From assembly GCA_046290465.1 (NCBI GenBank), contig JBKAGP010000001.1, positions 4,512,001-4,576,000 of the forward strand: DNA of 64,000 bases. The letters run 5' to 3'. The stretch is from Planctomycetota bacterium. GTDB taxonomy: Bacteria > Planctomycetota > UBA1135 > UBA2386. Below the pieces are notes generated by a model, which was given only the letters and a program-made list of their open reading frames with translations, was not told the DNA's origin and ran no database searches. Positions 1-64,000 of the stretch are shown one piece after another (position 1 is the stretch's first letter; the number at the start of each line of letters is the position of its first letter). A program made the position numbers and the translations under genes.

Positions 1-9
1 CAGCAGTCG

Positions 10-1794
10 GTGACCGGCCTGACGATGCTGCTCGAACGGCTGCACGACCTCGATACGCGCGGCGTGACTCCGGCGCCCTGGGCGCGCCGGGGGACCAACC
101 GGAACTTCTCCGTGGGCGAGGCCGTCGCGCTGCTGCCGGCCATCGACGAGACCTCCCGGCAGATGCGCAGCGCGGCGAAGAGCACCGCCCGGCAGTGGCT
201 GACGTCGCTGATGATCCAGCTCGTCTACGACGCCAAGGACGACCGCGTGATGCACGCCGCGCTCCGATGGGCCGACCGTGGTTACGAGGTCTACGAGGCG
301 ATCTCGCACAACATCACGAGGGGCACCCTGGTGCCCGCGCTCGAGCGCGCTCCGGAGATGTCGGCCGACGGTCGCCGCATCCTGTTGTCCAACGTTCCGA
401 CCCGGGCGATGAGCGCCGAGGCCTTGCCGCGGTTGCTCGCGGTGGCGCCCGAACTCGGCGACGATCTGCTGCCGCGCGTCGGCCGGCTGGTCTCGTTCGC
501 CGGCACCGACGAGGCGGTCGACTGGATCATGGATCAGTGGCGCCAGGCCAAGGTCCGCTTCCCGGAGTCCGCTGCGAACTACACCAAGTGGGTCCCGGAG
601 GCGTTGATCCGGGTCGGCCGGAGCAACCGCAGCGAACGGGTGCGCGCCGCGATGCGCGCGGTCGTGCGCGGCTTCGGCGGTCCGCAGGCGCGCGGCAAGG
701 AACTGGCGCGGCTGCTGCTGGCGTTGATGTCGATGTCGGACGAGCGCGTGCTCGACTTCCTCGGCGTCGGGGTCGGGTTGGGCCAGCGTGGGCACCATCC
801 GTATCCCGAGGGCGCCAGCCAGCTGATGAGTCCGGTTGGCTACCTGCTCGACAACGGCGACCCGAAGCACGGCTACTCGGACGAGCAGGCCGCTGCGGTC
901 GTTCGCAAGCTCGCGGCCATGCAGGAGCACGTTCCGTTGCTCGAGATGTGCGATCCGAAGCTGGTCTCGGATGCGCTGCTGCTCGTGCTGGCCGAGCACG
1001 ACCGGACCATGTTCAAGAACCGGACCTGGATCAACGAAGTCGTCCATCGCCTCAACGTTCGCTTGCACGCTGGCGACGACGTGGATGGCATCGAGCCGTA
1101 CTTCCTGCAGCAGCTCGGGCGCGACGGCCGGTTGAACCAGTGGTTCTACCTGCTGCCCGCCAGGATCGTCGACCGCTACCGGAAGCAGATCGCGGCGTTG
1201 CTCGACGGCGATGACGGGGAATGGGCCGAAGCCGCGTGCGTTCGCCTGTGGCGTCACGATCGCGGCATCGACCTGCGCACCGCGCTCGAGAACGAGCATG
1301 CCACGGTGCGGTTGTGGGCCATCGATCGCCTGGCCCGCGACCGGACCCCGGTGGAGTCGGCGGTGTTGGTGGCGCGGCTGGACGACCCCAACGAGCAGGT
1401 GCGGCTGCTGGCCGCAAACCGGCTCGGCGCGATGGTCAGCAAGCAGGCGGTGCCGAAGCTGATCGAGCTGCTGAAGGACCCCGTCTTCTCGGTGCAGGAA
1501 GAAGCCTCCAAGGCGCTCACGCGCATCCGCTTCTACCACGAGCAACAGGCCCACTGGGACCGCATCCTCAAGGGCATGGACGCGTCGCCGCAGTCCGCCG
1601 TCGAGAAGCTGCTGCTGCAGGCGAAGCCCACCGCGCGCAAGGAGCAGCGCCTGCTCGCGATCGCGTCGCTGGGCGTGCTCGGCAAGCCGGAGGCGCTGCC
1701 GTTCTTGATCGACTGGACGCAGGACGCGGACGCCGCGATCGCCGAGGCCGCCAAGGCCGCGGTCCAGAAGATCCACCTCGACCCGAAGAAGTAG
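10..1794 (+). CDS. HEAT/PBS-lyase repeat protein (probably 5'-truncated by the window edge)
   Basis: C-terminal HEAT-like repeats (LDDPNEQVRLLAANRLG, LLKDPVFSVQEEASKAL, RLLAIASLGVLGKPEALPFL); frame is open to the window start. Confidence 0.75.
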   Translation: MTGLTMLLERLHDLDTRGVTPAPWARRGTNRNFSVGEAVALLPAIDETSRQMRSAAKSTARQWLTSLMIQLVYDAKDDRVMHAALRWADRGYEVYEAISHNITRGTLVPALERAPEMSADGRRILLSNVPTRAMSAEALPRLLAVAPELGDDLLPRVGRLVSFAGTDEAVDWIMDQWRQAKVRFPESAANYTKWVPEALIRVGRSNRSERVRAAMRAVVRGFGGPQARGKELARLLLALMSMSDERVLDFLGVGVGLGQRGHHPYPEGASQLMSPVGYLLDNGDPKHGYSDEQAAAVVRKLAAMQEHVPLLEMCDPKLVSDALLLVLAEHDRTMFKNRTWINEVVHRLNVRLHAGDDVDGIEPYFLQQLGRDGRLNQWFYLLPARIVDRYRKQIAALLDGDDGEWAEAACVRLWRHDRGIDLRTALENEHATVRLWAIDRLARDRTPVESAVLVARLDDPNEQVRLLAANRLGAMVSKQAVPKLIELLKDPVFSVQEEASKALTRIRFYHEQQAHWDRILKGMDASPQSAVEKLLLQAKPTARKEQRLLAIASLGVLGKPEALPFLIDWTQDADAAIAEAAKAAVQKIHLDPKK

Positions 1795-1808
1795 CCGTCG
1801 GCGCGGTG

Positions 1809-4676
1809 CTACGGCACCGTGCTGACGACGCGTGGCGCCGCCATCCGCTGCCAGACCGCGAGCGTGCGTTCTGCGGTGGCGCGCCAGGTGAACTGCTCGG
1901 CCTGCAGCGCGCCGCGCCGGCGCAACTCGGCGCCGAGCGTCGGCTCGTCGAGCAACCGCAGCACGTGCGCAGCGGCGCCGGCCTGGTCGTCCGGGTTCAC
2001 CAGCAGCGCGGCGTCGCCGGCGACCTCCGGGTGCGACGTGACGCCGCTCGCGATCACCGGGCAGCCCTTGGCCATCGCCTCGAGGATCGGCAGGCCGAAG
2101 CCCTCGGCGCGCGACAGGAACAGCAGCGCGGTGGCCGATGCGTAGAGCGCGTTGAGGTGCTTGCGCGGCAGGTAGCCGGTGAACGTCACGTCCGGCACGT
2201 TGCGCTTCGAACAGAACGCCGCGGCGGCGGTGGTGCCCGGATCGATCGCGCCGACGACCACCAGCTGCAGCGGTTGCTTCGCGCGCGCCATCAAGAACGC
2301 GTTGAGCGCGCAGTAGAAGTTCTTGTGCGGATCGTGCGCGCCGACGTGCAGCACGAACGGCCCGCGGATGCCGAGGTCGGCGTGCACTTCCGAGATCTCC
2401 GCCGCCGACGGCGGCCGGCCACCGTCGCGGTGCAGGCCGGCGAGGATCGGCGTGACCCGCCGCGCCGGGATGTCGGTGTGCGCGAGCACGTCCTGCGCGG
2501 TGAACGCCGAGTTGGTCAGCAGGTGTACGTCGCTGCGCTCGAGCTGGCGCAACCGGTCGAGGTAGCCTTCGCGGTTGGCTCGCGGCCACTCGTCGAGATA
2601 GCGGTGCAGCGGCGTCAGGTCGTGGAACGTCGTCGTCACGCGCGGGTGCCGCAGCGTGCGGATCGGCGAGTCGAACCCGAAGCTCATGTTCATCGGGTCG
2701 GGCAGGTGCACCAGGTCGACCTGCTCGGACCGGTAGCCGTCGATCTGCTGCAGCGTCACCTGCGGCAGCTGCAGCACCGGCGGCAGCACGGCGCCGTCCT
2801 GCGTTGCGTAGCCGACGATGCGCAGGCCCGGATCGGCCTCGCACAGCGCGGCGAGGTGCTGCGTCGTGAACTTGCCGATGCCGCGCGCGGTCGAGTCGGC
2901 GTAGAACAGCGTGCGCAGGTCGACGCCGACGGTCAGCGTCGGCGCAACGGCGGGCAGCGCCGGCGTGATGCAGGTGTCCTTGGGCTTGGGCTGCCAGTGC
3001 GCCGCGAACACGAACGACGTCAGCACCTGCGGGCCGACGATGCTCGAGAGCGCCGGATACTGCGCCACGTCCGGCGCCGTGACGCAGGCCTCGAGCACCG
3101 CGTCGTCGACCGCCAGCGCCAGCGGCGCGGTCGGCCGCAGGCGGGTCCGTTCGATCAGGTCGAGGTCGAGCTGCAGCGGTTGCGGCGTCGCCTTGGTCGG
3201 CACGCCGTTGAGCGCGGTCTGGCCGAGAACCAGCACGAGCGTGTCGTCGTCGGCGTGGCGCGACAGCGTCTCCTCGATCACGTCCGTGTCGAGCACCATG
3301 GAGAAGATCACCGCGTCGAAGCGATCGCGGGCCGCGCGACCGTCGCTGCAGACCTCGACGCCGAGGCCGCTCAACCAGTCGGCGACGCGGCCCAGTTCGT
3401 TGCCGAGGTGCAGGACCCGCGCGCCCGCGCGCGCGACGCCGTGGCGCGACAGGTGCGACGCGAACGCGAGCTGCTCCCACAGCTGGGCCGAATGCGCGTA
3501 CGGGTCGTCGACGAGTCCGCGGACCCGCAAGGCCTCGGCCGCCGCGCCGAACTCGGGTGATCCGAAGTCCGCATCGCGGCAGACGCCCTGGCCGGGGATC
3601 GTGCCTTCGCGGTGCGGCCCGCCTCGAACCATCGAGCGCAGCAGCGGCGTGTTGCCGGCGCGCTGCAGCGCCGCGGCGATGTCGGCGAACCGCCGGGACA
3701 GTGCCTCGTCGCGGAGCTGGTCGGCCTGTTCGCGGTGCAGCTCGAGCAGCGCCCACGTGCAGGCGGGGATCGGGTGGCGGTGGTCGTCGAACCAGCGCAC
3801 CGGATCCTGTTGCTCCAGCATCTGCTCGAGCAGGGTCGCCGCGGCGGCGAGCTCGCTGCGGCCGACCGCTCGGCCGATGCGTCGCCGCATCTCGGCGCGC
3901 ACCAGCTGTGGCAGGTAGGGGCCGCCCTCGCGCTTGACCCAGCCGTCCGCATCGACGTAGCCATGCGTGCGCCACTTGCCCGCCAGGTAGGCGAGGTTGT
4001 CGCGCGAGCCGCCGTGGACGAGGTCGGGCGTCGCGACGCCGGACGCGTGCTCGTGGTGCACGATGGCCGCCTCGGGCACGGCGACGACGTCGAAGCCGGC
4101 GGCGATCGCACGCACGCAGTAGTCGTCGTCCTCGTGCCAGAACTGGCCGAGCTCCTCGTCGAACCGCCCGATGGTGCGCGCCGCGTCGGCGCGCACGAAG
4201 CACGCGAAGCCGCCGCTGACGACGTCGACGTGCGCGGTGCGCGCCGGCGCCGGCAGCAGCTCGCGGCCGGTCTCGTGCACGGTGATCAGGTGGCCGACCT
4301 TGCCGAGAACGCGCGCACCGGGGAACTGCCGCATCGCCTCGGCGAACGGCTGCAGCCAGCCCGCCTCGAACTCGAGGTCGTTGTCGACGAACACGATCCA
4401 GTCGTGCGGCTGCGTCTCCGGCAGGATGAAGTCGAGCAGGTCGTTGCGTCCGCCCGGCACGCCCCGGTTGCTCTGGTTGAGTCGATAGCGCAGCCACGGT
4501 TGCTGCTGGGCCTGCAGCCACGCCTGCGTGCGACCGTCCGGCGACGCGTTGTCGACGACGTGCAGCACGAACGGCTGCCCGGTGGTCGCCGCGATCGTGC
4601 GCACCGCCCGTTCGGTCTCGGCGAGCGCACCGTAGGTGAGCATCGCGAAGTGCAGGGTCGGGCCGGCGTCGCTCAT
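1809..4676 (-). CDS. Multidomain glycosyltransferase: N-terminal GT2, central degenerate methyltransferase-like region, C-terminal GT4
   Basis: GT2 motifs VVDNASPD, FVDND, FDEELGQFWHEDDDYC; GT4 motifs EGFGLPILEAMAKGCPVI, HPEVAGDAALLVNP; ATG at 4676 overlaps the upstream TGA (ATGA coupling). Confidence 0.85.
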   Translation of the reverse strand: MSDAGPTLHFAMLTYGALAETERAVRTIAATTGQPFVLHVVDNASPDGRTQAWLQAQQQPWLRYRLNQSNRGVPGGRNDLLDFILPETQPHDWIVFVDNDLEFEAGWLQPFAEAMRQFPGARVLGKVGHLITVHETGRELLPAPARTAHVDVVSGGFACFVRADAARTIGRFDEELGQFWHEDDDYCVRAIAAGFDVVAVPEAAIVHHEHASGVATPDLVHGGSRDNLAYLAGKWRTHGYVDADGWVKREGGPYLPQLVRAEMRRRIGRAVGRSELAAAATLLEQMLEQQDPVRWFDDHRHPIPACTWALLELHREQADQLRDEALSRRFADIAAALQRAGNTPLLRSMVRGGPHREGTIPGQGVCRDADFGSPEFGAAAEALRVRGLVDDPYAHSAQLWEQLAFASHLSRHGVARAGARVLHLGNELGRVADWLSGLGVEVCSDGRAARDRFDAVIFSMVLDTDVIEETLSRHADDDTLVLVLGQTALNGVPTKATPQPLQLDLDLIERTRLRPTAPLALAVDDAVLEACVTAPDVAQYPALSSIVGPQVLTSFVFAAHWQPKPKDTCITPALPAVAPTLTVGVDLRTLFYADSTARGIGKFTTQHLAALCEADPGLRIVGYATQDGAVLPPVLQLPQVTLQQIDGYRSEQVDLVHLPDPMNMSFGFDSPIRTLRHPRVTTTFHDLTPLHRYLDEWPRANREGYLDRLRQLERSDVHLLTNSAFTAQDVLAHTDIPARRVTPILAGLHRDGGRPPSAAEISEVHADLGIRGPFVLHVGAHDPHKNFYCALNAFLMARAKQPLQLVVVGAIDPGTTAAAAFCSKRNVPDVTFTGYLPRKHLNALYASATALLFLSRAEGFGLPILEAMAKGCPVIASGVTSHPEVAGDAALLVNPDDQAGAAAHVLRLLDEPTLGAELRRRGALQAEQFTWRATAERTLAVWQRMAAPRVVSTVP

Positions 4677-5488
4677 CGCTGCTCCTTGTGGAAGTAGGCC
4701 ATCCACAGCTGGCGTTCGGCGAGCTTGTCGATGTCGAGCAGCGGCGTGGTGCCGTCGTACTCGCAGTAGCGGATCGTGTAGCCGGCGGCGGCGACGTCGC
4801 GCAGCCACGGCGCGGCCTCGGCGTTGACGGTCACCTCGGCGAACACGTGCATCTGCGGGTTGTGCGCCAGCACGCCCTGCATGCCGCGCCAGATCGCCGG
4901 CTCGCTGCCCTCGCAGTCCATCTTGAGCACCTGGATCGGCGCCAGGTCGCCGAGCAGCTGGTCGAGCGTGCGCATCGGCACGTCGAGGATGCCGTCGTGC
5001 CGATAGTCCTCGGGCACGATGCACGCGCCGCCGAGGTTGTCCTCGCCGTGCACCAGCAGCCGCGCGCTGCCTTCGCGATCACCGACCGCGCACTCGACCA
5101 CCTCGAAGTGCTGCCAGCCGTTGCGTTGGCCGGTCAGGCGCAGCCGTCGCGCCAGCTCCGGATTGGCCTCGACCGAGATCACCGCGGCCGCGCCGAGCGA
5201 CTGGAACAGCGCGCCGAAGTAGCCGGCGTTGGCGCCGAGGTCGACGCAGATCGTGCCGGGCCGCATGCAGTCGGCGATCGCCTTGGTCACCCACCACTCC
5301 CAGAAGCCGACCTCGAGCATGTGCCGCGCGACCGATCCGTCGCGGGGATCGACGACCACGTCGCAGGTCTCGAGCACGCGAGCGATCGCATCGGTCTCGG
5401 TGTCGGCGTGGGTGGGGCGCTTCTGTGCGGCGATCGCACAGCGCAACTCGGACTTCTCCCGGGGGACCTGCAGCAGTTGGTAGTTCAA
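4673..5488 (-). CDS. FkbM-family methyltransferase
   Basis: VDLGANAGYF, VEANP, LKMDCEGSE motifs; likely TTG start 7 nt after AGGAG. Confidence 0.85.
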   Translation of the reverse strand: MNYQLLQVPREKSELRCAIAAQKRPTHADTETDAIARVLETCDVVVDPRDGSVARHMLEVGFWEWWVTKAIADCMRPGTICVDLGANAGYFGALFQSLGAAAVISVEANPELARRLRLTGQRNGWQHFEVVECAVGDREGSARLLVHGEDNLGGACIVPEDYRHDGILDVPMRTLDQLLGDLAPIQVLKMDCEGSEPAIWRGMQGVLAHNPQMHVFAEVTVNAEAAPWLRDVAAAGYTIRYCEYDGTTPLLDIDKLAERQLWMAYFHKEQR

Positions 5489-5576
5489 GGCGGAGCTCCT
5501 GGCCGACGATCGGTCCCATCGACATCCGCGCCGTCGCGACTCAAGCCATGGCACCGGCGTTTCCGATCAGGCGGGC

Positions 5577-6266
5577 ATGGCGACGATCCAGGCCAGAACC
5601 GCCCCGGGCACGCTGGTGCTCGACCCCAACCTTCCGGCGCACGTCGCCTTGCGCCGGTCGCTGCCGCGTTGGCGCGCGGTCGCGTGCAGCGAACTGATCG
5701 GACGGGACGTCACCGCCGGCGCCAGGCTGTGCGTCGCCGACTGGCGGATCTTCGGCGCGGTGCCGTACCTGCGCGAAACGCTGATGCAGAACCGCGGCCG
5801 CACGATCGCCCTCGTCGGCCTGTCCGACGAACCGTGCGACGACGGCGCGCTCGCGATGCTGCGCCGCTTCGCCGGCGAGGTCGTCGCGCTGGTCTCGGCC
5901 GCGCAGCCGTCGTGGACCAGCCGCCTGCTGGTGCCGGTCTCGACGGTCGGTCCCGCCGGCGTCGCCGACGCGATCGTCGAGGCGTGCCGTCGGCCGGCCG
6001 CGGACCTCGGCAGCGTCGACGTGCACCTGCGTGAGGCGATCCAATACATGCAGCGCGGCGACGACGACGGCGCGTTCCAGGCATCGGCACGCGCGCTGGC
6101 GATGGCGCCGGACCAGCCCGGCATCATCGCGGACGTCGCGAGACTGCTCGCTCGCATGGGCCGTTCGGCAGACGGCGAACAGCTCTGCCGCACGTTCTTG
6201 CTGCAGCGCCCCGACAGCGCGCCGGTCCAGGCCGCGCTCGGCGAACTCGCACCGCTGCGCTGCTGA
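5577..6266 (+). CDS. Hypothetical protein with C-terminal TPR-like helices
   Basis: GC-biased codon usage; ARALAMAPDQPGIIADVARLLARMGR is TPR-like. Confidence 0.6.
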   Translation: MATIQARTAPGTLVLDPNLPAHVALRRSLPRWRAVACSELIGRDVTAGARLCVADWRIFGAVPYLRETLMQNRGRTIALVGLSDEPCDDGALAMLRRFAGEVVALVSAAQPSWTSRLLVPVSTVGPAGVADAIVEACRRPAADLGSVDVHLREAIQYMQRGDDDGAFQASARALAMAPDQPGIIADVARLLARMGRSADGEQLCRTFLLQRPDSAPVQAALGELAPLRC

Positions 6267-6360
6267 ACGGCTTGCGTATACAGATCGGTAACAAGTCGGA
6301 AGAAGTTCTTGTGCCGCTCTGCGTGTCGCATCGGGATCGGCTCGTATCATCGCCGCCCCG

Positions 6361-8799
6361 ATGGAATCCCGATTGCGCCTGTTGTTGACCCTGTTGCTGA
6401 CGCTGACCGCGTCGCTGTATGCGCAGGGCGATCCCAAGTTCAAGCTGAAGGCCGCGCTCGAGCCGGCAACGGCCGCGCCGGGCCAGGAGGTCCAGCTGGT
6501 GCTGACCGCGACGACGCAGCACGGCTGGCACGCCTACGGCACGCTCGAGACCAGCAACGTGCCGGTGTCGCTCGACACGTCGGGGCTCGACCTGGTCGGG
6601 CTCGAACGCAACGGTGAGGCCGAGATCCCGCCGGGCATCCCGGACGTCTCGCAGTATGGCACGCAGTATCCGTTGCCCGAGTCGTTCCGCGTGACGGTGC
6701 CGCTGAAGGTCGCGGCCGACGCGAGCGGCGAGCTGAAGGTCGCGGGATCCCTCGGCTACCAGATCTGTGAGCAGGGCCGCTGCGAAGCGCCGAACGAGGC
6801 GCCGTTCGAGGCGGCCGGCAAGCTCAGCGAGGGCAGCGGCGAACCGGTTGCGCAGCAGCCGCAGGAGCCGATCCCGGTGCCGGGCCTCGGCACGGTGCCC
6901 GGCCTGATGCTCGACCCCGACCAGAAGGTCACGATCACGGCGAAGTTCGAACCGGCGATCGTGCGCGCCGGCGAGGTGACGACGCTGGTGCTCGACGTCG
7001 AGGTCGTCGACGGCTGGCATGCCTACGGCGTGCTCGAGACCGGCCAGATCCCGGTCGGCTACGACCCGTCCAAGCAGGACGTCGGCATCCTCGAGTTCGA
7101 AGGCCAGCCGGTGATCCCGCCAGGCGACCCGACGGACTTCCACGGCACGACGCAGTACCAGCTGCCGCACCACTTCGAGGTCAAGCAGACGTTCCGCGTG
7201 CCGGCCGACGCCGAGCCGCGCCAACTCGCGATCGGGGGCGTGCTCGACTACCAGGTCTGCGACGAGAACGGCTGCGACCAGCCGACCGAAGGCGAGTACG
7301 AGGCCGAGCTCGAGATCGAGGCGGGCGAGGCGCGTGAGGGCCGGACCGAGGCGCCGAAGGTCGAGCCGCAGGACGACGGTTCGGTCGGCGAGGAGACGCT
7401 TGCCAGCCCCGACGATCCGTTCGCCAGCTGGTGGACGCTGATCCTCGCGTGCATCGGCGGCGGCCTGTTCGCCCTGGCGATGCCGTGCACCTATCCGATG
7501 ATCCCGATCACGTTCAGCTTCTTCACCAAGCAGGCGGAGAAGACCGGCGGCAACGTGCTGCCGCTGACGATCACCTACGGCCTGGGCATCATCGCGATGT
7601 TCGTGTTCGTCGGGGTCGCGCTCTCGGCGATCATCATCGACGTCGTCAACCACTGGGCGACCAACACCGTCATCGGGGTGATGTTCTTCTTCTTCGCCGC
7701 GGTGCTGTTCGGATGGGTCAACCTGAACCCGCCGCAGTTCATGCAGAAGCTGGCGACCAAGGCGCAGATGTCGGCCATGGGCGGCGGCAACGAAGGGAGC
7801 ACCGGCCTGTCGCTCGGCGGCCTGGCCGGCGTGTTCTTCATGGGTGCCACGCTGGTGCTGACCTCGTTCACCTGCACGGCGCCGATCGTCGGCTCGCTGA
7901 TCGGCGGCATCGCCAAGCACGGCTGGGAAAAGGTCGCCGTCGGCATGGGCATCTTCGGCCTGACGATGGCGATCCCGTTCATGGTGCTGTCGCTGATGCC
8001 GACCAAGGTCAAGGCGATGCCCAAGTCCGGCGAGTGGATGGAGACGCTCAAGATCTCGCTCGGCTTCGTCGAGCTGGCGGCGGCCTTCAAGTTCGTCTCG
8101 ATGGTCGACATCGCGTTCGGCTGGGACGCGCTGCCGCGCGAGCTGTTCCTGATGATCTGGGCTGCGGTGTTCGGCATGTGGGCGCTCTACCTGTTCGGCG
8201 TGATCCGCAAGGCGGGCACGCCGAGCATGGGGGTGAGCAGCGGCCGGATGGCCAGCGGCATGATCGTCACCCTGCTCGCGACCTACTTCTTGTTCGGCGC
8301 GATGGGCAACCGCATGGACTCGATCATGACGAGCTTCGTGCCGGCCTACTCCAACCGCATCGTCATGAAGGGCGAAGGCGGCGCGGCCAAGGTCGAGACG
8401 CACATGGTCGTCAAGGACGACCCGGCGAAGGCGATCGAGGTCGCCAAGGCCGAGGACAAACTCGTGCTCTACAACTTCACCGGCTTCAATTGAGGCAGCT
8501 GCCGCATCATGGAAGAACAGATCTTCCTCGAGGAGGCGGTCGCCTCCCTCATGAAGCAGCACCTGGTCGAAGCGCGTCTGCACACCGATTCGCAGAAGCA
8601 CCTGACCGACGAGCAGTTCGCCAACAACAAGAAGGCGCAGGCGGAGCTCGCCGGCGTCACGACCAACCCGTACTTCGTCATGGTCGACCCGACCACCGGC
8701 GACAAGGTCGCGGAGTTCTCGCTGTCCGGCGGCTTCGGCGCCTGGAAGGGCAACTGGATCCAGTTCTTGCGGGGCGTCGCCAAGAAGACCGGGCGGTAG
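6361..8799 (+). CDS. dsbD: DsbD-like thiol:disulfide interchange protein, candidate selenoprotein (in-frame TGA at 8491-8493, UxxC), 812 aa if read through
   Basis: Signal peptide; two DsbD-alpha-like domains (YQICEQGRC, YQVCDENGC); transmembrane domain with MPCTYPMIPIT and SFTCTAPIVG; thioredoxin domain YNFTGFN-TGA-GSCRIMEE, in frame with ORF 8509..8799. Confidence 0.85.
8492..8546 (+). promoter_or_regulatory. Candidate bacterial SECIS-like stem-loop
   Basis: GGAAGA(8511-8516)/TCTTCC(8522-8527) upper stem with loop ACAGA; GCCGC(8501-8505)/GCGGT(8536-8540); GAGGC(8492-8496)/GCCTC(8542-8546); lies directly 3' of the in-frame TGA. Confidence 0.5.
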
Positions 8800-8806
8800 T
8801 CGGCGC

Positions 8807-8836
8807 GGCCTGGATGCCGGCTGCGGCATCCAGGCC
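8807..8836. terminator. 13-bp stem hairpin between convergent genes
   Basis: GGCCTGGATGCCG-gctg-CGGCATCCAGGCC just after the dsbD TAG; no U-tract. Confidence 0.55.
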
Positions 8837-8924
8837 CGTATTCGCGCGCGTCGAAGCCCGCTGGGTTGCGATGCGCAAAGACCGAACGCCTACGGCAACC
8901 GGGCGCAGGGCCCGCTGACGCGGC

Positions 8925-9998
8925 CTACCGACCGCGCCTGCCCTTCGCCTTCTGGAACGGCAGCCGCCCGGCCTCGACGCACCACGTCATCTTCTGCTTC
9001 CACACCCGAGCGCCCTTCTGGTCGTACTCGGCCACCCGCGTGTTCTCCGCGACCAGCGTGTTGCCGTTGGGCAGGCGGTCGGCGTCGCTCGGGGACGACA
9101 GCCCCTTGAGCGTCCAGACGCGCTTGCCCTGCGCGTCGACCTCGACGACCTCGCCCTTGTTGCGCAGTGTGATCAGCGTGTTGCCGTTGGGCAGGCGGTC
9201 CGCGTCGTGGGCATTGGGCATGCCTTCGACCTGCCAGACGATCTTCTTGGCCTCGTTGACCTCGATCACGCGGTCCTTCAGCACGTCGCTGATCAGGTAG
9301 GTGCCGGCCGCAGTCTGCTCGACGTCGAACGGGCGGATGTTGTCGTCGTAGCGCCAGACGGTCTTGCCGTCCTTGTCGACGATCAGCACCTCACTGCCGA
9401 ACGTGTTGGCGATCAGCGTGTTGCCGACCGTGAGGCGCGACGCGCAGTAGGGGTTCTTCAGCCCTTCGTACTGCCAGACCCGCTTGCCGTTGCGGTCGAC
9501 CTCGGTGATCCGGCTGACGCTGAACTCGGTGATCAGCGTGTTGCCGTTGGCGAGGCGCTTGACGTCCCAGGCGCCGAACACGTCGTCGAGCACCCAGACA
9601 TGCTTGCCGTTGGCGTCCATCTCGACGATGCGGTTCTCGGAGTAGTCCGCGACCAGCGTGTTGCCGCGCGGGCCGAACCGCTTCGGGTCCTGACGGTCCG
9701 GATCGCGCTCGTCGTCGGGCGCGACCGCGTGCTGGTCGTCGCCGTCGTCGAGCCACGCGATCCCGCCGACGACGCCGGCACCGCCGAGCAGGCAGGCGGC
9801 GAGCAGCCACCGCGACAGGCGCGTCGCCGGTGGCGGCGCGTGCGCTGCGCGCGACCGCGGTTCGCCCGCGAGGGCGTCGAGGATCCGGCTGGTGAGAGAA
9901 CGGTCGGGGCCGAGGCCGCCGAGCTCCGTCAAGGTCGCTTCCATCTGCATCTCCTCCGCACGTTGTCGTGCCGTTGGTCGGTCTTCTCGTTGGGTCAT
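8925..9998 (-). CDS. Putative anti-sigma factor: single TM helix plus beta-propeller repeat domain
   Basis: TM segment WLLAACLLGGAGVVGGIAWL; repeated RLPNGNTLI...EVD..GK.VW units; ATGA-coupled to the ECF sigma. Confidence 0.7.
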   Translation of the reverse strand: MTQREDRPTARQRAEEMQMEATLTELGGLGPDRSLTSRILDALAGEPRSRAAHAPPPATRLSRWLLAACLLGGAGVVGGIAWLDDGDDQHAVAPDDERDPDRQDPKRFGPRGNTLVADYSENRIVEMDANGKHVWVLDDVFGAWDVKRLANGNTLITEFSVSRITEVDRNGKRVWQYEGLKNPYCASRLTVGNTLIANTFGSEVLIVDKDGKTVWRYDDNIRPFDVEQTAAGTYLISDVLKDRVIEVNEAKKIVWQVEGMPNAHDADRLPNGNTLITLRNKGEVVEVDAQGKRVWTLKGLSSPSDADRLPNGNTLVAENTRVAEYDQKGARVWKQKMTWCVEAGRLPFQKAKGRRGR

Positions 9999-10510
9999 CG
10001 CATCGTCCTCCCGATGCAGTCGCGCAGCAGCTTGCGGGTGCGCTGCAGCAGCGTCTTGAGTCCGTTGGGCTGCAGGTCGAGCGCGCGCGCGACGGCGTCA
10101 CGGTCCTGCGCGTCGTCGGCTCCGATGCCGTAGCTGAGCTCGATCGCGCGCCGCGCCCGCCCGTCGAGCCGCTGCATGCAGACCGCCAGGGCGTCGACCA
10201 GGCCGTCGCCACCGTCGCGCTCGGCGTCGCGATCCCACAGCGCGTCGACCTCGTCCATCAGCGCCGGGTCGCGCTGGCGATCCCGCACGTGGTGCAGCCA
10301 CGCGAAGCGCGCCGAGCGCCGCAAGAACGTCCAGGCTGCCGCCGGCTCCAGGTCGAGCGCGCCCTTCTGCAGCGCCGTGACGAACGTCTCCTGCGCCAGG
10401 TCGTCCGCCTCGTGCGGCGTCGCGCCGTGCATGCGCAGGTAGCGCCAGACCGGACGCAGGTGCCGATCGACGAACGCGCGCGCAGAAATGGCGGGTTCTC
10501 GATGGTTCAT
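9995..10510 (-). CDS. ECF-type RNA polymerase sigma-70 factor
   Basis: Region 2 VWRYLRMHG...ADDLAQETF; region 4 VARALDLQPNGLKTLLQRTRKLLRDCI; start uncertain (10510 or 10546). Confidence 0.85.
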   Translation of the reverse strand: MNHREPAISARAFVDRHLRPVWRYLRMHGATPHEADDLAQETFVTALQKGALDLEPAAAWTFLRRSARFAWLHHVRDRQRDPALMDEVDALWDRDAERDGGDGLVDALAVCMQRLDGRARRAIELSYGIGADDAQDRDAVARALDLQPNGLKTLLQRTRKLLRDCIGRTMR

Positions 10511-10738
10511 CGCGGGGGCCGTGGACGTCAGCTGCACGCACCTCAATGCCCCGAGGCGCGTAGGTGCTATTCAACAAGTTCGAGAAAACCGCCGTGCCGT
10601 CGCGGCCGCGGCGGGTCCAGGTGACGCCGGCCTGCGCAGCGGCGCAAGCCCAGGAGCGTAGGGGATCGCCCCCGAGTCGCTTCGCGTAGGGGAGAAACCC
10701 ATCGAGAACCCGTCGAAATGCGTCCGATCGGGAGTGCG

Positions 10739-11848
10739 ATGATGAGAGGAAGGAGCATTTCGGTGCGGTTGACGAGCATCGCGGCAGCGCTGTTCGCGGC
10801 CATCGGAACGGGGGCCTACGCGGTCGGCGCGGGCGCGCCGTTCGCGTTCGGCACGTTGCTCTCCGGGCTGCTGGTGGCCGGGCTGCCGGCGGCGCTGCTG
10901 GCCGGAACCGCCTACCGCTGGCTGATCCAGCGCTGGCTGGTCCGGCCGCTGCGCACGCTCGACGAGCGCCTCAGCGAGATGTCGATCGGCAACTGCGACC
11001 TGACCAGGCGGGTCGGGCTCAGCCGTCCCGACGAGATCGGCGCAGCCGCGATGCACTTCGATGCGTTCGTCGCGCGCGTGCAGGACGCGCTGTCGGGTGC
11101 GGTGTCGCTGAGCCTCGACGCCGACAACGCGGCCTCGATCATCGCGACCGAGTCGCAGCGCCTCGCGACCAGCGCGTCGACCAACGCGGCGACGATCGAG
11201 GAGGTCATGGCGACGCTCGGTGAGATCAACGACCTGTCCTCGAAGACGGCCGACTCGTGCCAGAGCGCCGCGCAGGGCGCCGAACGGGCCAAGGAGGCGG
11301 TCGCCAAGGGCAACTCGGAGGTCGACCGCCTGACCGAGGCGATGGACGAGATCCGCGAGTCGAGCCAGACGATCACCAAGGTCGTCGGCGTGATCCAGGA
11401 CGTGTCGTTCCAGACCAACCTGCTGGCGCTCAACGCAGCGGTCGAAGCCGCGCGCGCCGGCGAAGCCGGCAAGGGCTTCGCCGTCGTCGCCGAAGAGGTG
11501 CGCAGCCTCGCACAGCGCAGTGCGTCGGCGGCGTCGGAGACCAGTTCGCTGATCGAGGAGGCCTGTCGACGCGCCGAGCGTGGCGGCGCGATCGCCGAGG
11601 AGGTCGCGCTGGTGCTCGGGCAGATCCACTCGGAGACGATGCAGGTCGGCCGGCTGCTCGGCGGTGCCGCCGAGGAGGTCGTGCACCAGAGCGAGAACGT
11701 CGGCATGGTCACGCGCGGCCTCGACTCGCTGGGCCAGACGTCGCAGGACAACGCGGCGAGCGCCGAAGAGCTGGCGGTGGCGTCCGCGCAGAGTTCGGGG
11801 CAGATCAAGCGGCTGCAAGAACTCGTCGGCGCGTTCCAGGTGTCGTAG
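10739..11848 (+). CDS. Methyl-accepting chemotaxis protein (2 TM, HAMP, signalling domain)
   Basis: Hairpin-tip motif [47 protein letters not shown]...DEIG. Confidence 0.92.
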
Positions 11849-11961
11849 CGATTCGCGCTACAAGCTTGGGGTGAAGACTTGATGAGGTCGCGCAAATAGC
11901 GTGGCCTCTGCCGCCGTGGCAGGCGTAGTGTCGCCGGCTCTCGCCACCTTCCTCCACCTCG

Positions 11962-13488
11962 ATGCCCCCACCAGCCGGCGCTGCCCCCGCGCCAGCCGCC
12001 TGGGACGCAGCGACGCCCAGCACCACCTCGAAGCTTCGAGTCGGGCGTTCGTGCGCGTGCCTGGCGCTGGTCGTGTTCGGACTCCTCACGTGGTTCGTCG
12101 TCCCGCACGGGATCGGGCTGTCGTGGCGCGAGTGCGACACGCAGGCGATCGCGCGCAACTTCCTGCTCGACGGGTTCGACCCGCTGCGGCCGCGGGTCGA
12201 CTGGCGCGGGGCCACCGACGGCGCCGTCGAGTGCGAGTTTCCGCTCTACCAGCTGGCGATCGCGTCGGTGATGGCGGCGTTCGGTGAGGCCGAGTGGCCG
12301 GGCCGGCTGCTGTCGTTGCTCGCGACGCTGTGGGCCGCCGTTTCGTTGTACCGGCTGCTCGAACTACGCACGGGCGCACGCGGCGCGCTGGCCGGACTGC
12401 TGACGTTCCTGACCTGCGGCAGCACGCTGCTGGTCGCGACGCGCGTGATGCCCGATGCGTTCAGCCAGGCGCTGTCGATCGCGAGTCTGACCGCGTTCGT
12501 GCGCTACCTCGGCTCGGGCAGTCGGGTCGCGCTGTGGACCAGCGTGGCGGCGTTGACGTTCGGTGCGCTGCAGAAGCCACTGGCGCTGCAGGTCGGCTGG
12601 ATCCTGTTCGGCTGGGCGCTGTTCCTGGCGCCGCGCCGCCTCCGCGATCCACAGCTGTGGCTCGGCTTCGGGGTGGTGCTGGCCTTGGTCGCCGCATGGC
12701 TGCTGCACGGCAAGGTGCTGCACGAGGAGACCGGGTTGACGTTCGGCGTGCTGAGCGGCGGCGACACCAAGTTCCCCGACGCCGAGCATCTGCTGTCGCC
12801 CAAGATCCACGCGCAGCTGGCCTGGACCACCGTGCAGTACGGCCTGTCGCCGCTCGGCCTGCTGGCGGCCGTCGTGCTGCTGCTGCGGCGCCGGCTCGAC
12901 CGCGCGGACGCGGTGCTGCTCGGATCGGTGGTGGCAGCCCTCTACCTGTCGCTGCGCTACAGCTACCACCAAGGCATGGGGCCGCACTACCACGGCTTCG
13001 CGGCCGTCGCCGGCTCCTGGTGCGTCGCGCGGCTGTTCGGGGGCGGCGTGCCGCGCTGGCTGTGGCTCGCCCTGCTGGCGGGCGTGCTCGCGCAGGGGGC
13101 GTGGCGGCTGTCGACCGAGGCGCGCACGCGGCACGACATGGTCGACAACCCGATGCTCGACGTCGCCGCGTCGATCCGGCGAATGAGCCTGCACGACGAA
13201 CGGATCGTCGTGCGCAGCCAGAAGCGCCGCGTCGACCCGGTGTGGCACCGGCGCAACAACTTCGAGGACCCGCGCCTGTTCTACCAGACGCGCCTGCACG
13301 GCTGGGCGCTGCCCGCCGACGGCTTCGAGCCGCTCGCGCTGGAGCGGCTGCAGGCGCGCGGGGCCGCGCTGGTGTTCGACTGGGCCGGGGGCGCCCGCAG
13401 CCCGGCGCGCGACTGGCTGGAGCAGCACGCCGAGGTGCTGTTCGACCGGCCTGCGGGTCGGCTCTACCGGCTGCGATCGGGCGAGTAG
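11962..13488 (+). CDS. ArnT/PMT-like (GT-C fold) membrane glycosyltransferase
   Basis: WRECDTQAIARNF...EFPLY motif; multiple TM helices. Confidence 0.75.
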   Translation: MPPPAGAAPAPAAWDAATPSTTSKLRVGRSCACLALVVFGLLTWFVVPHGIGLSWRECDTQAIARNFLLDGFDPLRPRVDWRGATDGAVECEFPLYQLAIASVMAAFGEAEWPGRLLSLLATLWAAVSLYRLLELRTGARGALAGLLTFLTCGSTLLVATRVMPDAFSQALSIASLTAFVRYLGSGSRVALWTSVAALTFGALQKPLALQVGWILFGWALFLAPRRLRDPQLWLGFGVVLALVAAWLLHGKVLHEETGLTFGVLSGGDTKFPDAEHLLSPKIHAQLAWTTVQYGLSPLGLLAAVVLLLRRRLDRADAVLLGSVVAALYLSLRYSYHQGMGPHYHGFAAVAGSWCVARLFGGGVPRWLWLALLAGVLAQGAWRLSTEARTRHDMVDNPMLDVAASIRRMSLHDERIVVRSQKRRVDPVWHRRNNFEDPRLFYQTRLHGWALPADGFEPLALERLQARGAALVFDWAGGARSPARDWLEQHAEVLFDRPAGRLYRLRSGE

Positions 13489-13551
13489 AGAAAAATCGGA
13501 ATGGTCGTTCCGCTCCCGGCCCGCGCTCGCGGTGACCAGGGCAAGGAGCAC

Positions 13552-14775
13552 ATGACCATGACCAACTTCCGCAACGTCCTTCTTCTCTCGCTCGGTTTCG
13601 CCCTGACGGGCAGCGCGCTGGCGCAGAACCACATCACCGTCGGCGTCACGCCCGGCCAGACGACCACTGGCAGCGGTTCCATCGGCGTCACCGTCGGCGG
13701 CCACGGCACCGTGCCGGTCAACGTCCCGGCCGGCACCGGCTCGCTCGGGATCGCGACCGCGACAGCCAACGCGCTGACGGCCCAGGGCTTCACCGTCACG
13801 CAGAACGGCACCGACGTGACCATCACGGCCGGCCCCGGCGGCGCGCCGCTGATGCACGGCGGCGGCATCGGCAGCACCGACGGCGGCGTCACCGGCGTCA
13901 AGTGCAAGGTCCAGAAGGCGCCCGGCGGTGGCGGCGGTCCGGGCGGCGGGCCGGGCGCCAACGCGCAGCGCAACGTCGGCGGCCAGGTGCGCCAGGCCAA
14001 CCCCAACGGCCAGGCGCAGTCGACCGGCAGCCTGCAGGTCGACGTCGAGGTGATCAAGGTCGTCAACGGCGTGCCGACGCTGCTGTGGGTGCAGGTCGTG
14101 GTGCCGGTGTTCGCCGGCGACGACGGCCAGGCGATCAACGACCGCGCCCGGCAGATGATGCAGCAGCAGGGCCTGATCGTGAACGACCTCACGCTGCCGC
14201 CGGCGGTCGCGCCGATCACCCCGATCCCGCCGGCGGCGTTCGGCATCGACCGCACGGTCGACGGCGGCAAGGTGCAGGGCGTGCAGGTCGAGGCCACCGG
14301 CGGCGCCAAGGACGTCTTCGGCGCGACCGAAGCCGGCGCCGCCCGCACGCCCGACACCGGTGCGGCCGAATACGATCGCTCGATCGACGAGAACGGCCAG
14401 GACACCGGCGACTTCGCGGTCTTCCAGGGGCTGCCGATCCTCGGGCAGGGCGGTGTGATCGAGGCGTTCACCGCGCCCAACCAGTTCGGCATCTTCGCGC
14501 TGCAGTTCGGTCCCGGCGGCCTGCTGCAGGCTCCCAACGTGCCGCTGCCGTTCGGTCCGGGGTTCTACATGCCGCTCGACCCGTTCGGCGCGCAGCTGCA
14601 CGCCACGATCACCGACCCGCTCGGCCAGATGCAGATGCCGCTGCCGATCCCGCCGATGCCGCAGCTGGTCGGCCTCGAGCTGCAGACCGCGGCGCTGACG
14701 CTCGACCCGACGGGCCAGACGCTGTTCGACGGCGTCAAGCGCACCAACGCGCTGACGATCCGGGTCGGCCAGTGA
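13552..14775 (+). CDS. Secreted Gly/Thr/Pro-rich hypothetical protein
   Basis: AAGGAG RBS; signal peptide ending ALA-Q; strong GC3 bias. Confidence 0.75.
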   Translation: MTMTNFRNVLLLSLGFALTGSALAQNHITVGVTPGQTTTGSGSIGVTVGGHGTVPVNVPAGTGSLGIATATANALTAQGFTVTQNGTDVTITAGPGGAPLMHGGGIGSTDGGVTGVKCKVQKAPGGGGGPGGGPGANAQRNVGGQVRQANPNGQAQSTGSLQVDVEVIKVVNGVPTLLWVQVVVPVFAGDDGQAINDRARQMMQQQGLIVNDLTLPPAVAPITPIPPAAFGIDRTVDGGKVQGVQVEATGGAKDVFGATEAGAARTPDTGAAEYDRSIDENGQDTGDFAVFQGLPILGQGGVIEAFTAPNQFGIFALQFGPGGLLQAPNVPLPFGPGFYMPLDPFGAQLHATITDPLGQMQMPLPIPPMPQLVGLELQTAALTLDPTGQTLFDGVKRTNALTIRVGQ

Positions 14776-14890
14776 CAGCGAGCCGTCGGCGGGCATCTGC
14801 CGACCGCTTGTGCGAAGCTTGTGCGAGCCCGCCGGCGATGACGTCGGCGGGCTCACTTCGTTTCGGGCTTCGACCGATATAACGGGCACT

Positions 14891-16081
14891 GTGGCGACCC
14901 CGCGCGACATCATCATCTTCTGCGGCCAGGACTGGTGGTACCACAACCGCGCGCACAGCGACTTCCAGCTGATGACGCGCGCGGCGAAGCACCGCAGGGT
15001 GCTGTTGGTCAACTCGATCGGCATGCGCATGCCGATGCCGGGCCGCTCGCCGCTGCCGTTCAAGCGCATCTTCCGCAAGCTCAAGAGCATGATGCGCTCG
15101 GTGCGGCGGCCCTTGCCGGACACGCCGGACTTCACCGTGATGACGCCGATCCTGTTTCCGTTCTACGGGAGCGAGAAGGCGCGGCAGTTCAACGCCAACA
15201 GCATCCGCAAGCAGGTCTCGCGGGTCGCCAGGAAGATGGGCATGGTCGACCCGCACATCATCGTGACGGTGCCGACCGCGTGGGACGTCGCCAAGGAGAT
15301 GCCGCGCAGCTCGCTGGTCTACAACCGCAGCGACAAGCACTCGGCGTTCGGCGAGGCCGACCAGGGCCTGATCGCGGACTTCGAGCGCGCGCTGCTGAGC
15401 AACAGCGACGGCGTGCTCTACTCGAGCCGGGCGTTCCTCGACAGCGAGCGTGAGCTGACCGGGGATCGCGCGTTCTTCCTCGACCATGGCGTCGACAAGC
15501 AGCACTTCCACCGGCGCGAACGAACGGGCGCACTCGACGGACTGGACTGCAAGCGGCCGGTCGTCGGCTTCTTCGGCGGCCTCGACGACTACGTGATCGA
15601 CTTCGACCTGCTCGAGCGCTGCGCGGTAGAACGACCGGACTACTCGCTGGTGCTGATCGGCGATGCGACGCTGCCGATGGACCGCCTGACGCGGCATCCC
15701 AACGTGCGCCACCTGGGCTTCCGGCCCTACAGCGAGATCCCGCACCTCGGCGCCGACTTCGACGTGTCGATCATGCCGTGGCTCGACAACGACTGGATCC
15801 GCCACTGCAACCCGATCAAGCTCAAGGAATACCTGTCGCTCGGCCAGGAGGTCGTGACGACCTGGTTCCCCGAAGCCGAGCACTACCTCGACCACCTGCA
15901 CATCGGTCGCACCGGGGACGAGTTCCTGCAGCGCATCGACGAGGTCGTCGCCGGCGCGAGGTCGCCGGGCGACCGCGACGCCCTGCTCGCCAAGGCGACC
16001 TGGGACGATCGCACCGAGGAGCTGATCGCCTACCTGGACTCGCTCAACGTCGCCGCCGCGCCGACGGCGGCGTGCGGCTGA
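14891..16081 (+). CDS. GT4-like glycosyltransferase
   Basis: DHGVDKQHF, VVGFFGGL, CNPIKLKEYLSLGQEVV motifs; GTG start inferred. Confidence 0.85.
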   Translation: MATPRDIIIFCGQDWWYHNRAHSDFQLMTRAAKHRRVLLVNSIGMRMPMPGRSPLPFKRIFRKLKSMMRSVRRPLPDTPDFTVMTPILFPFYGSEKARQFNANSIRKQVSRVARKMGMVDPHIIVTVPTAWDVAKEMPRSSLVYNRSDKHSAFGEADQGLIADFERALLSNSDGVLYSSRAFLDSERELTGDRAFFLDHGVDKQHFHRRERTGALDGLDCKRPVVGFFGGLDDYVIDFDLLERCAVERPDYSLVLIGDATLPMDRLTRHPNVRHLGFRPYSEIPHLGADFDVSIMPWLDNDWIRHCNPIKLKEYLSLGQEVVTTWFPEAEHYLDHLHIGRTGDEFLQRIDEVVAGARSPGDRDALLAKATWDDRTEELIAYLDSLNVAAAPTAACG

Positions 16082-16084
16082 TCA

Positions 16085-16573
16085 TCACGGCCGCGGCCGG
16101 CGAAACGACAGGATCAGCATCAGGGCAGCGACCGCGATCGCCGCGATCCCTGCCGCGAACACCAGGGTAGCCGTCGGCGGCTTTGGGCTGGCCAGGTCCC
16201 GGTCGTAGACCGGAGCTCCGTCGCGGCTGAGGACCAGGATCGGGATCGGCAGCTTCGAAGCCGACTGCGCCCGGATGCGTTCGCGGGCGACGTGCTGGAC
16301 CTCGACGGTGGCTCCGACCTCGGCCGCTGCGAGCAACCTGGGTTCGACGCCTTCGAGCTTCTGCAGGTGGTTGATCGTGTAGCGATCCTCATCGTCGACG
16401 AGCGTCATCGAGAACACGCGGCCGAGCTTGCGTGAGTCGCGGGTGCCGCTCTCGGCAACGACGCCGCGCGTCGTGACCCATGCGTCCCGCGGCGCGGGGT
16501 CGGAGTTGGCGGCCGACATCATGAAGGCGCCGATCGCGGCGAACAGGACAGCGAGGAGACGAACGACGATCAC
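16085..16573 (-). CDS. Hypothetical membrane protein (N- and C-terminal TM helices)
   Basis: Hydrophobic termini; fills the intergenic gap. Confidence 0.6.
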   Translation of the reverse strand: MIVVRLLAVLFAAIGAFMMSAANSDPAPRDAWVTTRGVVAESGTRDSRKLGRVFSMTLVDDEDRYTINHLQKLEGVEPRLLAAAEVGATVEVQHVARERIRAQSASKLPIPILVLSRDGAPVYDRDLASPKPPTATLVFAAGIAAIAVAALMLILSFRRPRP

Positions 16574-16648
16574 GGTGCTTTCTGGTGGGGGGACGAGTCC
16601 GAGACCATAGGAAACCGTGCCGCCAGCGCGAGGCCGTCGCCCGCCCGG

Positions 16649-19570
16649 CTACCGGATCCGGCCGTTGCCCCTCGCGGTCGAGCGGCGGTGCGGCGTCTGC
16701 TGCGGCGTCGACGGATCGAGGGCCCGGGCCGCCTCGGCCAGCTTCTTGCGCAGGTCGACGATCTCGCCGTTGCCGCTCAGCAGCATCGCGGCGAAGCCAC
16801 GCGCGCACTTCTCGGTCGTGCTCGCCTCTGCGTTCGGCCGCAGCATCTCGGCGCGCACGGCTTCGGCGGCGTCGATCCAGTCCTGGTCCGCCCAGACCCT
16901 GGCGCGGTCGGCGCACGGGCCGATCAGCTCGAGGACCTGCCTGCGAAACCTGTCGGGTCGGAAGCCACCGGGCTCCCGTGAGTGCACGTCGCGCAGCCGG
17001 CCGTGGTGCAGCGCCATCGCCGCGTCGAGCTCCTTGACGAGGATCGCCGGCAGGCCGTAGTCGCCGGTGCCCTCCGCCATCGGCGTGAGCTTCTCCCGCA
17101 TGCGCCGCAGCAGCGGTTCGCGCCGTTGCCGCGCGTCCCGGTGCTCGAACGCCGCCGACAGGATGCGCAGCGCCTGCTGCTCGAGTTCGAGCGGCGTCGC
17201 GTGGAAGACGGTGGAGCACGGTTGCACGTGGCGTGCATGGGCCAGCAGGTTCCAGGCGCGGCTGGCGGCCCGGTCGGCGTTGCCGGCCTCTGCCTGGATC
17301 CAGCCGTCCGCCGCGATCATGCGCGTCATCAGCGCGAGCCGTTCGGGGGCGAAGCCGCGCGCGCCGTCGTCGAACTGGCAGTGCTCGCGCGTGGTCGCCT
17401 GCGCAAACAGCTCGAGCGCGCGGACCGACGCGTCGACCGCCGGCTGCCAGTCGCGCGCACGCTCCGCGTCGAAGAACTGCGCGCAGCCGCCGCTCTGACG
17501 CAGCTGGCTCCGGTACTTCTTCGGCAGCTTCGCCGCCAATCCGGGTTCGCCGCGCGCCAGTTCTTCGAGCGCCAGCCGGTAGAGCCGGGCCGCGTTGTCG
17601 CGCGGATGGTGGCGCCGCAAATACTCGGTGTAGGTGGCGTCGGCGCGCTGCAGCCGTTGCAGTGCCGGCAGCAGCAGCTCGAACTGCGGGCGCACGAAGT
17701 AGGCGAGGTGGCACGCCCAGCACTCGACGCGGTCGGCCGCGGCCAGACCGTCGGCTTCGCGTTCTCCGGCGAGCAGCTTCCAGCGATCGAGGATCGGGGT
17801 GGTGCGCTCCTGCAAGCCCGCGATGGTGGCGTCGGCCGCCTGCGGCGTCAGCAGCTCGTCGACGAGTTCCTGGGCGCGCACCGGCACCTTCGGCATGTCG
17901 TCGGTGTAGTCGTCGCCCGCGATCGTGCACAGCCGCCGGGTATCGGCACGCACGACGCCGAGCGCGTCCACCAGCGAGCGTCGCCGCTGCCTGGCCTCGC
18001 CCGCGAGCACGTCGGCGCTGCGCGCGTAGCGGGTGCGCTGCAGCTCGGGCACGCGGGCGTGGCAGCGGCGCAGCAGCTCCAGCGCCGCGGCTTCGGCCTG
18101 CCAGGCGACGCGCACACCGGTCGCCGACGGGCACGCCTGCGCATGCTGCGCGTAGCGCATCAGCGCGGCAGCCGCCTCGATCGCCGCCTCCGGCCGACGT
18201 TCGCACTGCTGCAGCGCATCGGCCTCGAGCAGGCGCGCGACCATCTGCAGTTCGCCGCAGAGGTGCCACAGCTCGTAGAACGTCTCGTCGCCAGCGAGTT
18301 GCCAACGACACTCGGGGATGCGGGTCGCCGCGACGAAGCCGGCGCGCGCCGTCGCGGTCTCGAGCACCGCGGCGCGCCATGCTGCGTCGAGCAGGTCATC
18401 GCTTCGCGGCAGCCGTGCCGAACGTTCGGCGCTGCCGGCAAGCGCGGTGCGCAGGTCGCGAACGGCCTGCCGGTAGGTCGCAGGTGCCGGGTTCGGGCGC
18501 TGGTCCTGCTTCGTCGGCCGCTCGGCGGCTTCCTTCGGTAGCGCCGCGAGCAGCTTGCGCACACCGGATTCGAGCGCGGCCAGCTGAGCATGCTCCTCGG
18601 TCCACTCCTTCATGATGCCGGCCGGGTCGTGCGCTACCATCGTCGCCAGCGCCGCCGCCAGCGCCTCTCCGGATCCCGACTCGATCACGTTCGTGACGCG
18701 GGCCTTGCCGAACCTGGCCTTCAGCGAAGCCATGTAGGATCGGGTCGCGCGGCGGACGCGCTGCTGGTCGTCCGCGCCCGCCGTTCGCATCGGTTCGATG
18801 AAGTCGCCCAGCATCTCCAGGGCGCGGGCCTTGGCGGCCCGCAGCGCCGGCTGGTTCTGGTCCGCATCCTCGATGGTGCTGTCGAGAGTGGCACGCCAGT
18901 CGGCCATCGACAGGTCGGCGAACCGCGGCGGGCCCGGTCGGCGTGCACCGCGGCGGCGGATGGCCTCGACTAGCCGTTCGAGCGTCTTGCGGGGCAGGCC
19001 GCGATCGCGGTGGCGATCGAGCGTGACGGTTGCGATCTCGAGAGCGTCGCCCGCAAAGGCCATCGCGTACATCGACGGGAACAGGTGGCCCTGCGCGTCG
19101 AGGTGGGCGGCGTGCGCCAGCATCGTCATGCAGTCGGCGAGCGTGACCTCCGGGCGCGCCGCGAGGTTGGCCCATGCGTTGGCCTGGAGAAGCGTGCGCA
19201 TCCTGGCGAAGGCGGCGACGCGTTCGCGCACCTCGTCACCCCGTCGGCCGTCGGGCGCGGCGAACTCGCAATGCGGCAATGTCGTCGCCTGGGCGAACAG
19301 GCCGCGCGCGACGGCGGTCTTGCTCAGGATCTGCTGCCAATCCTCGCCCGCGTAGGCGTCTGGCCCAGGCTTGCGCACGGGCGGGCATTCGATGTCGCGG
19401 TCCCGGGTCACACCGAATGCCTCGCGCGCCTCGGCGAACGCTCGGCGATACAGCTCGGCGGCGTTCGGGCGCTGGTCCTGCGCGGCTGCCGGAGCGGCAA
19501 GCGTCGCGACTACGGCGAGGGCGGAGGCGGAGCCGGATAGGAATCGGGCGACCCTTGAGGTAGGAACCAC
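16649..19570 (-). CDS. Secreted alpha-helical protein with three tandem ~320-aa modules
   Basis: Signal-like AVVATLAAPAAAQ; repeated NAA.LYR.A...W...FAQAT...C.F motif; start uncertain. Confidence 0.7.
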   Translation of the reverse strand: MVPTSRVARFLSGSASALAVVATLAAPAAAQDQRPNAAELYRRAFAEAREAFGVTRDRDIECPPVRKPGPDAYAGEDWQQILSKTAVARGLFAQATTLPHCEFAAPDGRRGDEVRERVAAFARMRTLLQANAWANLAARPEVTLADCMTMLAHAAHLDAQGHLFPSMYAMAFAGDALEIATVTLDRHRDRGLPRKTLERLVEAIRRRGARRPGPPRFADLSMADWRATLDSTIEDADQNQPALRAAKARALEMLGDFIEPMRTAGADDQQRVRRATRSYMASLKARFGKARVTNVIESGSGEALAAALATMVAHDPAGIMKEWTEEHAQLAALESGVRKLLAALPKEAAERPTKQDQRPNPAPATYRQAVRDLRTALAGSAERSARLPRSDDLLDAAWRAAVLETATARAGFVAATRIPECRWQLAGDETFYELWHLCGELQMVARLLEADALQQCERRPEAAIEAAAALMRYAQHAQACPSATGVRVAWQAEAAALELLRRCHARVPELQRTRYARSADVLAGEARQRRRSLVDALGVVRADTRRLCTIAGDDYTDDMPKVPVRAQELVDELLTPQAADATIAGLQERTTPILDRWKLLAGEREADGLAAADRVECWACHLAYFVRPQFELLLPALQRLQRADATYTEYLRRHHPRDNAARLYRLALEELARGEPGLAAKLPKKYRSQLRQSGGCAQFFDAERARDWQPAVDASVRALELFAQATTREHCQFDDGARGFAPERLALMTRMIAADGWIQAEAGNADRAASRAWNLLAHARHVQPCSTVFHATPLELEQQALRILSAAFEHRDARQRREPLLRRMREKLTPMAEGTGDYGLPAILVKELDAAMALHHGRLRDVHSREPGGFRPDRFRRQVLELIGPCADRARVWADQDWIDAAEAVRAEMLRPNAEASTTEKCARGFAAMLLSGNGEIVDLRKKLAEAARALDPSTPQQTPHRRSTARGNGRIR

Positions 19571-19622
19571 CCCGACCCGATGTTGGGGAGACGCGACGCT
19601 CCCCGGCGACCCTTCCTTCTTC

Positions 19623-21485
19623 ATGTGCGGCATCGTAGGCATCCGTAGGTTCGACGGCGCTCCCGTCGACGAGCAGCTCCTTCGCGACATGGCGAAGAAC
19701 CTGCACCACCGTGGCCCCGACGGGGATGGCTTCCAGATCATCGGGGGTCAGGTCGGATTCGGCCATACCCGCCTGTCGATCATCGACCTGGCCGGTTCGC
19801 CGCAGCCGATGACCTCGGCAAACGGCCCGGTACACCTCACCTACAACGGGGAGATCTTCAACTACCAGCCGCGCCGCGACGAACTGCTCGCGGCTGGCGT
19901 GCAGCTGCGCACGCACGGCGACACCGAGGTCCTGCTCGAGACGCTGCGTCGCGACAACCTGCGCGGGCTCGAGCGGCTCAACGGGCAGTTTGCGTTCGCG
20001 TTCTACGACGAGGACTCCGGCGAACTGCTGCTGGCGCGCGATCGCATCGGCATCCTGCCGCTCTACTACGCCGAGCGCGACGGCTTCGTCGCGTTCGCCA
20101 GCGAGATCAAGGCGCTGCTGCCGGCGCTCGAGGCGCCGCAGCTCGACGACGACGCGGTCGAGGACTACCTGACCTACCGTTCGGTGCCGCCGCCGAACAC
20201 GCTGTTCCGTGGCATCAAGAAGCTCGCCGCAGGCACCGCGATCCGCATCGGCCGCGACGGCAAGCTGCGCCACGAGACCTGGTGGAAGCTGCCGGACCAG
20301 CTGCCCGAACGCATGCTCGACGGCGACGAGGCGATGCAGGCGGTCGACCGGGCGCTCGAGCAGGCGGTGCAGCTGCGGCTGGTCGCCGACGTGCCGGTCG
20401 GCGCCTACCTCAGCGGCGGCCTCGACAGCAGCCTGACCGTCGCGCTGATGAAGAAGCTGCGCGACGGTGGCGAGGTCGAGACGTTTGCGGCGGGCTTCCA
20501 CGACCCGCGCTACGACGAGCTGCCGTACGCCAGGCAGGTCAGCGACGCGGTCGGTACCAGCCACCACGAGATCCACACGACCGCCGGCGACTTTCAGGAG
20601 CTTTGGTCGAAGCTGTCGTGGCATCGCGACGGCCCGATCAGCGAGCCGGCCGACGTCGCGATCTTCCGGATCGCCGAGTACGCGCGGCAGCACGTCAAGG
20701 TGCTGCTGTCCGGCGAGGGCAGCGACGAGCTGTTCGGCGGCTATCCCAAGTACGCCTACGATCCCAAGGTCGGCAAGCTCGCGGCGGTGCCGACGTTCTT
20801 GATGCGCGCCGGCGAGCGCATGCTGCCCGGCTCCAAGTTCCGTGCCCGCCAGGCGGCACGCGCGCTGACCGGACGTTCGACGGCCGAGCGGCTGCAGACG
20901 TGGTTCGCGCCGTTCACGTGGTACGAACGCAGGCAGCTACGCAGCGGCTACGGCGACGAGCGCACGCTCGGACAGTACGAACGCTGCCAGGGCGACCACC
21001 TGCGCAAGATGCTCTATGTCGACTGCCACACCTGGCTGGCCGACAACCTGCTCGAACGCGGCGATCGCATGTCGATGGCCGCGAGCATCGAGAACCGCCC
21101 GCCGTTCCTCGACCACGAGCTGGTGGAGCTGGCGTTCCGCGTCGACTCGTCGATGAAGGTGCGCGGCAAGAGCGGCAAGTGGATCGTCAAGGAGATCGCG
21201 CGCCGCCACCTGCCGGACAACATCATCGACCGCAAGAAGGTCGGCTTCCGGGTGCCGCTCGACGAGTGGTTCCGCGGTGGCCTGAAGGACTTCGTGCACG
21301 ACCTGCTGCTCGGCAAGGACGCGTTCGTCAGCAGCTACCTCGACCGCAAGACGATCGAGGGCCTGCTGCAGGACCACATGCGTCGGCGCCGCAACGAGGA
21401 GCTGCGGCTGTGGACGCTGATGGGGTTCGAGGTGTGGCACCGCACGTTCTTGCAGAAGCAGAACGGCGTCGCCTGTCCGGCGTGA
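19623..21485 (+). CDS. asnB: Asparagine synthase (glutamine-hydrolysing) family amidotransferase
   Basis: MCGIVG N-terminus, HRGPDG, YNGEIFN, LSGGLDSS, LSGEGSDELFGGY. Confidence 0.95.
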   Translation: MCGIVGIRRFDGAPVDEQLLRDMAKNLHHRGPDGDGFQIIGGQVGFGHTRLSIIDLAGSPQPMTSANGPVHLTYNGEIFNYQPRRDELLAAGVQLRTHGDTEVLLETLRRDNLRGLERLNGQFAFAFYDEDSGELLLARDRIGILPLYYAERDGFVAFASEIKALLPALEAPQLDDDAVEDYLTYRSVPPPNTLFRGIKKLAAGTAIRIGRDGKLRHETWWKLPDQLPERMLDGDEAMQAVDRALEQAVQLRLVADVPVGAYLSGGLDSSLTVALMKKLRDGGEVETFAAGFHDPRYDELPYARQVSDAVGTSHHEIHTTAGDFQELWSKLSWHRDGPISEPADVAIFRIAEYARQHVKVLLSGEGSDELFGGYPKYAYDPKVGKLAAVPTFLMRAGERMLPGSKFRARQAARALTGRSTAERLQTWFAPFTWYERRQLRSGYGDERTLGQYERCQGDHLRKMLYVDCHTWLADNLLERGDRMSMAASIENRPPFLDHELVELAFRVDSSMKVRGKSGKWIVKEIARRHLPDNIIDRKKVGFRVPLDEWFRGGLKDFVHDLLLGKDAFVSSYLDRKTIEGLLQDHMRRRRNEELRLWTLMGFEVWHRTFLQKQNGVACPA

Positions 21486-21489
21486 GGGC

Positions 21490-21843
21490 TCAGGCCTCGC
21501 CGCGCGCCGGGTAGTCGTTCTGCAGGATCCAGTCGAGCGACTTGAGCAGCGTCTCGGTGTGCGGCCGCGCGAACGGCATCGTCTGCAGCGACGACGCGTA
21601 GAGCGTGCCGTCGGGCCGGATCACGAACAGGCCGGGCTCGACGAACTGCGCCGGCTCCTTGTCGTTGACGCCGTTGGAGACGTAGAGGCCCCAAGCACGC
21701 GCGGTCTCGATCGACAGGCCGTAGCCGAGCGGCACCTTCTTGTCGTGTCATTCGGTAGACGTGCGCTCGGCCAGCTCGCGGTCGTTGACGCTCAGCATGA
21801 CGACGTCGATGCCGCGGCTCTGGAACTCAGCGTAGAAGCGCTC
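21490..21843 (-). pseudogene. Peroxiredoxin-like (AhpC/TSA redoxin) remnant, 5'-truncated with an internal stop
   Basis: ERFYAEFQSRGIDVVMLSVNDRELAERTSTE*HDKKVPLGYGLS...EPGLFVIRPDGTLY...MPFARP...DYPARGEA; no start codon or CxxC. Confidence 0.8.
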
Positions 21844-21946
21844 GGATCGGCCGATCGCGGTCGAATACGCGATCACCGAGATGGGTCGCTCGGCGCTGGT
21901 CGTGCTCGAGAAGCTCAAGGCGTGGACCGAGGTCCACGGCCTCTAG
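21842..21946 (+). pseudogene. C-terminal remnant of an HxlR-family winged-helix regulator
   Basis: Manual translation SDRPIAVEYAITEMGRSALVVLEKLKAWTEVHGL* resembles the HxlR wing motif (P.VEY.LT..GR.L..VL..L..W). Confidence 0.7.
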
Positions 21947-21952
21947 CCTGAC

Positions 21953-22420
21953 TCAGCGCACGCGCGTCCAGCGGTACTCGAGCCGCTGCCCGCCGGAGTC
22001 GTTGGCGTCGGCGGTCGCGCGCAGCTCGTCGCCCTCGGGCGACAGCTGGTAGTGGATGCGCTTGGGGAAGTCGTGGTCGTTGTTGACGAACGTCGCCGAG
22101 TTCTCGCCGTGCGAGGTCATCACGAACTCGGTCGCGTCGGCGCCGCGCGGCCGCGCCACGTAGACGAACGTGTCGCCGCGCTTCTCGATGCCGAGCAGTT
22201 CGAAGAACACCAGCTGGCCGCGCGCGATGGTGCGGTTCTGGCCGTACATCGTCAGCCCGTGCGGCGAAGTCCAGACCTCCAAGCTGCTGCCGCCGTCGTC
22301 GTCGAGCGAGCGCCAGGCGCCGGTCATGAAGGCGACCGGCTGCCACTCCGGGTCGGTGGGCGCCGCGGTGGTCTGGCACGCGGTCAGGAGCAGGAGGCCG
22401 AGCAGGGTCGTTCGCAGCAT
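21953..22420 (-). CDS. DUF6265-like lipoprotein
   Basis: Lipobox LTAC; W..G.W...E.W..P, FFE.L.I, F.N..HDFPKRI.Y. Confidence 0.75.
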   Translation of the reverse strand: MLRTTLLGLLLLTACQTTAAPTDPEWQPVAFMTGAWRSLDDDGGSSLEVWTSPHGLTMYGQNRTIARGQLVFFELLGIEKRGDTFVYVARPRGADATEFVMTSHGENSATFVNNDHDFPKRIHYQLSPEGDELRATADANDSGGQRLEYRWTRVR

Positions 22421-22437
22421 CCGCGCAGCGTAGCCGC

Positions 22438-23391
22438 TCAGTCGGCCAGAGACAGACCCGGGACGCGCGTGGCGATCTCGGCGACGCGCGTGCGGCACTC
22501 GGTGGCGTCGCCGTCGGGGGCGACGGTCCGGAAGCGGTGCACCTTGGTGAAGCCGAACGGTGCTTCGGTGCCGGTCCAGCGGCGCAGCTCGGCCTCGACC
22601 AGGCGGACCAGTTCGTCGTCGTGCTCGGGCAGCTGGTCGAGCGCCGGCTCGGCGCGCACCAGCACGCGGTCGGGCATCGCGCGGTTGGCGAACACCTGGG
22701 TGCAGAAGATCAGCTCGGCGAGGCCTGCGTCGAGGGACGGGTGCGGCAGCACTCCGTAGCCCGTGAGTTCGGGGGCCTGCCTGGCGATGCCGCCGAACCA
22801 GACGAACGCGCGCGGCTCGGCGGTCGTGCGCGCGGCGACCTGCGACAGTTCCGGTTCGAACGGGTCGAGCATGCGGCAGGCATCGACCGGCGAGACTGCG
22901 AGCACGACCTCGGTGGTGGTGTGTTCGGTCGGCACCTCGCCGTCGAGCAGCAGCGCGAACCCGCCGTCGTCGCGCGGCGAGATCGACGTGACGCGGCGGC
23001 CGAGGTGCAGCGCTTCGCCGAGCTGGCGACGGTAGGCCTGCACGACGTCCTCGCAGCCGGTCGGGAACGAGCACGGCTCGGGCTCGACCCGCAGCGGCCT
23101 GCGTTCGCGGCCGTCGAACAGCCAGCCGGTGCGGCCGGAGTCGAGGGCCGTGACCACCCGCGGCCGCGCGACCAGCGGTTCGAGCCAGGCGTCGACCTCC
23201 TCTCGGGTGAACGCGAACGGGCCCAGCTCGCAGACGAAGCCGTTGCTGCGCTGGCTGCGCACGTCGTCGCCCGGATTGGCATCGGCCTCGACGCACAGGA
23301 TCCGCGCGTCGGGGCGATTGGCCATTGTGCGTAGGGCGGCGCGCATGCCGCGCAGGCCGCCGCCGACCACGATCACGTCGAACCCCGTCAT
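22438..23391 (-). CDS. Shortened, degenerate protoporphyrinogen oxidase (HemY)-like flavoprotein
   Basis: VIVVGGGLRG, E...PGDDVRS...GFVCELGP, GYGVLPHP; 317 aa. Confidence 0.65.
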   Translation of the reverse strand: MTGFDVIVVGGGLRGMRAALRTMANRPDARILCVEADANPGDDVRSQRSNGFVCELGPFAFTREEVDAWLEPLVARPRVVTALDSGRTGWLFDGRERRPLRVEPEPCSFPTGCEDVVQAYRRQLGEALHLGRRVTSISPRDDGGFALLLDGEVPTEHTTTEVVLAVSPVDACRMLDPFEPELSQVAARTTAEPRAFVWFGGIARQAPELTGYGVLPHPSLDAGLAELIFCTQVFANRAMPDRVLVRAEPALDQLPEHDDELVRLVEAELRRWTGTEAPFGFTKVHRFRTVAPDGDATECRTRVAEIATRVPGLSLAD

Positions 23392-23481
23392 GGCCGCCCA
23401 GCTAACTGGCGCGGGCACGAAAATGCGATCACAAGCCACTTTGCGCACGCGCGACGACGTTCCATGCTGGCAAGCCTCGCC

Positions 23482-25428
23482 ATGGCCGAACACAAGGCTC
23501 GCACGACCTGCAATCGGGACTGCCCCGATTCCTGCGCGATCGTCGCTACGATCATCGACGGTGTCGTCACGCGGCTCGAAGGCGACCGCGAGCATCCGGT
23601 CACCAAGGGCTTCCTGTGCTTCCGGACCAGCCGGTTCCCCGAGCTGGCCGCGTCGAGCCAGCGCATCGCCCAGCCGCAGATCCGGCGCAACGGTCGGCTC
23701 GAGCCGGCGACGTGGGAGGCGGCGCTGTCGCTGGTCGCCGACAAGCTGCGCATCGTGCGCGACGAGTCGGGCCCGGCCGCGATCTTCCACTATCGCTCGG
23801 GCGGTTCGCTCGGGATCCTGAAGCACCTGACCGACCTGTTCTTCGACCAGTTCGGTCCGTGCGCGACCAAGGTCGGCGACATCTGCTCGGGCGCCGGCGA
23901 GGCCGCGCAGCTGCACGACCTCGGCACCAGCGACAGCAACGACCTGTTCGACCTGCGCAACAGCAAGCACATCGTGTTGTGGGGCAAGAACCCCAAGGTC
24001 AGCAACGTGCACCTGGTGCCGGTGCTGCAGGACGCGCAGAAGCGCGGCGCCGAACTGATCTCGATCGACCCGCTGCACCACAAGTCGTCGTCGCTCGCCG
24101 ACGTGTCGCTGCAGCCGGCGCCGGGTCGTGACTTCGAACTCGCGATGGGCGTCGCGCGCTACCTGTTCGACGAGGACGCGGTGGTCGACGACGCGGCCGA
24201 CTTCTGCGACCACCTCGACGCGTTCCGGGCGCTCGCCGAACGCCGCAGCGTCGCCGAGTGGGCCGGTCTCGCCGGCCTCACCGAGCGCGACGTGCGCGAC
24301 CTCGGCGCGCGCTTCGCCGAAGGGCCGGCAGCGATCCTGGTCGGCTGGGGCATGCAGCGGCGCCAGCGCGGCGGCGCGATCGTGCGCGCGCTCGACGCGC
24401 TGGCGGCGATCAGCGGCAACCTGTTCCGTTCGGGCGGCGGCGTGTCGTTCTATTTCGCGCGACGCAAGCCGTTCCAGCCGTTCGGTCCGACCGTGAAGCA
24501 TCCGCGCACGATCCGCGAACCGCTGCTGGGCGAAGACGTGCTGGCCGCCAGGGAGCCGCCGGTGCGCGTCATGTGGGTCACCGCCGGCAACCCGGTGTCG
24601 ATGCTGCCGGACGCGCAGAAGGTCGCCGAGGCGTTCGAGCAGACCGAGTTCGTGGTCGTCGCCGACTGCCTGATGACCGACACCGCGCGGCGTGCCGACG
24701 TGGTGCTGCCGATCCCGACCCTGCTCGAGGACAGCGACCTGCTGGGCGCCTACGGCCATCACTGGATCAGCGAGTCGCGGCCGGTCGTGGCGGCGCCCGA
24801 CGGCGTTCGCCACGAGGTGCGCATCTTCCAGGACCTGGCGCGCCGGCTCGGGCTCGCCGACTATCCGCAGGACAGCGTCGACCAGCTCAAGCGTCAGGCG
24901 CTGTCGCTGATCGCCGGCCAGGGTGCGAGCCTCGACTCGCTGCGCCGCGACGGTGCGGTGCGCAGTCCGTTGGCGACGCCGCTGCTGTTCCCCGATCGCC
25001 GCGTGTTGACGCCCAACGGCCGCGTGCAGTTGATCGACCGCGAGCCCGACGAGGCCGTGCTCGCGACGCCCGACGCCGTCGACGGTGGCAGCGAGCCGCT
25101 GTGGTTGTTCTCGAACTCGACCGAGAAGAGCCAGGGCGCGCAGTGGGCCGGGCAGGGGCTCGGCGAACGCACGTGGGTGGTCGTGCATCCGGACGCCGCG
25201 CCGGGCATGGCCGCCGGGGACGTCGTGCGGGTCGTCAGTCCGCACGGCGAGATCGAGGCCGAACTGCGGCTCGACGACCAGCAGCGACGCGACGTCGCGA
25301 TCATGCCGAAGGGCGGCCACTTCGACCGCGGCCACAGCGCCAATGCGCTGATCGCGGCGCGGCCGACCGACCTCGGCCTCGGCGCCGCCTACCTCGACTG
25401 CTTCGTGCGGCTCGCGCCGAAGCGCTGA
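23482..25428 (+). CDS. Molybdopterin-dependent oxidoreductase (DMSO reductase superfamily)
   Basis: CNRDCPDSC...GFLC Fe-S motif, LWGKNP, MTDTARRADVVLP, C-terminal HPDAA...GD.V.V.S..G. Confidence 0.9.
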   Translation: MAEHKARTTCNRDCPDSCAIVATIIDGVVTRLEGDREHPVTKGFLCFRTSRFPELAASSQRIAQPQIRRNGRLEPATWEAALSLVADKLRIVRDESGPAAIFHYRSGGSLGILKHLTDLFFDQFGPCATKVGDICSGAGEAAQLHDLGTSDSNDLFDLRNSKHIVLWGKNPKVSNVHLVPVLQDAQKRGAELISIDPLHHKSSSLADVSLQPAPGRDFELAMGVARYLFDEDAVVDDAADFCDHLDAFRALAERRSVAEWAGLAGLTERDVRDLGARFAEGPAAILVGWGMQRRQRGGAIVRALDALAAISGNLFRSGGGVSFYFARRKPFQPFGPTVKHPRTIREPLLGEDVLAAREPPVRVMWVTAGNPVSMLPDAQKVAEAFEQTEFVVVADCLMTDTARRADVVLPIPTLLEDSDLLGAYGHHWISESRPVVAAPDGVRHEVRIFQDLARRLGLADYPQDSVDQLKRQALSLIAGQGASLDSLRRDGAVRSPLATPLLFPDRRVLTPNGRVQLIDREPDEAVLATPDAVDGGSEPLWLFSNSTEKSQGAQWAGQGLGERTWVVVHPDAAPGMAAGDVVRVVSPHGEIEAELRLDDQQRRDVAIMPKGGHFDRGHSANALIAARPTDLGLGAAYLDCFVRLAPKR

Positions 25429-27161
25429 CCGCGGCCGCCGCGGAACGTCTCGCGGTGGATCACCAGGTGCGGGTCGCGCTTGTCGCGGCGCTGCACGCGG
25501 CGCGCGAACTCGTCGGCCGCCTGCTCCGAGACCTCGAACGTGGTCGTCATCGCGTCCATCGAGATCGAACCGACCTGCTGGCTGTCGACGCCGCCGCGGC
25601 GGCAGACGTGCGCCAGGATGCGGCGCGGGTTGGCGCCGCCGCGCGCGCCCCAGTTGATGCGGAAGCGCACGAAGCCGTGCTCGGGCTGCTTGGCCGGCTC
25701 GGCCTCCTCGCCCTTCCACGACGGCTTGGCGCCCGGCGCGCCGCGGCGGTCGTTGCCGAGGCGCGGCGCGTCGTCGCGCTCCTTCGGCGGCTGCGGCGGC
25801 AGCAGGTCGAACGGCTGGCGCGGCGCGGTGATCGACTTGCTCAGCAGCATCGCGACGACCTCGACGGGGTCGCGTTCTTGCAGCAGGTTGGCGGCGGTGG
25901 CGCGCTTCTCCGGCGTCGCGGCCATGCCGGCAGTCAGCGTCGTCAGCGCTTCGGCCTCGGCGCGCTCGAGCTGCTTCTTGGCGATGGTCTGGGCCGTCGG
26001 CGGCCACGTCCAGCGCGGCTCGAGTCCGAGGTGGTCGAACATGCGGTGGCTGCGGCCGGCGCGCATCTTGGGGACCAGCAGCACGCTGCGGCCCTTCTGG
26101 CCGGCGCGGCCGGTGCGGCCGCTGCGGTGCACGTAGGTCGCCGCGTCGATCGGCAGATCGACGTGGATGACCATCGTCACGGCCGGCACGTCGATGCCGC
26201 GCGCGGCGACGTCGGTCGCGACCAGCACCTTGATGCTGCCGTTGCGGAACGCGTTGAGCGTGCGCGTGCGCTGCGTCTGCGCCAGGTCGCCGTTGAGCGG
26301 CAGCGCGCCGAAGCCGTCGGCGGCCAGCTTGTCGGCCATGCGCGCGGTCTCCTCACGCGTGCGCACGAAGATCAGCGTGCGCTCCTCGCCGGCGAGCAGC
26401 AGCAGGTTGACGGTCGCCTGGTAGTGCTCGCGCGGGCCGATGCGGCAGGCGACGTGCTCGATGTCGGAGTGCTGTTCGCCGGTCGTGCCCTCGATCAGCA
26501 GCGGCTCGTTCTGGAAGCGGTCGGCCAGCTCCAGCACCGCGCGCGGGAACGTCGCCGACACCAGGTGCGTGCGGCGCTGCTCGGGCAGGTGCTCGAGGAT
26601 GCCGTCGAGCTCGTCCTTGAAGCCGAGGTCGAGCATCTGGTCGGCCTCGTCGAGGATCAGCTGCGAGACCGACGAGATGTCGAGGCCGCCGCGACGCAGG
26701 TGGTCGAGCAGGCGGCCGGGGGTGCCGACCAGCACCGACGGCTTGCGCCGCAGGCGAATGCGTTCGCGGTCGAGGTTGGTGCCGCCGGTGACGACCTCGC
26801 ACTGCACGTCGCGAATCCCGGCAAACAGCCACGACAGCTCGTCGCGGACCTGCATCGCCAGTTCGCGCGTCGGCGCGATCACCAGCGTGGTCGGGCCGAC
26901 CCGGTCGGGGTCCTCGAGCCTGGCCGCCAGCGCAAAGCCGATCGCAACCGTCTTGCCAGAGCCGGTTTGCGACGAGATGCGCAGGTCGCGGGCGCCGTCG
27001 TCGGCGTTGGCTACGGCCTCCTGTACCGCGGTCAGCTTTTCGAACCCGCGCTTCTCCAGCGCGGGTCGCAGGGCGTCCGGAGCCGCTGCGAGGGGCGATG
27101 CGCTCGGGGGCGTTTCGGCCTCACTCGGGGTCTCCAGGGACTTTTCTGACTCGAAGTACAT
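25389..27161 (-). CDS. DEAD-box RNA helicase with DbpA/CsdA-like C-terminal RNA-binding domain
   Basis: QTGSGKT, PTRELA, TPGRLLDHL, DEAD, SAT, ARGID, HRSGRTGRAG. Confidence 0.95.
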   Translation of the reverse strand: MYFESEKSLETPSEAETPPSASPLAAAPDALRPALEKRGFEKLTAVQEAVANADDGARDLRISSQTGSGKTVAIGFALAARLEDPDRVGPTTLVIAPTRELAMQVRDELSWLFAGIRDVQCEVVTGGTNLDRERIRLRRKPSVLVGTPGRLLDHLRRGGLDISSVSQLILDEADQMLDLGFKDELDGILEHLPEQRRTHLVSATFPRAVLELADRFQNEPLLIEGTTGEQHSDIEHVACRIGPREHYQATVNLLLLAGEERTLIFVRTREETARMADKLAADGFGALPLNGDLAQTQRTRTLNAFRNGSIKVLVATDVAARGIDVPAVTMVIHVDLPIDAATYVHRSGRTGRAGQKGRSVLLVPKMRAGRSHRMFDHLGLEPRWTWPPTAQTIAKKQLERAEAEALTTLTAGMAATPEKRATAANLLQERDPVEVVAMLLSKSITAPRQPFDLLPPQPPKERDDAPRLGNDRRGAPGAKPSWKGEEAEPAKQPEHGFVRFRINWGARGGANPRRILAHVCRRGGVDSQQVGSISMDAMTTTFEVSEQAADEFARRVQRRDKRDPHLVIHRETFRGGRGQRFGASRTKQSR

Positions 27162-27293
27162 ACCGCAGTGTCGCAGCCGTGCCCGCAAGAGTCAATGTAC
27201 CGAGGAGCGTTCTGCACAGGTTGTCCAGGGGCGGCTCGGCGCGGCGGCGCCAACGCGGTCGCAGCATGCCCCGGTCGCGTTAGTTTCTCGGGC

Positions 27294-27668
27294 ATGTCTG
27301 CACGCGTGCTGCTGGTCGGTCTCGAGAGTGCCGCCGTCGACTTCGCCAGGTGGCCCGAGCTGACCGTGCAGAAGCTCGAAGCGGCCTTCGCTGCGGTCGA
27401 ACGGGCGCTTGCCGACGAGGGGATGGAGCCCCGCTGGTGCCTGGTCGACTCGGGTGCGACGGCCTGCGACCAGCTGGCGGCGGCCTTGACGCAGTTCGCT
27501 CCCGACGTGGTGTCGATCGGGGCCGGCGTGCGCGCGGACCCGGCGCACCTGCACCTGTTCGAACGCATGGTCAACCTCGTGCACCAGCAGGTGCCGCAGG
27601 CGGTGTTCGCCTTCAACACCGACCCGATGGACACGATCGCGTCGGTGCGACGGGCGGTCCGCTCGTGA
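27294..27668 (+). CDS. Small hypothetical protein
   Basis: DVVSIGAGVR...LFERMVNLVH...FNT.P.DT; stop overlaps the next GTG. Confidence 0.7.
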   Translation: MSARVLLVGLESAAVDFARWPELTVQKLEAAFAAVERALADEGMEPRWCLVDSGATACDQLAAALTQFAPDVVSIGAGVRADPAHLHLFERMVNLVHQQVPQAVFAFNTDPMDTIASVRRAVRS

Positions 27669-28666
27669 GGTGGCGTTGCTGGTGGCTGCTGCTGGCGGCG
27701 CTGGCCGGCTGCCGCGTGCCCGGGCCGGTCCTGGAGCCCCGGTTGGCTCATGAGTCCCGGTCGGCTCATGAGTCGCGGTCGGCCCCAGACGCCGGACCCG
27801 CGTCGCGCGTGCGCGTCGCGATCGCGCAGTGGCCGATCCGCAGCGGACGCAGCGCCGACGAGCTCGCTGCCGACGTCGCCGCGACCGCGCGCCGTGCTGC
27901 CGAGGGCGGGGCCGGCCTGCTGGTGTTCCCCGAACTGGTCGCGCTCGACTGCTGGAAGGCGCGCGCGGACGAGTCCGAACGGGACGCCGCCCGTCGGCTC
28001 GCGGTCGAGGTCACGCCGTCGCTGTTCGCCGCGGCGCGCGCCGCGGCTGCCGAGCACCGACTCGCCATCCTGGTCGGCGGTCCGATCGTCGCCAGCGACG
28101 GCGTGCACAACCGCGAGCTGTTCGCGTTCGCCGACGGCAAACGCGTCCTGCAGGACAAGCTGTTCCTGACCGCGTGGGAACGGCAGGTCGGCTGGCGCGC
28201 CGGCGACCGGCTGCACGTGTTCGCGGCGCCCTGGGGCACCACCGCGATCGCGACCTGCTACGACGTCGAGTTCCCGCGCGTGACCGAGCTGCTCGCGCAG
28301 CAGCCGATCGACGTGCTGCTGGTGCCGTCGATGACCGAGTCCGAGCACGGCCGCGGCCGCGTGCGCACGACGGCCGCGGCGCGCGCGGTCGAGCACCACG
28401 CGTTCGTCGTCGTCGCGGCGACGGTCGGCCGGCCGGCGCCGGACTGGCGCCACTTCGGCACCAGCTGCGTGTTCGCTCCGCACGACGGCCCGTTCTCGGG
28501 CCTGCTCGCCGACGCCGAGCCCGACCGCGAGCAGCTGCTGTTCGTCGACCTCGACGTGCCGGCGCTGCGCGCGAGCCGCGCCGCCAGCCGGTTCGCGCCG
28601 GCCGTGGACCAGCGCGCGCGCGATGGCGCCGTCCGGCTCGTGCGCGGAGCCACCGAAAACCTGTGA
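27665..28666 (+). CDS. Carbon-nitrogen hydrolase (nitrilase superfamily) lipoprotein
   Basis: Lipobox LAGC; Glu-Lys-Cys triad in VFPE, QDKLFL, TCYDVEFP. Confidence 0.85.
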   Translation: MRWRCWWLLLAALAGCRVPGPVLEPRLAHESRSAHESRSAPDAGPASRVRVAIAQWPIRSGRSADELAADVAATARRAAEGGAGLLVFPELVALDCWKARADESERDAARRLAVEVTPSLFAAARAAAAEHRLAILVGGPIVASDGVHNRELFAFADGKRVLQDKLFLTAWERQVGWRAGDRLHVFAAPWGTTAIATCYDVEFPRVTELLAQQPIDVLLVPSMTESEHGRGRVRTTAAARAVEHHAFVVVAATVGRPAPDWRHFGTSCVFAPHDGPFSGLLADAEPDREQLLFVDLDVPALRASRAASRFAPAVDQRARDGAVRLVRGATENL

Positions 28667-28733
28667 TTGCGCGGCGATCTCGGTTGCGCGCCGGATCGCG
28701 CGGCGATCAGCTGCGCGCCGAGGTCTACCAACC

Positions 28734-30416
28734 ATGATCCATCGTTCGGCCGTTCTGGCGCCGCTCGTCGTGTTCTTCGCCTGTGCAGCGCCGACGCGCC
28801 ACGGTGACTCCCAGCTCCAGCCGGGCTCGCGCCTCGGCACCGTCTCGTCCGCGTCGCCCGAAGCGACCGCCGCCGGCCTCGACGTGCTCGCCGCCGGCGG
28901 CAACGCGATCGACGCCGCGGTGGCGGTCGCGTTCAGCCTCGGCGTCACCGAGCCGGCCGGCTCCGGACTCGGCGGGCAGGCGTTCCTGCTGGTGCAGCGT
29001 CCCGGCGAGGCGGCGTTCGTCGTGCACGGCTCGACGCTGTCGCCGGCGGCGACCGATCCCAACGCCGGTTCGGCCGAGGTGCGCGGCCGCCGCGCGTCAA
29101 CCGTGCCGAGTATGGTCCGCGTGATGGACTTCGCGCACCGCAGCTTCGGCAGCGGCACGATGGCGTGGCGCGACCTGCTCGAGCCTGCCGCGCGCCACGC
29201 CGAGAACGGCTTCGCACTCGGCTCGTTCCGTCGCAACTCGGTCGCGCGCTACGCGGGTGCCTTGGCGGTCGACCCGGCGGTGCGCGAGGTGTTCCTCGCT
29301 GCCGACGGCGGCATCCCCGAGGTCGGCGACCTGTGCCGCCAGCCGGCGCTGGCGCGCACCATCCGGCGCCTCGCCGAGGCCGGCGGCGACGACTTCTACC
29401 GCGGGGAGATCGCCGCGGCGATCGCCGACGACATGGCCGCCAACGGCGGCTGGATCACGGCCGCCGACCTCGAGGCCTACCCCGAGCCACGCGTCGGCCC
29501 CGCGCTGCAGGGCAGCTACCGCGGTTGGACGGTCAGCACGCTGCCGCCTCCGACCGGCGGCTGGGTGGTGCTGTTCGCGCTCAACTTCCTCGAGAACGCC
29601 AAGGCCGCCACGATGACGGCCGGCGGCGACCAGGCGGCGATCTGGATGGCCGAGGCGCTACGGGCCGCGCACGATCGCCGCCTGTCGGCGCCGATCCGCA
29701 GCCTCGAGGACTACGAGCAGGCGGTGCAGCGTCGCGTTCGCAAGCAGACCGCGGCCGACGTGGTCGAAGAGCTGCGCATGCCCGGGGGCACGCGCCGCGC
29801 GGCGCAGCCGGATGGCACGGGCAGCGGCGAGACCACGCACTTCAGCGTCGTCGACAAGGACGGCACCGTGGTCGCGGCGACGCTGAGCCTCAACGCCTAC
29901 TTCGGCGCCAAGGTGATGTCGCGCGAGCTGGGCATCCTCTACAACGACTACATGCGCGAGTTCGAGTTCGGCTCGCCGGGCCACGCGTTCGCGCTGCGGC
30001 CGGGGGCGATGCCGTATTCGTCGATGAGCGCGACCATCCTGTCCAAGGACGGCGTGCCGCAGTTCGGTGTCGGCAGCCCCGGCAGCCGCCGCATCATTTC
30101 GGCGGTCGTGCAGACGGTCAGCAACTACATCGACCGTGGCCTCGATCCCGCCGCAGCGGTGGCGGCGCCGCGCATGCACGTCGTGCCCGAGGACGACGAC
30201 CTGATGCTGGAGGCGCGGCCGCGTTCGCGCGCGTTGCTGCGCGACCTCGAGCTGCGTGGCTTCTCGCTGGCGATCCCGCTGTCGAGCCTGTTCGCAGAGG
30301 ATCGCAACCCCTACTTCGGCGGCGTGCACGCGGTCGGCCGCGTGCCCGACGGCGGCTGGGCCGGTGGCGCGGACCCGCGTCGCGACGGCGTCGCCGCATC
30401 GGTCGACGCGCGCTGA
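28734..30416 (+). CDS. ggt: Gamma-glutamyltransferase family protein
   Basis: GGNAIDAAVA, EPAGSGLGG, ETTHFSVVD nucleophile, SSMS, GSPG, ADPRRDG. Confidence 0.92.
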   Translation: MIHRSAVLAPLVVFFACAAPTRHGDSQLQPGSRLGTVSSASPEATAAGLDVLAAGGNAIDAAVAVAFSLGVTEPAGSGLGGQAFLLVQRPGEAAFVVHGSTLSPAATDPNAGSAEVRGRRASTVPSMVRVMDFAHRSFGSGTMAWRDLLEPAARHAENGFALGSFRRNSVARYAGALAVDPAVREVFLAADGGIPEVGDLCRQPALARTIRRLAEAGGDDFYRGEIAAAIADDMAANGGWITAADLEAYPEPRVGPALQGSYRGWTVSTLPPPTGGWVVLFALNFLENAKAATMTAGGDQAAIWMAEALRAAHDRRLSAPIRSLEDYEQAVQRRVRKQTAADVVEELRMPGGTRRAAQPDGTGSGETTHFSVVDKDGTVVAATLSLNAYFGAKVMSRELGILYNDYMREFEFGSPGHAFALRPGAMPYSSMSATILSKDGVPQFGVGSPGSRRIISAVVQTVSNYIDRGLDPAAAVAAPRMHVVPEDDDLMLEARPRSRALLRDLELRGFSLAIPLSSLFAEDRNPYFGGVHAVGRVPDGGWAGGADPRRDGVAASVDAR

Positions 30417-30474
30417 GTGGCCCGGTCGGGACTCCGGGTTTGCGTTTGCGCCCGGATTCCTCTGACATGCTCCC

Positions 30475-31110
30475 ATGGAAGCGAAGAACCATGTTCGTCT
30501 CGCCACGACGCTGATCACGAGCCTGCTGCTGTGTGGCTGCGCGACCCAACAGGTCGAGCCGATCGGTGATCGCGGTCCGGACCTGCAGAACTACACGGCC
30601 GAACAGGTGCGCGCCGAAGCGGTGCGGCTGATGGACGCGCGCGGCTTCGACGACAAGCAGCGCCAGGCGCTGTCGCAGCGGCTCGACCGCTACCTCGCCG
30701 AGCACGACGGCATCCTCGCCGATCCGGGCGTGACCGGGGTCGCGGTCTACCACACCGCCGGTGGCGGCTTCGTGTTCAAGGGCTCCGGTGGCAAGGGCCT
30801 CGCCAGCTTCTGCGGCGGCGAACAGCAGGTGCCGTTCGTGGTGAGCGGCTACGAGGTCGGCGGCGTGGTCGGCGGCGGTTCGCACAACGGCATCGCGCTG
30901 GCGATCGGCCTGCGCGACCAGCGTCGCTTCCGCGGCCACTACGAGAGCACCTCGGCGGATGCGACCGGCGGCGTCAAGGCGGTCGGCGATGGTCGCGCCA
31001 ACTACGTCGGCGACGACGGCCACTCGCTGCGCTACTTCGCGATCGGCGTCGGCGTCGAGGCCAACGCGACGTTCGGTCGGTTCACGGTCGAACTCGACGG
31101 CGAGCAGTAA
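30475..31110 (+). CDS. Hypothetical lipoprotein
   Basis: Lipobox LCGC; GGFVFKGSGGKG glycine-rich motif reminiscent of YSC84/SYLF-like domains. Confidence 0.65.
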   Translation: MEAKNHVRLATTLITSLLLCGCATQQVEPIGDRGPDLQNYTAEQVRAEAVRLMDARGFDDKQRQALSQRLDRYLAEHDGILADPGVTGVAVYHTAGGGFVFKGSGGKGLASFCGGEQQVPFVVSGYEVGGVVGGGSHNGIALAIGLRDQRRFRGHYESTSADATGGVKAVGDGRANYVGDDGHSLRYFAIGVGVEANATFGRFTVELDGEQ

Positions 31111-31245
31111 GCGGCACGGCGGCCGGGCGCGAGGGCGCCGCCGTTTTCGGCTGTCCCCGCCGCCCGGCGCATCCGATACTCGCACGCCGTCGCCGGGGCG
31201 GCCCGGCGGACGGGTCGGCCGCGCGGCGAGACGGACGAATCATCG

Positions 31246-32637
31246 ATGAGGCGGATCACCGGCACCCACGTCTACTCCTACGTGAAGTGCCCGCATCTGG
31301 CCTCGCTCGACCTGCACCTGCCGCGGTCGGAGCGGCGGCCGCCGCACCCGTGGGAGGAGTTCGCCGCCAAACGCGGCCGCGACTTCGAGGACGTCTACGT
31401 CGCCGGCCTCGACGCGGTCGCTCCGAGCTACCCCGAGCGCGACTTCGACGCGGGCGCCGCGGCGACGCTGCAGCTGCTGCGCGACGGTGCGCCGCTGCTG
31501 CACCAGGCGGTGCTGCGCAGCGAGGACCGGCTCGGCCTGCCCGACCTGCTGCGCAAGGTCGACGGCGACAGCGAACTCGGCGACCACCACTACGAAGTGC
31601 TCGACGTCAAGACGTCCGGGCGCACGCGCGGCGACCAGATCCTGCAGGTCGTGTTCTACACGCAGCTGCTGGCCGAGCTGCAGGGCCGTATGCCGACGCA
31701 CGGCGCGATCATCCTCAAGGACGGCCGCGAAGAGCGGTTCGTCGTGCGCGACTACCTGGCGGCGTGCGACGAGGTCGTGGCCGAACTGCGGCGCCTGCGC
31801 GAGCGCCCCGACGACTCGCGGCCGTTCTTCCAGCTCGGCTGCGGCAGCTGCTACCACAACCACCGCTGCCTGCCCGAACTCGAGGTGCGCGATGACCTGT
31901 CGCTGGTGCAGGGCATGAGCCAGGGGGCGCGCGCGATCCTCGAGGCGTCGGGCTGCACGACGGTCGAGGAGCTGGCGACGTTCCATCCGGACAATGCGCG
32001 GGCGCGCGGCAACCTCGACGCGACGCTGGTGCGTCGGCTGCGCCGCGGCGCGCAGGCGCGCCTGCTCGGCCGGCCGGTCGTCGAGAGCCGCCCGTCGGTC
32101 GAGAAGCTCGGCCGCGCGGCGCTGGTGCACGTGCTGACCGACGCGTTCGCCGACCGCGTGCTGGCGTTCGGCGTGCTGTTCCCGGCGACGCGCGACGGCG
32201 CCTTCTCGTACGCGCTGCCCAAGGCGCGCGACGACGAGTGGCGCGCGTTCCGCGAACTGACGATCGACCTGCCGGTGCGCACGCCGCTGCTGCACTTCGG
32301 CCAGGCGCTGCACCGCTGGCACGAGGAGCACGCGTTCTCGAGCGAGGCCGATCCGGCGATCGAGGCGCGCTTCATCGACCTGCAGAAGCGGCTGAAGTCG
32401 GCGGCGGTCTACCCGGCGCCGGTCGCGCTGCTGCAGGACTTCGTGCAGCACGGCCTCGGCCGCGACCCGCACCGGCAGGGGCACGCAAGCGCCGCTGCGA
32501 TGTGGTGCGAGGAGGACGACGCCGAGAAGCAGCTGGTCGACAAGCTGCGCAGCGACCTGCACGACATGGCCGACCTCAAGGCCCGGATCCTCGACGCGGC
32601 GGCCGGTGAGGTCGACGAACGCGAGGCCCGGGCCTGA
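31246..32637 (+). CDS. TM0106-family RecB/Cas4-like nuclease
   Basis: N-terminal KCPH; PD-(D/E)xK core GLPDLL...YEVLDVK; QVVFY; CGSCYHNHRC; DDLSLVQGM HhH-like segment. Confidence 0.85.
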   Translation: MRRITGTHVYSYVKCPHLASLDLHLPRSERRPPHPWEEFAAKRGRDFEDVYVAGLDAVAPSYPERDFDAGAAATLQLLRDGAPLLHQAVLRSEDRLGLPDLLRKVDGDSELGDHHYEVLDVKTSGRTRGDQILQVVFYTQLLAELQGRMPTHGAIILKDGREERFVVRDYLAACDEVVAELRRLRERPDDSRPFFQLGCGSCYHNHRCLPELEVRDDLSLVQGMSQGARAILEASGCTTVEELATFHPDNARARGNLDATLVRRLRRGAQARLLGRPVVESRPSVEKLGRAALVHVLTDAFADRVLAFGVLFPATRDGAFSYALPKARDDEWRAFRELTIDLPVRTPLLHFGQALHRWHEEHAFSSEADPAIEARFIDLQKRLKSAAVYPAPVALLQDFVQHGLGRDPHRQGHASAAAMWCEEDDAEKQLVDKLRSDLHDMADLKARILDAAAGEVDEREARA

Positions 32638-32639
32638 GC

Positions 32640-33986
32640 GTGCTGCCGTTCGCCGAGGTGCCGGTCGATCTCGGGACCGTCAAGCTGGTGATGCCGTTCG
32701 TCGGGCTGGCGCTCGTGATCGTGCTCGCCCGAGAACTGCGCAACGCGCCGGCCAACCTGCTGGTGCTGATGTTCACGGCGTTCGTCGACATGGCCGGGCT
32801 GTTCCTGGTCATCCCGCTGGTGCCGTTCTACGTGAAGCTGTTCCGTGAGAACGGCGAGACGCTGTTCGGCCTCGACATCGGCGTCGGCTTCCTGACCGGG
32901 CTGGTGGTGACATCGTTCACGGTCGCGCAGCTGCTGACGGCGCCGTTCTGGGGCCGCTTCTCCGATCGCCACGGCCGGCGCGCGGCGATGACGGTCGCGC
33001 TCACCGCGTCGACGATCGCCTACCTGCTGTTCGGCTTCGCCGACTCGCTGTGGCTGCTGCTGCTGTCGCGCGTCGTGCAGGGTGCCGGCGGTGGCCTCGT
33101 CGGGGTCATCCAGGCCTACGTCGCCGACGCGGTCGAACCCTCGCAGCGAACCCGCGCGCTCGGCTGGCTGTCGGCGTCGACCAACCTCGGCGTCGCGCTC
33201 GGCCCGTTCATCGGTTCGTGTTCGCTGGGCCTGGCCGAAGTGGACCTGTGGCCTGGCGACTACGAGCTGGTGCTCGGCAACGCCGTGCCGGGCGTGCTCG
33301 CGGCGCTGCTCTGCGTCGTCAACGCCGCCTTCGCGCTGCGCTACCTGAAGGAGAGCGCGGCGCGCCAGCCGAAGGACCGCAAGCGGCCACCGATCCTGTC
33401 CGCCGTGCGGCAGGTGCTGGCGCATCCACGCGAGCCGGCGTCGCGGATCATCCTGATCTACGCGCTCGCGATCGGGACCGCGCACGCGATCAATCCGCTG
33501 ATGGCGCTGTTCCTCGACGACCGCATGGGGATCGACGACAAGAGCATCGGATACGTGTTCATGTATATCGGCTCGGTGTCGGTGTTCGCCCGGGTGCTGC
33601 TGTTGGGGCGCGCGGTCGACCGGTTGGGTGAGGTGCGCGTGTCACGCATCGGCATCTGCTCGCTGGCGATGTTCTTCCTGCTGATGCCGTTCGTCGGCTC
33701 GCTCGGGGCGCTGGCGCTGGTGCTCGCGTTCCAACCGGTCGGGATGGCGCTGACGTTCCCGTGCATGACCGCGCTGCTGTCGCGGCTGGTGCCGCAGACC
33801 GACCGGGGGATGTACATGGGCGTGCAGCAGTCGTTTGCCGGGTTGGTGCGGGTGCTGGCGCCGTTGCTGTATGGGAATGCGTACGACCTGATCGACCAGG
33901 GCGCGCCGTTCTGGATCGCGGGTGGGGCGGTGCTGGCGACGTTGCTGTTGGGGGTGGGGTTGCGCAAGGCGACGGCGGGGGCGTGA
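32640..33986 (+). CDS. MFS transporter (TetA/DHA1-like)
   Basis: Motif A GRFSDRHGRR, SRVVQGAGGG, GVALGPFIG. Confidence 0.9.
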   Translation: MLPFAEVPVDLGTVKLVMPFVGLALVIVLARELRNAPANLLVLMFTAFVDMAGLFLVIPLVPFYVKLFRENGETLFGLDIGVGFLTGLVVTSFTVAQLLTAPFWGRFSDRHGRRAAMTVALTASTIAYLLFGFADSLWLLLLSRVVQGAGGGLVGVIQAYVADAVEPSQRTRALGWLSASTNLGVALGPFIGSCSLGLAEVDLWPGDYELVLGNAVPGVLAALLCVVNAAFALRYLKESAARQPKDRKRPPILSAVRQVLAHPREPASRIILIYALAIGTAHAINPLMALFLDDRMGIDDKSIGYVFMYIGSVSVFARVLLLGRAVDRLGEVRVSRIGICSLAMFFLLMPFVGSLGALALVLAFQPVGMALTFPCMTALLSRLVPQTDRGMYMGVQQSFAGLVRVLAPLLYGNAYDLIDQGAPFWIAGGAVLATLLLGVGLRKATAGA

Positions 33987-34315
33987 GCGCCAGTCGCGGT
34001 GATGGACCGGTGGTCGCCCTCAATGGCAACGCCTTGTGGGAGTTTCGCTCGCGTGCGAAGTGTTTGGTAGATCCTCCGCCGGGAGCCTGGCCGACTTGTG
34101 ATCCCCGCGTCGGCCGTGCTCAGGATCCTCGGCAGTCTCGAGGCGCAATACTGAATCCTCGTCCGCGTTCGGGCAAGTTACGTTGTTGCTGTTGCGACCG
34201 CCTCCAGGCCGTCAGGCCAACGGTGGACTGCTCCTGGCGTCAGATGGTCAGAGACCTACGTATTCTGCTGACCAATTATGTTGCTGCGTACTCTCGTGTT
34301 GCTGCTGTCGAAGGG

Positions 34316-34693
34316 ATGGTGAGTCATAAGTTCGCTTCTCTTCTTCTTCCTCTGTTTCTGGCGGCGGCTGCAGCGGCGCAAGGCACAGCTGACATCTCTG
34401 TTTCGGGGCGCGACGCCAACGGGACGCGAGTCCTGAAGGTGGACATGTCGGGCGTCACTGGTGGGACGGTGACCGTCTACTTCGGACCCAACAACAGCTA
34501 CACCTTGCAGCCCGGCACGGGCGTTCATGAGTTCTCGTGGCCGGATGCGACCAGTGTCATCATCACGAGCAGCAACGGGAAAAAGGTGTCTGGCTACAAC
34601 AAGGCTCCGACCGCGAGCGATGAGACTGTCCTCTCCACTGACGACAGCGGCTACGACGCTGACGCGGTCGGGCCAGACCTGACAATCTCGTAG
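34316..34693 (+). CDS. Small secreted beta-rich hypothetical protein
   Basis: Signal peptide MVSHKFASLLLPLFLAAAAAA-Q; atypical codon usage. Confidence 0.65.
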   Translation: MVSHKFASLLLPLFLAAAAAAQGTADISVSGRDANGTRVLKVDMSGVTGGTVTVYFGPNNSYTLQPGTGVHEFSWPDATSVIITSSNGKKVSGYNKAPTASDETVLSTDDSGYDADAVGPDLTIS

Positions 34694-34840
34694 TCGTGCA
34701 AGCGGGGTGAGGGCTGAGGGCTGCCTGCGCAAGTTGCCATGCTGACGGCCTCACTCCGCCGGTCGCCTCTGGTCTGCGGGCTGCATGCGAATACGCTGTC
34801 ACCGGCGCGCGGCGAACGCTGCCGCAGAGCCACGTCGATC

Positions 34841-37033
34841 ATGACCCAAAGACGCCACCTGTTGGTCTTGCCGCTGCTTCTGATCTTCGTGGCGGCGGCC
34901 ATCGTGGTCGCACTCTCAAGTGCGGCCAACCCGACCGTTGGATCAGGAGGAGCCGGTGGGCAGACGCCTGAACCACCAAGTGCTGGTGGTATTCCACGCA
35001 GTCCGACATCTGCCACGCCGGATCCCGGCGAACGCGTCGTTGTTCAGTCGGGTGGGGCCTCGCCGCAACCGGCTGCAACTGATCGCGACGCACCGTCGCT
35101 GACGGTGCGAAGCGTCACTGCCGAGGGAGACATGCTGCCGGGCTGTCGTCTGCTGTTGCGAGCGACGTCGTCCTTCCGCGGGCAACGGGCGTACGAGCGG
35201 CAGCTGGACGAGGTCGCGGACGGGGCGCATGCGACGACGGGTCTGCCGCCCGGTCGCTACCGGGTCGTCTCGTCGGTGCCCAACATCAAGCAGGCGGTCG
35301 CCGAACTGGTCTGGCAGGGAACGGCCTCCGAAACGGTGACCGTGAGCATCGCGCCGCGGCGCAACCTGCTCGCCGGTGTCGTGCGCACGCCGTCGGTTGC
35401 GGCGGTCGAGAAAGTGCTCGTGCTCGATCATGCTCGCACGTCGCAGGCCTACTACTGCGTCACGGACGAGCGGGGCAGGTTCCTGTTCTGTCGCAAGGAA
35501 GCATGCTCCGAAGCCACGGCGAAGCTGCGGCTGTCGAGTCGTCATGGCGGCGCGGTCGTCGACAGCGCCGAGCCGGTCGAACTCTTCTGGGGAAGCCTCG
35601 ATGCCGTCGTCCATGCGCACGAACGTGCGGACCTGACGGTGCTGCTGTCGGATCGTGATGGGCATGCGATCGACACGTTCACCGTGTATGCGGAGTCGAC
35701 GTTCGACGGCGTTCGTGTCGTGCGCCGTGCCGAGGCAAAAGCGGGGGTTGCCAGGGTGTCCGCGGTTCCGACGGGGCGGGCGCGCATCCTGGCGGTGCCG
35801 GATCGGGGATGGGTGCCGGCTCGCGGCGTCGTCGACATCGCCCGAGACGGAAGCGGGCGCGTGCAGTTGGCGACGGACGTCGCCGCGCTGCTCGAGGGGC
35901 GGGTGATGACAGGTGGGGCGCTGCTGTCGGGGCCGCAGGTCGTGGTGCGGGTCGAGCCCGTACGACGACCGGATCCGTCCGAGCGCCCGACGGTCGGCGA
36001 CCTTCTTCTCGAGTCCGCCAGCGCTTCGACTGCGTCCGAGGTGGCGGTGCAAGCGGTCGCGCGCGACGGGCGGTTTGCGTTCGGCTGCGATCCAGGCCGC
36101 GAGTACCACGTGCACGTGACGGCGCCGGGCCATGCATCGTTCCGGTGCAAGGTGGCGGCCACGAACGGCAGCTTTCCGATGGTCGAGGCGGTGCTCCTAC
36201 CCGACCTGACCGTTCTGGCCTCCGTCGTTCCGCCGGAGGCAGGCGACTGGCTGGCCCGCTACGCCGAACAGCAGGGGCCCGGTGCGCTCGGCAAGACGTG
36301 CTGCTTTGCGTTGACGGAAGCGAACCCGGCTCCTGGCAGCAAGCGGCGACAGATCGTGGCCATGCCGGATGCGGCCGGCTGGTTGCAGTTCGAGCCCGTG
36401 TTTCCCGGTGCGTGGTACTTCCAGTTCCGCGGCCCGTTGGAAGCGCGGCTCGTCGAAACCGTCCAGATCGAAGGTGCCGCTGCGCCCTCCCTGGCCCCCG
36501 TGGATCTCGAGCACCTGCGCCCCGGCTCGCTCGTCGGGGCCGTGGCGGGTGGTGCCGGACTCGGCCGTCCCGTGCAGTTGGCGGCGTCTCGGGGTATCGG
36601 CCAGATGCAGGTGCCGATCGACGAGGACGGGGCGTTTCGCATGGCGCTTCCCGGCGGTGACTACCTGCTGCGGGTCCGGTTCGAACACGATGGCGCGACG
36701 CGGGACGTCGTGTGGCCGCGGCGTGTGCAGGTGCTGGCCGGTGCGCAGGTCGACGTGCAGATCCCGATGACCCTGCAGAGAGTCGAGGTCGTCGTGGTCG
36801 CCGATGCGTCGGGCCAACCGCTCGCCGGAGCGCGGCTGAGCATCGACGAAGACCGGGCGTTCGGTGAGTCCCGTTCGTGGGTCGCGGACGAGTCCGGGAA
36901 GGTGACGATCGAGCCCTGCCCGATCGGTGAGTTCGGACTCTCTATCCTGGATACGGATTCGATGAAGTGGACCCATCTGCAGCGGGTGGCCGCCGGTGGT
37001 GGTGTGCCGGTCGAGGTCAGGGTCGGGCGATAG
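34841..37033 (+). CDS. Membrane-anchored protein with carboxypeptidase-regulatory-like (prealbumin-fold) repeats
   Basis: N-terminal TM; GLPPGRYRV, TDERGRF, DEDGAFRMALPGGDYLLRV, ADESGKV motifs. Confidence 0.7.
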   Translation: MTQRRHLLVLPLLLIFVAAAIVVALSSAANPTVGSGGAGGQTPEPPSAGGIPRSPTSATPDPGERVVVQSGGASPQPAATDRDAPSLTVRSVTAEGDMLPGCRLLLRATSSFRGQRAYERQLDEVADGAHATTGLPPGRYRVVSSVPNIKQAVAELVWQGTASETVTVSIAPRRNLLAGVVRTPSVAAVEKVLVLDHARTSQAYYCVTDERGRFLFCRKEACSEATAKLRLSSRHGGAVVDSAEPVELFWGSLDAVVHAHERADLTVLLSDRDGHAIDTFTVYAESTFDGVRVVRRAEAKAGVARVSAVPTGRARILAVPDRGWVPARGVVDIARDGSGRVQLATDVAALLEGRVMTGGALLSGPQVVVRVEPVRRPDPSERPTVGDLLLESASASTASEVAVQAVARDGRFAFGCDPGREYHVHVTAPGHASFRCKVAATNGSFPMVEAVLLPDLTVLASVVPPEAGDWLARYAEQQGPGALGKTCCFALTEANPAPGSKRRQIVAMPDAAGWLQFEPVFPGAWYFQFRGPLEARLVETVQIEGAAAPSLAPVDLEHLRPGSLVGAVAGGAGLGRPVQLAASRGIGQMQVPIDEDGAFRMALPGGDYLLRVRFEHDGATRDVVWPRRVQVLAGAQVDVQIPMTLQRVEVVVVADASGQPLAGARLSIDEDRAFGESRSWVADESGKVTIEPCPIGEFGLSILDTDSMKWTHLQRVAAGGGVPVEVRVGR

Positions 37034-37078
37034 GGCTCGTGTGGCGCGGTTGTCGCTCGGTTGTCGGCGTGAGCCCCC

Positions 37079-37558
37079 CTACATCCGCGCCAACGATACC
37101 TCCGCCACACTCGTCCTGAGGCTGCCGTCGTACGATACATCCACCAGCAGCTCCACCTTGTCCCCGCTCCAACTCCCCTCCGCGTGCAGCCGCGACACGT
37201 TGCCGCGCACGCCGTCGCAGTCGATGACCAGCGTGCCGTCGGCCAGCAGATGGCCGGTGATCTCCCCGAACACGAACGAGTCGTGCCCGCGCAGCGTCGC
37301 CTGGTGGGCGCCGACTTCCGCGACGAACCGTTCGGTCGGCACCGTGACGCCCGGCAGCGCGCCGCCGAGCAGGTCGCACTCGAACTCCAGCTCCGTGCCG
37401 TTGTCGACGACCCGCATCTCCAGGCCGCCGCGCCGGCCCGTGTCGTCCTTCCAGCGGCCGCGCCACGTGCCCACGAACGGCAGCGGGTCGAACGTCGGGG
37501 CTGCGTCCGCGCCGCAGGCGGTGAGGATGCAGAAGGCCAACAGGGAAGCTTGCTTCAT
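37079..37558 (-). CDS. Hypothetical lipoprotein
   Basis: Lipobox LTAC; FVGTWRGRW beta-barrel-like start. Confidence 0.65.
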   Translation of the reverse strand: MKQASLLAFCILTACGADAAPTFDPLPFVGTWRGRWKDDTGRRGGLEMRVVDNGTELEFECDLLGGALPGVTVPTERFVAEVGAHQATLRGHDSFVFGEITGHLLADGTLVIDCDGVRGNVSRLHAEGSWSGDKVELLVDVSYDGSLRTSVAEVSLARM

Positions 37559-37680
37559 CTGCTCATCCTCGCACGCACGCCGCGCGTGCCCAGTCCCGCA
37601 CGGGGGTCGCGGGGGATTCTCCCCGTTCGGTTACCGCATGGCCGCTGCGGTGCGATGATGGCGCCGCTCCCGGTACCACG

Positions 37681-39039
37681 ATGCACCAACCACACCTTGC
37701 GCGCGCGGCGACGCTGGCGCTGTCGATGGCCCTGGCCGCCGCCCTTTCGGGCCAGAACGACTCCACGCCCGTGACCGCGGCGCGGCCGAAGCGGCCGCAC
37801 ATCGTCGTGATCGTGAGTGACGACGCGGGTTACCAGGACTTCTCGGTGCAGGGGAGCAAGGACATCGCGACGCCGCGCATCGACTCGATCGCCGCGGGCG
37901 GGGTGCGCTTCACCAACGGCTACGTCTCCGGCGCCGTGTGCAGCCCGTCGCGCGCTGGCCTGATGACGGGGCGCTACCAGCAACGCTTCGGGCACGAACT
38001 CAACATCCCGCCGCGGTTCAGCGAGGAGAACGGGCTGCCGCTGACCGAGCGCACGATCGCCGATGAGCTGCAGGCGGCGGGCTATCGCACGATCGCGCTC
38101 GGCAAGTGGCACCTCGGCTACGCCGACAAGTTCCATCCGCTGTCGCGTGGGTTCGAGCACTACTGGGGCTTCCTGCAGGGGGCGCGCTCGTACTTTCCGC
38201 TGCAGAAGCCGACGCGGCTCAACCGGCTGTTGCGCGATCGAAAGGTGCAGGCGGAGGCGTTCGACTACATGACCGACGAGCTGGGGCGGCAGGCGGCTGC
38301 GTACATCTCGCAGCGCGGCGACGAGCCGCTGTTCGTCTACCTCGCCTACAACGCGGTGCACACGCCGATGCACGCGGTCGGCGCGGACCTCGAAGGGCTG
38401 ACCGGCCCGCAGCGGCGGCAGAAGCTGGTCGCGATGACGCATGCGCTGGATCGCTCGGTCGGCTACGTGCTCGATGCGCTCGACGAGGCGGGCATCGCCG
38501 ACGACACGCTGGTGTTCTTCGTCAACGACAACGGGGGCGCGACCAACAACGCCTCCAAGAACGGCGCGCTGCGCGGGCGCAAGGGTTCGGTCTGGGAGGG
38601 CGGCATCCGCGTGCCGTTCCTGGCGCGCTGGCCCAACGGGTTGCCCGAGGGCAAGGTCTACGACCAGCCGGTGATCGCGCTCGACATCCTGCCGACGTGC
38701 CTCGCCGCGGCGGGCCAGCAGCAGCAGGGCAAGCTGCCGCTGGATGGAGTCGACCTGCTGCCGCACCTTCGCGGGCGGCAGAGCGCGCCGCCGCACGACG
38801 TGTTGTTGTGGCGGCACGGCGACAAGTGGGCGATCCGCAGTGGCGATTGGAAGCTGCTGCAGCAGGGCGGCGGGGAGGCGATGCTGTTCGACCTCGCCAA
38901 CGATGTCGGCGAGCAGCAGGATCGCGCCGCGGGCGAAGCCGAGCGGGTCGCGGCGCTGCGGTCCCGATACGAGACCTGGGACGCGCAGCTGATCGCGCCG
39001 CGGTGGAGCTATGGGAAGAAGCGCGCCGGCAAGAAGTGA
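37681..39039 (+). CDS. Formylglycine-dependent sulfatase (Cys-type)
   Basis: SDDAGY, CSPSRAGLMTGRY, GKWHLG, NDNGG, EGGIRVP; signal peptide. Confidence 0.95.
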   Translation: MHQPHLARAATLALSMALAAALSGQNDSTPVTAARPKRPHIVVIVSDDAGYQDFSVQGSKDIATPRIDSIAAGGVRFTNGYVSGAVCSPSRAGLMTGRYQQRFGHELNIPPRFSEENGLPLTERTIADELQAAGYRTIALGKWHLGYADKFHPLSRGFEHYWGFLQGARSYFPLQKPTRLNRLLRDRKVQAEAFDYMTDELGRQAAAYISQRGDEPLFVYLAYNAVHTPMHAVGADLEGLTGPQRRQKLVAMTHALDRSVGYVLDALDEAGIADDTLVFFVNDNGGATNNASKNGALRGRKGSVWEGGIRVPFLARWPNGLPEGKVYDQPVIALDILPTCLAAAGQQQQGKLPLDGVDLLPHLRGRQSAPPHDVLLWRHGDKWAIRSGDWKLLQQGGGEAMLFDLANDVGEQQDRAAGEAERVAALRSRYETWDAQLIAPRWSYGKKRAGKK

Positions 39040-39101
39040 GCGAGGCGGCCGCCGTAGCTCGGGGCTGCCGGCCGACCGCTACGGTGTGCTTTAATGTCGT
39101 G

Positions 39102-40460
39102 ATGCGTTCCCGGGGACTGCACACCACTTCGATCGTCGCGCTGGCCGCGCTGCTGGCGTCCTGTGGTGGCGGTGGTGGCGGCGGCGACACGATCCCGATC
39201 CAGCCGCCGATCGACACCGTCCTGGCGGAGGCGAGCATCGGTCCGGCCGGGGGCACGGTGCGCGTCGACAGCGGCGAGAACGAGGGCCTCGAGCTGACCG
39301 TGCCGGCGGGTGCCGTCGCCGTGCCGACCAGCTTCCGTCTGCTGCTGAGCCGGACCTCGAGCGACGTTCCGAGCGCGTTCCCGGTCTATCGCTTCGAGCC
39401 GGAGTCGCTCGACTTCCACGGCCAGAACGTCACCGTCACGCTGCCGGCGTCGGACGCGTTCTTCCTCGGCGGCACGCCGGCGCTGACGGTGTTCTCGCGC
39501 GAGCGCTTCGGGGCGCCGTGGAGCGCGCTGCTCGGCACGACCGTCGACGTCGCCGCGCGCCGGGTCAGCGTGACGACCGACCGGCTCGGCGACATGGTCG
39601 CGTGGACCGGCAACCTGCATCGGCTGTTCACGCAGCAGAACGGCTTCGTCGATCCCGCCACCGACGCCAACGCCGAGTTCGTCGCCGGCGTGCAGGTGCT
39701 GGTCGACAACGGCTCGATCCCGCGCCAGGTCGGCCGCGGCAGCCTGGCGTCGTTCTGGAACTCGTCGACGACCGACAACGTGATCATCCTGCACGGCGCG
39801 CTCGGCTCGCCGCTGGACTTCCTCGGCGACGAGGACTTCGTCGAGAACCTGGCGCTGACGCACGACAACGTGGTGCTGTTCTCGTATCCGTCGGCGCGCG
39901 GCGTCGCATATGCCGCCAACGAGCTCTACGACCTGATCCAGGCCAACCGCAAGCCGGGCTTCGGCTGCCGGATCGTCGGCCACAGCCTCGGCGCGCTGAT
40001 CGGGCGTTACCTGCTGGAGCGTTCGCCGACCGACGTGACGCGGGCCGGCTACCAGGTCGGCGACCCGTCGCTGGTCCCGATCGTCGACAAGCTGATCCTG
40101 GTCGCGCCGCCCAACGCGGGCGCGGCGGGAGCGGTCGGACCGTTTGCGTTGCTGGAGTCGGTGATCACGCCGGACGAGGCCTACCTGCTGCAGGCGGCGG
40201 ACGATCTGAGCGAACGGCCGGGCTCGCTGCCGTTCGAGATGAACGCGAGCTACGTCGACAACGCGACCCGCTACCACGTCATCTACGGCGATCTCGGCGG
40301 CGGCACGGACGGCGTGGTGCCGGTGGCCAGCGCGACGGCGCTGCCGGTCGGGGCCAGCGAGACGTCGACGATGTTCGTCGCGCAGCACGACGACCTGCAC
40401 CGTCTGGCGACGTCGCTCGGCATCGCGGTGTGGATGGGGACGCTGCTGCAGGTGCAGTGA
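39102..40460 (+). CDS. Lipoprotein: ZU5-like N-terminal domain plus alpha/beta hydrolase
   Basis: Lipobox LASC with poly-Gly; IGPAGGTV...LTVPAGA; ILHG, GHSLG, PPNAG, DGVVPVASA, H near the C-terminus. Confidence 0.8.
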   Translation: MRSRGLHTTSIVALAALLASCGGGGGGGDTIPIQPPIDTVLAEASIGPAGGTVRVDSGENEGLELTVPAGAVAVPTSFRLLLSRTSSDVPSAFPVYRFEPESLDFHGQNVTVTLPASDAFFLGGTPALTVFSRERFGAPWSALLGTTVDVAARRVSVTTDRLGDMVAWTGNLHRLFTQQNGFVDPATDANAEFVAGVQVLVDNGSIPRQVGRGSLASFWNSSTTDNVIILHGALGSPLDFLGDEDFVENLALTHDNVVLFSYPSARGVAYAANELYDLIQANRKPGFGCRIVGHSLGALIGRYLLERSPTDVTRAGYQVGDPSLVPIVDKLILVAPPNAGAAGAVGPFALLESVITPDEAYLLQAADDLSERPGSLPFEMNASYVDNATRYHVIYGDLGGGTDGVVPVASATALPVGASETSTMFVAQHDDLHRLATSLGIAVWMGTLLQVQ

Positions 40461-41719
40461 GGCCGCGCTGGGTGCCGATCGCGGCGGCCGCGGCGGCGGT
40501 CGTGCTGGCCGGGTGGATCTGGTGGCCGGCGATGGAGGTGCCGGTGCCCGTCGCGCGGCAGCCGGTCGTCGAAGGGTTCGAACGCGCGGCAGCACGGGCG
40601 CCCATCGAGGTGGCATCCGGCGAGGTCGCGTCCCGCGAGGACGATGCGGCCGGTGAGCGGGTCGTCGCGGCCGAGGACGCCCGGCCACGCACGTTGACGG
40701 TGTCCGTCGATCCGGGGCCGTACGAACTGCCGGACGACCTGCGCATCGAGCTTCGCTTCGGCCCCGAGCCGTTCGAACGGGTGCAGCGGCTGCGTGTCGG
40801 GCACGACGGCGTCGCCACGTGGACGGCCGGTGAGCAGGGCGTGTGGCCGGATCGGGTCGGCTTCGCGTTTCCGACGCGCAGGCAGAGCACGGTGCGGGTC
40901 GGCGATCGAGACCGGTTGGTGCTGCCGTTGCCGGCGACCTGTCGGCTGGTGTTCGAGGTCCAGGACGTGGACGGCCAGCCCGCGGCCGACGCCAGGGCGC
41001 TGTCGGTCACCGCGCCGTGGGCGCTGCAGGTGCGCGGCAAGCCGCGCCGGGTCGAGCTGGTCGAGGGCCGCGCACACCTGCTGGCCGAGGCCGTGGGCGA
41101 AGCCGTGCAGGTCGAGGTGATCACGTCGACGTCGCGAACCGCACGCGCCGATCTGTGGACGGCGCAGCGCGCTGGCGAACGCGTCGCCTGCCGGATCCAG
41201 CTCGATCCGGTGGGGGGCGTGCCGTTCGGCGTGCGCGACCTGCCAGCGAACGGCGCGCCGTGGCGCGTCGAGCTGTTCTTGCGTGGCGGCATGGACTCGG
41301 TGCGCGCGCCGCGGCACGGGCCGGGCTACCTCGCCTTCTGCCGCCAGGCCCCCGGGGACGAACCCGGAGCGTTGCTCGACGAGCACTGCTTCGTCGTTGC
41401 CCGAGGATCGGCCAACCCGCTCTGGGGGCCGCTGCGCGGGCGGGTCGCGGCGATGCGGCCGCTGGCGCAGGTGGCGGCCGGTCGCGTCGTCGACGACGCG
41501 GGCCGAGGCGTCGAGGGGGTGGTGGTCGAGGTCTGGCCGGCTGCCGATCGGCCGCTGCTCGGGGCCCGGATCGCATCGACGCGCAGCGCGCGGGACGGCT
41601 CGTTCGTCGTGCACGGGCCGGATCCCGAGGTCGTGGCGATGGTGCTCCACGTGCCGTCGACCCGACGGCTGGTGCCGTTGCCGCACCAGGGGCCGATGCT
41701 GCTGCGCGCAAGCCGCTGA
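40457..41719 (+). CDS. Membrane-anchored hypothetical protein with carboxypeptidase-regulatory-like C-terminus
   Basis: GTGA coupling; N-terminal TM; GRVVDDAGRGVEGVVVEV...RDGSF. Confidence 0.65.
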   Translation: MRPRWVPIAAAAAAVVLAGWIWWPAMEVPVPVARQPVVEGFERAAARAPIEVASGEVASREDDAAGERVVAAEDARPRTLTVSVDPGPYELPDDLRIELRFGPEPFERVQRLRVGHDGVATWTAGEQGVWPDRVGFAFPTRRQSTVRVGDRDRLVLPLPATCRLVFEVQDVDGQPAADARALSVTAPWALQVRGKPRRVELVEGRAHLLAEAVGEAVQVEVITSTSRTARADLWTAQRAGERVACRIQLDPVGGVPFGVRDLPANGAPWRVELFLRGGMDSVRAPRHGPGYLAFCRQAPGDEPGALLDEHCFVVARGSANPLWGPLRGRVAAMRPLAQVAAGRVVDDAGRGVEGVVVEVWPAADRPLLGARIASTRSARDGSFVVHGPDPEVVAMVLHVPSTRRLVPLPHQGPMLLRASR

Positions 41720-41791
41720 ACGCACCGCCACCAGTCGGTTGGAACCGCGCGGTCGCGGCGCGATGATCGGCCGACCGCTGAGCCCCGCACC

Positions 41792-43537
41792 TTGCAGCTG
41801 ACCCTCGAACAACGCCTGCTGCGCTTCCTCGTCCGCGAAGAGCGCGACGAGCAGCGCGCCAACCGCGAGTTGCGCGCGCAGCCGACCGAGCTGCGCGTGC
41901 TCGAGGGGGAATGCATCGAGGGCGCCAGGTTCGTGCGCGAACAGGACGGCGGCTTCGTGTTCTTCGTCGAGGACAACGCGTCGAAGTTCCGTTCGGGCGA
42001 CCCGCTGCTGGTCGGCGACGGGCTCGATCTCGACGGCGCGCTGCCGCTGTCGTACGGCAGCTACGACGCGCAGACCGGCGAGCTGGTTTGCGAACTGGAT
42101 CCGTTCCGCCGCGACGTCGAACCGCAGTTCGAGGTCGACGCCGAATACGTGCTCGATCGCCGGCCGCTCGGCCTGCGCGGCCGGCTGCGCGACGCGGTGC
42201 GCGGGACGTTCGAGAACAAGATGCTGTCGGACGTGCTGGCCGGCCGCCACCAGGTGCGCGTCGACGAGGCGCGGCGCAAGCGGGCGCGCGCCTTGCTGGC
42301 CGAGTCCGAACTCAACGAGGGGCAGGTCGAGGCCGGGGCGCTGGCGATCGGCACCGAGAGCCTGGCGCTGGTGCAGGGGCCGCCGGGCACCGGCAAGACG
42401 CGGCTGCTCGCGTCGGTGATCGCGGCGCTGTGCAGCAAGACCTGCCGGATCGCGGTCTGCGCGTTCACGCATCGTGCGGTCGACAACGCGCTGCTGGCGA
42501 TCCGTCGGCTCGCGCCGGACCTGCCGCTCTACAAGCTGGCGTCGTCGTCGAGCGACGGCCGCGCGCAGCTGCGCGCCGCCAAGGTGCACCTGTCGGACGC
42601 GCGCCGTTCGCGCTTTCCCGAGCGCGGCTGCGTCGTGGCCGGCACCTGCTACCAGCTCGCCAAGCTGCACGAACGCGAACGGTTCCACTACACGGTGTTC
42701 GACGAGGCCGGCCAGCTGCCGATCCCGCACGCGCTGCCGGGCATGCTGCGCGCGCACCGCTGGCTGTTCTTCGGGGACCACCGTCAGCTGCCGCCGGTGG
42801 TCACCACCGCCGACGCCGACCGCGGTGCGGCGACGTCGATCTTCGAGCACCTGCACGAGCACTACGGTTCGTCGTTGCTCGACACGACCTACCGGATGAA
42901 CGAAGGCGTCTGCCGCGTGGTCAGCGAGACGTTCTACGACGAGCAGCTGCAGTCGGCCGAGGCGGTGGCGTCGCGGCGCATGCCGTTCGTGCCGGGCGGC
43001 CGGCTCGACGAGGTGCTCGACCCCGCTGCGCCGGTGGTGTGGCTGCGGCTCGACCACCGCCAGCCGGGCCAGCGCTCGACCGAGGAGGCCAACGCGGTCG
43101 CCGACGTCGTCGAGGACCTGGTGCGCCGCCACGGCGTGCCGCCGAAGGAGATCGCGGTGATCGCGCCGTTCCGTGCGCAGGTGCGGCTGATGCGTTCGGC
43201 GATCGAGAAGAAGGCGCTGACCGGCTTCGACGACCTGACCATCGAGACCGTCGAACGCATCCAGGGCCAGGAGCGCGAGGTCGTGGTGGTGTCGCTGGCG
43301 GCCGGCGATCCGGCCGAGTCCAAGAAGCGCGGCGCGTTCCATCTGTCGTTGAACCGGCTGAACGTCGCCTTGTCGCGGGCGCGCACCAAGGCGATCCTGG
43401 TCGGCAGCAGCCATGCGTTCCGCGCGCTGCCACCGGATGCGGACGGCCTGCGCATGGCGTCCCGCTGCAAGGAGCTGCGGGACCGGATGACCAGCGTCGA
43501 CCTGTCGCGCCTCTACGTGATCTCGAGCGAAGCCTGA
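41792..43537 (+). CDS. SF1B (Upf1/DNA2-like) helicase
   Basis: QGPPGTGKT, AFTHRAVDN, DEAGQ, GDHRQLPP, YRMN, TVERIQGQERE, NRLNVALSRAR. Confidence 0.92.
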   Translation: MQLTLEQRLLRFLVREERDEQRANRELRAQPTELRVLEGECIEGARFVREQDGGFVFFVEDNASKFRSGDPLLVGDGLDLDGALPLSYGSYDAQTGELVCELDPFRRDVEPQFEVDAEYVLDRRPLGLRGRLRDAVRGTFENKMLSDVLAGRHQVRVDEARRKRARALLAESELNEGQVEAGALAIGTESLALVQGPPGTGKTRLLASVIAALCSKTCRIAVCAFTHRAVDNALLAIRRLAPDLPLYKLASSSSDGRAQLRAAKVHLSDARRSRFPERGCVVAGTCYQLAKLHERERFHYTVFDEAGQLPIPHALPGMLRAHRWLFFGDHRQLPPVVTTADADRGAATSIFEHLHEHYGSSLLDTTYRMNEGVCRVVSETFYDEQLQSAEAVASRRMPFVPGGRLDEVLDPAAPVVWLRLDHRQPGQRSTEEANAVADVVEDLVRRHGVPPKEIAVIAPFRAQVRLMRSAIEKKALTGFDDLTIETVERIQGQEREVVVVSLAAGDPAESKKRGAFHLSLNRLNVALSRARTKAILVGSSHAFRALPPDADGLRMASRCKELRDRMTSVDLSRLYVISSEA

Positions 43538-44811
43538 TGAAGTTCCTAGCCGCTGCCGAAGCCGTCCGCTGCGTCGCGTCGGGGCAGCGCGTGTTCGTGC
43601 ACGGTGCCGCGGCCACGCCACAGGCGCTGCTGCAGGCGCTGGCCGAACGCGCCGACGAGCTGCGCGACGTCGAGCTGGTCAGCCTGCACACCGAGGGCGA
43701 GCACCCGTGCGCCGCGCCGGGGCTCGGCGACAGCTTCCACGTCAATGCGCTGTTCCTGGGCGGCAACACCCGCGACGCCGTCGCGCGCGGCGACGCCGAC
43801 TACGTGCCGGCGTTCCTGAGCGAGATGCCGGGGCTGTTCCGAGACGGCGTGTTGCCGCTCGACGTCGCGTTGGTGCACGTCTCGCCGCCCGACAAGCACG
43901 GCTACTGCTCGCTCGGCGTATCGGTCGACATCGCGCGCGCGGCGGTCGACAGCGCCCGGGTCGTGGTCGCGCAGGTCAACCCGCACATGCCGCGTACGCA
44001 CGGCGACGGCCTCGTGCACCACAGCGTGTTCGACGCCGCGGTCGCCGTCGACACGCCGCTGCCCGAACACGCCTCGCGCCCGCTCGGCGACGTCGAGCAG
44101 GCGATCGGCCGCCACTGCGCGGCGCTGGTCGAGAACGGCGCGACGCTGCAGATGGGCATCGGCGCGATCCCGGACGCGGTGCTGGCGATGCTCGAGAACC
44201 ACCGGGACCTCGGCGTGCACACCGAGATGTTCTCGGACGGGCTGTTGCCGCTGGTCGAGAAGGGCGTCGTGACCGGTCGCCACGTCGAGGTGCTGCCGGG
44301 GCGCATCGTCGCCGGCTTCGTGATGGGTTCGCGCCGCGTCTACGACTTCCTCGACGACAACCCACGCGTGCGTCTGCGCGACATCAGCTTCGTCAACGAC
44401 CCCTACGTGATCGCGCGCAATCCGCGGGTGGTCGCGATCAACAGCGCGATCGAGGTCGACCTGACCGGCCAGGTCTGCGCCGACTCGATCGGCGAACGGA
44501 TGTGGTCGGGCGTCGGCGGCCAGATGGACTTCCTGCGCGGCGCGGCGTTGTCCGAGGGCGGCAAGCCGGTGATCGCGCTGCCGTCGCGCACCGGCAAGGG
44601 CATCTCGCGGATCGTGCCGACGCTCAAGCCGGGGGCCGGTGTCGTGACGACGCGGGCACACGTGCACTGGGTCGTCACCGAGCACGGCGCCGTCGACCTG
44701 CGCGGCCGCAACCTGCGACAGCGGGCGCGCGCGCTGATCGACATCGCGCACCCCGCGGCGCGCGAAGAGCTGGAGCGGGCGGCGTTCGAGCGGTTTCGCA
44801 AGCTGCCGTGA
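43537..44811 (+). CDS. Acetyl-CoA hydrolase/transferase family (4-hydroxybutyrate CoA-transferase-like)
   Basis: VSPPDKHGYCSLG, LQMGIGAIP, GVHTEMFSDG, SGVGGQMDF, VVTEHG; ATG overlaps the helicase TGA. Confidence 0.92.
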   Translation: MKFLAAAEAVRCVASGQRVFVHGAAATPQALLQALAERADELRDVELVSLHTEGEHPCAAPGLGDSFHVNALFLGGNTRDAVARGDADYVPAFLSEMPGLFRDGVLPLDVALVHVSPPDKHGYCSLGVSVDIARAAVDSARVVVAQVNPHMPRTHGDGLVHHSVFDAAVAVDTPLPEHASRPLGDVEQAIGRHCAALVENGATLQMGIGAIPDAVLAMLENHRDLGVHTEMFSDGLLPLVEKGVVTGRHVEVLPGRIVAGFVMGSRRVYDFLDDNPRVRLRDISFVNDPYVIARNPRVVAINSAIEVDLTGQVCADSIGERMWSGVGGQMDFLRGAALSEGGKPVIALPSRTGKGISRIVPTLKPGAGVVTTRAHVHWVVTEHGAVDLRGRNLRQRARALIDIAHPAAREELERAAFERFRKLP

Positions 44812-44941
44812 GCTTCGTCGGGGCCGAGGTGCGGCGGCGGGCGTCCTGCTCTGCCGTGCTGCCGGTTCTACAGCAGTTCCCGCCTGCAGCAGGCTCGTCT
44901 CGGCAGGCTCGTTTCTAACGGCTCGTCTTTGCTGGCTCCGC

Positions 44942-45043
44942 CTACAGCGCCCCGAGGGCCAGGTAGCCGGCATAGAGCAGCACGCCGAGCACCAGGCCGA
45001 GCACCGTCAGCTTGACGAAGTGGCGCACCGAGCGGCCGTTCAC
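44942..45043 (-). CDS. Putative 33-aa single-TM small protein
   Basis: GTG overlaps the ligA TGA (GTGA); MNGRSVRHFVKLTVLGLVLGVLLYAGYLALGAL. Confidence 0.5.
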   Translation of the reverse strand: MNGRSVRHFVKLTVLGLVLGVLLYAGYLALGAL

Positions 45044-47052
45044 AGCTCTGCGAGGAGCTGCACGAACTCCTCTTCGGTGTGGATGCGCAGCCCGAGCTTC
45101 TCGGCCTTCGCGAGCTTGCTGCCGGCGTCGGTGCCGGCGACCACGTCGGTGACCTTCTTGCTGACGCCGCCGGCGGCCTTGGCGCCGAGCGCCTCGACCT
45201 TCTCCTTGGCCTCGTCGCGCGTCATCGACGACATCCCGCCGGTGAACACGAACACGCGCCCCGAGAGCGCGCCGCCTTCGACGCGCTCGGCCTCCTGCGG
45301 CTGCACGCCGGCCTCCTGCAGGATCGCGAGCGTCTGCTGGTTCTTCTCGAGCGCGAAGAACTCGAGCACGGCCTTGGCGACCTCGTCGCCGACGCCGTCG
45401 ACGGCCAGCAGCTCGGCGTTGGTCGCGGCGCGCAGCCGCTCGAGCGTGCCGAAGTGGTTGGCCAGGTCGCGCGCGGTCGACTCGCCGACGTGCCGGATGC
45501 CGATGCCGTTGAGGAACCGCGCCAGCGGCGGCTGCTTGCGCGCGTCGATCTGCTTCAGCAGGTTCTGCGTGCTGCGCTTGCCCCAGCGCTCGAGCTCGAG
45601 CAACTGCTCTTCCTTGGGGCGCAGCGCGAACACGTCCTCGACCGAACGCACCAGCTGTGCTGCGACCAGCTGCTCGACCTGCTTGGGGCCGAGGCCTTCG
45701 ATGTCGAGCGCGCGACGGCTGGCCAGGTGCACGATGCGGCCGACCAGCTGGGCGGCACAGTCGATGTTGTCGCAGTAGAGGAACTTGCCCTCCGGCTGCA
45801 GCGGGTTGCTGCACACCGGGCACGACGCCGGCGGCTGCGCCGGTCGCGAGTCGGGACCGCGTTCGTCGGGGAACACCCGCACCACCTCGGGGATGACGTC
45901 GCCGGCGCGCTGGATCTCGACGACGTCGCCCTCGCGCACGTCGCGTTCTGCGAGCAGCGCCCAGTTGTGCAGCGAGGCATTGCGAACGGTCACCCCGGCC
46001 AGTTCGGTCGGTTCGAGGTGTGCGACCGGCGTGACCGCGCCGGTGCGGCCGACCTGCGCGCCGATCTTCTCGACCCGCGAGCGCGCCAGCCTCGGCTTGA
46101 ACTTGTAGGCGAGCGCCCAGCGGGGCGTGCGCGAGGTCCGGCCGAGCTTCTGCTGGTGGGCGATGGCGTCGACCTTGGCGACCGCGCCGTCCATCTCGTA
46201 GGGCAGCTCGTCGCGCCGGGCCTCGAGCTCGTCGTGGTAGGCGTGCAGCGCCTCGAGGTCGTCGGCGACCGCCGACGGCTCGGCGACGGTGAACCCCCAC
46301 GCGGCCAGCTGCGCGCGCAGCTCGGTGTGGGTCGCGAACGCGACGCCCTCGACGTGGCCGACCGCGAACGCCAGGAAGTCGAGCGGCCGCCGCTTGACCA
46401 CCCGCGGGTCCTGCAGCTTGAGCGTGCCGGCGACGGTGTTGCGCGCGTTGCGGAACGTGCCCTCGCTGCTGGTCTCCTCGCGCCGCTGCAGCGCCGCGAA
46501 GCCGCGCTTGCCCATGATGACCTCGCCGCGCACCTCGATCCGCTTCGGGAACGGTCCCGCGCCGGCAAGCCGGGTCGGCAGGTTGCGGATCGTCAGCAGG
46601 TTGCGCGTCAGGTCCTCGCCGGTCTGGCCGTCGCCGCGCGAGAGGCCGCGGATCAGCACCCCGTCCTCGTAGAGCAGGTTGGCGCTGACGCCGTCGAGCT
46701 TCGGCTCACAGCTCCAGCGCAGCTCGGCGCCCTCTTCGAGCGCGAGCAGCTTGCGTGCACGCGCCACGAACGCGTCGACGTCGTCCGGCTGCATCAGCGA
46801 CTCGAGGCTGCCCATCTGCACGAGGTGGTCGTGCGTCGCAAACGATCCGCCCTTCTGCAGCGGCGCGCCGACGCTGCGGGTCGGCGAGTCGTCGGTGACC
46901 AGCTCCGGGTGCGCCTGCTCGAGGTTGCGCAGCCGCACGAACAGCTCGTCGTACTGCGCGTCGGTGATCTCGCTCACACCGTCGTTGTAGTACTGGTCGT
47001 CCGCCTTGCGGATGCGCTGGCGGAGTTCGTCGATCTCGTCTGCTGGGTTCAC
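45040..47052 (-). CDS. ligA: NAD-dependent DNA ligase
   Basis: YY...ITDAQYD, EPKLDG, SRGDG, EVRGE, QVGRTG, C4 zinc finger, HhH, BRCT (AGSKLAKA). Confidence 0.97.
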   Translation of the reverse strand: MNPADEIDELRQRIRKADDQYYNDGVSEITDAQYDELFVRLRNLEQAHPELVTDDSPTRSVGAPLQKGGSFATHDHLVQMGSLESLMQPDDVDAFVARARKLLALEEGAELRWSCEPKLDGVSANLLYEDGVLIRGLSRGDGQTGEDLTRNLLTIRNLPTRLAGAGPFPKRIEVRGEVIMGKRGFAALQRREETSSEGTFRNARNTVAGTLKLQDPRVVKRRPLDFLAFAVGHVEGVAFATHTELRAQLAAWGFTVAEPSAVADDLEALHAYHDELEARRDELPYEMDGAVAKVDAIAHQQKLGRTSRTPRWALAYKFKPRLARSRVEKIGAQVGRTGAVTPVAHLEPTELAGVTVRNASLHNWALLAERDVREGDVVEIQRAGDVIPEVVRVFPDERGPDSRPAQPPASCPVCSNPLQPEGKFLYCDNIDCAAQLVGRIVHLASRRALDIEGLGPKQVEQLVAAQLVRSVEDVFALRPKEEQLLELERWGKRSTQNLLKQIDARKQPPLARFLNGIGIRHVGESTARDLANHFGTLERLRAATNAELLAVDGVGDEVAKAVLEFFALEKNQQTLAILQEAGVQPQEAERVEGGALSGRVFVFTGGMSSMTRDEAKEKVEALGAKAAGGVSKKVTDVVAGTDAGSKLAKAEKLGLRIHTEEEFVQLLAEL

Positions 47053-47090
47053 CGGGCACGTTGGTATTGCCCTTTCGACGGACGGTCAAG

Positions 47091-48100
47091 CTACACCCCG
47101 GGCGACCCGCTGGTTTCGAACGAAAGCTCCAGCGGCGTGATCCGCATGCGCCCGTCCGTGCGCCGCGCGCGGCCCTCGACGAACTCGTAGACGGCCTCGA
47201 CGGCGTCGCAGGCGCGCTGGTAGCGGCGCCGGGCCTGGGCTTCGAGCGCGTTCAGGATGTCGGGGCTGCTCGCCAGGCCGGCGCGCACGACCTGCTCCCC
47301 GAGCTGCAGGTGGCTGCGGCCCTCGGAGCCGCGGATCAGGTCGGCCAGCCGGCCAGGATCGCTCGACGCGAAGTCGATCCGCAGGTCGCCGAGGCGGTCG
47401 GCCTTGTCGGGGTTGTCGGTGCCGTAGGACTGCACGCAGCCGCAGTCGAACTCGAACGTCAGCAGCTCGTCGGTCAGCTGCACGGTCAGCGTGCCGCTCT
47501 TGCGCACCCGCTCGACGAACTGGAACACGGTGCGGATCGGCATGCTCTGGTTGCAGCCGCACAGCCCGGAGTCGGTCGCGACGTCGGCCAGTTGGTGCTC
47601 GTCGTTCGCGGCAGCTGGCCCGCGGGCGTGCTCCGGGGAGCGCGACGCGTCCGGGTGCGCCTGCTCGTCTGGCTTCGCATGCTGGTCCGGCTCGTGCGGC
47701 ACGTCGCCGTGCGCCGCGGCGCCGTCGCCCCGACCGGGGGCCGGATCGCCGTGCACGTCGGCGCCGTCGGCCAGCTCGTCCGGGCACAGCCAGTCGGCCG
47801 AGTTGGTGATGGTGCTCGCCGCGACGGCGGCGCCGACCGTGCGCGGCAGCCCGATCGCCAGCGAGTCGGCCGGCTCCGAACGCACGCTGCCGCGCCCGAT
47901 CAGGTCCCGGATCGCCTCCGCCAGCTCGCGCATCCCGCCTCGATCCGCTCCAGGTCGCCGCGGCTGTGCTGGATGTCGATGCCGCGCATCGACACCTGCT
48001 CCAGCGTCTGGGCCAACACCGAGGCCAGCTCGATGAAGTTCGAGCAGTAGCCGTCGATCAGCGAGCTCACCGCAGCCGCAGGAAACTGTGCAACTTGCAT
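47091..48100 (-). pseudogene. DUF4388-like domain protein, probably interrupted by a 1-nt frameshift near 47935
   Basis: ORF 47900..48100 (...LERIEAG) continues as MRELAEAIRDL in another frame; C-terminal KSGTLTV...F.F..G.V...RLGDL...QLGEQVV. Confidence 0.55.
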
Positions 48101-48222
48101 GCACTCCGGATCGGTCGACCCTGGTGTTGTTGCTTAACCCATTTGGCTACGTCGGAGGTGGCGAGATTTCGTACGAGGCCGGGGATCCGACGTCATGGGA
48201 GCCTGGGCCACTGCCGAGAATT

Positions 48223-48250
48223 CGCACATCGGACCGGAATCCGATGTGCG
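48223..48250 (-). terminator. 11-bp stem hairpin downstream of the DUF669 gene
   Basis: CGCACATCGGA-ccggaa-TCCGATGTGCG. Confidence 0.5.
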
Positions 48251-48279
48251 TAGCGGAAAACCAGCAGTTCGCGGCTGGG

Positions 48280-48825
48280 TCAGAACGGGATCTCGTCGGT
48301 GTCGGGGGATGTCCCTCGGTCGTCGTCGGGGCCGTTCGCGGTGGAGCGGGCCTCGGAGGATCCGGAGCCAGACTCCGCTCCGGAACCAGACCTCGCTCCA
48401 GACCCGGACCTGGCCCCGTCCGCGACCTGGTCCGGATCCAGCGCGCGATAGCCGTCGTACGGGACCTCGTTGCGCCGCACGACGACGCCGAGCGAGTTCT
48501 CGTATTCGGCCGGTCGCACCGTGACCAGTGCGGTGCGGCCCTCGAGGTCTGCCGGGGCGATCTCGACCTTGCCGCGCGTCGGCAGGCCGAGCGCGCCGAG
48601 CACCAGCCGCGCGCGGGCGCGGCCTCGCGTGCTGAACACGAGGCTGTCCCACGCCGCCTGCTTGCCGACGTGTTGTCCCTCCTCGACCACGAGCCGCAGC
48701 GACCATCGCTCGTCGCCGGCCCGGGTCGTGCCGACCCGGGTCTCGGTGACGCGGCACAGGTAGGTGCCCGCCGGTACGGAGATGAAGTCGGAGACGGAGT
48801 CCTTGGCGTCGAAGTCGATTTCCAT
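48280..48825 (-). CDS. DUF669-like (phage-type single-stranded DNA-binding) protein
   Basis: VPAGTYLCRV...W.LRL.V.EG.H.GK..WD.L; Gly/Ser linker; acidic tail ending DEIPF. Confidence 0.75.
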   Translation of the reverse strand: MEIDFDAKDSVSDFISVPAGTYLCRVTETRVGTTRAGDERWSLRLVVEEGQHVGKQAAWDSLVFSTRGRARARLVLGALGLPTRGKVEIAPADLEGRTALVTVRPAEYENSLGVVVRRNEVPYDGYRALDPDQVADGARSGSGARSGSGAESGSGSSEARSTANGPDDDRGTSPDTDEIPF

Positions 48826-48967
48826 GTCTGTTCCACGAGTGTTGGCACAGGAACAGGGGCCCGGGCAGCGCGCCGGTGGCACGGAATCTCCGGAATCCGG
48901 AGCGGCTGCCGACTGCCATCGGCGGACGTCGGCCAGTACCCTTGCACCCGGAACCGAACCGAGCACC

Positions 48968-49855
48968 TTGGCCGAGATCTCCACGACGACCACGATCGAC
49001 CCCGCCCTGCGCGACCCACAGCACTACCTGTCGCTGGCGCAGCGGCACTACGAGAACTTCCCGGTCGGCTCGTGGCTGCTGCCGAAGCCGGCGCGCCGCC
49101 ACCTGCACCGCATCTACGCGTTCGCGCGCACGGCGGACGACCTCGCCGACGAGCTGCAGGACCGGGCGGCCCTCGGGGCGTTCCGCGACGAGTTCCTGCG
49201 GCACGAGGAGCCGACGGTCACCGACGTGCCGCTGTTCACCGAGCTGTGGGCATCGATCCGGGCGTGCCGCCTAGAACGGTCCTTGTTCACCGACCTGCTC
49301 GACGCGTTCGACCAGGACTGCCACCAGACCCGCTACTCGCGCCCGCAGCTGCTCGACTACTGCCGGCGTTCGGCGGATCCGGTCGGCCGGCTGGTGCTGC
49401 GCGTCTGCGGCTACCACGACGAACGGTTCGACGCCTGGTCGGACCACATCTGCACCGGCCTGCAGCTCGTCAACCACCTGCAGGACCTACGCGAGGACCT
49501 GCTGCAGCGCGACCGCGTCTACTTCCCGGTCGAGGAGCTCGAGGCGGCCGGCGCGTCGGTCGACGACCTGCGGGCCGAGCGCGCCAGCCCGGCGGTGCGG
49601 CGGTTCGTGCTCGACCAGGCCCAACGGGTCGGCGCCGGGTTCGCCGCCGGCTGGCCGTTGATCGGTGCCGTACGCGGCCGGCTGCGGCTCGAGCTGCGCG
49701 CGATCCTGCGCGGCGCTGCGGCCGTGCTGGCGCGGATCCGGGCGGTCGACGGCGACGTGCTCGGCGGCAACGTGCACCTCGGCAAGCTCGCGCGGGTGCG
49801 CACGGTGTTCGCCGGTCTGCTGCTGCCGACCGAGCCGCGATGGGGGACGCGATGA
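48968..49855 (+). CDS. hpnC: Squalene synthase HpnC
   Basis: HYENFPVGSWLLP, YAFARTADDLADE, LLDAFDQD, YCRRSADPVGRLVL, QLVNHLQD. Confidence 0.92.
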   Translation: MAEISTTTTIDPALRDPQHYLSLAQRHYENFPVGSWLLPKPARRHLHRIYAFARTADDLADELQDRAALGAFRDEFLRHEEPTVTDVPLFTELWASIRACRLERSLFTDLLDAFDQDCHQTRYSRPQLLDYCRRSADPVGRLVLRVCGYHDERFDAWSDHICTGLQLVNHLQDLREDLLQRDRVYFPVEELEAAGASVDDLRAERASPAVRRFVLDQAQRVGAGFAAGWPLIGAVRGRLRLELRAILRGAAAVLARIRAVDGDVLGGNVHLGKLARVRTVFAGLLLPTEPRWGTR

Positions 49856-50745
49856 GCCAGGTTGCCTCGCCGCGTCCGCCCGATGCCGACCTCGACCCGC
49901 AGGCGATCACGTCGCGGTCGGGTTCGAACTTCCTGGCCGGGTTCGTCGCTCTGGACGCCGAACGGCGTGAGGCGATGACCGTCGTCTACGCGTTCTGTCG
50001 CGTGGTCGACGATGCCGTCGACGACGCTCCCGACGTCGACACCGGCCGCGCCTGGCTGACGTTCTGGGGCGACCAGCTCGAGGCGGCGGCCGAGCGGCGC
50101 GCCAACGTCCCGGTCGGCGAGGCACTGCAGGCGTCGATGCAGCGGTTCGGGATCCCGGTGCAGGCGCTGCGCGAGCTGGTTGCCGGCTGCGCGATGGACC
50201 TCGAGCCGGACGGCCCGAAGGACGAACAGGAGCTCGAACTCTACTGCTACCGCGTCGCGGCGGCGGTCGGGCTGGCGTGCCTGCCGGTGCTCGGCGCCGA
50301 CAGCGAGGGTGGCCGGCGCTACGCCGTCGAGCTCGGCCACGCGCTGCAGCTGACCAACGTGCTGCGCGACCTGCGCAGCGACGCCGAGGTCGGCAGGGTC
50401 TACGTGCCGCGGACCTGGCTCGACGAGTTCGGGATCGACCGCGAGGTCCTGCTCGGCAACGCCGACGCGGCCCACTACGCACCAGGTGGCGGCGTCGCGC
50501 GGCTGTGCGAACGGCTGGCTCGTCGCGCGCACCAGCGCTTCGACGCGGCCCGGCAGGAGCTGCGGCGGCTGCCGCGTGCCGAGCGACGCGGGCTGGTGGC
50601 CGCGCGCATCATGGGCGCCGTCTACGGCGACCTGCTGCGGCGGCTCGACCGCCGCGCCGGCGACATCGTGGTGCCGCGCGTGCGCGTGCCGAAGTGGCGC
50701 AAGCTGTGGCTGGCGCTGGCGGTCTGGGCGGGGTTGCGGGCGTGA
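49852..50745 (+). CDS. hpnD: Presqualene diphosphate synthase HpnD
   Basis: SGSNF, YAFCRVVDDAVD, YCYRVA, LQLTNVLRD, GRVYVP; ATGA-coupled. Confidence 0.9.
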   Translation: MSQVASPRPPDADLDPQAITSRSGSNFLAGFVALDAERREAMTVVYAFCRVVDDAVDDAPDVDTGRAWLTFWGDQLEAAAERRANVPVGEALQASMQRFGIPVQALRELVAGCAMDLEPDGPKDEQELELYCYRVAAAVGLACLPVLGADSEGGRRYAVELGHALQLTNVLRDLRSDAEVGRVYVPRTWLDEFGIDREVLLGNADAAHYAPGGGVARLCERLARRAHQRFDAARQELRRLPRAERRGLVAARIMGAVYGDLLRRLDRRAGDIVVPRVRVPKWRKLWLALAVWAGLRA

Positions 50746-52061
50746 GCGGATCGCGGCGCGCCTACGTGCTCGGCGGCGGCGTCGCCGGGCTGGCCGCGGC
50801 GTTCGGCCTGTGCGACCGGGGCTTCGAGGTGACGCTGCTCGAGTCGCGGCGGCACTGCGGCGGCCGCGCGTTCGCGAGCGAGGACCGCGTCTTCGGCCGC
50901 CGCCTCGACAACGGCTTCCACGTCATGCTCGGCTGCTACCGTGCGATGCGCGCGCTGTGCCGGCGGCTCGGCACTGAGCAGGGCTTCCAGCAGGACCGCA
51001 GCCTGTCGATGTGCTACCGGTTCCGCACGCGCACGACGACCAGGCTGTCGCTGTCGCGGCTGCCGGTGCCGCTGTCGATGCCGTGGAGCCTGATGGGGCT
51101 CGGCATCGGCTTCGGTGCGCGGCTGCGCGCATTGCTCGGCATGGGCACGGTGCTGCTGGGCGCGCCGCGCAGCTGGACGTTTGCGGACTGGCTGCGGCGC
51201 CGCTGGCAGTCGGGCCAGCCCGACGACGTGATGTGGCGGCCGCTGTGCCGGGCGGTGATGAACTGCGAGCCGGAGCAGGCGAGCGCGTCGGAGTTCCTGG
51301 CGACGCTGCGCGAGGCGTTCCTCGGCCGCGCCGGCTCGGCCGCGTTCTGGGTGCCCAAGCGCACCTGGGGCGAACTGCTCGGCGATCCGGCGCCGGCGGC
51401 GCTGGCGGCGGCCGGCGCGACGCTGCGCACCGGTGCCAGGGTCGCGTCGCTGGATCGGCATGATGGCCGCGTCACCGCGGTCGTGCTGGCCGACGGCGAA
51501 CGGCTCGAACTCGACCCGGCCGCGGGCGACGTGGTGGTCTCGGCGATGCCGTGGTTCGCGCTCGGCCGCGTGCTCGGCGACGCCGCGCCGGTGCCGTTCG
51601 CGCAGCTGGACAGCGCGCCGATCGTCACCGCCTACTTCGACGTCGACGACGGCACGCCGCCGCCCGACGAAGGGCCGGTGGTCGCGCTGGTCGGCGCACA
51701 GCCGTTCCACTTCGTGCTGCGAACGCCCGGCGATCCGGTCGGCAGGTTCGCGGTGCTGTCGGGCGGCGACCGCAGCTTCGACGGCATGCCGGTCGACGAG
51801 ATCGTCGCGGTGGCGAAGCGGCAGGCGGCCGACTACTACGACGGCGTCGACCTCGCGCGTGCGACGGTGCGGATCCGCAAGGAGCAGCTCGCGACGTTCG
51901 TGCCCGGACCCGGGTCGTCGGCGCTGCGGCCGGCACCGGGGCCGTTGCCGGGTGGGCCGGCCAACCTCTACGTCTGTGGCGACTGGACCGCGACCGGGTT
52001 TCCCGCGACCCTCGAGGGTGCGGCGCGTTCGAGCGAACGCATGCTCGCGACGATCAGCTGA
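50742..52061 (+). CDS. hpnE: Hydroxysqualene dehydroxylase HpnE
   Basis: GGGVAGLAAA, GGRAFA, DNGFHVMLGCY, GDWTATGFPATLEGAARS; GTGA-coupled. Confidence 0.9.
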   Translation: MSGSRRAYVLGGGVAGLAAAFGLCDRGFEVTLLESRRHCGGRAFASEDRVFGRRLDNGFHVMLGCYRAMRALCRRLGTEQGFQQDRSLSMCYRFRTRTTTRLSLSRLPVPLSMPWSLMGLGIGFGARLRALLGMGTVLLGAPRSWTFADWLRRRWQSGQPDDVMWRPLCRAVMNCEPEQASASEFLATLREAFLGRAGSAAFWVPKRTWGELLGDPAPAALAAAGATLRTGARVASLDRHDGRVTAVVLADGERLELDPAAGDVVVSAMPWFALGRVLGDAAPVPFAQLDSAPIVTAYFDVDDGTPPPDEGPVVALVGAQPFHFVLRTPGDPVGRFAVLSGGDRSFDGMPVDEIVAVAKRQAADYYDGVDLARATVRIRKEQLATFVPGPGSSALRPAPGPLPGGPANLYVCGDWTATGFPATLEGAARSSERMLATIS

Positions 52062-52839
52062 GCGCTTCGTCGATGTGCCCGGCGATGCTGTCGAGCGCGG
52101 CGCGCAGGCGGCGGCGCTCGGCGTCGAGCTGCTTGACGATGGCGACCAGGTCGTCGATGTCGCGCACCGTCTCGATCTGCCTGGCGAACTGTTCGGCGGA
52201 GGCGGCCTCGGCGCGCGGCAGGCCGGTGACGGTGGCCTTCTTGCGGTTCTTGCCCTGGCCGCGCGGCCGCACCGGCACCAACCCGAGCAGCGCCTTGGCG
52301 CGGCCATACATGATCGGCGCGATCTTGAGGCCCTTGTCGTCGGCGCGATTCTTGAGTTCGCCGTAGCTGATCGTCGGCTGCGCGCGCAGCTCTTCGACCA
52401 GGAACTCGAACGCGGGCGTGCTCGGTCGCGATAGGCCGGGGCCCGGCTTCGGGGTCGTCTTGGAGGCGGGCGTTGCCGGCTGCGTCGGCTGGGTGGTGGC
52501 CGGAGCGGCAGGCAGACTGGTGGGAGCTTCGGCGACCGCGTCGGCGGCGAGTTCGACCTGCTCCGGCTCGACCTGAGCCTTGGGGGCCTGAATCTCGGGG
52601 GCCTCAATCTCGGGGGCCTCAATCTCGGGGGCCTCAATCTCGGGGGCCTGAACCTTGGCTGGCGTCGCCGCCACGCCGGTGAGTCCGAGCTGCCGACGCG
52701 CGCGACCGAACTGGATCGGGAGCACCGTGACGCCGGCCTGCTCGCCGGCGCTACGCATCGCCTCGTAGTCGAGTTCGGGGTTCTGGCGCAGGCGTTCGAG
52801 CGCGAACGCCTCGCCGGACAAGCGTGGGGTCTGGGACAT
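52054..52839 (-). CDS. Hypothetical protein with a duplicated small helical domain and a Pro/Ala/Glu linker
   Basis: AFALERLRQNP...PIQFGRARRQLGL and AFEFLVEELRAQP...PIMYGRAKALLGL; C-terminal coiled coil. Confidence 0.75.
   Translation of the reverse strand: MSQTPRLSGEAFALERLRQNPELDYEAMRSAGEQAGVTVLPIQFGRARRQLGLTGVAATPAKVQAPEIEAPEIEAPEIEAPEIQAPKAQVEPEQVELAADAVAEAPTSLPAAPATTQPTQPATPASKTTPKPGPGLSRPSTPAFEFLVEELRAQPTISYGELKNRADDKGLKIAPIMYGRAKALLGLVPVRPRGQGKNRKKATVTGLPRAEAASAEQFARQIETVRDIDDLVAIVKQLDAERRRLRAALDSIAGHIDEALS
52582..52652. repeat. 15-nt tandem repeat (about 4.7 copies) encoding EIEAP/EIQAP
   Basis: (GGGGGCCTSAATCTC)n visible directly. Confidence 0.9.
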
Positions 52840-52967
52840 CGTCGATCAGCGAGGGGAGCGAAGTACCAAACGGGTTGGGCGCGCTCCGCGCAAGGTGATT
52901 CGAACCCGGGTTTCGCGTCGCCGCGACGGATGGCACCCGAATGACGGAGTCCTTACGCGAACTTCAT

Positions 52968-52995
52968 CCGCCGACGTCCGTTGGGACGTCGGCGG
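52968..52995 (-). terminator. 12-bp stem hairpin after the giant lipoprotein gene
   Basis: CCGCCGACGTCC-gttg-GGACGTCGGCGG; no U-tract. Confidence 0.5.
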
Positions 52996-53005
52996 CACGG
53001 TCCGG

Positions 53006-56000
53006 TCAGCGACGTTCGAACCGGTACGACAGCGCAAACGTCTCGATCGACGGGTCGACCGGGATCTCCGCCTCCGAGTTGTTGCGGATCAGAAAGCGCC
53101 AGTTGAGGTAGCGCACGTCCTGCGGCACGAACGGCTCGGTCGAGTTGACGACGGCCTGCAGGTAGGCCGGGTCCATCAGTTCGTTGGCGTCCTCGACGTA
53201 GCCGGTGACGTTGCGGTTGTAGAGATACGTCCACCAGTCGCGCGACGCGCCGCTGCTCGGCTCGGGACGCGTGTCCCACTTGCGCAGGTGGGCGTCGCCG
53301 GCCTTGTACGGATCGAGCGGGAAGTTGTTCGCGTCCGGCCGCAGCTGCGCGCGCTGCGCGGTGGTGATGCTCGGGTTGGCGTTGTTGGGCGTCGGCCACA
53401 GCCGGTTGGGCGTGTCGATCCAGCGTTGCCAGTACCACGGCGTCGCATCGACCTCACCGGCAGCTCGGAACTGCGGCACCACCGAGGTGCCGGCCGGCAG
53501 CCGCGACAGCGGCGGGTCGAACGACCACGCGAACTCCGGCACCGTGTCGGCCGGTGTGTTGACGTTGCCACCCTGCAAGAAGAACGGACCGAGCCGCGGG
53601 TCGTCGAAGTCCTCGGGCACCCGGTGTGGGTTGTTGAGGTCGATGAAGCCGTTGGTGACGACGGTGCGGCGGCGCAGCACGTCCATCATGATCCAGTAGA
53701 ACGTGTTGTCGCCCTTGATGTCAGGCCCGGCCGGCTGCGACGGCGGCGGCGGCGGCGTGACCGTCCACGGCGCGCCGTTGGGTTGGAACGCCCAGCCGCC
53801 CGAGGCGACCTCCCAGCCCGGGTTGTTGGGGCCCATCGCCAGCTCGCCCTGTGGCGCCGCCGACGATCGCCCGGCGCTGAACACGCGGAAGCGCGGGCGC
53901 GGGTCGGACTGCAGCGTGATGCTGACCTGCCAACCGTTGATGCCGGTCGCGAAGAACGGCTGGCCGACCGGCAGCTCGGTCGAGTCGTAGAAGATCTGGA
54001 AGTCGGCCAGCAGCGGCATCGAGATGCTGCCGCACAGGCCGCCGGTGAAGCGGTCGCGCACGTTGTTGTTGGCGAGCTGCCAGTTGCGCGCGTCGTTCCA
54101 GAACGAGCGGACCAGGGTCGGGCCGTTGGCGCCGTCGACGACGCCCATCGCCTGCCCCATGCGGAACGGGGTCAGGATGTACGGCGCGTAGGTCTGGCCG
54201 ATCGCGTTGCTCGGGTTGGTGGTGACGTCGCTGCCCGAGTCGCTGTCGCCGCCCTGCTCGAGCACGGTCTCGTCACGCCAGACGAAGTACGGCTCCTCGA
54301 ACTCGGGCAGCGACAGGAACTGCGAGCCGCCGTTGGCGGCGAACACCAGCGCCGACGGGTTGATGCGCATGTTCTTGTCGGCGTAGGCCGTCGTGATCGG
54401 CGCGAACGACTCGACCGCCTGGCCGCTGCCCTGGGGCACCTGGTTGCGCAGCCAGTTGAGCTGGTAGGTGCCGCGCAGCCCCGACTCGTGCAGCGACGGC
54501 AGCGAGCTGAAGTCGCCGACGCACGGCGACGGGCGGTACTCCGAGTGGCCGAGGCGCAGCGACGTGCGGTCGAACTCGTCGAAGAACAGCGGGTCGCCGT
54601 CGAACGGCGCCCAGTACATCTGCTCGATGTCGAGGTTGAAGTCGAACGGGTTGTCGCGCGACAGGCTCAGGTCGACCTCGCGCCAGCACGTCTGCATGCG
54701 GCAGCCGGTCGGGTTGAGCGGCGTCTGGATCGGCTGGCCGAACGGTTGCGTCGCGGTGTTGGCCGCCTGCTGGTTGTCGGTCAGTTCGGCGAACGGGCCG
54801 GGATCGAACACCGTCTGCGGGCACCAGGCCAGCGGATCGATCGGCGGCAGCGCGTTGGGAGGGCCGCCGGGCGAGCGGATCGCCGGCGCCTGGTTGAAGC
54901 TGTCGGCGACGGTGCGCGTGCGGGTCGTCGGCCGGCCCTGCAGGCGGCCGTCCAGATACAAGAACGCGCCGAACAGGTCCTCGAGGGTCTGCGTCGCGAC
55001 GTCCTGCGGACCGCCGGGCGCGCGCACCTCGCTGCCGAGGAACATGCTCGGCCGTTCGTCCTCGTCGCGATCGCGGAAGCGGCGCACGATCGAGATCGCC
55101 AGGTTGTCCTCGAACACGGGGTTGCCGTTGACCTTGCGGGTGTCGACGGTGAAGTCCATCACGACCTGGTTGCTGCGCTGCGCGGTCGTGCCCTGCAGGT
55201 CGAGCCGGTTGCCGGCGAGGTCCTGCACGCCGCCGTCCTGCGAGTCGGAGATGACGTGCAGGAAGTACCGGTACTGTTCGGGGTCGGCCGCGTTGCGCAT
55301 GGTCTCGTCGAGGTAGAAGCCCGCGGTCGGCTGCAGCTGCAGCGTCGTCTGCGAGCCGTCGACGTCGACGATGCGCGAGGTGATCAGGAACGGCGTGCGG
55401 TACTTGGCCTCGTTGAACGTCGCCGGATCCATGCCGGTGCCGCCGAGGTTGTTCGGCCGGCTCTCGATGAACTGCTGCCGCGCCTCGGCGCTGGTCAGGT
55501 CGCGCATCGCGAAGAAGAACGTGTCGGCCCACTTGACCGAGTCGAGGTCGACCGGCTTGTTGAAGCGCACCACCGCGCCGGCGAACGGCGACACGAACTG
55601 GTTGGCCGCCGGCGTGAAGCCGCCGATGCTCAGCGGCTGCGGCGTGAACGTCAGGAAGTTGACCGGGTCGTCGCGGCCGTTCTCGTCGCCGGCGGTGAAC
55701 TCGCAGGCGAGCAGCGCGCGCGGCGCGTTCTGCACCAGCCACGGCTCGCGGTCCTGCAGGAGCTGCGGGTAGCCGGGGAGGTTGCGCGGGTCGATCTCGG
55801 CGAGGCCGGGCACGCGGCGGATGCGGACCCGCACGTGCTGCTCCTCCGGATCGCCGAGGTCGTCGGCCGGGTCGACCAGCACCTCGCCGTCCTCGAGCGG
55901 CACCGACGCGCTGTTGGCCAGGAACGAGAACACGTCGCCGCGGTCGATCTCGTGGGTGATGCCGTTCTTGAAGATCGTGATCTCCTGGATCGACGCGCTG

Positions 56001-57010
56001 ATGCTGTCGACGCGTTCGAGGTAGAACGGGATCGAACCGACCATGCGCAGCGGCAGCGTGTCGCGCACGAACCCGTTGGCGAGCTCGGACGAGACGTCGC
56101 CGTCGTTGCCCGAACGGAAGTCCCGCACGATCGCCTGGCGGCCGCTGTTGTTGTTGCCGGTGATGCCGACCACGTCGCTCTCGCGCAGGCCCGGGATCGC
56201 CAGCGGACCGTCGAGCGCCACCGCGATGCGGATGTTGGCGCCGAACGGATCGGGCGACGCGGGCATGCCGGACGCGTTGTTGGAGGTCTGGTACTGCACG
56301 CCCTCGTTGCCGAGCAGCACCGGGTCGATCACGATCTCCCGCGCGCGCGGGATGATGCGGATCGGCAGCGGCACGAACGCGCCCTCCTGCTCGGGATCGC
56401 CGACGATGCGCAGCAGCTGCACCGCCTCGGTGTTGACCAGCGACGTCACGAAGCCCTCTTCGGTCCTGGTCACGAAGAACCGGTCGTCGATCTCGAGGTC
56501 GGCGCTCCAGGTCAGCCGCAGCGCCGCGTTGCGCGGCACCACCGAGAACGGCAGCTGCTCACTGCCCTCTCCGTAGCGCATCGGACTGACCGAACGCAGT
56601 TCGTCGTCGAGCGCGTCGAACGCGGTCGCGAACGCCTGGGTGCCGATGCGACGCGTGATCAGCAGGCGCGGCTGCAGCGTCGCCGGGTCGGTGCTGATGA
56701 AGTCGTAGGTGATCTCGGCGTCGCTGACGTTGCTGGTGCCGGTGCGCTGGTCGCTGATGTCCGAACCGATCACGACGTCGGCTTCGAACAGCTCGAAGGT
56801 CGTGCCGTCGGGACCGTCGACGAGGCCGTAGACGTCGACCAGGCGGCCGTACTGCACGTCGAGGAGCTCTGGCGAGACGGTCGTTCCGGGCGGTGCGTCC
56901 GGCGGTATGCCGTTGTCGTTCGAGCAGGAAGAGAACGCCAGGAACGCGGCGGCGCACAGCGATGCGAACGCGCGGGTCCGTGGCTCCTTGGGGAGGCTTG
57001 GTGCGGTCAT
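53006..57010 (-). CDS. Giant (1334 aa) lipoprotein of unknown function with an Ig-like (Big_5-like) segment
   Basis: Lipobox-like FSSC; VSPFAGAVVRFNKPVD...GVQDLAGNRL; very strong GC3 bias. Confidence 0.8.
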   Translation of the reverse strand: MTAPSLPKEPRTRAFASLCAAAFLAFSSCSNDNGIPPDAPPGTTVSPELLDVQYGRLVDVYGLVDGPDGTTFELFEADVVIGSDISDQRTGTSNVSDAEITYDFISTDPATLQPRLLITRRIGTQAFATAFDALDDELRSVSPMRYGEGSEQLPFSVVPRNAALRLTWSADLEIDDRFFVTRTEEGFVTSLVNTEAVQLLRIVGDPEQEGAFVPLPIRIIPRAREIVIDPVLLGNEGVQYQTSNNASGMPASPDPFGANIRIAVALDGPLAIPGLRESDVVGITGNNNSGRQAIVRDFRSGNDGDVSSELANGFVRDTLPLRMVGSIPFYLERVDSISASIQEITIFKNGITHEIDRGDVFSFLANSASVPLEDGEVLVDPADDLGDPEEQHVRVRIRRVPGLAEIDPRNLPGYPQLLQDREPWLVQNAPRALLACEFTAGDENGRDDPVNFLTFTPQPLSIGGFTPAANQFVSPFAGAVVRFNKPVDLDSVKWADTFFFAMRDLTSAEARQQFIESRPNNLGGTGMDPATFNEAKYRTPFLITSRIVDVDGSQTTLQLQPTAGFYLDETMRNAADPEQYRYFLHVISDSQDGGVQDLAGNRLDLQGTTAQRSNQVVMDFTVDTRKVNGNPVFEDNLAISIVRRFRDRDEDERPSMFLGSEVRAPGGPQDVATQTLEDLFGAFLYLDGRLQGRPTTRTRTVADSFNQAPAIRSPGGPPNALPPIDPLAWCPQTVFDPGPFAELTDNQQAANTATQPFGQPIQTPLNPTGCRMQTCWREVDLSLSRDNPFDFNLDIEQMYWAPFDGDPLFFDEFDRTSLRLGHSEYRPSPCVGDFSSLPSLHESGLRGTYQLNWLRNQVPQGSGQAVESFAPITTAYADKNMRINPSALVFAANGGSQFLSLPEFEEPYFVWRDETVLEQGGDSDSGSDVTTNPSNAIGQTYAPYILTPFRMGQAMGVVDGANGPTLVRSFWNDARNWQLANNNVRDRFTGGLCGSISMPLLADFQIFYDSTELPVGQPFFATGINGWQVSITLQSDPRPRFRVFSAGRSSAAPQGELAMGPNNPGWEVASGGWAFQPNGAPWTVTPPPPPSQPAGPDIKGDNTFYWIMMDVLRRRTVVTNGFIDLNNPHRVPEDFDDPRLGPFFLQGGNVNTPADTVPEFAWSFDPPLSRLPAGTSVVPQFRAAGEVDATPWYWQRWIDTPNRLWPTPNNANPSITTAQRAQLRPDANNFPLDPYKAGDAHLRKWDTRPEPSSGASRDWWTYLYNRNVTGYVEDANELMDPAYLQAVVNSTEPFVPQDVRYLNWRFLIRNNSEAEIPVDPSIETFALSYRFERR

Positions 57011-57315
57011 TGGACTGGACCGTTCACTCGTGCGTCCGCGGCCATGCCCGAGGGCGACCGACGCGTGGTGCGCAAACACCGAGCTCGCGGTTGGAGGGGT
57101 TTCCCGACTCGTAGGGGTCCGAGCGGCGCCGCGACCCATTCAAACGATGTGCCGCGACATCTCCTTGCGGGGTGTACTCCCGCAAACCGGTCAGGTTGCA
57201 CCTGCAGGCATGGACGAACGCCGCGAACGCGCGTGCCGTGCGGTGCGGCATCGCGCAGCGGCTGCGCGTTTCGTCACCGAGCGGTGACTTGTCGCTAGCG
57301 CCGGACTAGAGGGTC

Positions 57316-58245
57316 CTAAGCGTTCTTGCCAAGAGCTGCTGTGAGTGCGGTATCGAGGTTTGCGTGAGCGAACTCGAAGCCTGCCTCCAGCAGCCGGTGA
57401 GGACGTGCCCGCTGGCTGCCGAGCAGCACGTCGGCGAGGTCGCCGAACAGCAGCCGCAGCGCGAACCGCGGCACCGGGAAGATCGTCGGGCGACCGAGCA
57501 CCTTGCCGAGCGTGCGCGTGTATTCGGCGTTGGTGACCGGCGTCGGCGCGACCGCGAGCACCGGGCCGCGCAGCTGCTCGTCGGTGAGCGCGCGCTGCAC
57601 GACGCGCACCAGGTCGTGCCGCGTGATCCAGCTCATCCAGTGCTTGCCGTCGCCGAGGCGTCCGCCGAGTCCGAGGCGGAACGGCGTCAGCATCTTGGCG
57701 AGCGCGCCGCCGGCCCGATCGAGCACGATGCCGATGCGCAGGTTGACGACGCGGGTGCCGTGTTCGGCGAGCGGCCTGGTGCCGGCCTCCCATGCCAGCG
57801 CCACGCGCGTCAAGAAGTCGTCGCTCGGGCCCGGTTCGCTGCGTTCGTCCAGTTGCTCGTCGCCGCGGTCGCCGTAGATCCCGGTGGCGCTGGCGCTGAC
57901 CAGGACCGCGGGCGGTTGCGGCAACGCGGCGAGCGTGCGGCAGAGCGCCTCGGTCGCTGGGCCGCGGCTCTCGTGGATGCGGCGACGGCGCGCCTCGGTC
58001 CAGCGGCCGCCGGCGACGTTCTCTCCGGCGAGGTGCACGACCGCCTCGACGGCGCCGAACGCCTCGACGTCGATCTCGCCGGTTGACGGGTCCCAGCTGG
58101 CGGTCTCGGTGCCGTCGTCGCGATCGCGCGCGGCCTGCGCCGACGACGGACGGGCCATACGAACGACCTCGTGGCCGTCGGCGAGCAGGGCCTCGACGAC
58201 GGCGGAGCCGACGAGGCCGGTCGAACCGGTGATCGCGATGCGCAT
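57316..58245 (-). CDS. TIGR01777-family NAD-dependent epimerase/oxidoreductase
   Basis: ITGSTGLVG, VHLAGENV, SASATGIYG, LRIGIVL, GLGGRLGDGKHWMSWI. Confidence 0.92.
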   Translation of the reverse strand: MRIAITGSTGLVGSAVVEALLADGHEVVRMARPSSAQAARDRDDGTETASWDPSTGEIDVEAFGAVEAVVHLAGENVAGGRWTEARRRRIHESRGPATEALCRTLAALPQPPAVLVSASATGIYGDRGDEQLDERSEPGPSDDFLTRVALAWEAGTRPLAEHGTRVVNLRIGIVLDRAGGALAKMLTPFRLGLGGRLGDGKHWMSWITRHDLVRVVQRALTDEQLRGPVLAVAPTPVTNAEYTRTLGKVLGRPTIFPVPRFALRLLFGDLADVLLGSQRARPHRLLEAGFEFAHANLDTALTAALGKNA

Positions 58246-58319
58246 GGGGTCGGGGCGTTCGTCCCGGGTGGCGGGGTGGATGCAACCCGGACCGGGCCAG
58301 AGACTATGATGCACGAACG

Positions 58320-59600
58320 ATGGGGCAACGACTCCGGCAACTCCTGTGCGCTGCGATCGTCGCCGCTGCGGCCGCGCCGTGCCCGGCGCAGTCCCGGGAC
58401 CTGCGCGAGCAGATCCAGGCCGCGCTCACCGATGCCCGCCCGGCGCTCGAGTCGCACCTCAAGCAGGCGTTGCGCAGCGCGACGCGGCCAGGAGAGCTGG
58501 CGTTGCTGGTGCTGGCCGCGCTGCACGACGGCATGCCGGTGTCCAACGAGACGCTCGAGCGCGCGATCCAGCGGCTGGCCAAGGCGCGGCCGCACAAGAC
58601 CTACGACATCGCGCTGCGGCTGCTGGTGCTCGAGGCGTGCCCGAGCTTTCCCGATCGCATGAAGCTCGCGAAGGCCGACCTCAAGTCGCTGCTGGCGCAC
58701 CGCAGCGACGAGGGTGCGTTCCAATACACGAAGAACCCGACCACGTGGGACCTGAGCAACACGCAATACGGCGCGCTCGGCCTGCGCGCCGCGTGGTCGC
58801 TGGGGCTGAAGGTGCGCAAGGACATCTGGTCCAAGCTGGCGCGCGAGATCGGCGAGCAGCAGGCTCCCGACGGCGGCTTCTGCTACACGCGCAAGCGCTC
58901 CGGCTGGGATCCGTATCCGTCGATGACGGTCGCCGGCATCGCGGTGCTGGCGATCTGCCGGCAGGCGCTCGGCGATTCCTACGGGCGTCGCGACCAGATC
59001 GACAAGCAGATCGAGCGCGCGTGGCAGTGGCTCGACCAGCACCGCGACACGATCGGTTCGCCGAAGGAGAAGTGGTCGTTCTACTACCACTACGGCCTCG
59101 AGCGCGCCGCGATCCTGTGCGACGTCGTCAAGATCCAGGGTCGCACCGACTGGTACGAGAAGGGCGCGCAGATGTTCGTCGAGCAGCAGCTGGCCGGCGG
59201 CGGTTGGCAGAGCATGAAGGACAAGCACCCGGGCCAGCACCTCTCGGACAAGCGCGGCGACAGCGTGCCGACATCGTTCGCGATCCTGTTCTTGCGGCGC
59301 AAGTTCCAAAAGGACATCGGCCCGATCACCGAACGCGTCGTGCGGCTGGTCAACATCGGCCCGCGATCGCGCCAGCGGGACGTCGACGAGTGCGCGCGCC
59401 AGCTGGTGGCTCAGGGCAAGACGTCGATGCCCGACGTGATCAAGGCGATGCGCAGCGACATCGTGCCGCAGCGTCAGGTCGCGGCGAAGGCGCTGAAGGC
59501 GATCACCGGTGACGCGTTCGGCTTCGACCCGGGCAAGGATCGTGACGCCAACCGAGGTGCCGTCCGCCAGGCGGAACTCTGGTTCTTGAAGAACCGGTAG
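58320..59600 (+). CDS. Secreted prenyltransferase/squalene-oxidase-repeat (alpha/alpha toroid) protein
   Basis: DLSNTQYGALGL, QQAPDGGFCY, SMTVAG, YYHYGLERA, QQLAGGGW, TSFAILFL. Confidence 0.75.
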   Translation: MGQRLRQLLCAAIVAAAAAPCPAQSRDLREQIQAALTDARPALESHLKQALRSATRPGELALLVLAALHDGMPVSNETLERAIQRLAKARPHKTYDIALRLLVLEACPSFPDRMKLAKADLKSLLAHRSDEGAFQYTKNPTTWDLSNTQYGALGLRAAWSLGLKVRKDIWSKLAREIGEQQAPDGGFCYTRKRSGWDPYPSMTVAGIAVLAICRQALGDSYGRRDQIDKQIERAWQWLDQHRDTIGSPKEKWSFYYHYGLERAAILCDVVKIQGRTDWYEKGAQMFVEQQLAGGGWQSMKDKHPGQHLSDKRGDSVPTSFAILFLRRKFQKDIGPITERVVRLVNIGPRSRQRDVDECARQLVAQGKTSMPDVIKAMRSDIVPQRQVAAKALKAITGDAFGFDPGKDRDANRGAVRQAELWFLKNR

Positions 59601-59611
59601 CACGACGCCCA

Positions 59612-59694
59612 AACACCGCATACCGAACCGGGTTCATCTTGCCGCGCGCGCGCGGCAAGTGGCGCAAGATGAACCCGGTTCGGTATGCGGTGTT
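59612..59694. repeat. Perfect 31-bp inverted repeat (REP/MITE-like) overlapping a 22-bp palindrome
   Basis: AACACCGCATACCGAACCGGGTTCATCTTGC (59612-59642) and its reverse complement (59664-59694); CTTGCCGCGCGCGCGCGGCAAG at 59638-59659. Confidence 0.9.
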
Positions 59695-59846
59695 GGACCG
59701 ACGGTCACCCCGGCGTGCGGACCCGTTCCTGCCCCGTCGCACGCGATTTTCCGACAAAGTGAGGGGCGGGGAAGTGGGTTCGATCTGGGTGACTTCGAAC
59801 GCTGCGAGATGCGAACGGCCACTGCATGCGCGCCTCGCCGTTCGTG

Positions 59847-59880
59847 GTGGCACAACATGAACCCGGTTCGGTATGGGGTG
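59847..59880 (+). repeat. Third copy of the REP-like unit
   Basis: GTGGCACAACATGAACCCGGTTCGGTATGGGGTG vs GTGGCGCAAGATGAACCCGGTTCGGTATGCGGTG at 59659. Confidence 0.85.
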
Positions 59881-60103
59881 GCAGGTGGGACTTCGATCGG
59901 GTGGGTGGTCGGGGGCGGGGGCTCGGTGACGGCGGACGGAACCCGGTTGTGTGAGGCGCACGTCGAAGTGCGGTCGGGCATCGGGCACGCGTTCGATCGC
60001 CGCGACCTCATCACTTCGTTTCAGTCACCGACAACGATCGCGCCGGCATCGCCGGGGCCGACGGCTCTCGGTTCGGGTACGGCGCGGTCGCCATGCACCT
60101 CCC

Positions 60104-63100
60104 ATGGACGATCTCACCCTCGCTGCGCGTTGCGCGCGCAGCCGTTCGCGTGCGTACCTGGCACGCCTCTCTTCCCTTGCGCAAGTCGCGACGCCGACGC
60201 GCGCGCTGCTGCTGACCCTCGCGACGGCCGCGGCGCTGCAGGCGCAGGAACCGCAGCTCGAACGAACGCTCGTGCGTTCGGATCGCGGTCCTGCCGTCGA
60301 GGAGATCGAACGCGCGGGGCCGCGGCTGCTGCGGCTCAACTATGCGACGTTCGATCCGCTGGTGGCGGATCCGGTCGAACCGGCGCTCGCCGGCGCGTCC
60401 AACCTCTACATCGTGCAGTTCGTCGGCCTGCCGACCGAGGACTGGCGAGCGGCGCTGCGGGCCAGCGGCGCGACGATCCATAGCTACCTGCCCGACCACG
60501 CCTACGTCGTGCGCATGCCGCAGGCGATCGCGCAGAAGGTCGGCCGCCTGCCGTTCGTGCGCTGGCTCGGCAGCTACGCGCCGGCGTTCCGCCTCGAGCC
60601 GCAGCTCGCGGCGGCGTTGGCGATGGGGGAGCCGCTGAAGAAGCAGCGCTACAACGTCGTGGTCTGCGACAAGCACGCCGACAAGCCGGCGCTGCAGGCG
60701 CGCATCCAGGCGATCGGCGGCACCGTCGACAACCTGCTCGAGGGCAGCATCCTGGTCGAGGCGACGCTCGACGCGGCACAGCTGCGCAAGGTCGCGGCGT
60801 TCGACGAGGTGCTGTGGATCGACGTCTGGACGCCGCCCGAACTCGACATGGACAACGCCCGCATCCAGGGCGGTGGCAACTTCGTCGAGTCGGTCGCCGG
60901 CTACACCGGTAGCGGCGTGCGCGGCCACATCTACGAAGGCGTCGAGTTCGGCCACCCCGACTTCAACACGCCGCTGACCGTCACGCAGAGCTGCAACAGC
61001 GCCGAACGGCACGGCCACTGCACCGCCGGCATCGTGTTCGGCAACGGCACCAGTGCGGCGCAGGCGCGCGGCATGGCGCCGGACGCGGTCGGGTTCTTCA
61101 CCAACTACAGCTGCGTCAACAGCGGCCTGTCGCGCAATGCGGTGATCAACGCGGTGGTCAACACCAACCAGTGCATGTTCACCACCGCGTCGTGGGGCAG
61201 CGGGCGCACGCGGTCGTACACGTCGATCTCGGCCGATGCCGACGACGTCGTGTTCGACCACCGAATCCCGTGGACGCAGTCGCAGTCGAACGCCGGCAAC
61301 CAGGACTCGCGTCCGCAGGCCTGGGCCAAGAACGTCATCTCGATCGGCGGGGTCGACCACTTCAACGACAGCAACGCGGCCAACGACTCGTGGCTGGCGG
61401 GCAACGGCTCGACCGGCCCGGCATCGGATGGCCGCATCAAGCCGGATCTGTGCGCCTACTACGACTCGATCTGGGCGTCGGACCTGACCGGCGCGGCCGG
61501 CTACTCGTCGGGCAACTCGACGACCGGCTTCGGCGGCACGTCGGGCGCGACCCCGATCGTCGCGGGCCACAACGCGCTGCTGGTGCAGATGTACACCGAC
61601 GACCTGTTCGGCAACGGCCCGCGCGTGGTCGGCGGCTCGCGCTTCCAGAACCGTCCGTTCGCGCAGACGCTCAAGGCGCTGCAGATCGTCGGCGCGAGGC
61701 CCTACGCGTTCACGGCGTCGAGCACCGACAACCGCCGCGAACACCAGGGCTGGGGCTTCCCGAGTCTGCAGGACCTCTACGAGAGCCGGGCGGCGGCCTA
61801 CGTCGTGCCCGAGGACGACGTGCTGACGCAGGGGCAGACGGCCGCGCACACGATCGCGGTCGGCAGCGGCACGCCGCGGCTCAAGGTCTGCATGACGTTC
61901 GTCGAGCCGGCGGGCAACCCGGCGGCGACGCTGGCGATCGTCAACAACCTCGACCTGCGGGTGACGTCGCCGACCGGCACGGTCTACTGGGGCAACAACG
62001 GCCTCAACAGCGGCAACACGTCGACGGCCGGCGGTTCGGCCAACACGATCGACTCCGTCGAGTGCGTGTTCGTCGACAGTCCGGCGGCAGGCAACTGGAC
62101 CGTCGAGGTCATCGCGCAGGCGATCGTGACCGACGCGCACGTGGCGACCGGCGCGACCGACGCGAGCTACGCGCTGGCCGTGCTCGGCGGCACCGGCACG
62201 CCCGGCGGCGGCGGCGGTGGCCCGGGTCCGGTGATCGACGCGGCCAGCTTCGAGACCGGCTTCGACAGCTGGAGCAACGCCAGCGGTGACGACCTCGACT
62301 GGACGCGCCGTTCGGGAACGACCCCGTCGGTCGACACCGGACCGACCGCGGCGCAGGAGGGCAACACCTACGTCTACGTCGAGTCGTCGGGCAGTGGCAC
62401 CGGCTACCCGACCAAGACGGCGATCCTCGACGGCCCGACGATCTCGATGTCCGGCACCGAACAGATCGTCTTCCACTACCACATGTACGGCGCGTCGATG
62501 GGCACGCTGCAGCTGCAGGCGGTGTCCTCAACGGGCGGCGTCACCAACGTGTGGTCGCGCACCGGCGACCAGGGCAACAGTTGGTTCCAGGCGACGGTCG
62601 ACCTGTCGTCGCTCGGCGGCGCGCAGCAGCTGCGGTTCGTCGCGACCACCGGCACCAGCTGGCAGAGCGACTTCGCGGTCGACAACATCGTGATCACCGG
62701 TGACGGTTCGATCGGTGGTGGCGGCGGGGGTGCGAGCCTCGACGTCGACTTCGAAGCCGGCTTCGGCGGGCTCGCCAACGTCGCCGGCGACACGCACGAC
62801 TGGACCCGCAACTCGGGCGGCACGCCGAGCAACAACACCGGCCCGACCGGCGCGGCGGAGGGCACGTGGTATGCGTACGTCGAGGCGTCGTCGCCCAACA
62901 TCGGCACCAACGCCAAGCTCGACTCGGGGCTGCTGCCGTTCGCTGGCGGCGAGACGCTGACGTTCCGCTACCACATGTTCGGCGGCACGATGGGCACGCT
63001 CAACGTGCAGGCGGTCAGTTCGTCCGGCGCGGTGACGACGCTGTGGTCGCGCACCGGCGACCAGGGCAACGTCTGGCAGACGGCGAACGTGCCGCTGACC

Positions 63101-63667
63101 CTGAGCGGGGACTACCGGATCCGTTTCGACGCGCAACTCGGCAGCAGCTGGGAGAGCGACATCTGCATCGACTCGGTGTCGATCGGGACTGGTGGTGGTG
63201 GCGGTGGCGCCAGCTTCGCTGCCAACATGGAGTCCGGCTTCGGGGCGCTCGCCAACGAGACCGGCGATACGCACGAGTGGAGCCGCAATTCGGGCGGCAC
63301 GCCGAGCTCCAACACCGGCCCGAGCGGCGCGGTCGAGGGTTCGTGGTATGCCTACGTCGAGGCGTCGTCGCCCAACATCGGCACCAACGCGCGGCTCGCG
63401 ACCGGTCTGCTCGACTTCGACGGTACCGAGACGTTGACGTTCCGCTACCACATGTTCGGCGGCACGATGGGCACGCTCAACGTGCAGGCGGTCAGTTCGT
63501 CGGGCGCGGTGACCACGCTGTGGACGCGTTCTGGCGATCAGGGTGACGTCTGGCAGGCGGCCAGCATCCCGATCACGCTGACCGGCAGCTACCGGATCCG
63601 CTTCGATGCGCAACTCGGCAGCAGCTGGGAGAGCGACATCTGCATCGACGACGTCGTGCTGCAGTAG
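60104..63667 (+). CDS. S8 (subtilisin-like) serine peptidase with three C-terminal MAM domains
   Basis: Propeptide YIVQF; HGHCTAGIV; GRIKPDL; GTSGATP; NNLDLRVTSP; MAM motifs DWTRRSGTTPS..TGP, FHYHMYG..MGTL; start uncertain. Confidence 0.9.
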   Translation: MDDLTLAARCARSRSRAYLARLSSLAQVATPTRALLLTLATAAALQAQEPQLERTLVRSDRGPAVEEIERAGPRLLRLNYATFDPLVADPVEPALAGASNLYIVQFVGLPTEDWRAALRASGATIHSYLPDHAYVVRMPQAIAQKVGRLPFVRWLGSYAPAFRLEPQLAAALAMGEPLKKQRYNVVVCDKHADKPALQARIQAIGGTVDNLLEGSILVEATLDAAQLRKVAAFDEVLWIDVWTPPELDMDNARIQGGGNFVESVAGYTGSGVRGHIYEGVEFGHPDFNTPLTVTQSCNSAERHGHCTAGIVFGNGTSAAQARGMAPDAVGFFTNYSCVNSGLSRNAVINAVVNTNQCMFTTASWGSGRTRSYTSISADADDVVFDHRIPWTQSQSNAGNQDSRPQAWAKNVISIGGVDHFNDSNAANDSWLAGNGSTGPASDGRIKPDLCAYYDSIWASDLTGAAGYSSGNSTTGFGGTSGATPIVAGHNALLVQMYTDDLFGNGPRVVGGSRFQNRPFAQTLKALQIVGARPYAFTASSTDNRREHQGWGFPSLQDLYESRAAAYVVPEDDVLTQGQTAAHTIAVGSGTPRLKVCMTFVEPAGNPAATLAIVNNLDLRVTSPTGTVYWGNNGLNSGNTSTAGGSANTIDSVECVFVDSPAAGNWTVEVIAQAIVTDAHVATGATDASYALAVLGGTGTPGGGGGGPGPVIDAASFETGFDSWSNASGDDLDWTRRSGTTPSVDTGPTAAQEGNTYVYVESSGSGTGYPTKTAILDGPTISMSGTEQIVFHYHMYGASMGTLQLQAVSSTGGVTNVWSRTGDQGNSWFQATVDLSSLGGAQQLRFVATTGTSWQSDFAVDNIVITGDGSIGGGGGGASLDVDFEAGFGGLANVAGDTHDWTRNSGGTPSNNTGPTGAAEGTWYAYVEASSPNIGTNAKLDSGLLPFAGGETLTFRYHMFGGTMGTLNVQAVSSSGAVTTLWSRTGDQGNVWQTANVPLTLSGDYRIRFDAQLGSSWESDICIDSVSIGTGGGGGGASFAANMESGFGALANETGDTHEWSRNSGGTPSSNTGPSGAVEGSWYAYVEASSPNIGTNARLATGLLDFDGTETLTFRYHMFGGTMGTLNVQAVSSSGAVTTLWTRSGDQGDVWQAASIPITLTGSYRIRFDAQLGSSWESDICIDDVVLQ

Positions 63668-63719
63668 CGTGCGTGCCGCGCGCCCGAGCGACGAGGGCGA
63701 ACCCTCGTCGTTCGGTGCG

Positions 63720-63753
63720 GTGGCGCAGGATGAACCGGGTTCGGTATGCGGTG
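63720..63753 (+). repeat. Fourth copy of the REP-like unit
   Basis: GTGGCGCAGGATGAACCGGGTTCGGTATGCGGTG. Confidence 0.85.
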
Positions 63754-63769
63754 GTTGGGGCGCGCGACG

Positions 63770-64000
63770 TCAGCGCTTCATGCGGAACACTTCGACGGAC
63801 GCTTCGGTTCTCTGCGGGGTGATGCGCTCGACGGCCAGGCCACCGAAGACGGTCTGCATGTTGCCGACGGCTGCGCGCATCTCGTCGTCGATGGCAGTGC
63901 GCAGGATGTAGACGTGCTGCAGGTCGCCGCGATTGGCGAGCACCTGGAGGTCGGCGCGACGTCGATCGAAGCCGGCTGGAGTCAGGGCGGCGTGGCCATG
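63770..64000 (-). CDS. 3' end of a hypothetical gene extending beyond the window
   Basis: Open frame HGHAALTP...VEVFRMKR* with GC-biased codons. Confidence 0.55.
   Translation of the reverse strand, partial: HGHAALTPAGFDRRRADLQVLANRGDLQHVYILRTAIDDEMRAAVGNMQTVFGGLAVERITPQRTEASVEVFRMKR

Follow-up and report, generated by a model that had tools for sequence, protein, structure and literature searches.

A predicted selenocysteine-containing DsbD of Planctomycetota, with a candidate SECIS displaced behind a second hairpin

Introduction

The commonest kind of selenoprotein is that in which a UxxC motif lies within a thioredoxin fold. One of the domain classes concerned, cd02953, we take to be that of the DsbD gamma domain. 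In the accessible part of the GOS study, UxxC proteins are filed under cd02953, and one Trx-like 2 read carries a proteobacterial-type DsbD-gamma motif with U; the FTG motif and a DsbD membrane domain are both absent from all the Trx-like 2 sequences given there (PMC2398784). The portion available to us of a table of 119 selenoprotein families lists no DsbD with selenocysteine (Sec) in gamma, the nearest entries being TsoB and the "thiol:disulfide interchange protein" (PMC13188914), and the accessible part of a supplementary table of planctomycete selenoprotein candidates likewise lists no DsbD (PMC4807772). PMC5029168 has no matching terms, NCBIfam holds no model for a Sec-DsbD family, and a literature search for Sec-DsbD and planctomycete SECIS elements found no description, although subscription papers and bioRxiv supplements may mention one. 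Thus, Sec in a DsbD-gamma-like fold has a precedent, and a conserved full-length family has none in the literature searched.

The function of DsbD is best followed in E. coli, where, according to the accessible text of PMC2631958, electrons pass from thioredoxin to the beta domain and then through gamma and alpha to client proteins. The same text reports that Asp455 and Glu468 raise the pKa of the attacking Cys461 to 10.4 (10.4-10.5), which prevents non-specific oxidation, and that in the D455N variant this pKa falls to 9.2. In the accessible part of PMC3322552, Bacteroides homologues form a distinct DsbD branch, and the ScsB class is described as reducing TlpA, as it does in Caulobacter, and an envelope peroxiredoxin pathway. 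As for the decoding of UGA as Sec, the bacterial SECIS (bSECIS) model places 16-37 nt between the UGA and the apical loop, with some genes that do not fit (PMC13188914, accessible part).

A dsbD gene with an in-frame TGA

The window, that is, the whole stretch of DNA analysed, comprises 64,000 nt from a Planctomycetota genome. Positions are those of the window unless the source contig is named.

6361..8799, + strand: dsbD gene, 812-aa candidate selenoprotein (signal peptide, alpha1, alpha2, beta, gamma)
8491..8493, + strand: in-frame TGA, candidate selenocysteine 711 (orthologue column, independent contigs, tree)

The open reading frame begins at ATG 6361 and reaches TGA 8491-8493 after 710 aa, ending in YNFTGFN. 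Past this TGA, the same frame continues as GSCRIMEEQIF... for 101 codons up to a TAG stop at 8797-8799, which gives a total of 812 aa with U711. The TGA falls at the attacking-cysteine position of the C-terminal thioredoxin domain (FTGFN-U-GSC); the first-pass annotation had proposed precisely this placement and the 812-aa frame, and both were borne out; in all orthologues read that have the TGA, it lies in this very column. Its observation that codon bias does not change past the TGA also held, with a GC3 of 0.954 upstream and 0.950 downstream, as did its statement that the other redox cysteines are intact (C136/C141, C300/C305, C376/C505 and C714 are all present). The Pfam thioredoxin-type models DsbH, Trx_2 and Trx_7 span the TGA with E values of 1.7e-5 to 9.4e-4, each below its cut-off.

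The TGA is not a sequencing error, because contigs from three other runs, belonging to three studies and none flagged as the source, cover 7900-8855 and leave 8491-8493 unchanged; each differs in 8-11 letters over that interval, none of them at the TGA. Nor is it a chance event, because 135 of the 150 class matches listed have an internal TGA and the column is the same throughout. The contigs of other strains diverge at 8855. One RNA run contained only pieces from a relative, which end at 8424, short of the TGA.

The genome, a single contig estimated as 94% complete, has a single DsbD_TM match, and a search with that model found no second gene of the DsbD or CcdA type in it. It also carries a cytochrome c assembly gene. 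The gene is flanked upstream by one for a TPR protein and, on the other strand, by one for a propeller protein; no client gene is among these immediate neighbours. Searches at the locus for a sigma-70 promoter or a downstream terminator found neither. Right after the stop codon, at 8804-8840, there is a GC-rich inverted repeat without a T run.

In the databases, the family appears mostly in shortened form, as had been predicted for standard annotation. The exact 710-aa truncated product is on record in a protein collection, and of the best 120 database homologues, 115 end at the UGA, 4 read through with Cys and 1 does otherwise. The entries checked are recorded as truncated DsbD, CcdA or hypothetical proteins.

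Conservation and exchange of Sec and Cys

A homologue is present in 234 of the 278 genomes surveyed in the class; of the 150 matches listed (86 more exist), the 15 that lack an internal TGA are Cys forms. At the Sec column, 123 orthologues have 105 TGA, 16 TGC and 2 TGT codons and nothing else, in a set that includes all 15 listed Cys forms and only part of the TGA forms and is thus not a frequency sample; three paralogue rows, all TGC, were excluded from this count. Across the phylum, 179 of 401 genomes matched. A further 40 loci, mostly from outside the class, were picked as 33 with TGA and 7 without: the 33 stop at the same position of the motif (27 with the TGA at the motif by pattern, 6 by the same stop position in its sequence context) and the 7 have Cys. 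TGG was not found at this column in any of the 123 orthologues or 40 loci read. In each of the 25 TGA loci examined, a conserved frame runs on past the TGA for about 88-110 codons without a stop. The named relatives are mostly labelled Planctomycetota.

In a quick LG+G4 tree, for which the Sec site and SECIS-coded residues were masked and branch support was by SH-aLRT only, 9 changes between Sec and Cys are needed, at least 8 of them forced by well-supported branches. Several Cys genes fall within groups of Sec genes, which suggests repeated reversion from Sec to Cys, a direction that depends on the outgroup root. Loss of the Sec machinery was considered as the cause of these reversions and rejected, as 9 of the 10 genomes examined that carry the Cys form keep selA. 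The survival of Cys forms beside selA means that Sec is dispensable in some lineages.

In two of the Cys-type DsbDs (genomes G028 and G036), two gamma domains apparently stand in tandem, and their FTG..C..C motifs differ. Genomes G011 and G009 carry Cys-site gamma-like paralogues beside the Sec-DsbD, and the match in G009 has a later in-frame TGA.

Selenocysteine machinery and the reading of UGA

The genome encodes selA (453 bits), a full-length selB (354 bits over model positions 1-578) and a selD that has its own in-frame TGA and adjoins selA. A tRNA-Sec with anticodon tca (UCA) and a long variable arm scores 72.8 bits, and it is the only tRNA with a UCA anticodon found in the genome. The selA-selD pair is located at G000:C1:1309144-1313217, with selB and the tRNA-Sec far off on the chromosome. 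Among 41 related genomes, selA is found in 40 and tRNA-Sec in 40. TGA is the commonest stop of this genome and ends 1273 of its 2170 long open reading frames; thus, there is no general recoding.

This last figure would also fit a TGA that is simply a true stop, with a gene that is truncated or split and a gamma part that is dead or separately translated. An ATG lies 6 codons past the TGA, and the databases annotate the gene in this manner. A restart at that ATG, however, would lose both U711 and C714. The conserved downstream frame, a column that alternates only with Cys codons, the decay of the hairpin described below where TGA has become TGC, and a genome in which no other DsbD or CcdA was found all argue against a true stop as well, and we judge this reading to be exceedingly improbable. 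A different possibility is that the UGA is not read as Sec, and that a special tRNA or general read-through gives Cys instead, or Trp at a low level. tRNA-Cys species that read UGA have been described in a few bacteria, and 18 of the 123 orthologues make do with Cys in this place. Against this stand the sole UCA tRNA found, which scores as tRNA-Sec, the intact selA and selD, the use of UGA as a normal stop genome-wide and, for Trp, the lack of TGG at the column in any orthologue read; decoding as Cys or Trp is, in consequence, very improbable.

With high confidence, the TGA-containing dsbD is instead predicted to be a real selenoprotein gene with Sec at the attacking residue of gamma. The first-pass annotation had preferred a selenoprotein to a broken gene and had named three checks: independent support for the TGA, the presence of selA, selB, selD and tRNA-Sec, and the state of the codon in relatives. 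The contigs of the three other runs, the machinery and the alternation of TGA with TGC or TGT (105 against 18 of 123) all agree with it.

Two hairpins downstream of the UGA

8511..8527, + strand: hairpin A, +18 to +34 after the UGA, 6-bp stem and variable 5-nt loop (pairing across the family)
8532..8547, + strand: hairpin B, candidate SelB-binding SECIS (RNAalifold helix; GGUC loop at 8538-8541, +45 to +48)

Downstream of the UGA there is a covarying stem-loop whose loop begins with GG, and which is lost in Cys genes. In an RNAalifold consensus of 66 in-register TGA sequences, with 5-nt-loop variants and near-duplicates left out, only hairpin B was recovered, with 3 of its 4 pairs compensatory. 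Its loop is the same as that of E. coli fdhF. Among in-register rows (4 TGA and 2 Cys rows with indels being dropped), the GGTC loop is found in 95 of 101 TGA genes and in 0 of 16 Cys genes; when the position is left free, the GGTC hairpin motif is found in 96 of 105 and 0 of 18, respectively. Nine of the 105 TGA genes lack the motif, and 8 fail a stricter hairpin test. Of 8 independent pairs, about 6.6 have GGTC on the side of Sec, and no pair has it reversed (median sign-test p 0.016).

With its start at +45, the loop lies outside the consensus bSECIS distance and has the second hairpin in front of it; variants with indels place it anywhere from +39 to +51. Within the interval +16 to +37, a G-loop hairpin is seen in only 15 of the 105 TGA genes. 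By comparison, the G-loops of the genome's other candidate Sec genes lie at +20 to +32, and in distant Planctomycetota the G-loop hairpin of dsbD is at +21, +25, +45 or +53. Two distant genomes (G288 and G453) have hairpins at +21 and also at +45.

Hairpin A is paired in 92.7% of cells, with two-sided changes in 3 of its 6 pairs; it was not recovered by RNAalifold, its loop is variable without a fixed G in the clade, and it is partly dictated by the M-E...F-P codons. The pair 19-33 is kept in 94 of 94 sequences as against 5 of 16 Cys genes. As a whole, the two-hairpin structure pairs in 90% of cells versus 42-62% in slid controls, a figure that is favoured by the derivation of the structure from the same sequences that were scored. 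The local fold of the window is not unusually stable (z -1.2 to -1.8), and the best Rfam match over 8300-8950 (E 0.87) is not meaningful. A three-way junction with CAUG/CAUG as its closing helix, suggested by the window's own fold, was rejected: its pairs 14-61, 15-60 and 17-58 form in 48, 49 and 27 of 94 sequences.

Alternatively, Sec might be inserted with hairpin A itself as the SECIS, since its loop at about +24 lies in the canonical range, and with hairpin B as an accessory element. The extent of its pairing and its weakening in Cys genes would be in keeping with such a role, and three distant relatives (G306, G447 and G456) have a G-loop hairpin at +21 or +25. Nevertheless, it is hairpin B, not hairpin A, that has the nearly invariant loop with the consensus GG/GU start and that RNAalifold recovers alone, so that a SECIS in hairpin A seems unlikely. 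With hairpin B as the candidate SECIS, hairpin A is probably a folded spacer part of the element.

The codon immediately before the UGA (8488-8490) is a rare AAT. More generally, A or T is the last letter of the Asn/Thr codon in this position for 59 of 84 Sec genes, a strong enrichment compared with 285 of 3709 such codons elsewhere in those genes, figures in which kin are not independent.

Domains and topology

6361..6423, + strand: predicted signal peptide, aa 1-21 (Leu-rich core after a basic start, ending in L-Y-A; read by eye)
6433..6831, + strand: alpha1, Ig-like DsbD-N domain with C136-x4-C141 (PF11412, E 3.8e-10)
6919..7329, + strand: alpha2, Ig-like DsbD-N domain with C300-x4-C305 (PF11412, E 1.3e-4, below the cut-off)
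7429..8304, + strand: beta transmembrane domain with C376 (MPCTYP) and C505 (FTCTAP) (PF02683, E 2.1e-17, over the cut-off)
8386..8796, + strand: gamma, thioredoxin-fold domain with N705, U711-G-S-C714 and E718 (match to 3f9u)

The protein has the features of the DsbD superfamily: Cys-paired Ig-like alpha domains, an eight-helix beta domain with two cysteines and a thioredoxin-fold gamma domain with C/UxxC. Of the anatomy given by the first-pass annotation, the thioredoxin gamma domain and the Cys pairs stood, whereas the second alpha domain and the SECIS had been missed. Alpha1 matches the N-domain of ScsB (6c29) with a VIA Z of 9.5 and an rmsd of 3.5 over 125 aligned residues. Alpha2 is a tandem duplicate of alpha1 (42% identity, E 7e-32). 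Both cysteines are present in 73 of 73 rows covering C136 and C141 and in 76 of 76 covering C300 and C305, and C376 and C505 are invariant in 88 of 88 aligned rows. Structurally, gamma best matches its Bacteroides counterpart 3f9u (VIA Z 16.1, rmsd 2.4, 129 aligned), which phmmer also finds with an E of 1.2e-4, in an alignment that sets a Cys against the UGA.

The AlphaFold model has a pLDDT of 85.6 and a pTM of 0.63, with the expected domains present. In a Foldseek search with this whole multi-domain model, generic Ig repeats dominate, and the E. coli DsbD domains and CcdA are absent among the rows listed for it and for the VIA comparison. A model helix at 556-586, added to seven hydropathy peaks, brings the membrane helices to eight, and their basic loops alternate between the two sides. 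An exported N-terminus followed by eight helices would place gamma outside the cytoplasm; the model is thus consistent with a Sec on the periplasmic side, as had been supposed from the usual DsbD topology.

Proposed mechanism and candidate clients

In the proposed decoding, SelB with Sec-tRNA(UCA) would bind the GGUC-loop hairpin 45 nt past the UGA, and hairpin A would probably fold out 17 nt, so that the effective distance to the loop becomes normal. If catalysis follows that of E. coli DsbD, cytoplasmic thioredoxin would reduce the membrane pair C376/C505, which in turn would reduce a U711-C714 selenenylsulfide. The U711 selenolate would attack the C-x4-C disulfide of alpha1 or alpha2, alpha and gamma being the textbook interacting pair, and the alpha domains would reduce envelope clients. 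Judged from its conserved residues, the protein would transfer electrons across the membrane to periplasmic substrates.

By spacing, Asn705 occupies the place of Asp455 and Glu718 that of Glu468. On the analogy with the E. coli variant, the combination of Sec and Asn would largely remove the pKa gate, trading protection for speed. In the class set, 104 of 105 Sec genes and 16 of 18 Cys genes have Asn at the Asp455 position. The Sec genes of the wider sample are divided between Asn (16) and Asp (11), and its Cys genes have Asp in 7 of 7. A strict tie of the Asp-to-Asn change to Sec was therefore rejected, given the 16 class Cys genes with Asn and the 11 wider Sec genes with Asp.

The likely clients would be exported TlpA/ResA-like proteins, many of them containing Sec, that would serve cytochrome c maturation and MsrA-type repair. 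A scan of the genome found five genes for TlpA/ResA-like proteins with signal peptides, each with its in-frame TGA in W-U-x-x-C; a GGUC hairpin at +32 is common to four of them. It also found a DsbH-like protein and, including those five, the following candidates (positions on the source contig).

near 2746927, 5113979, 1207500, 3673738 and 2896767: TlpA/ResA-like Sec candidates
2322014-2323393: Sec candidate fused to DsbD-N, deiodinase/redoxin-like, C-L-T-U, exported
3354830-3356464: Sec candidate fused to DsbD-N, I-U-I-C in a region without a Pfam match, exported
4806938-4808008: VPGUxxT thioredoxin with an MsrA-like part and two in-frame TGAs, above its NCBIfam cut-off
3811758-3812531: lipoprotein MsrA with a Sec candidate

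Both DsbD-N fusions keep the DsbD-N Cys pair. It is plausible that the exported Sec-TlpA and MsrA proteins are clients of this DsbD. Taken jointly, the observations could be read as an envelope reducing pathway based largely on selenium, with an ungated Sec-DsbD as hub, two alpha domains, Sec-TlpA, MsrA and DsbD-alpha-fusion clients and a two-hairpin class of SECIS; this combined reading is tentative, and we would place it slightly below an even chance.

Implications

A Sec-containing DsbD would add a widespread, single-copy membrane electron relay to the list of selenoproteins, and envelope redox homeostasis in the lineage would depend on selenium. It also poses a chemical puzzle: the gamma Cys of E. 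coli is kept unreactive by its high pKa, against futile periplasmic oxidation, whereas a selenol would be ionised. With regard to decoding, the SECIS geometry would lie outside the working model, and the repeated natural losses of Sec offer built-in controls. If a two-hairpin SECIS beyond the accepted distance is indeed used, gene finders based on SECIS elements would miss it. Finally, the annotation is corrected for a family whose database entries, where checked, show truncated genes.

Comparison with known systems

E. coli DsbD (NF001419) has in common with this protein the order of domains, the two-Cys alpha and beta pairs, a thioredoxin gamma domain in which the attacking residue comes first and, by spacing, the Glu at +7 that corresponds to Glu468. 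It differs in that here Sec replaces Cys461, there are two C-x4-C alpha domains and, again by spacing, Asn stands for Asp455. The NF001419 score is 99.3 against a cut-off of 330, which places the protein in a subfamily separate from E. coli DsbD. The Bacteroidota-type branch (DFTG..C..C; 3f9u) provides the nearest solved gamma domain, and full-length homologues of Bacteroidota, Pyrinomonadaceae and Fidelibacterota have the same motif. Of 120 such proteins compared, 103 have Asp and Cys and do not stop at the site; among the other 17, which do stop there, are the Planctomycetes-labelled proteins and two that bear another phylum label or none. The ScsB class (6c29) shares the three-domain plan and includes the best structural match for alpha1, but here both Ig domains are Cys-paired and match Pfam DsbD_N.

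Among known selenoproteins, the "thiol:disulfide interchange protein" or "Trx-like 2" group (PF13098, cd02953; WP_011366075.1) also has UxxC in a thioredoxin fold that resembles DsbD-gamma; its representative, however, is soluble, with about 190 aa and no membrane domain (deep-Sep supplement). TsoB (NF045694), which resembles a rhodanese/DsbD fusion, is likewise a selenoprotein with a DsbD-like membrane domain (E 7e-21). In contrast to the present protein, it has, by the accessible part of its description, a rhodanese N-terminus instead of alpha domains and UxxxxU with two Sec instead of UxxC; the score with NF045694 is 73.9 against a cut-off of 805, and there is no rhodanese match. As for the recoding element, hairpin B resembles a bSECIS in that it lies inside the open reading frame and has a 4-nt loop starting with GG on an upper stem of 4-6 bp, and it differs from one in the +45 position of its loop, instead of 16-37 nt, and in the extra hairpin in between. 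Compared with all these systems, the most distinctive additions would be a displaced two-hairpin SECIS that the Cys revertants have lost and a pKa gate that has been removed.
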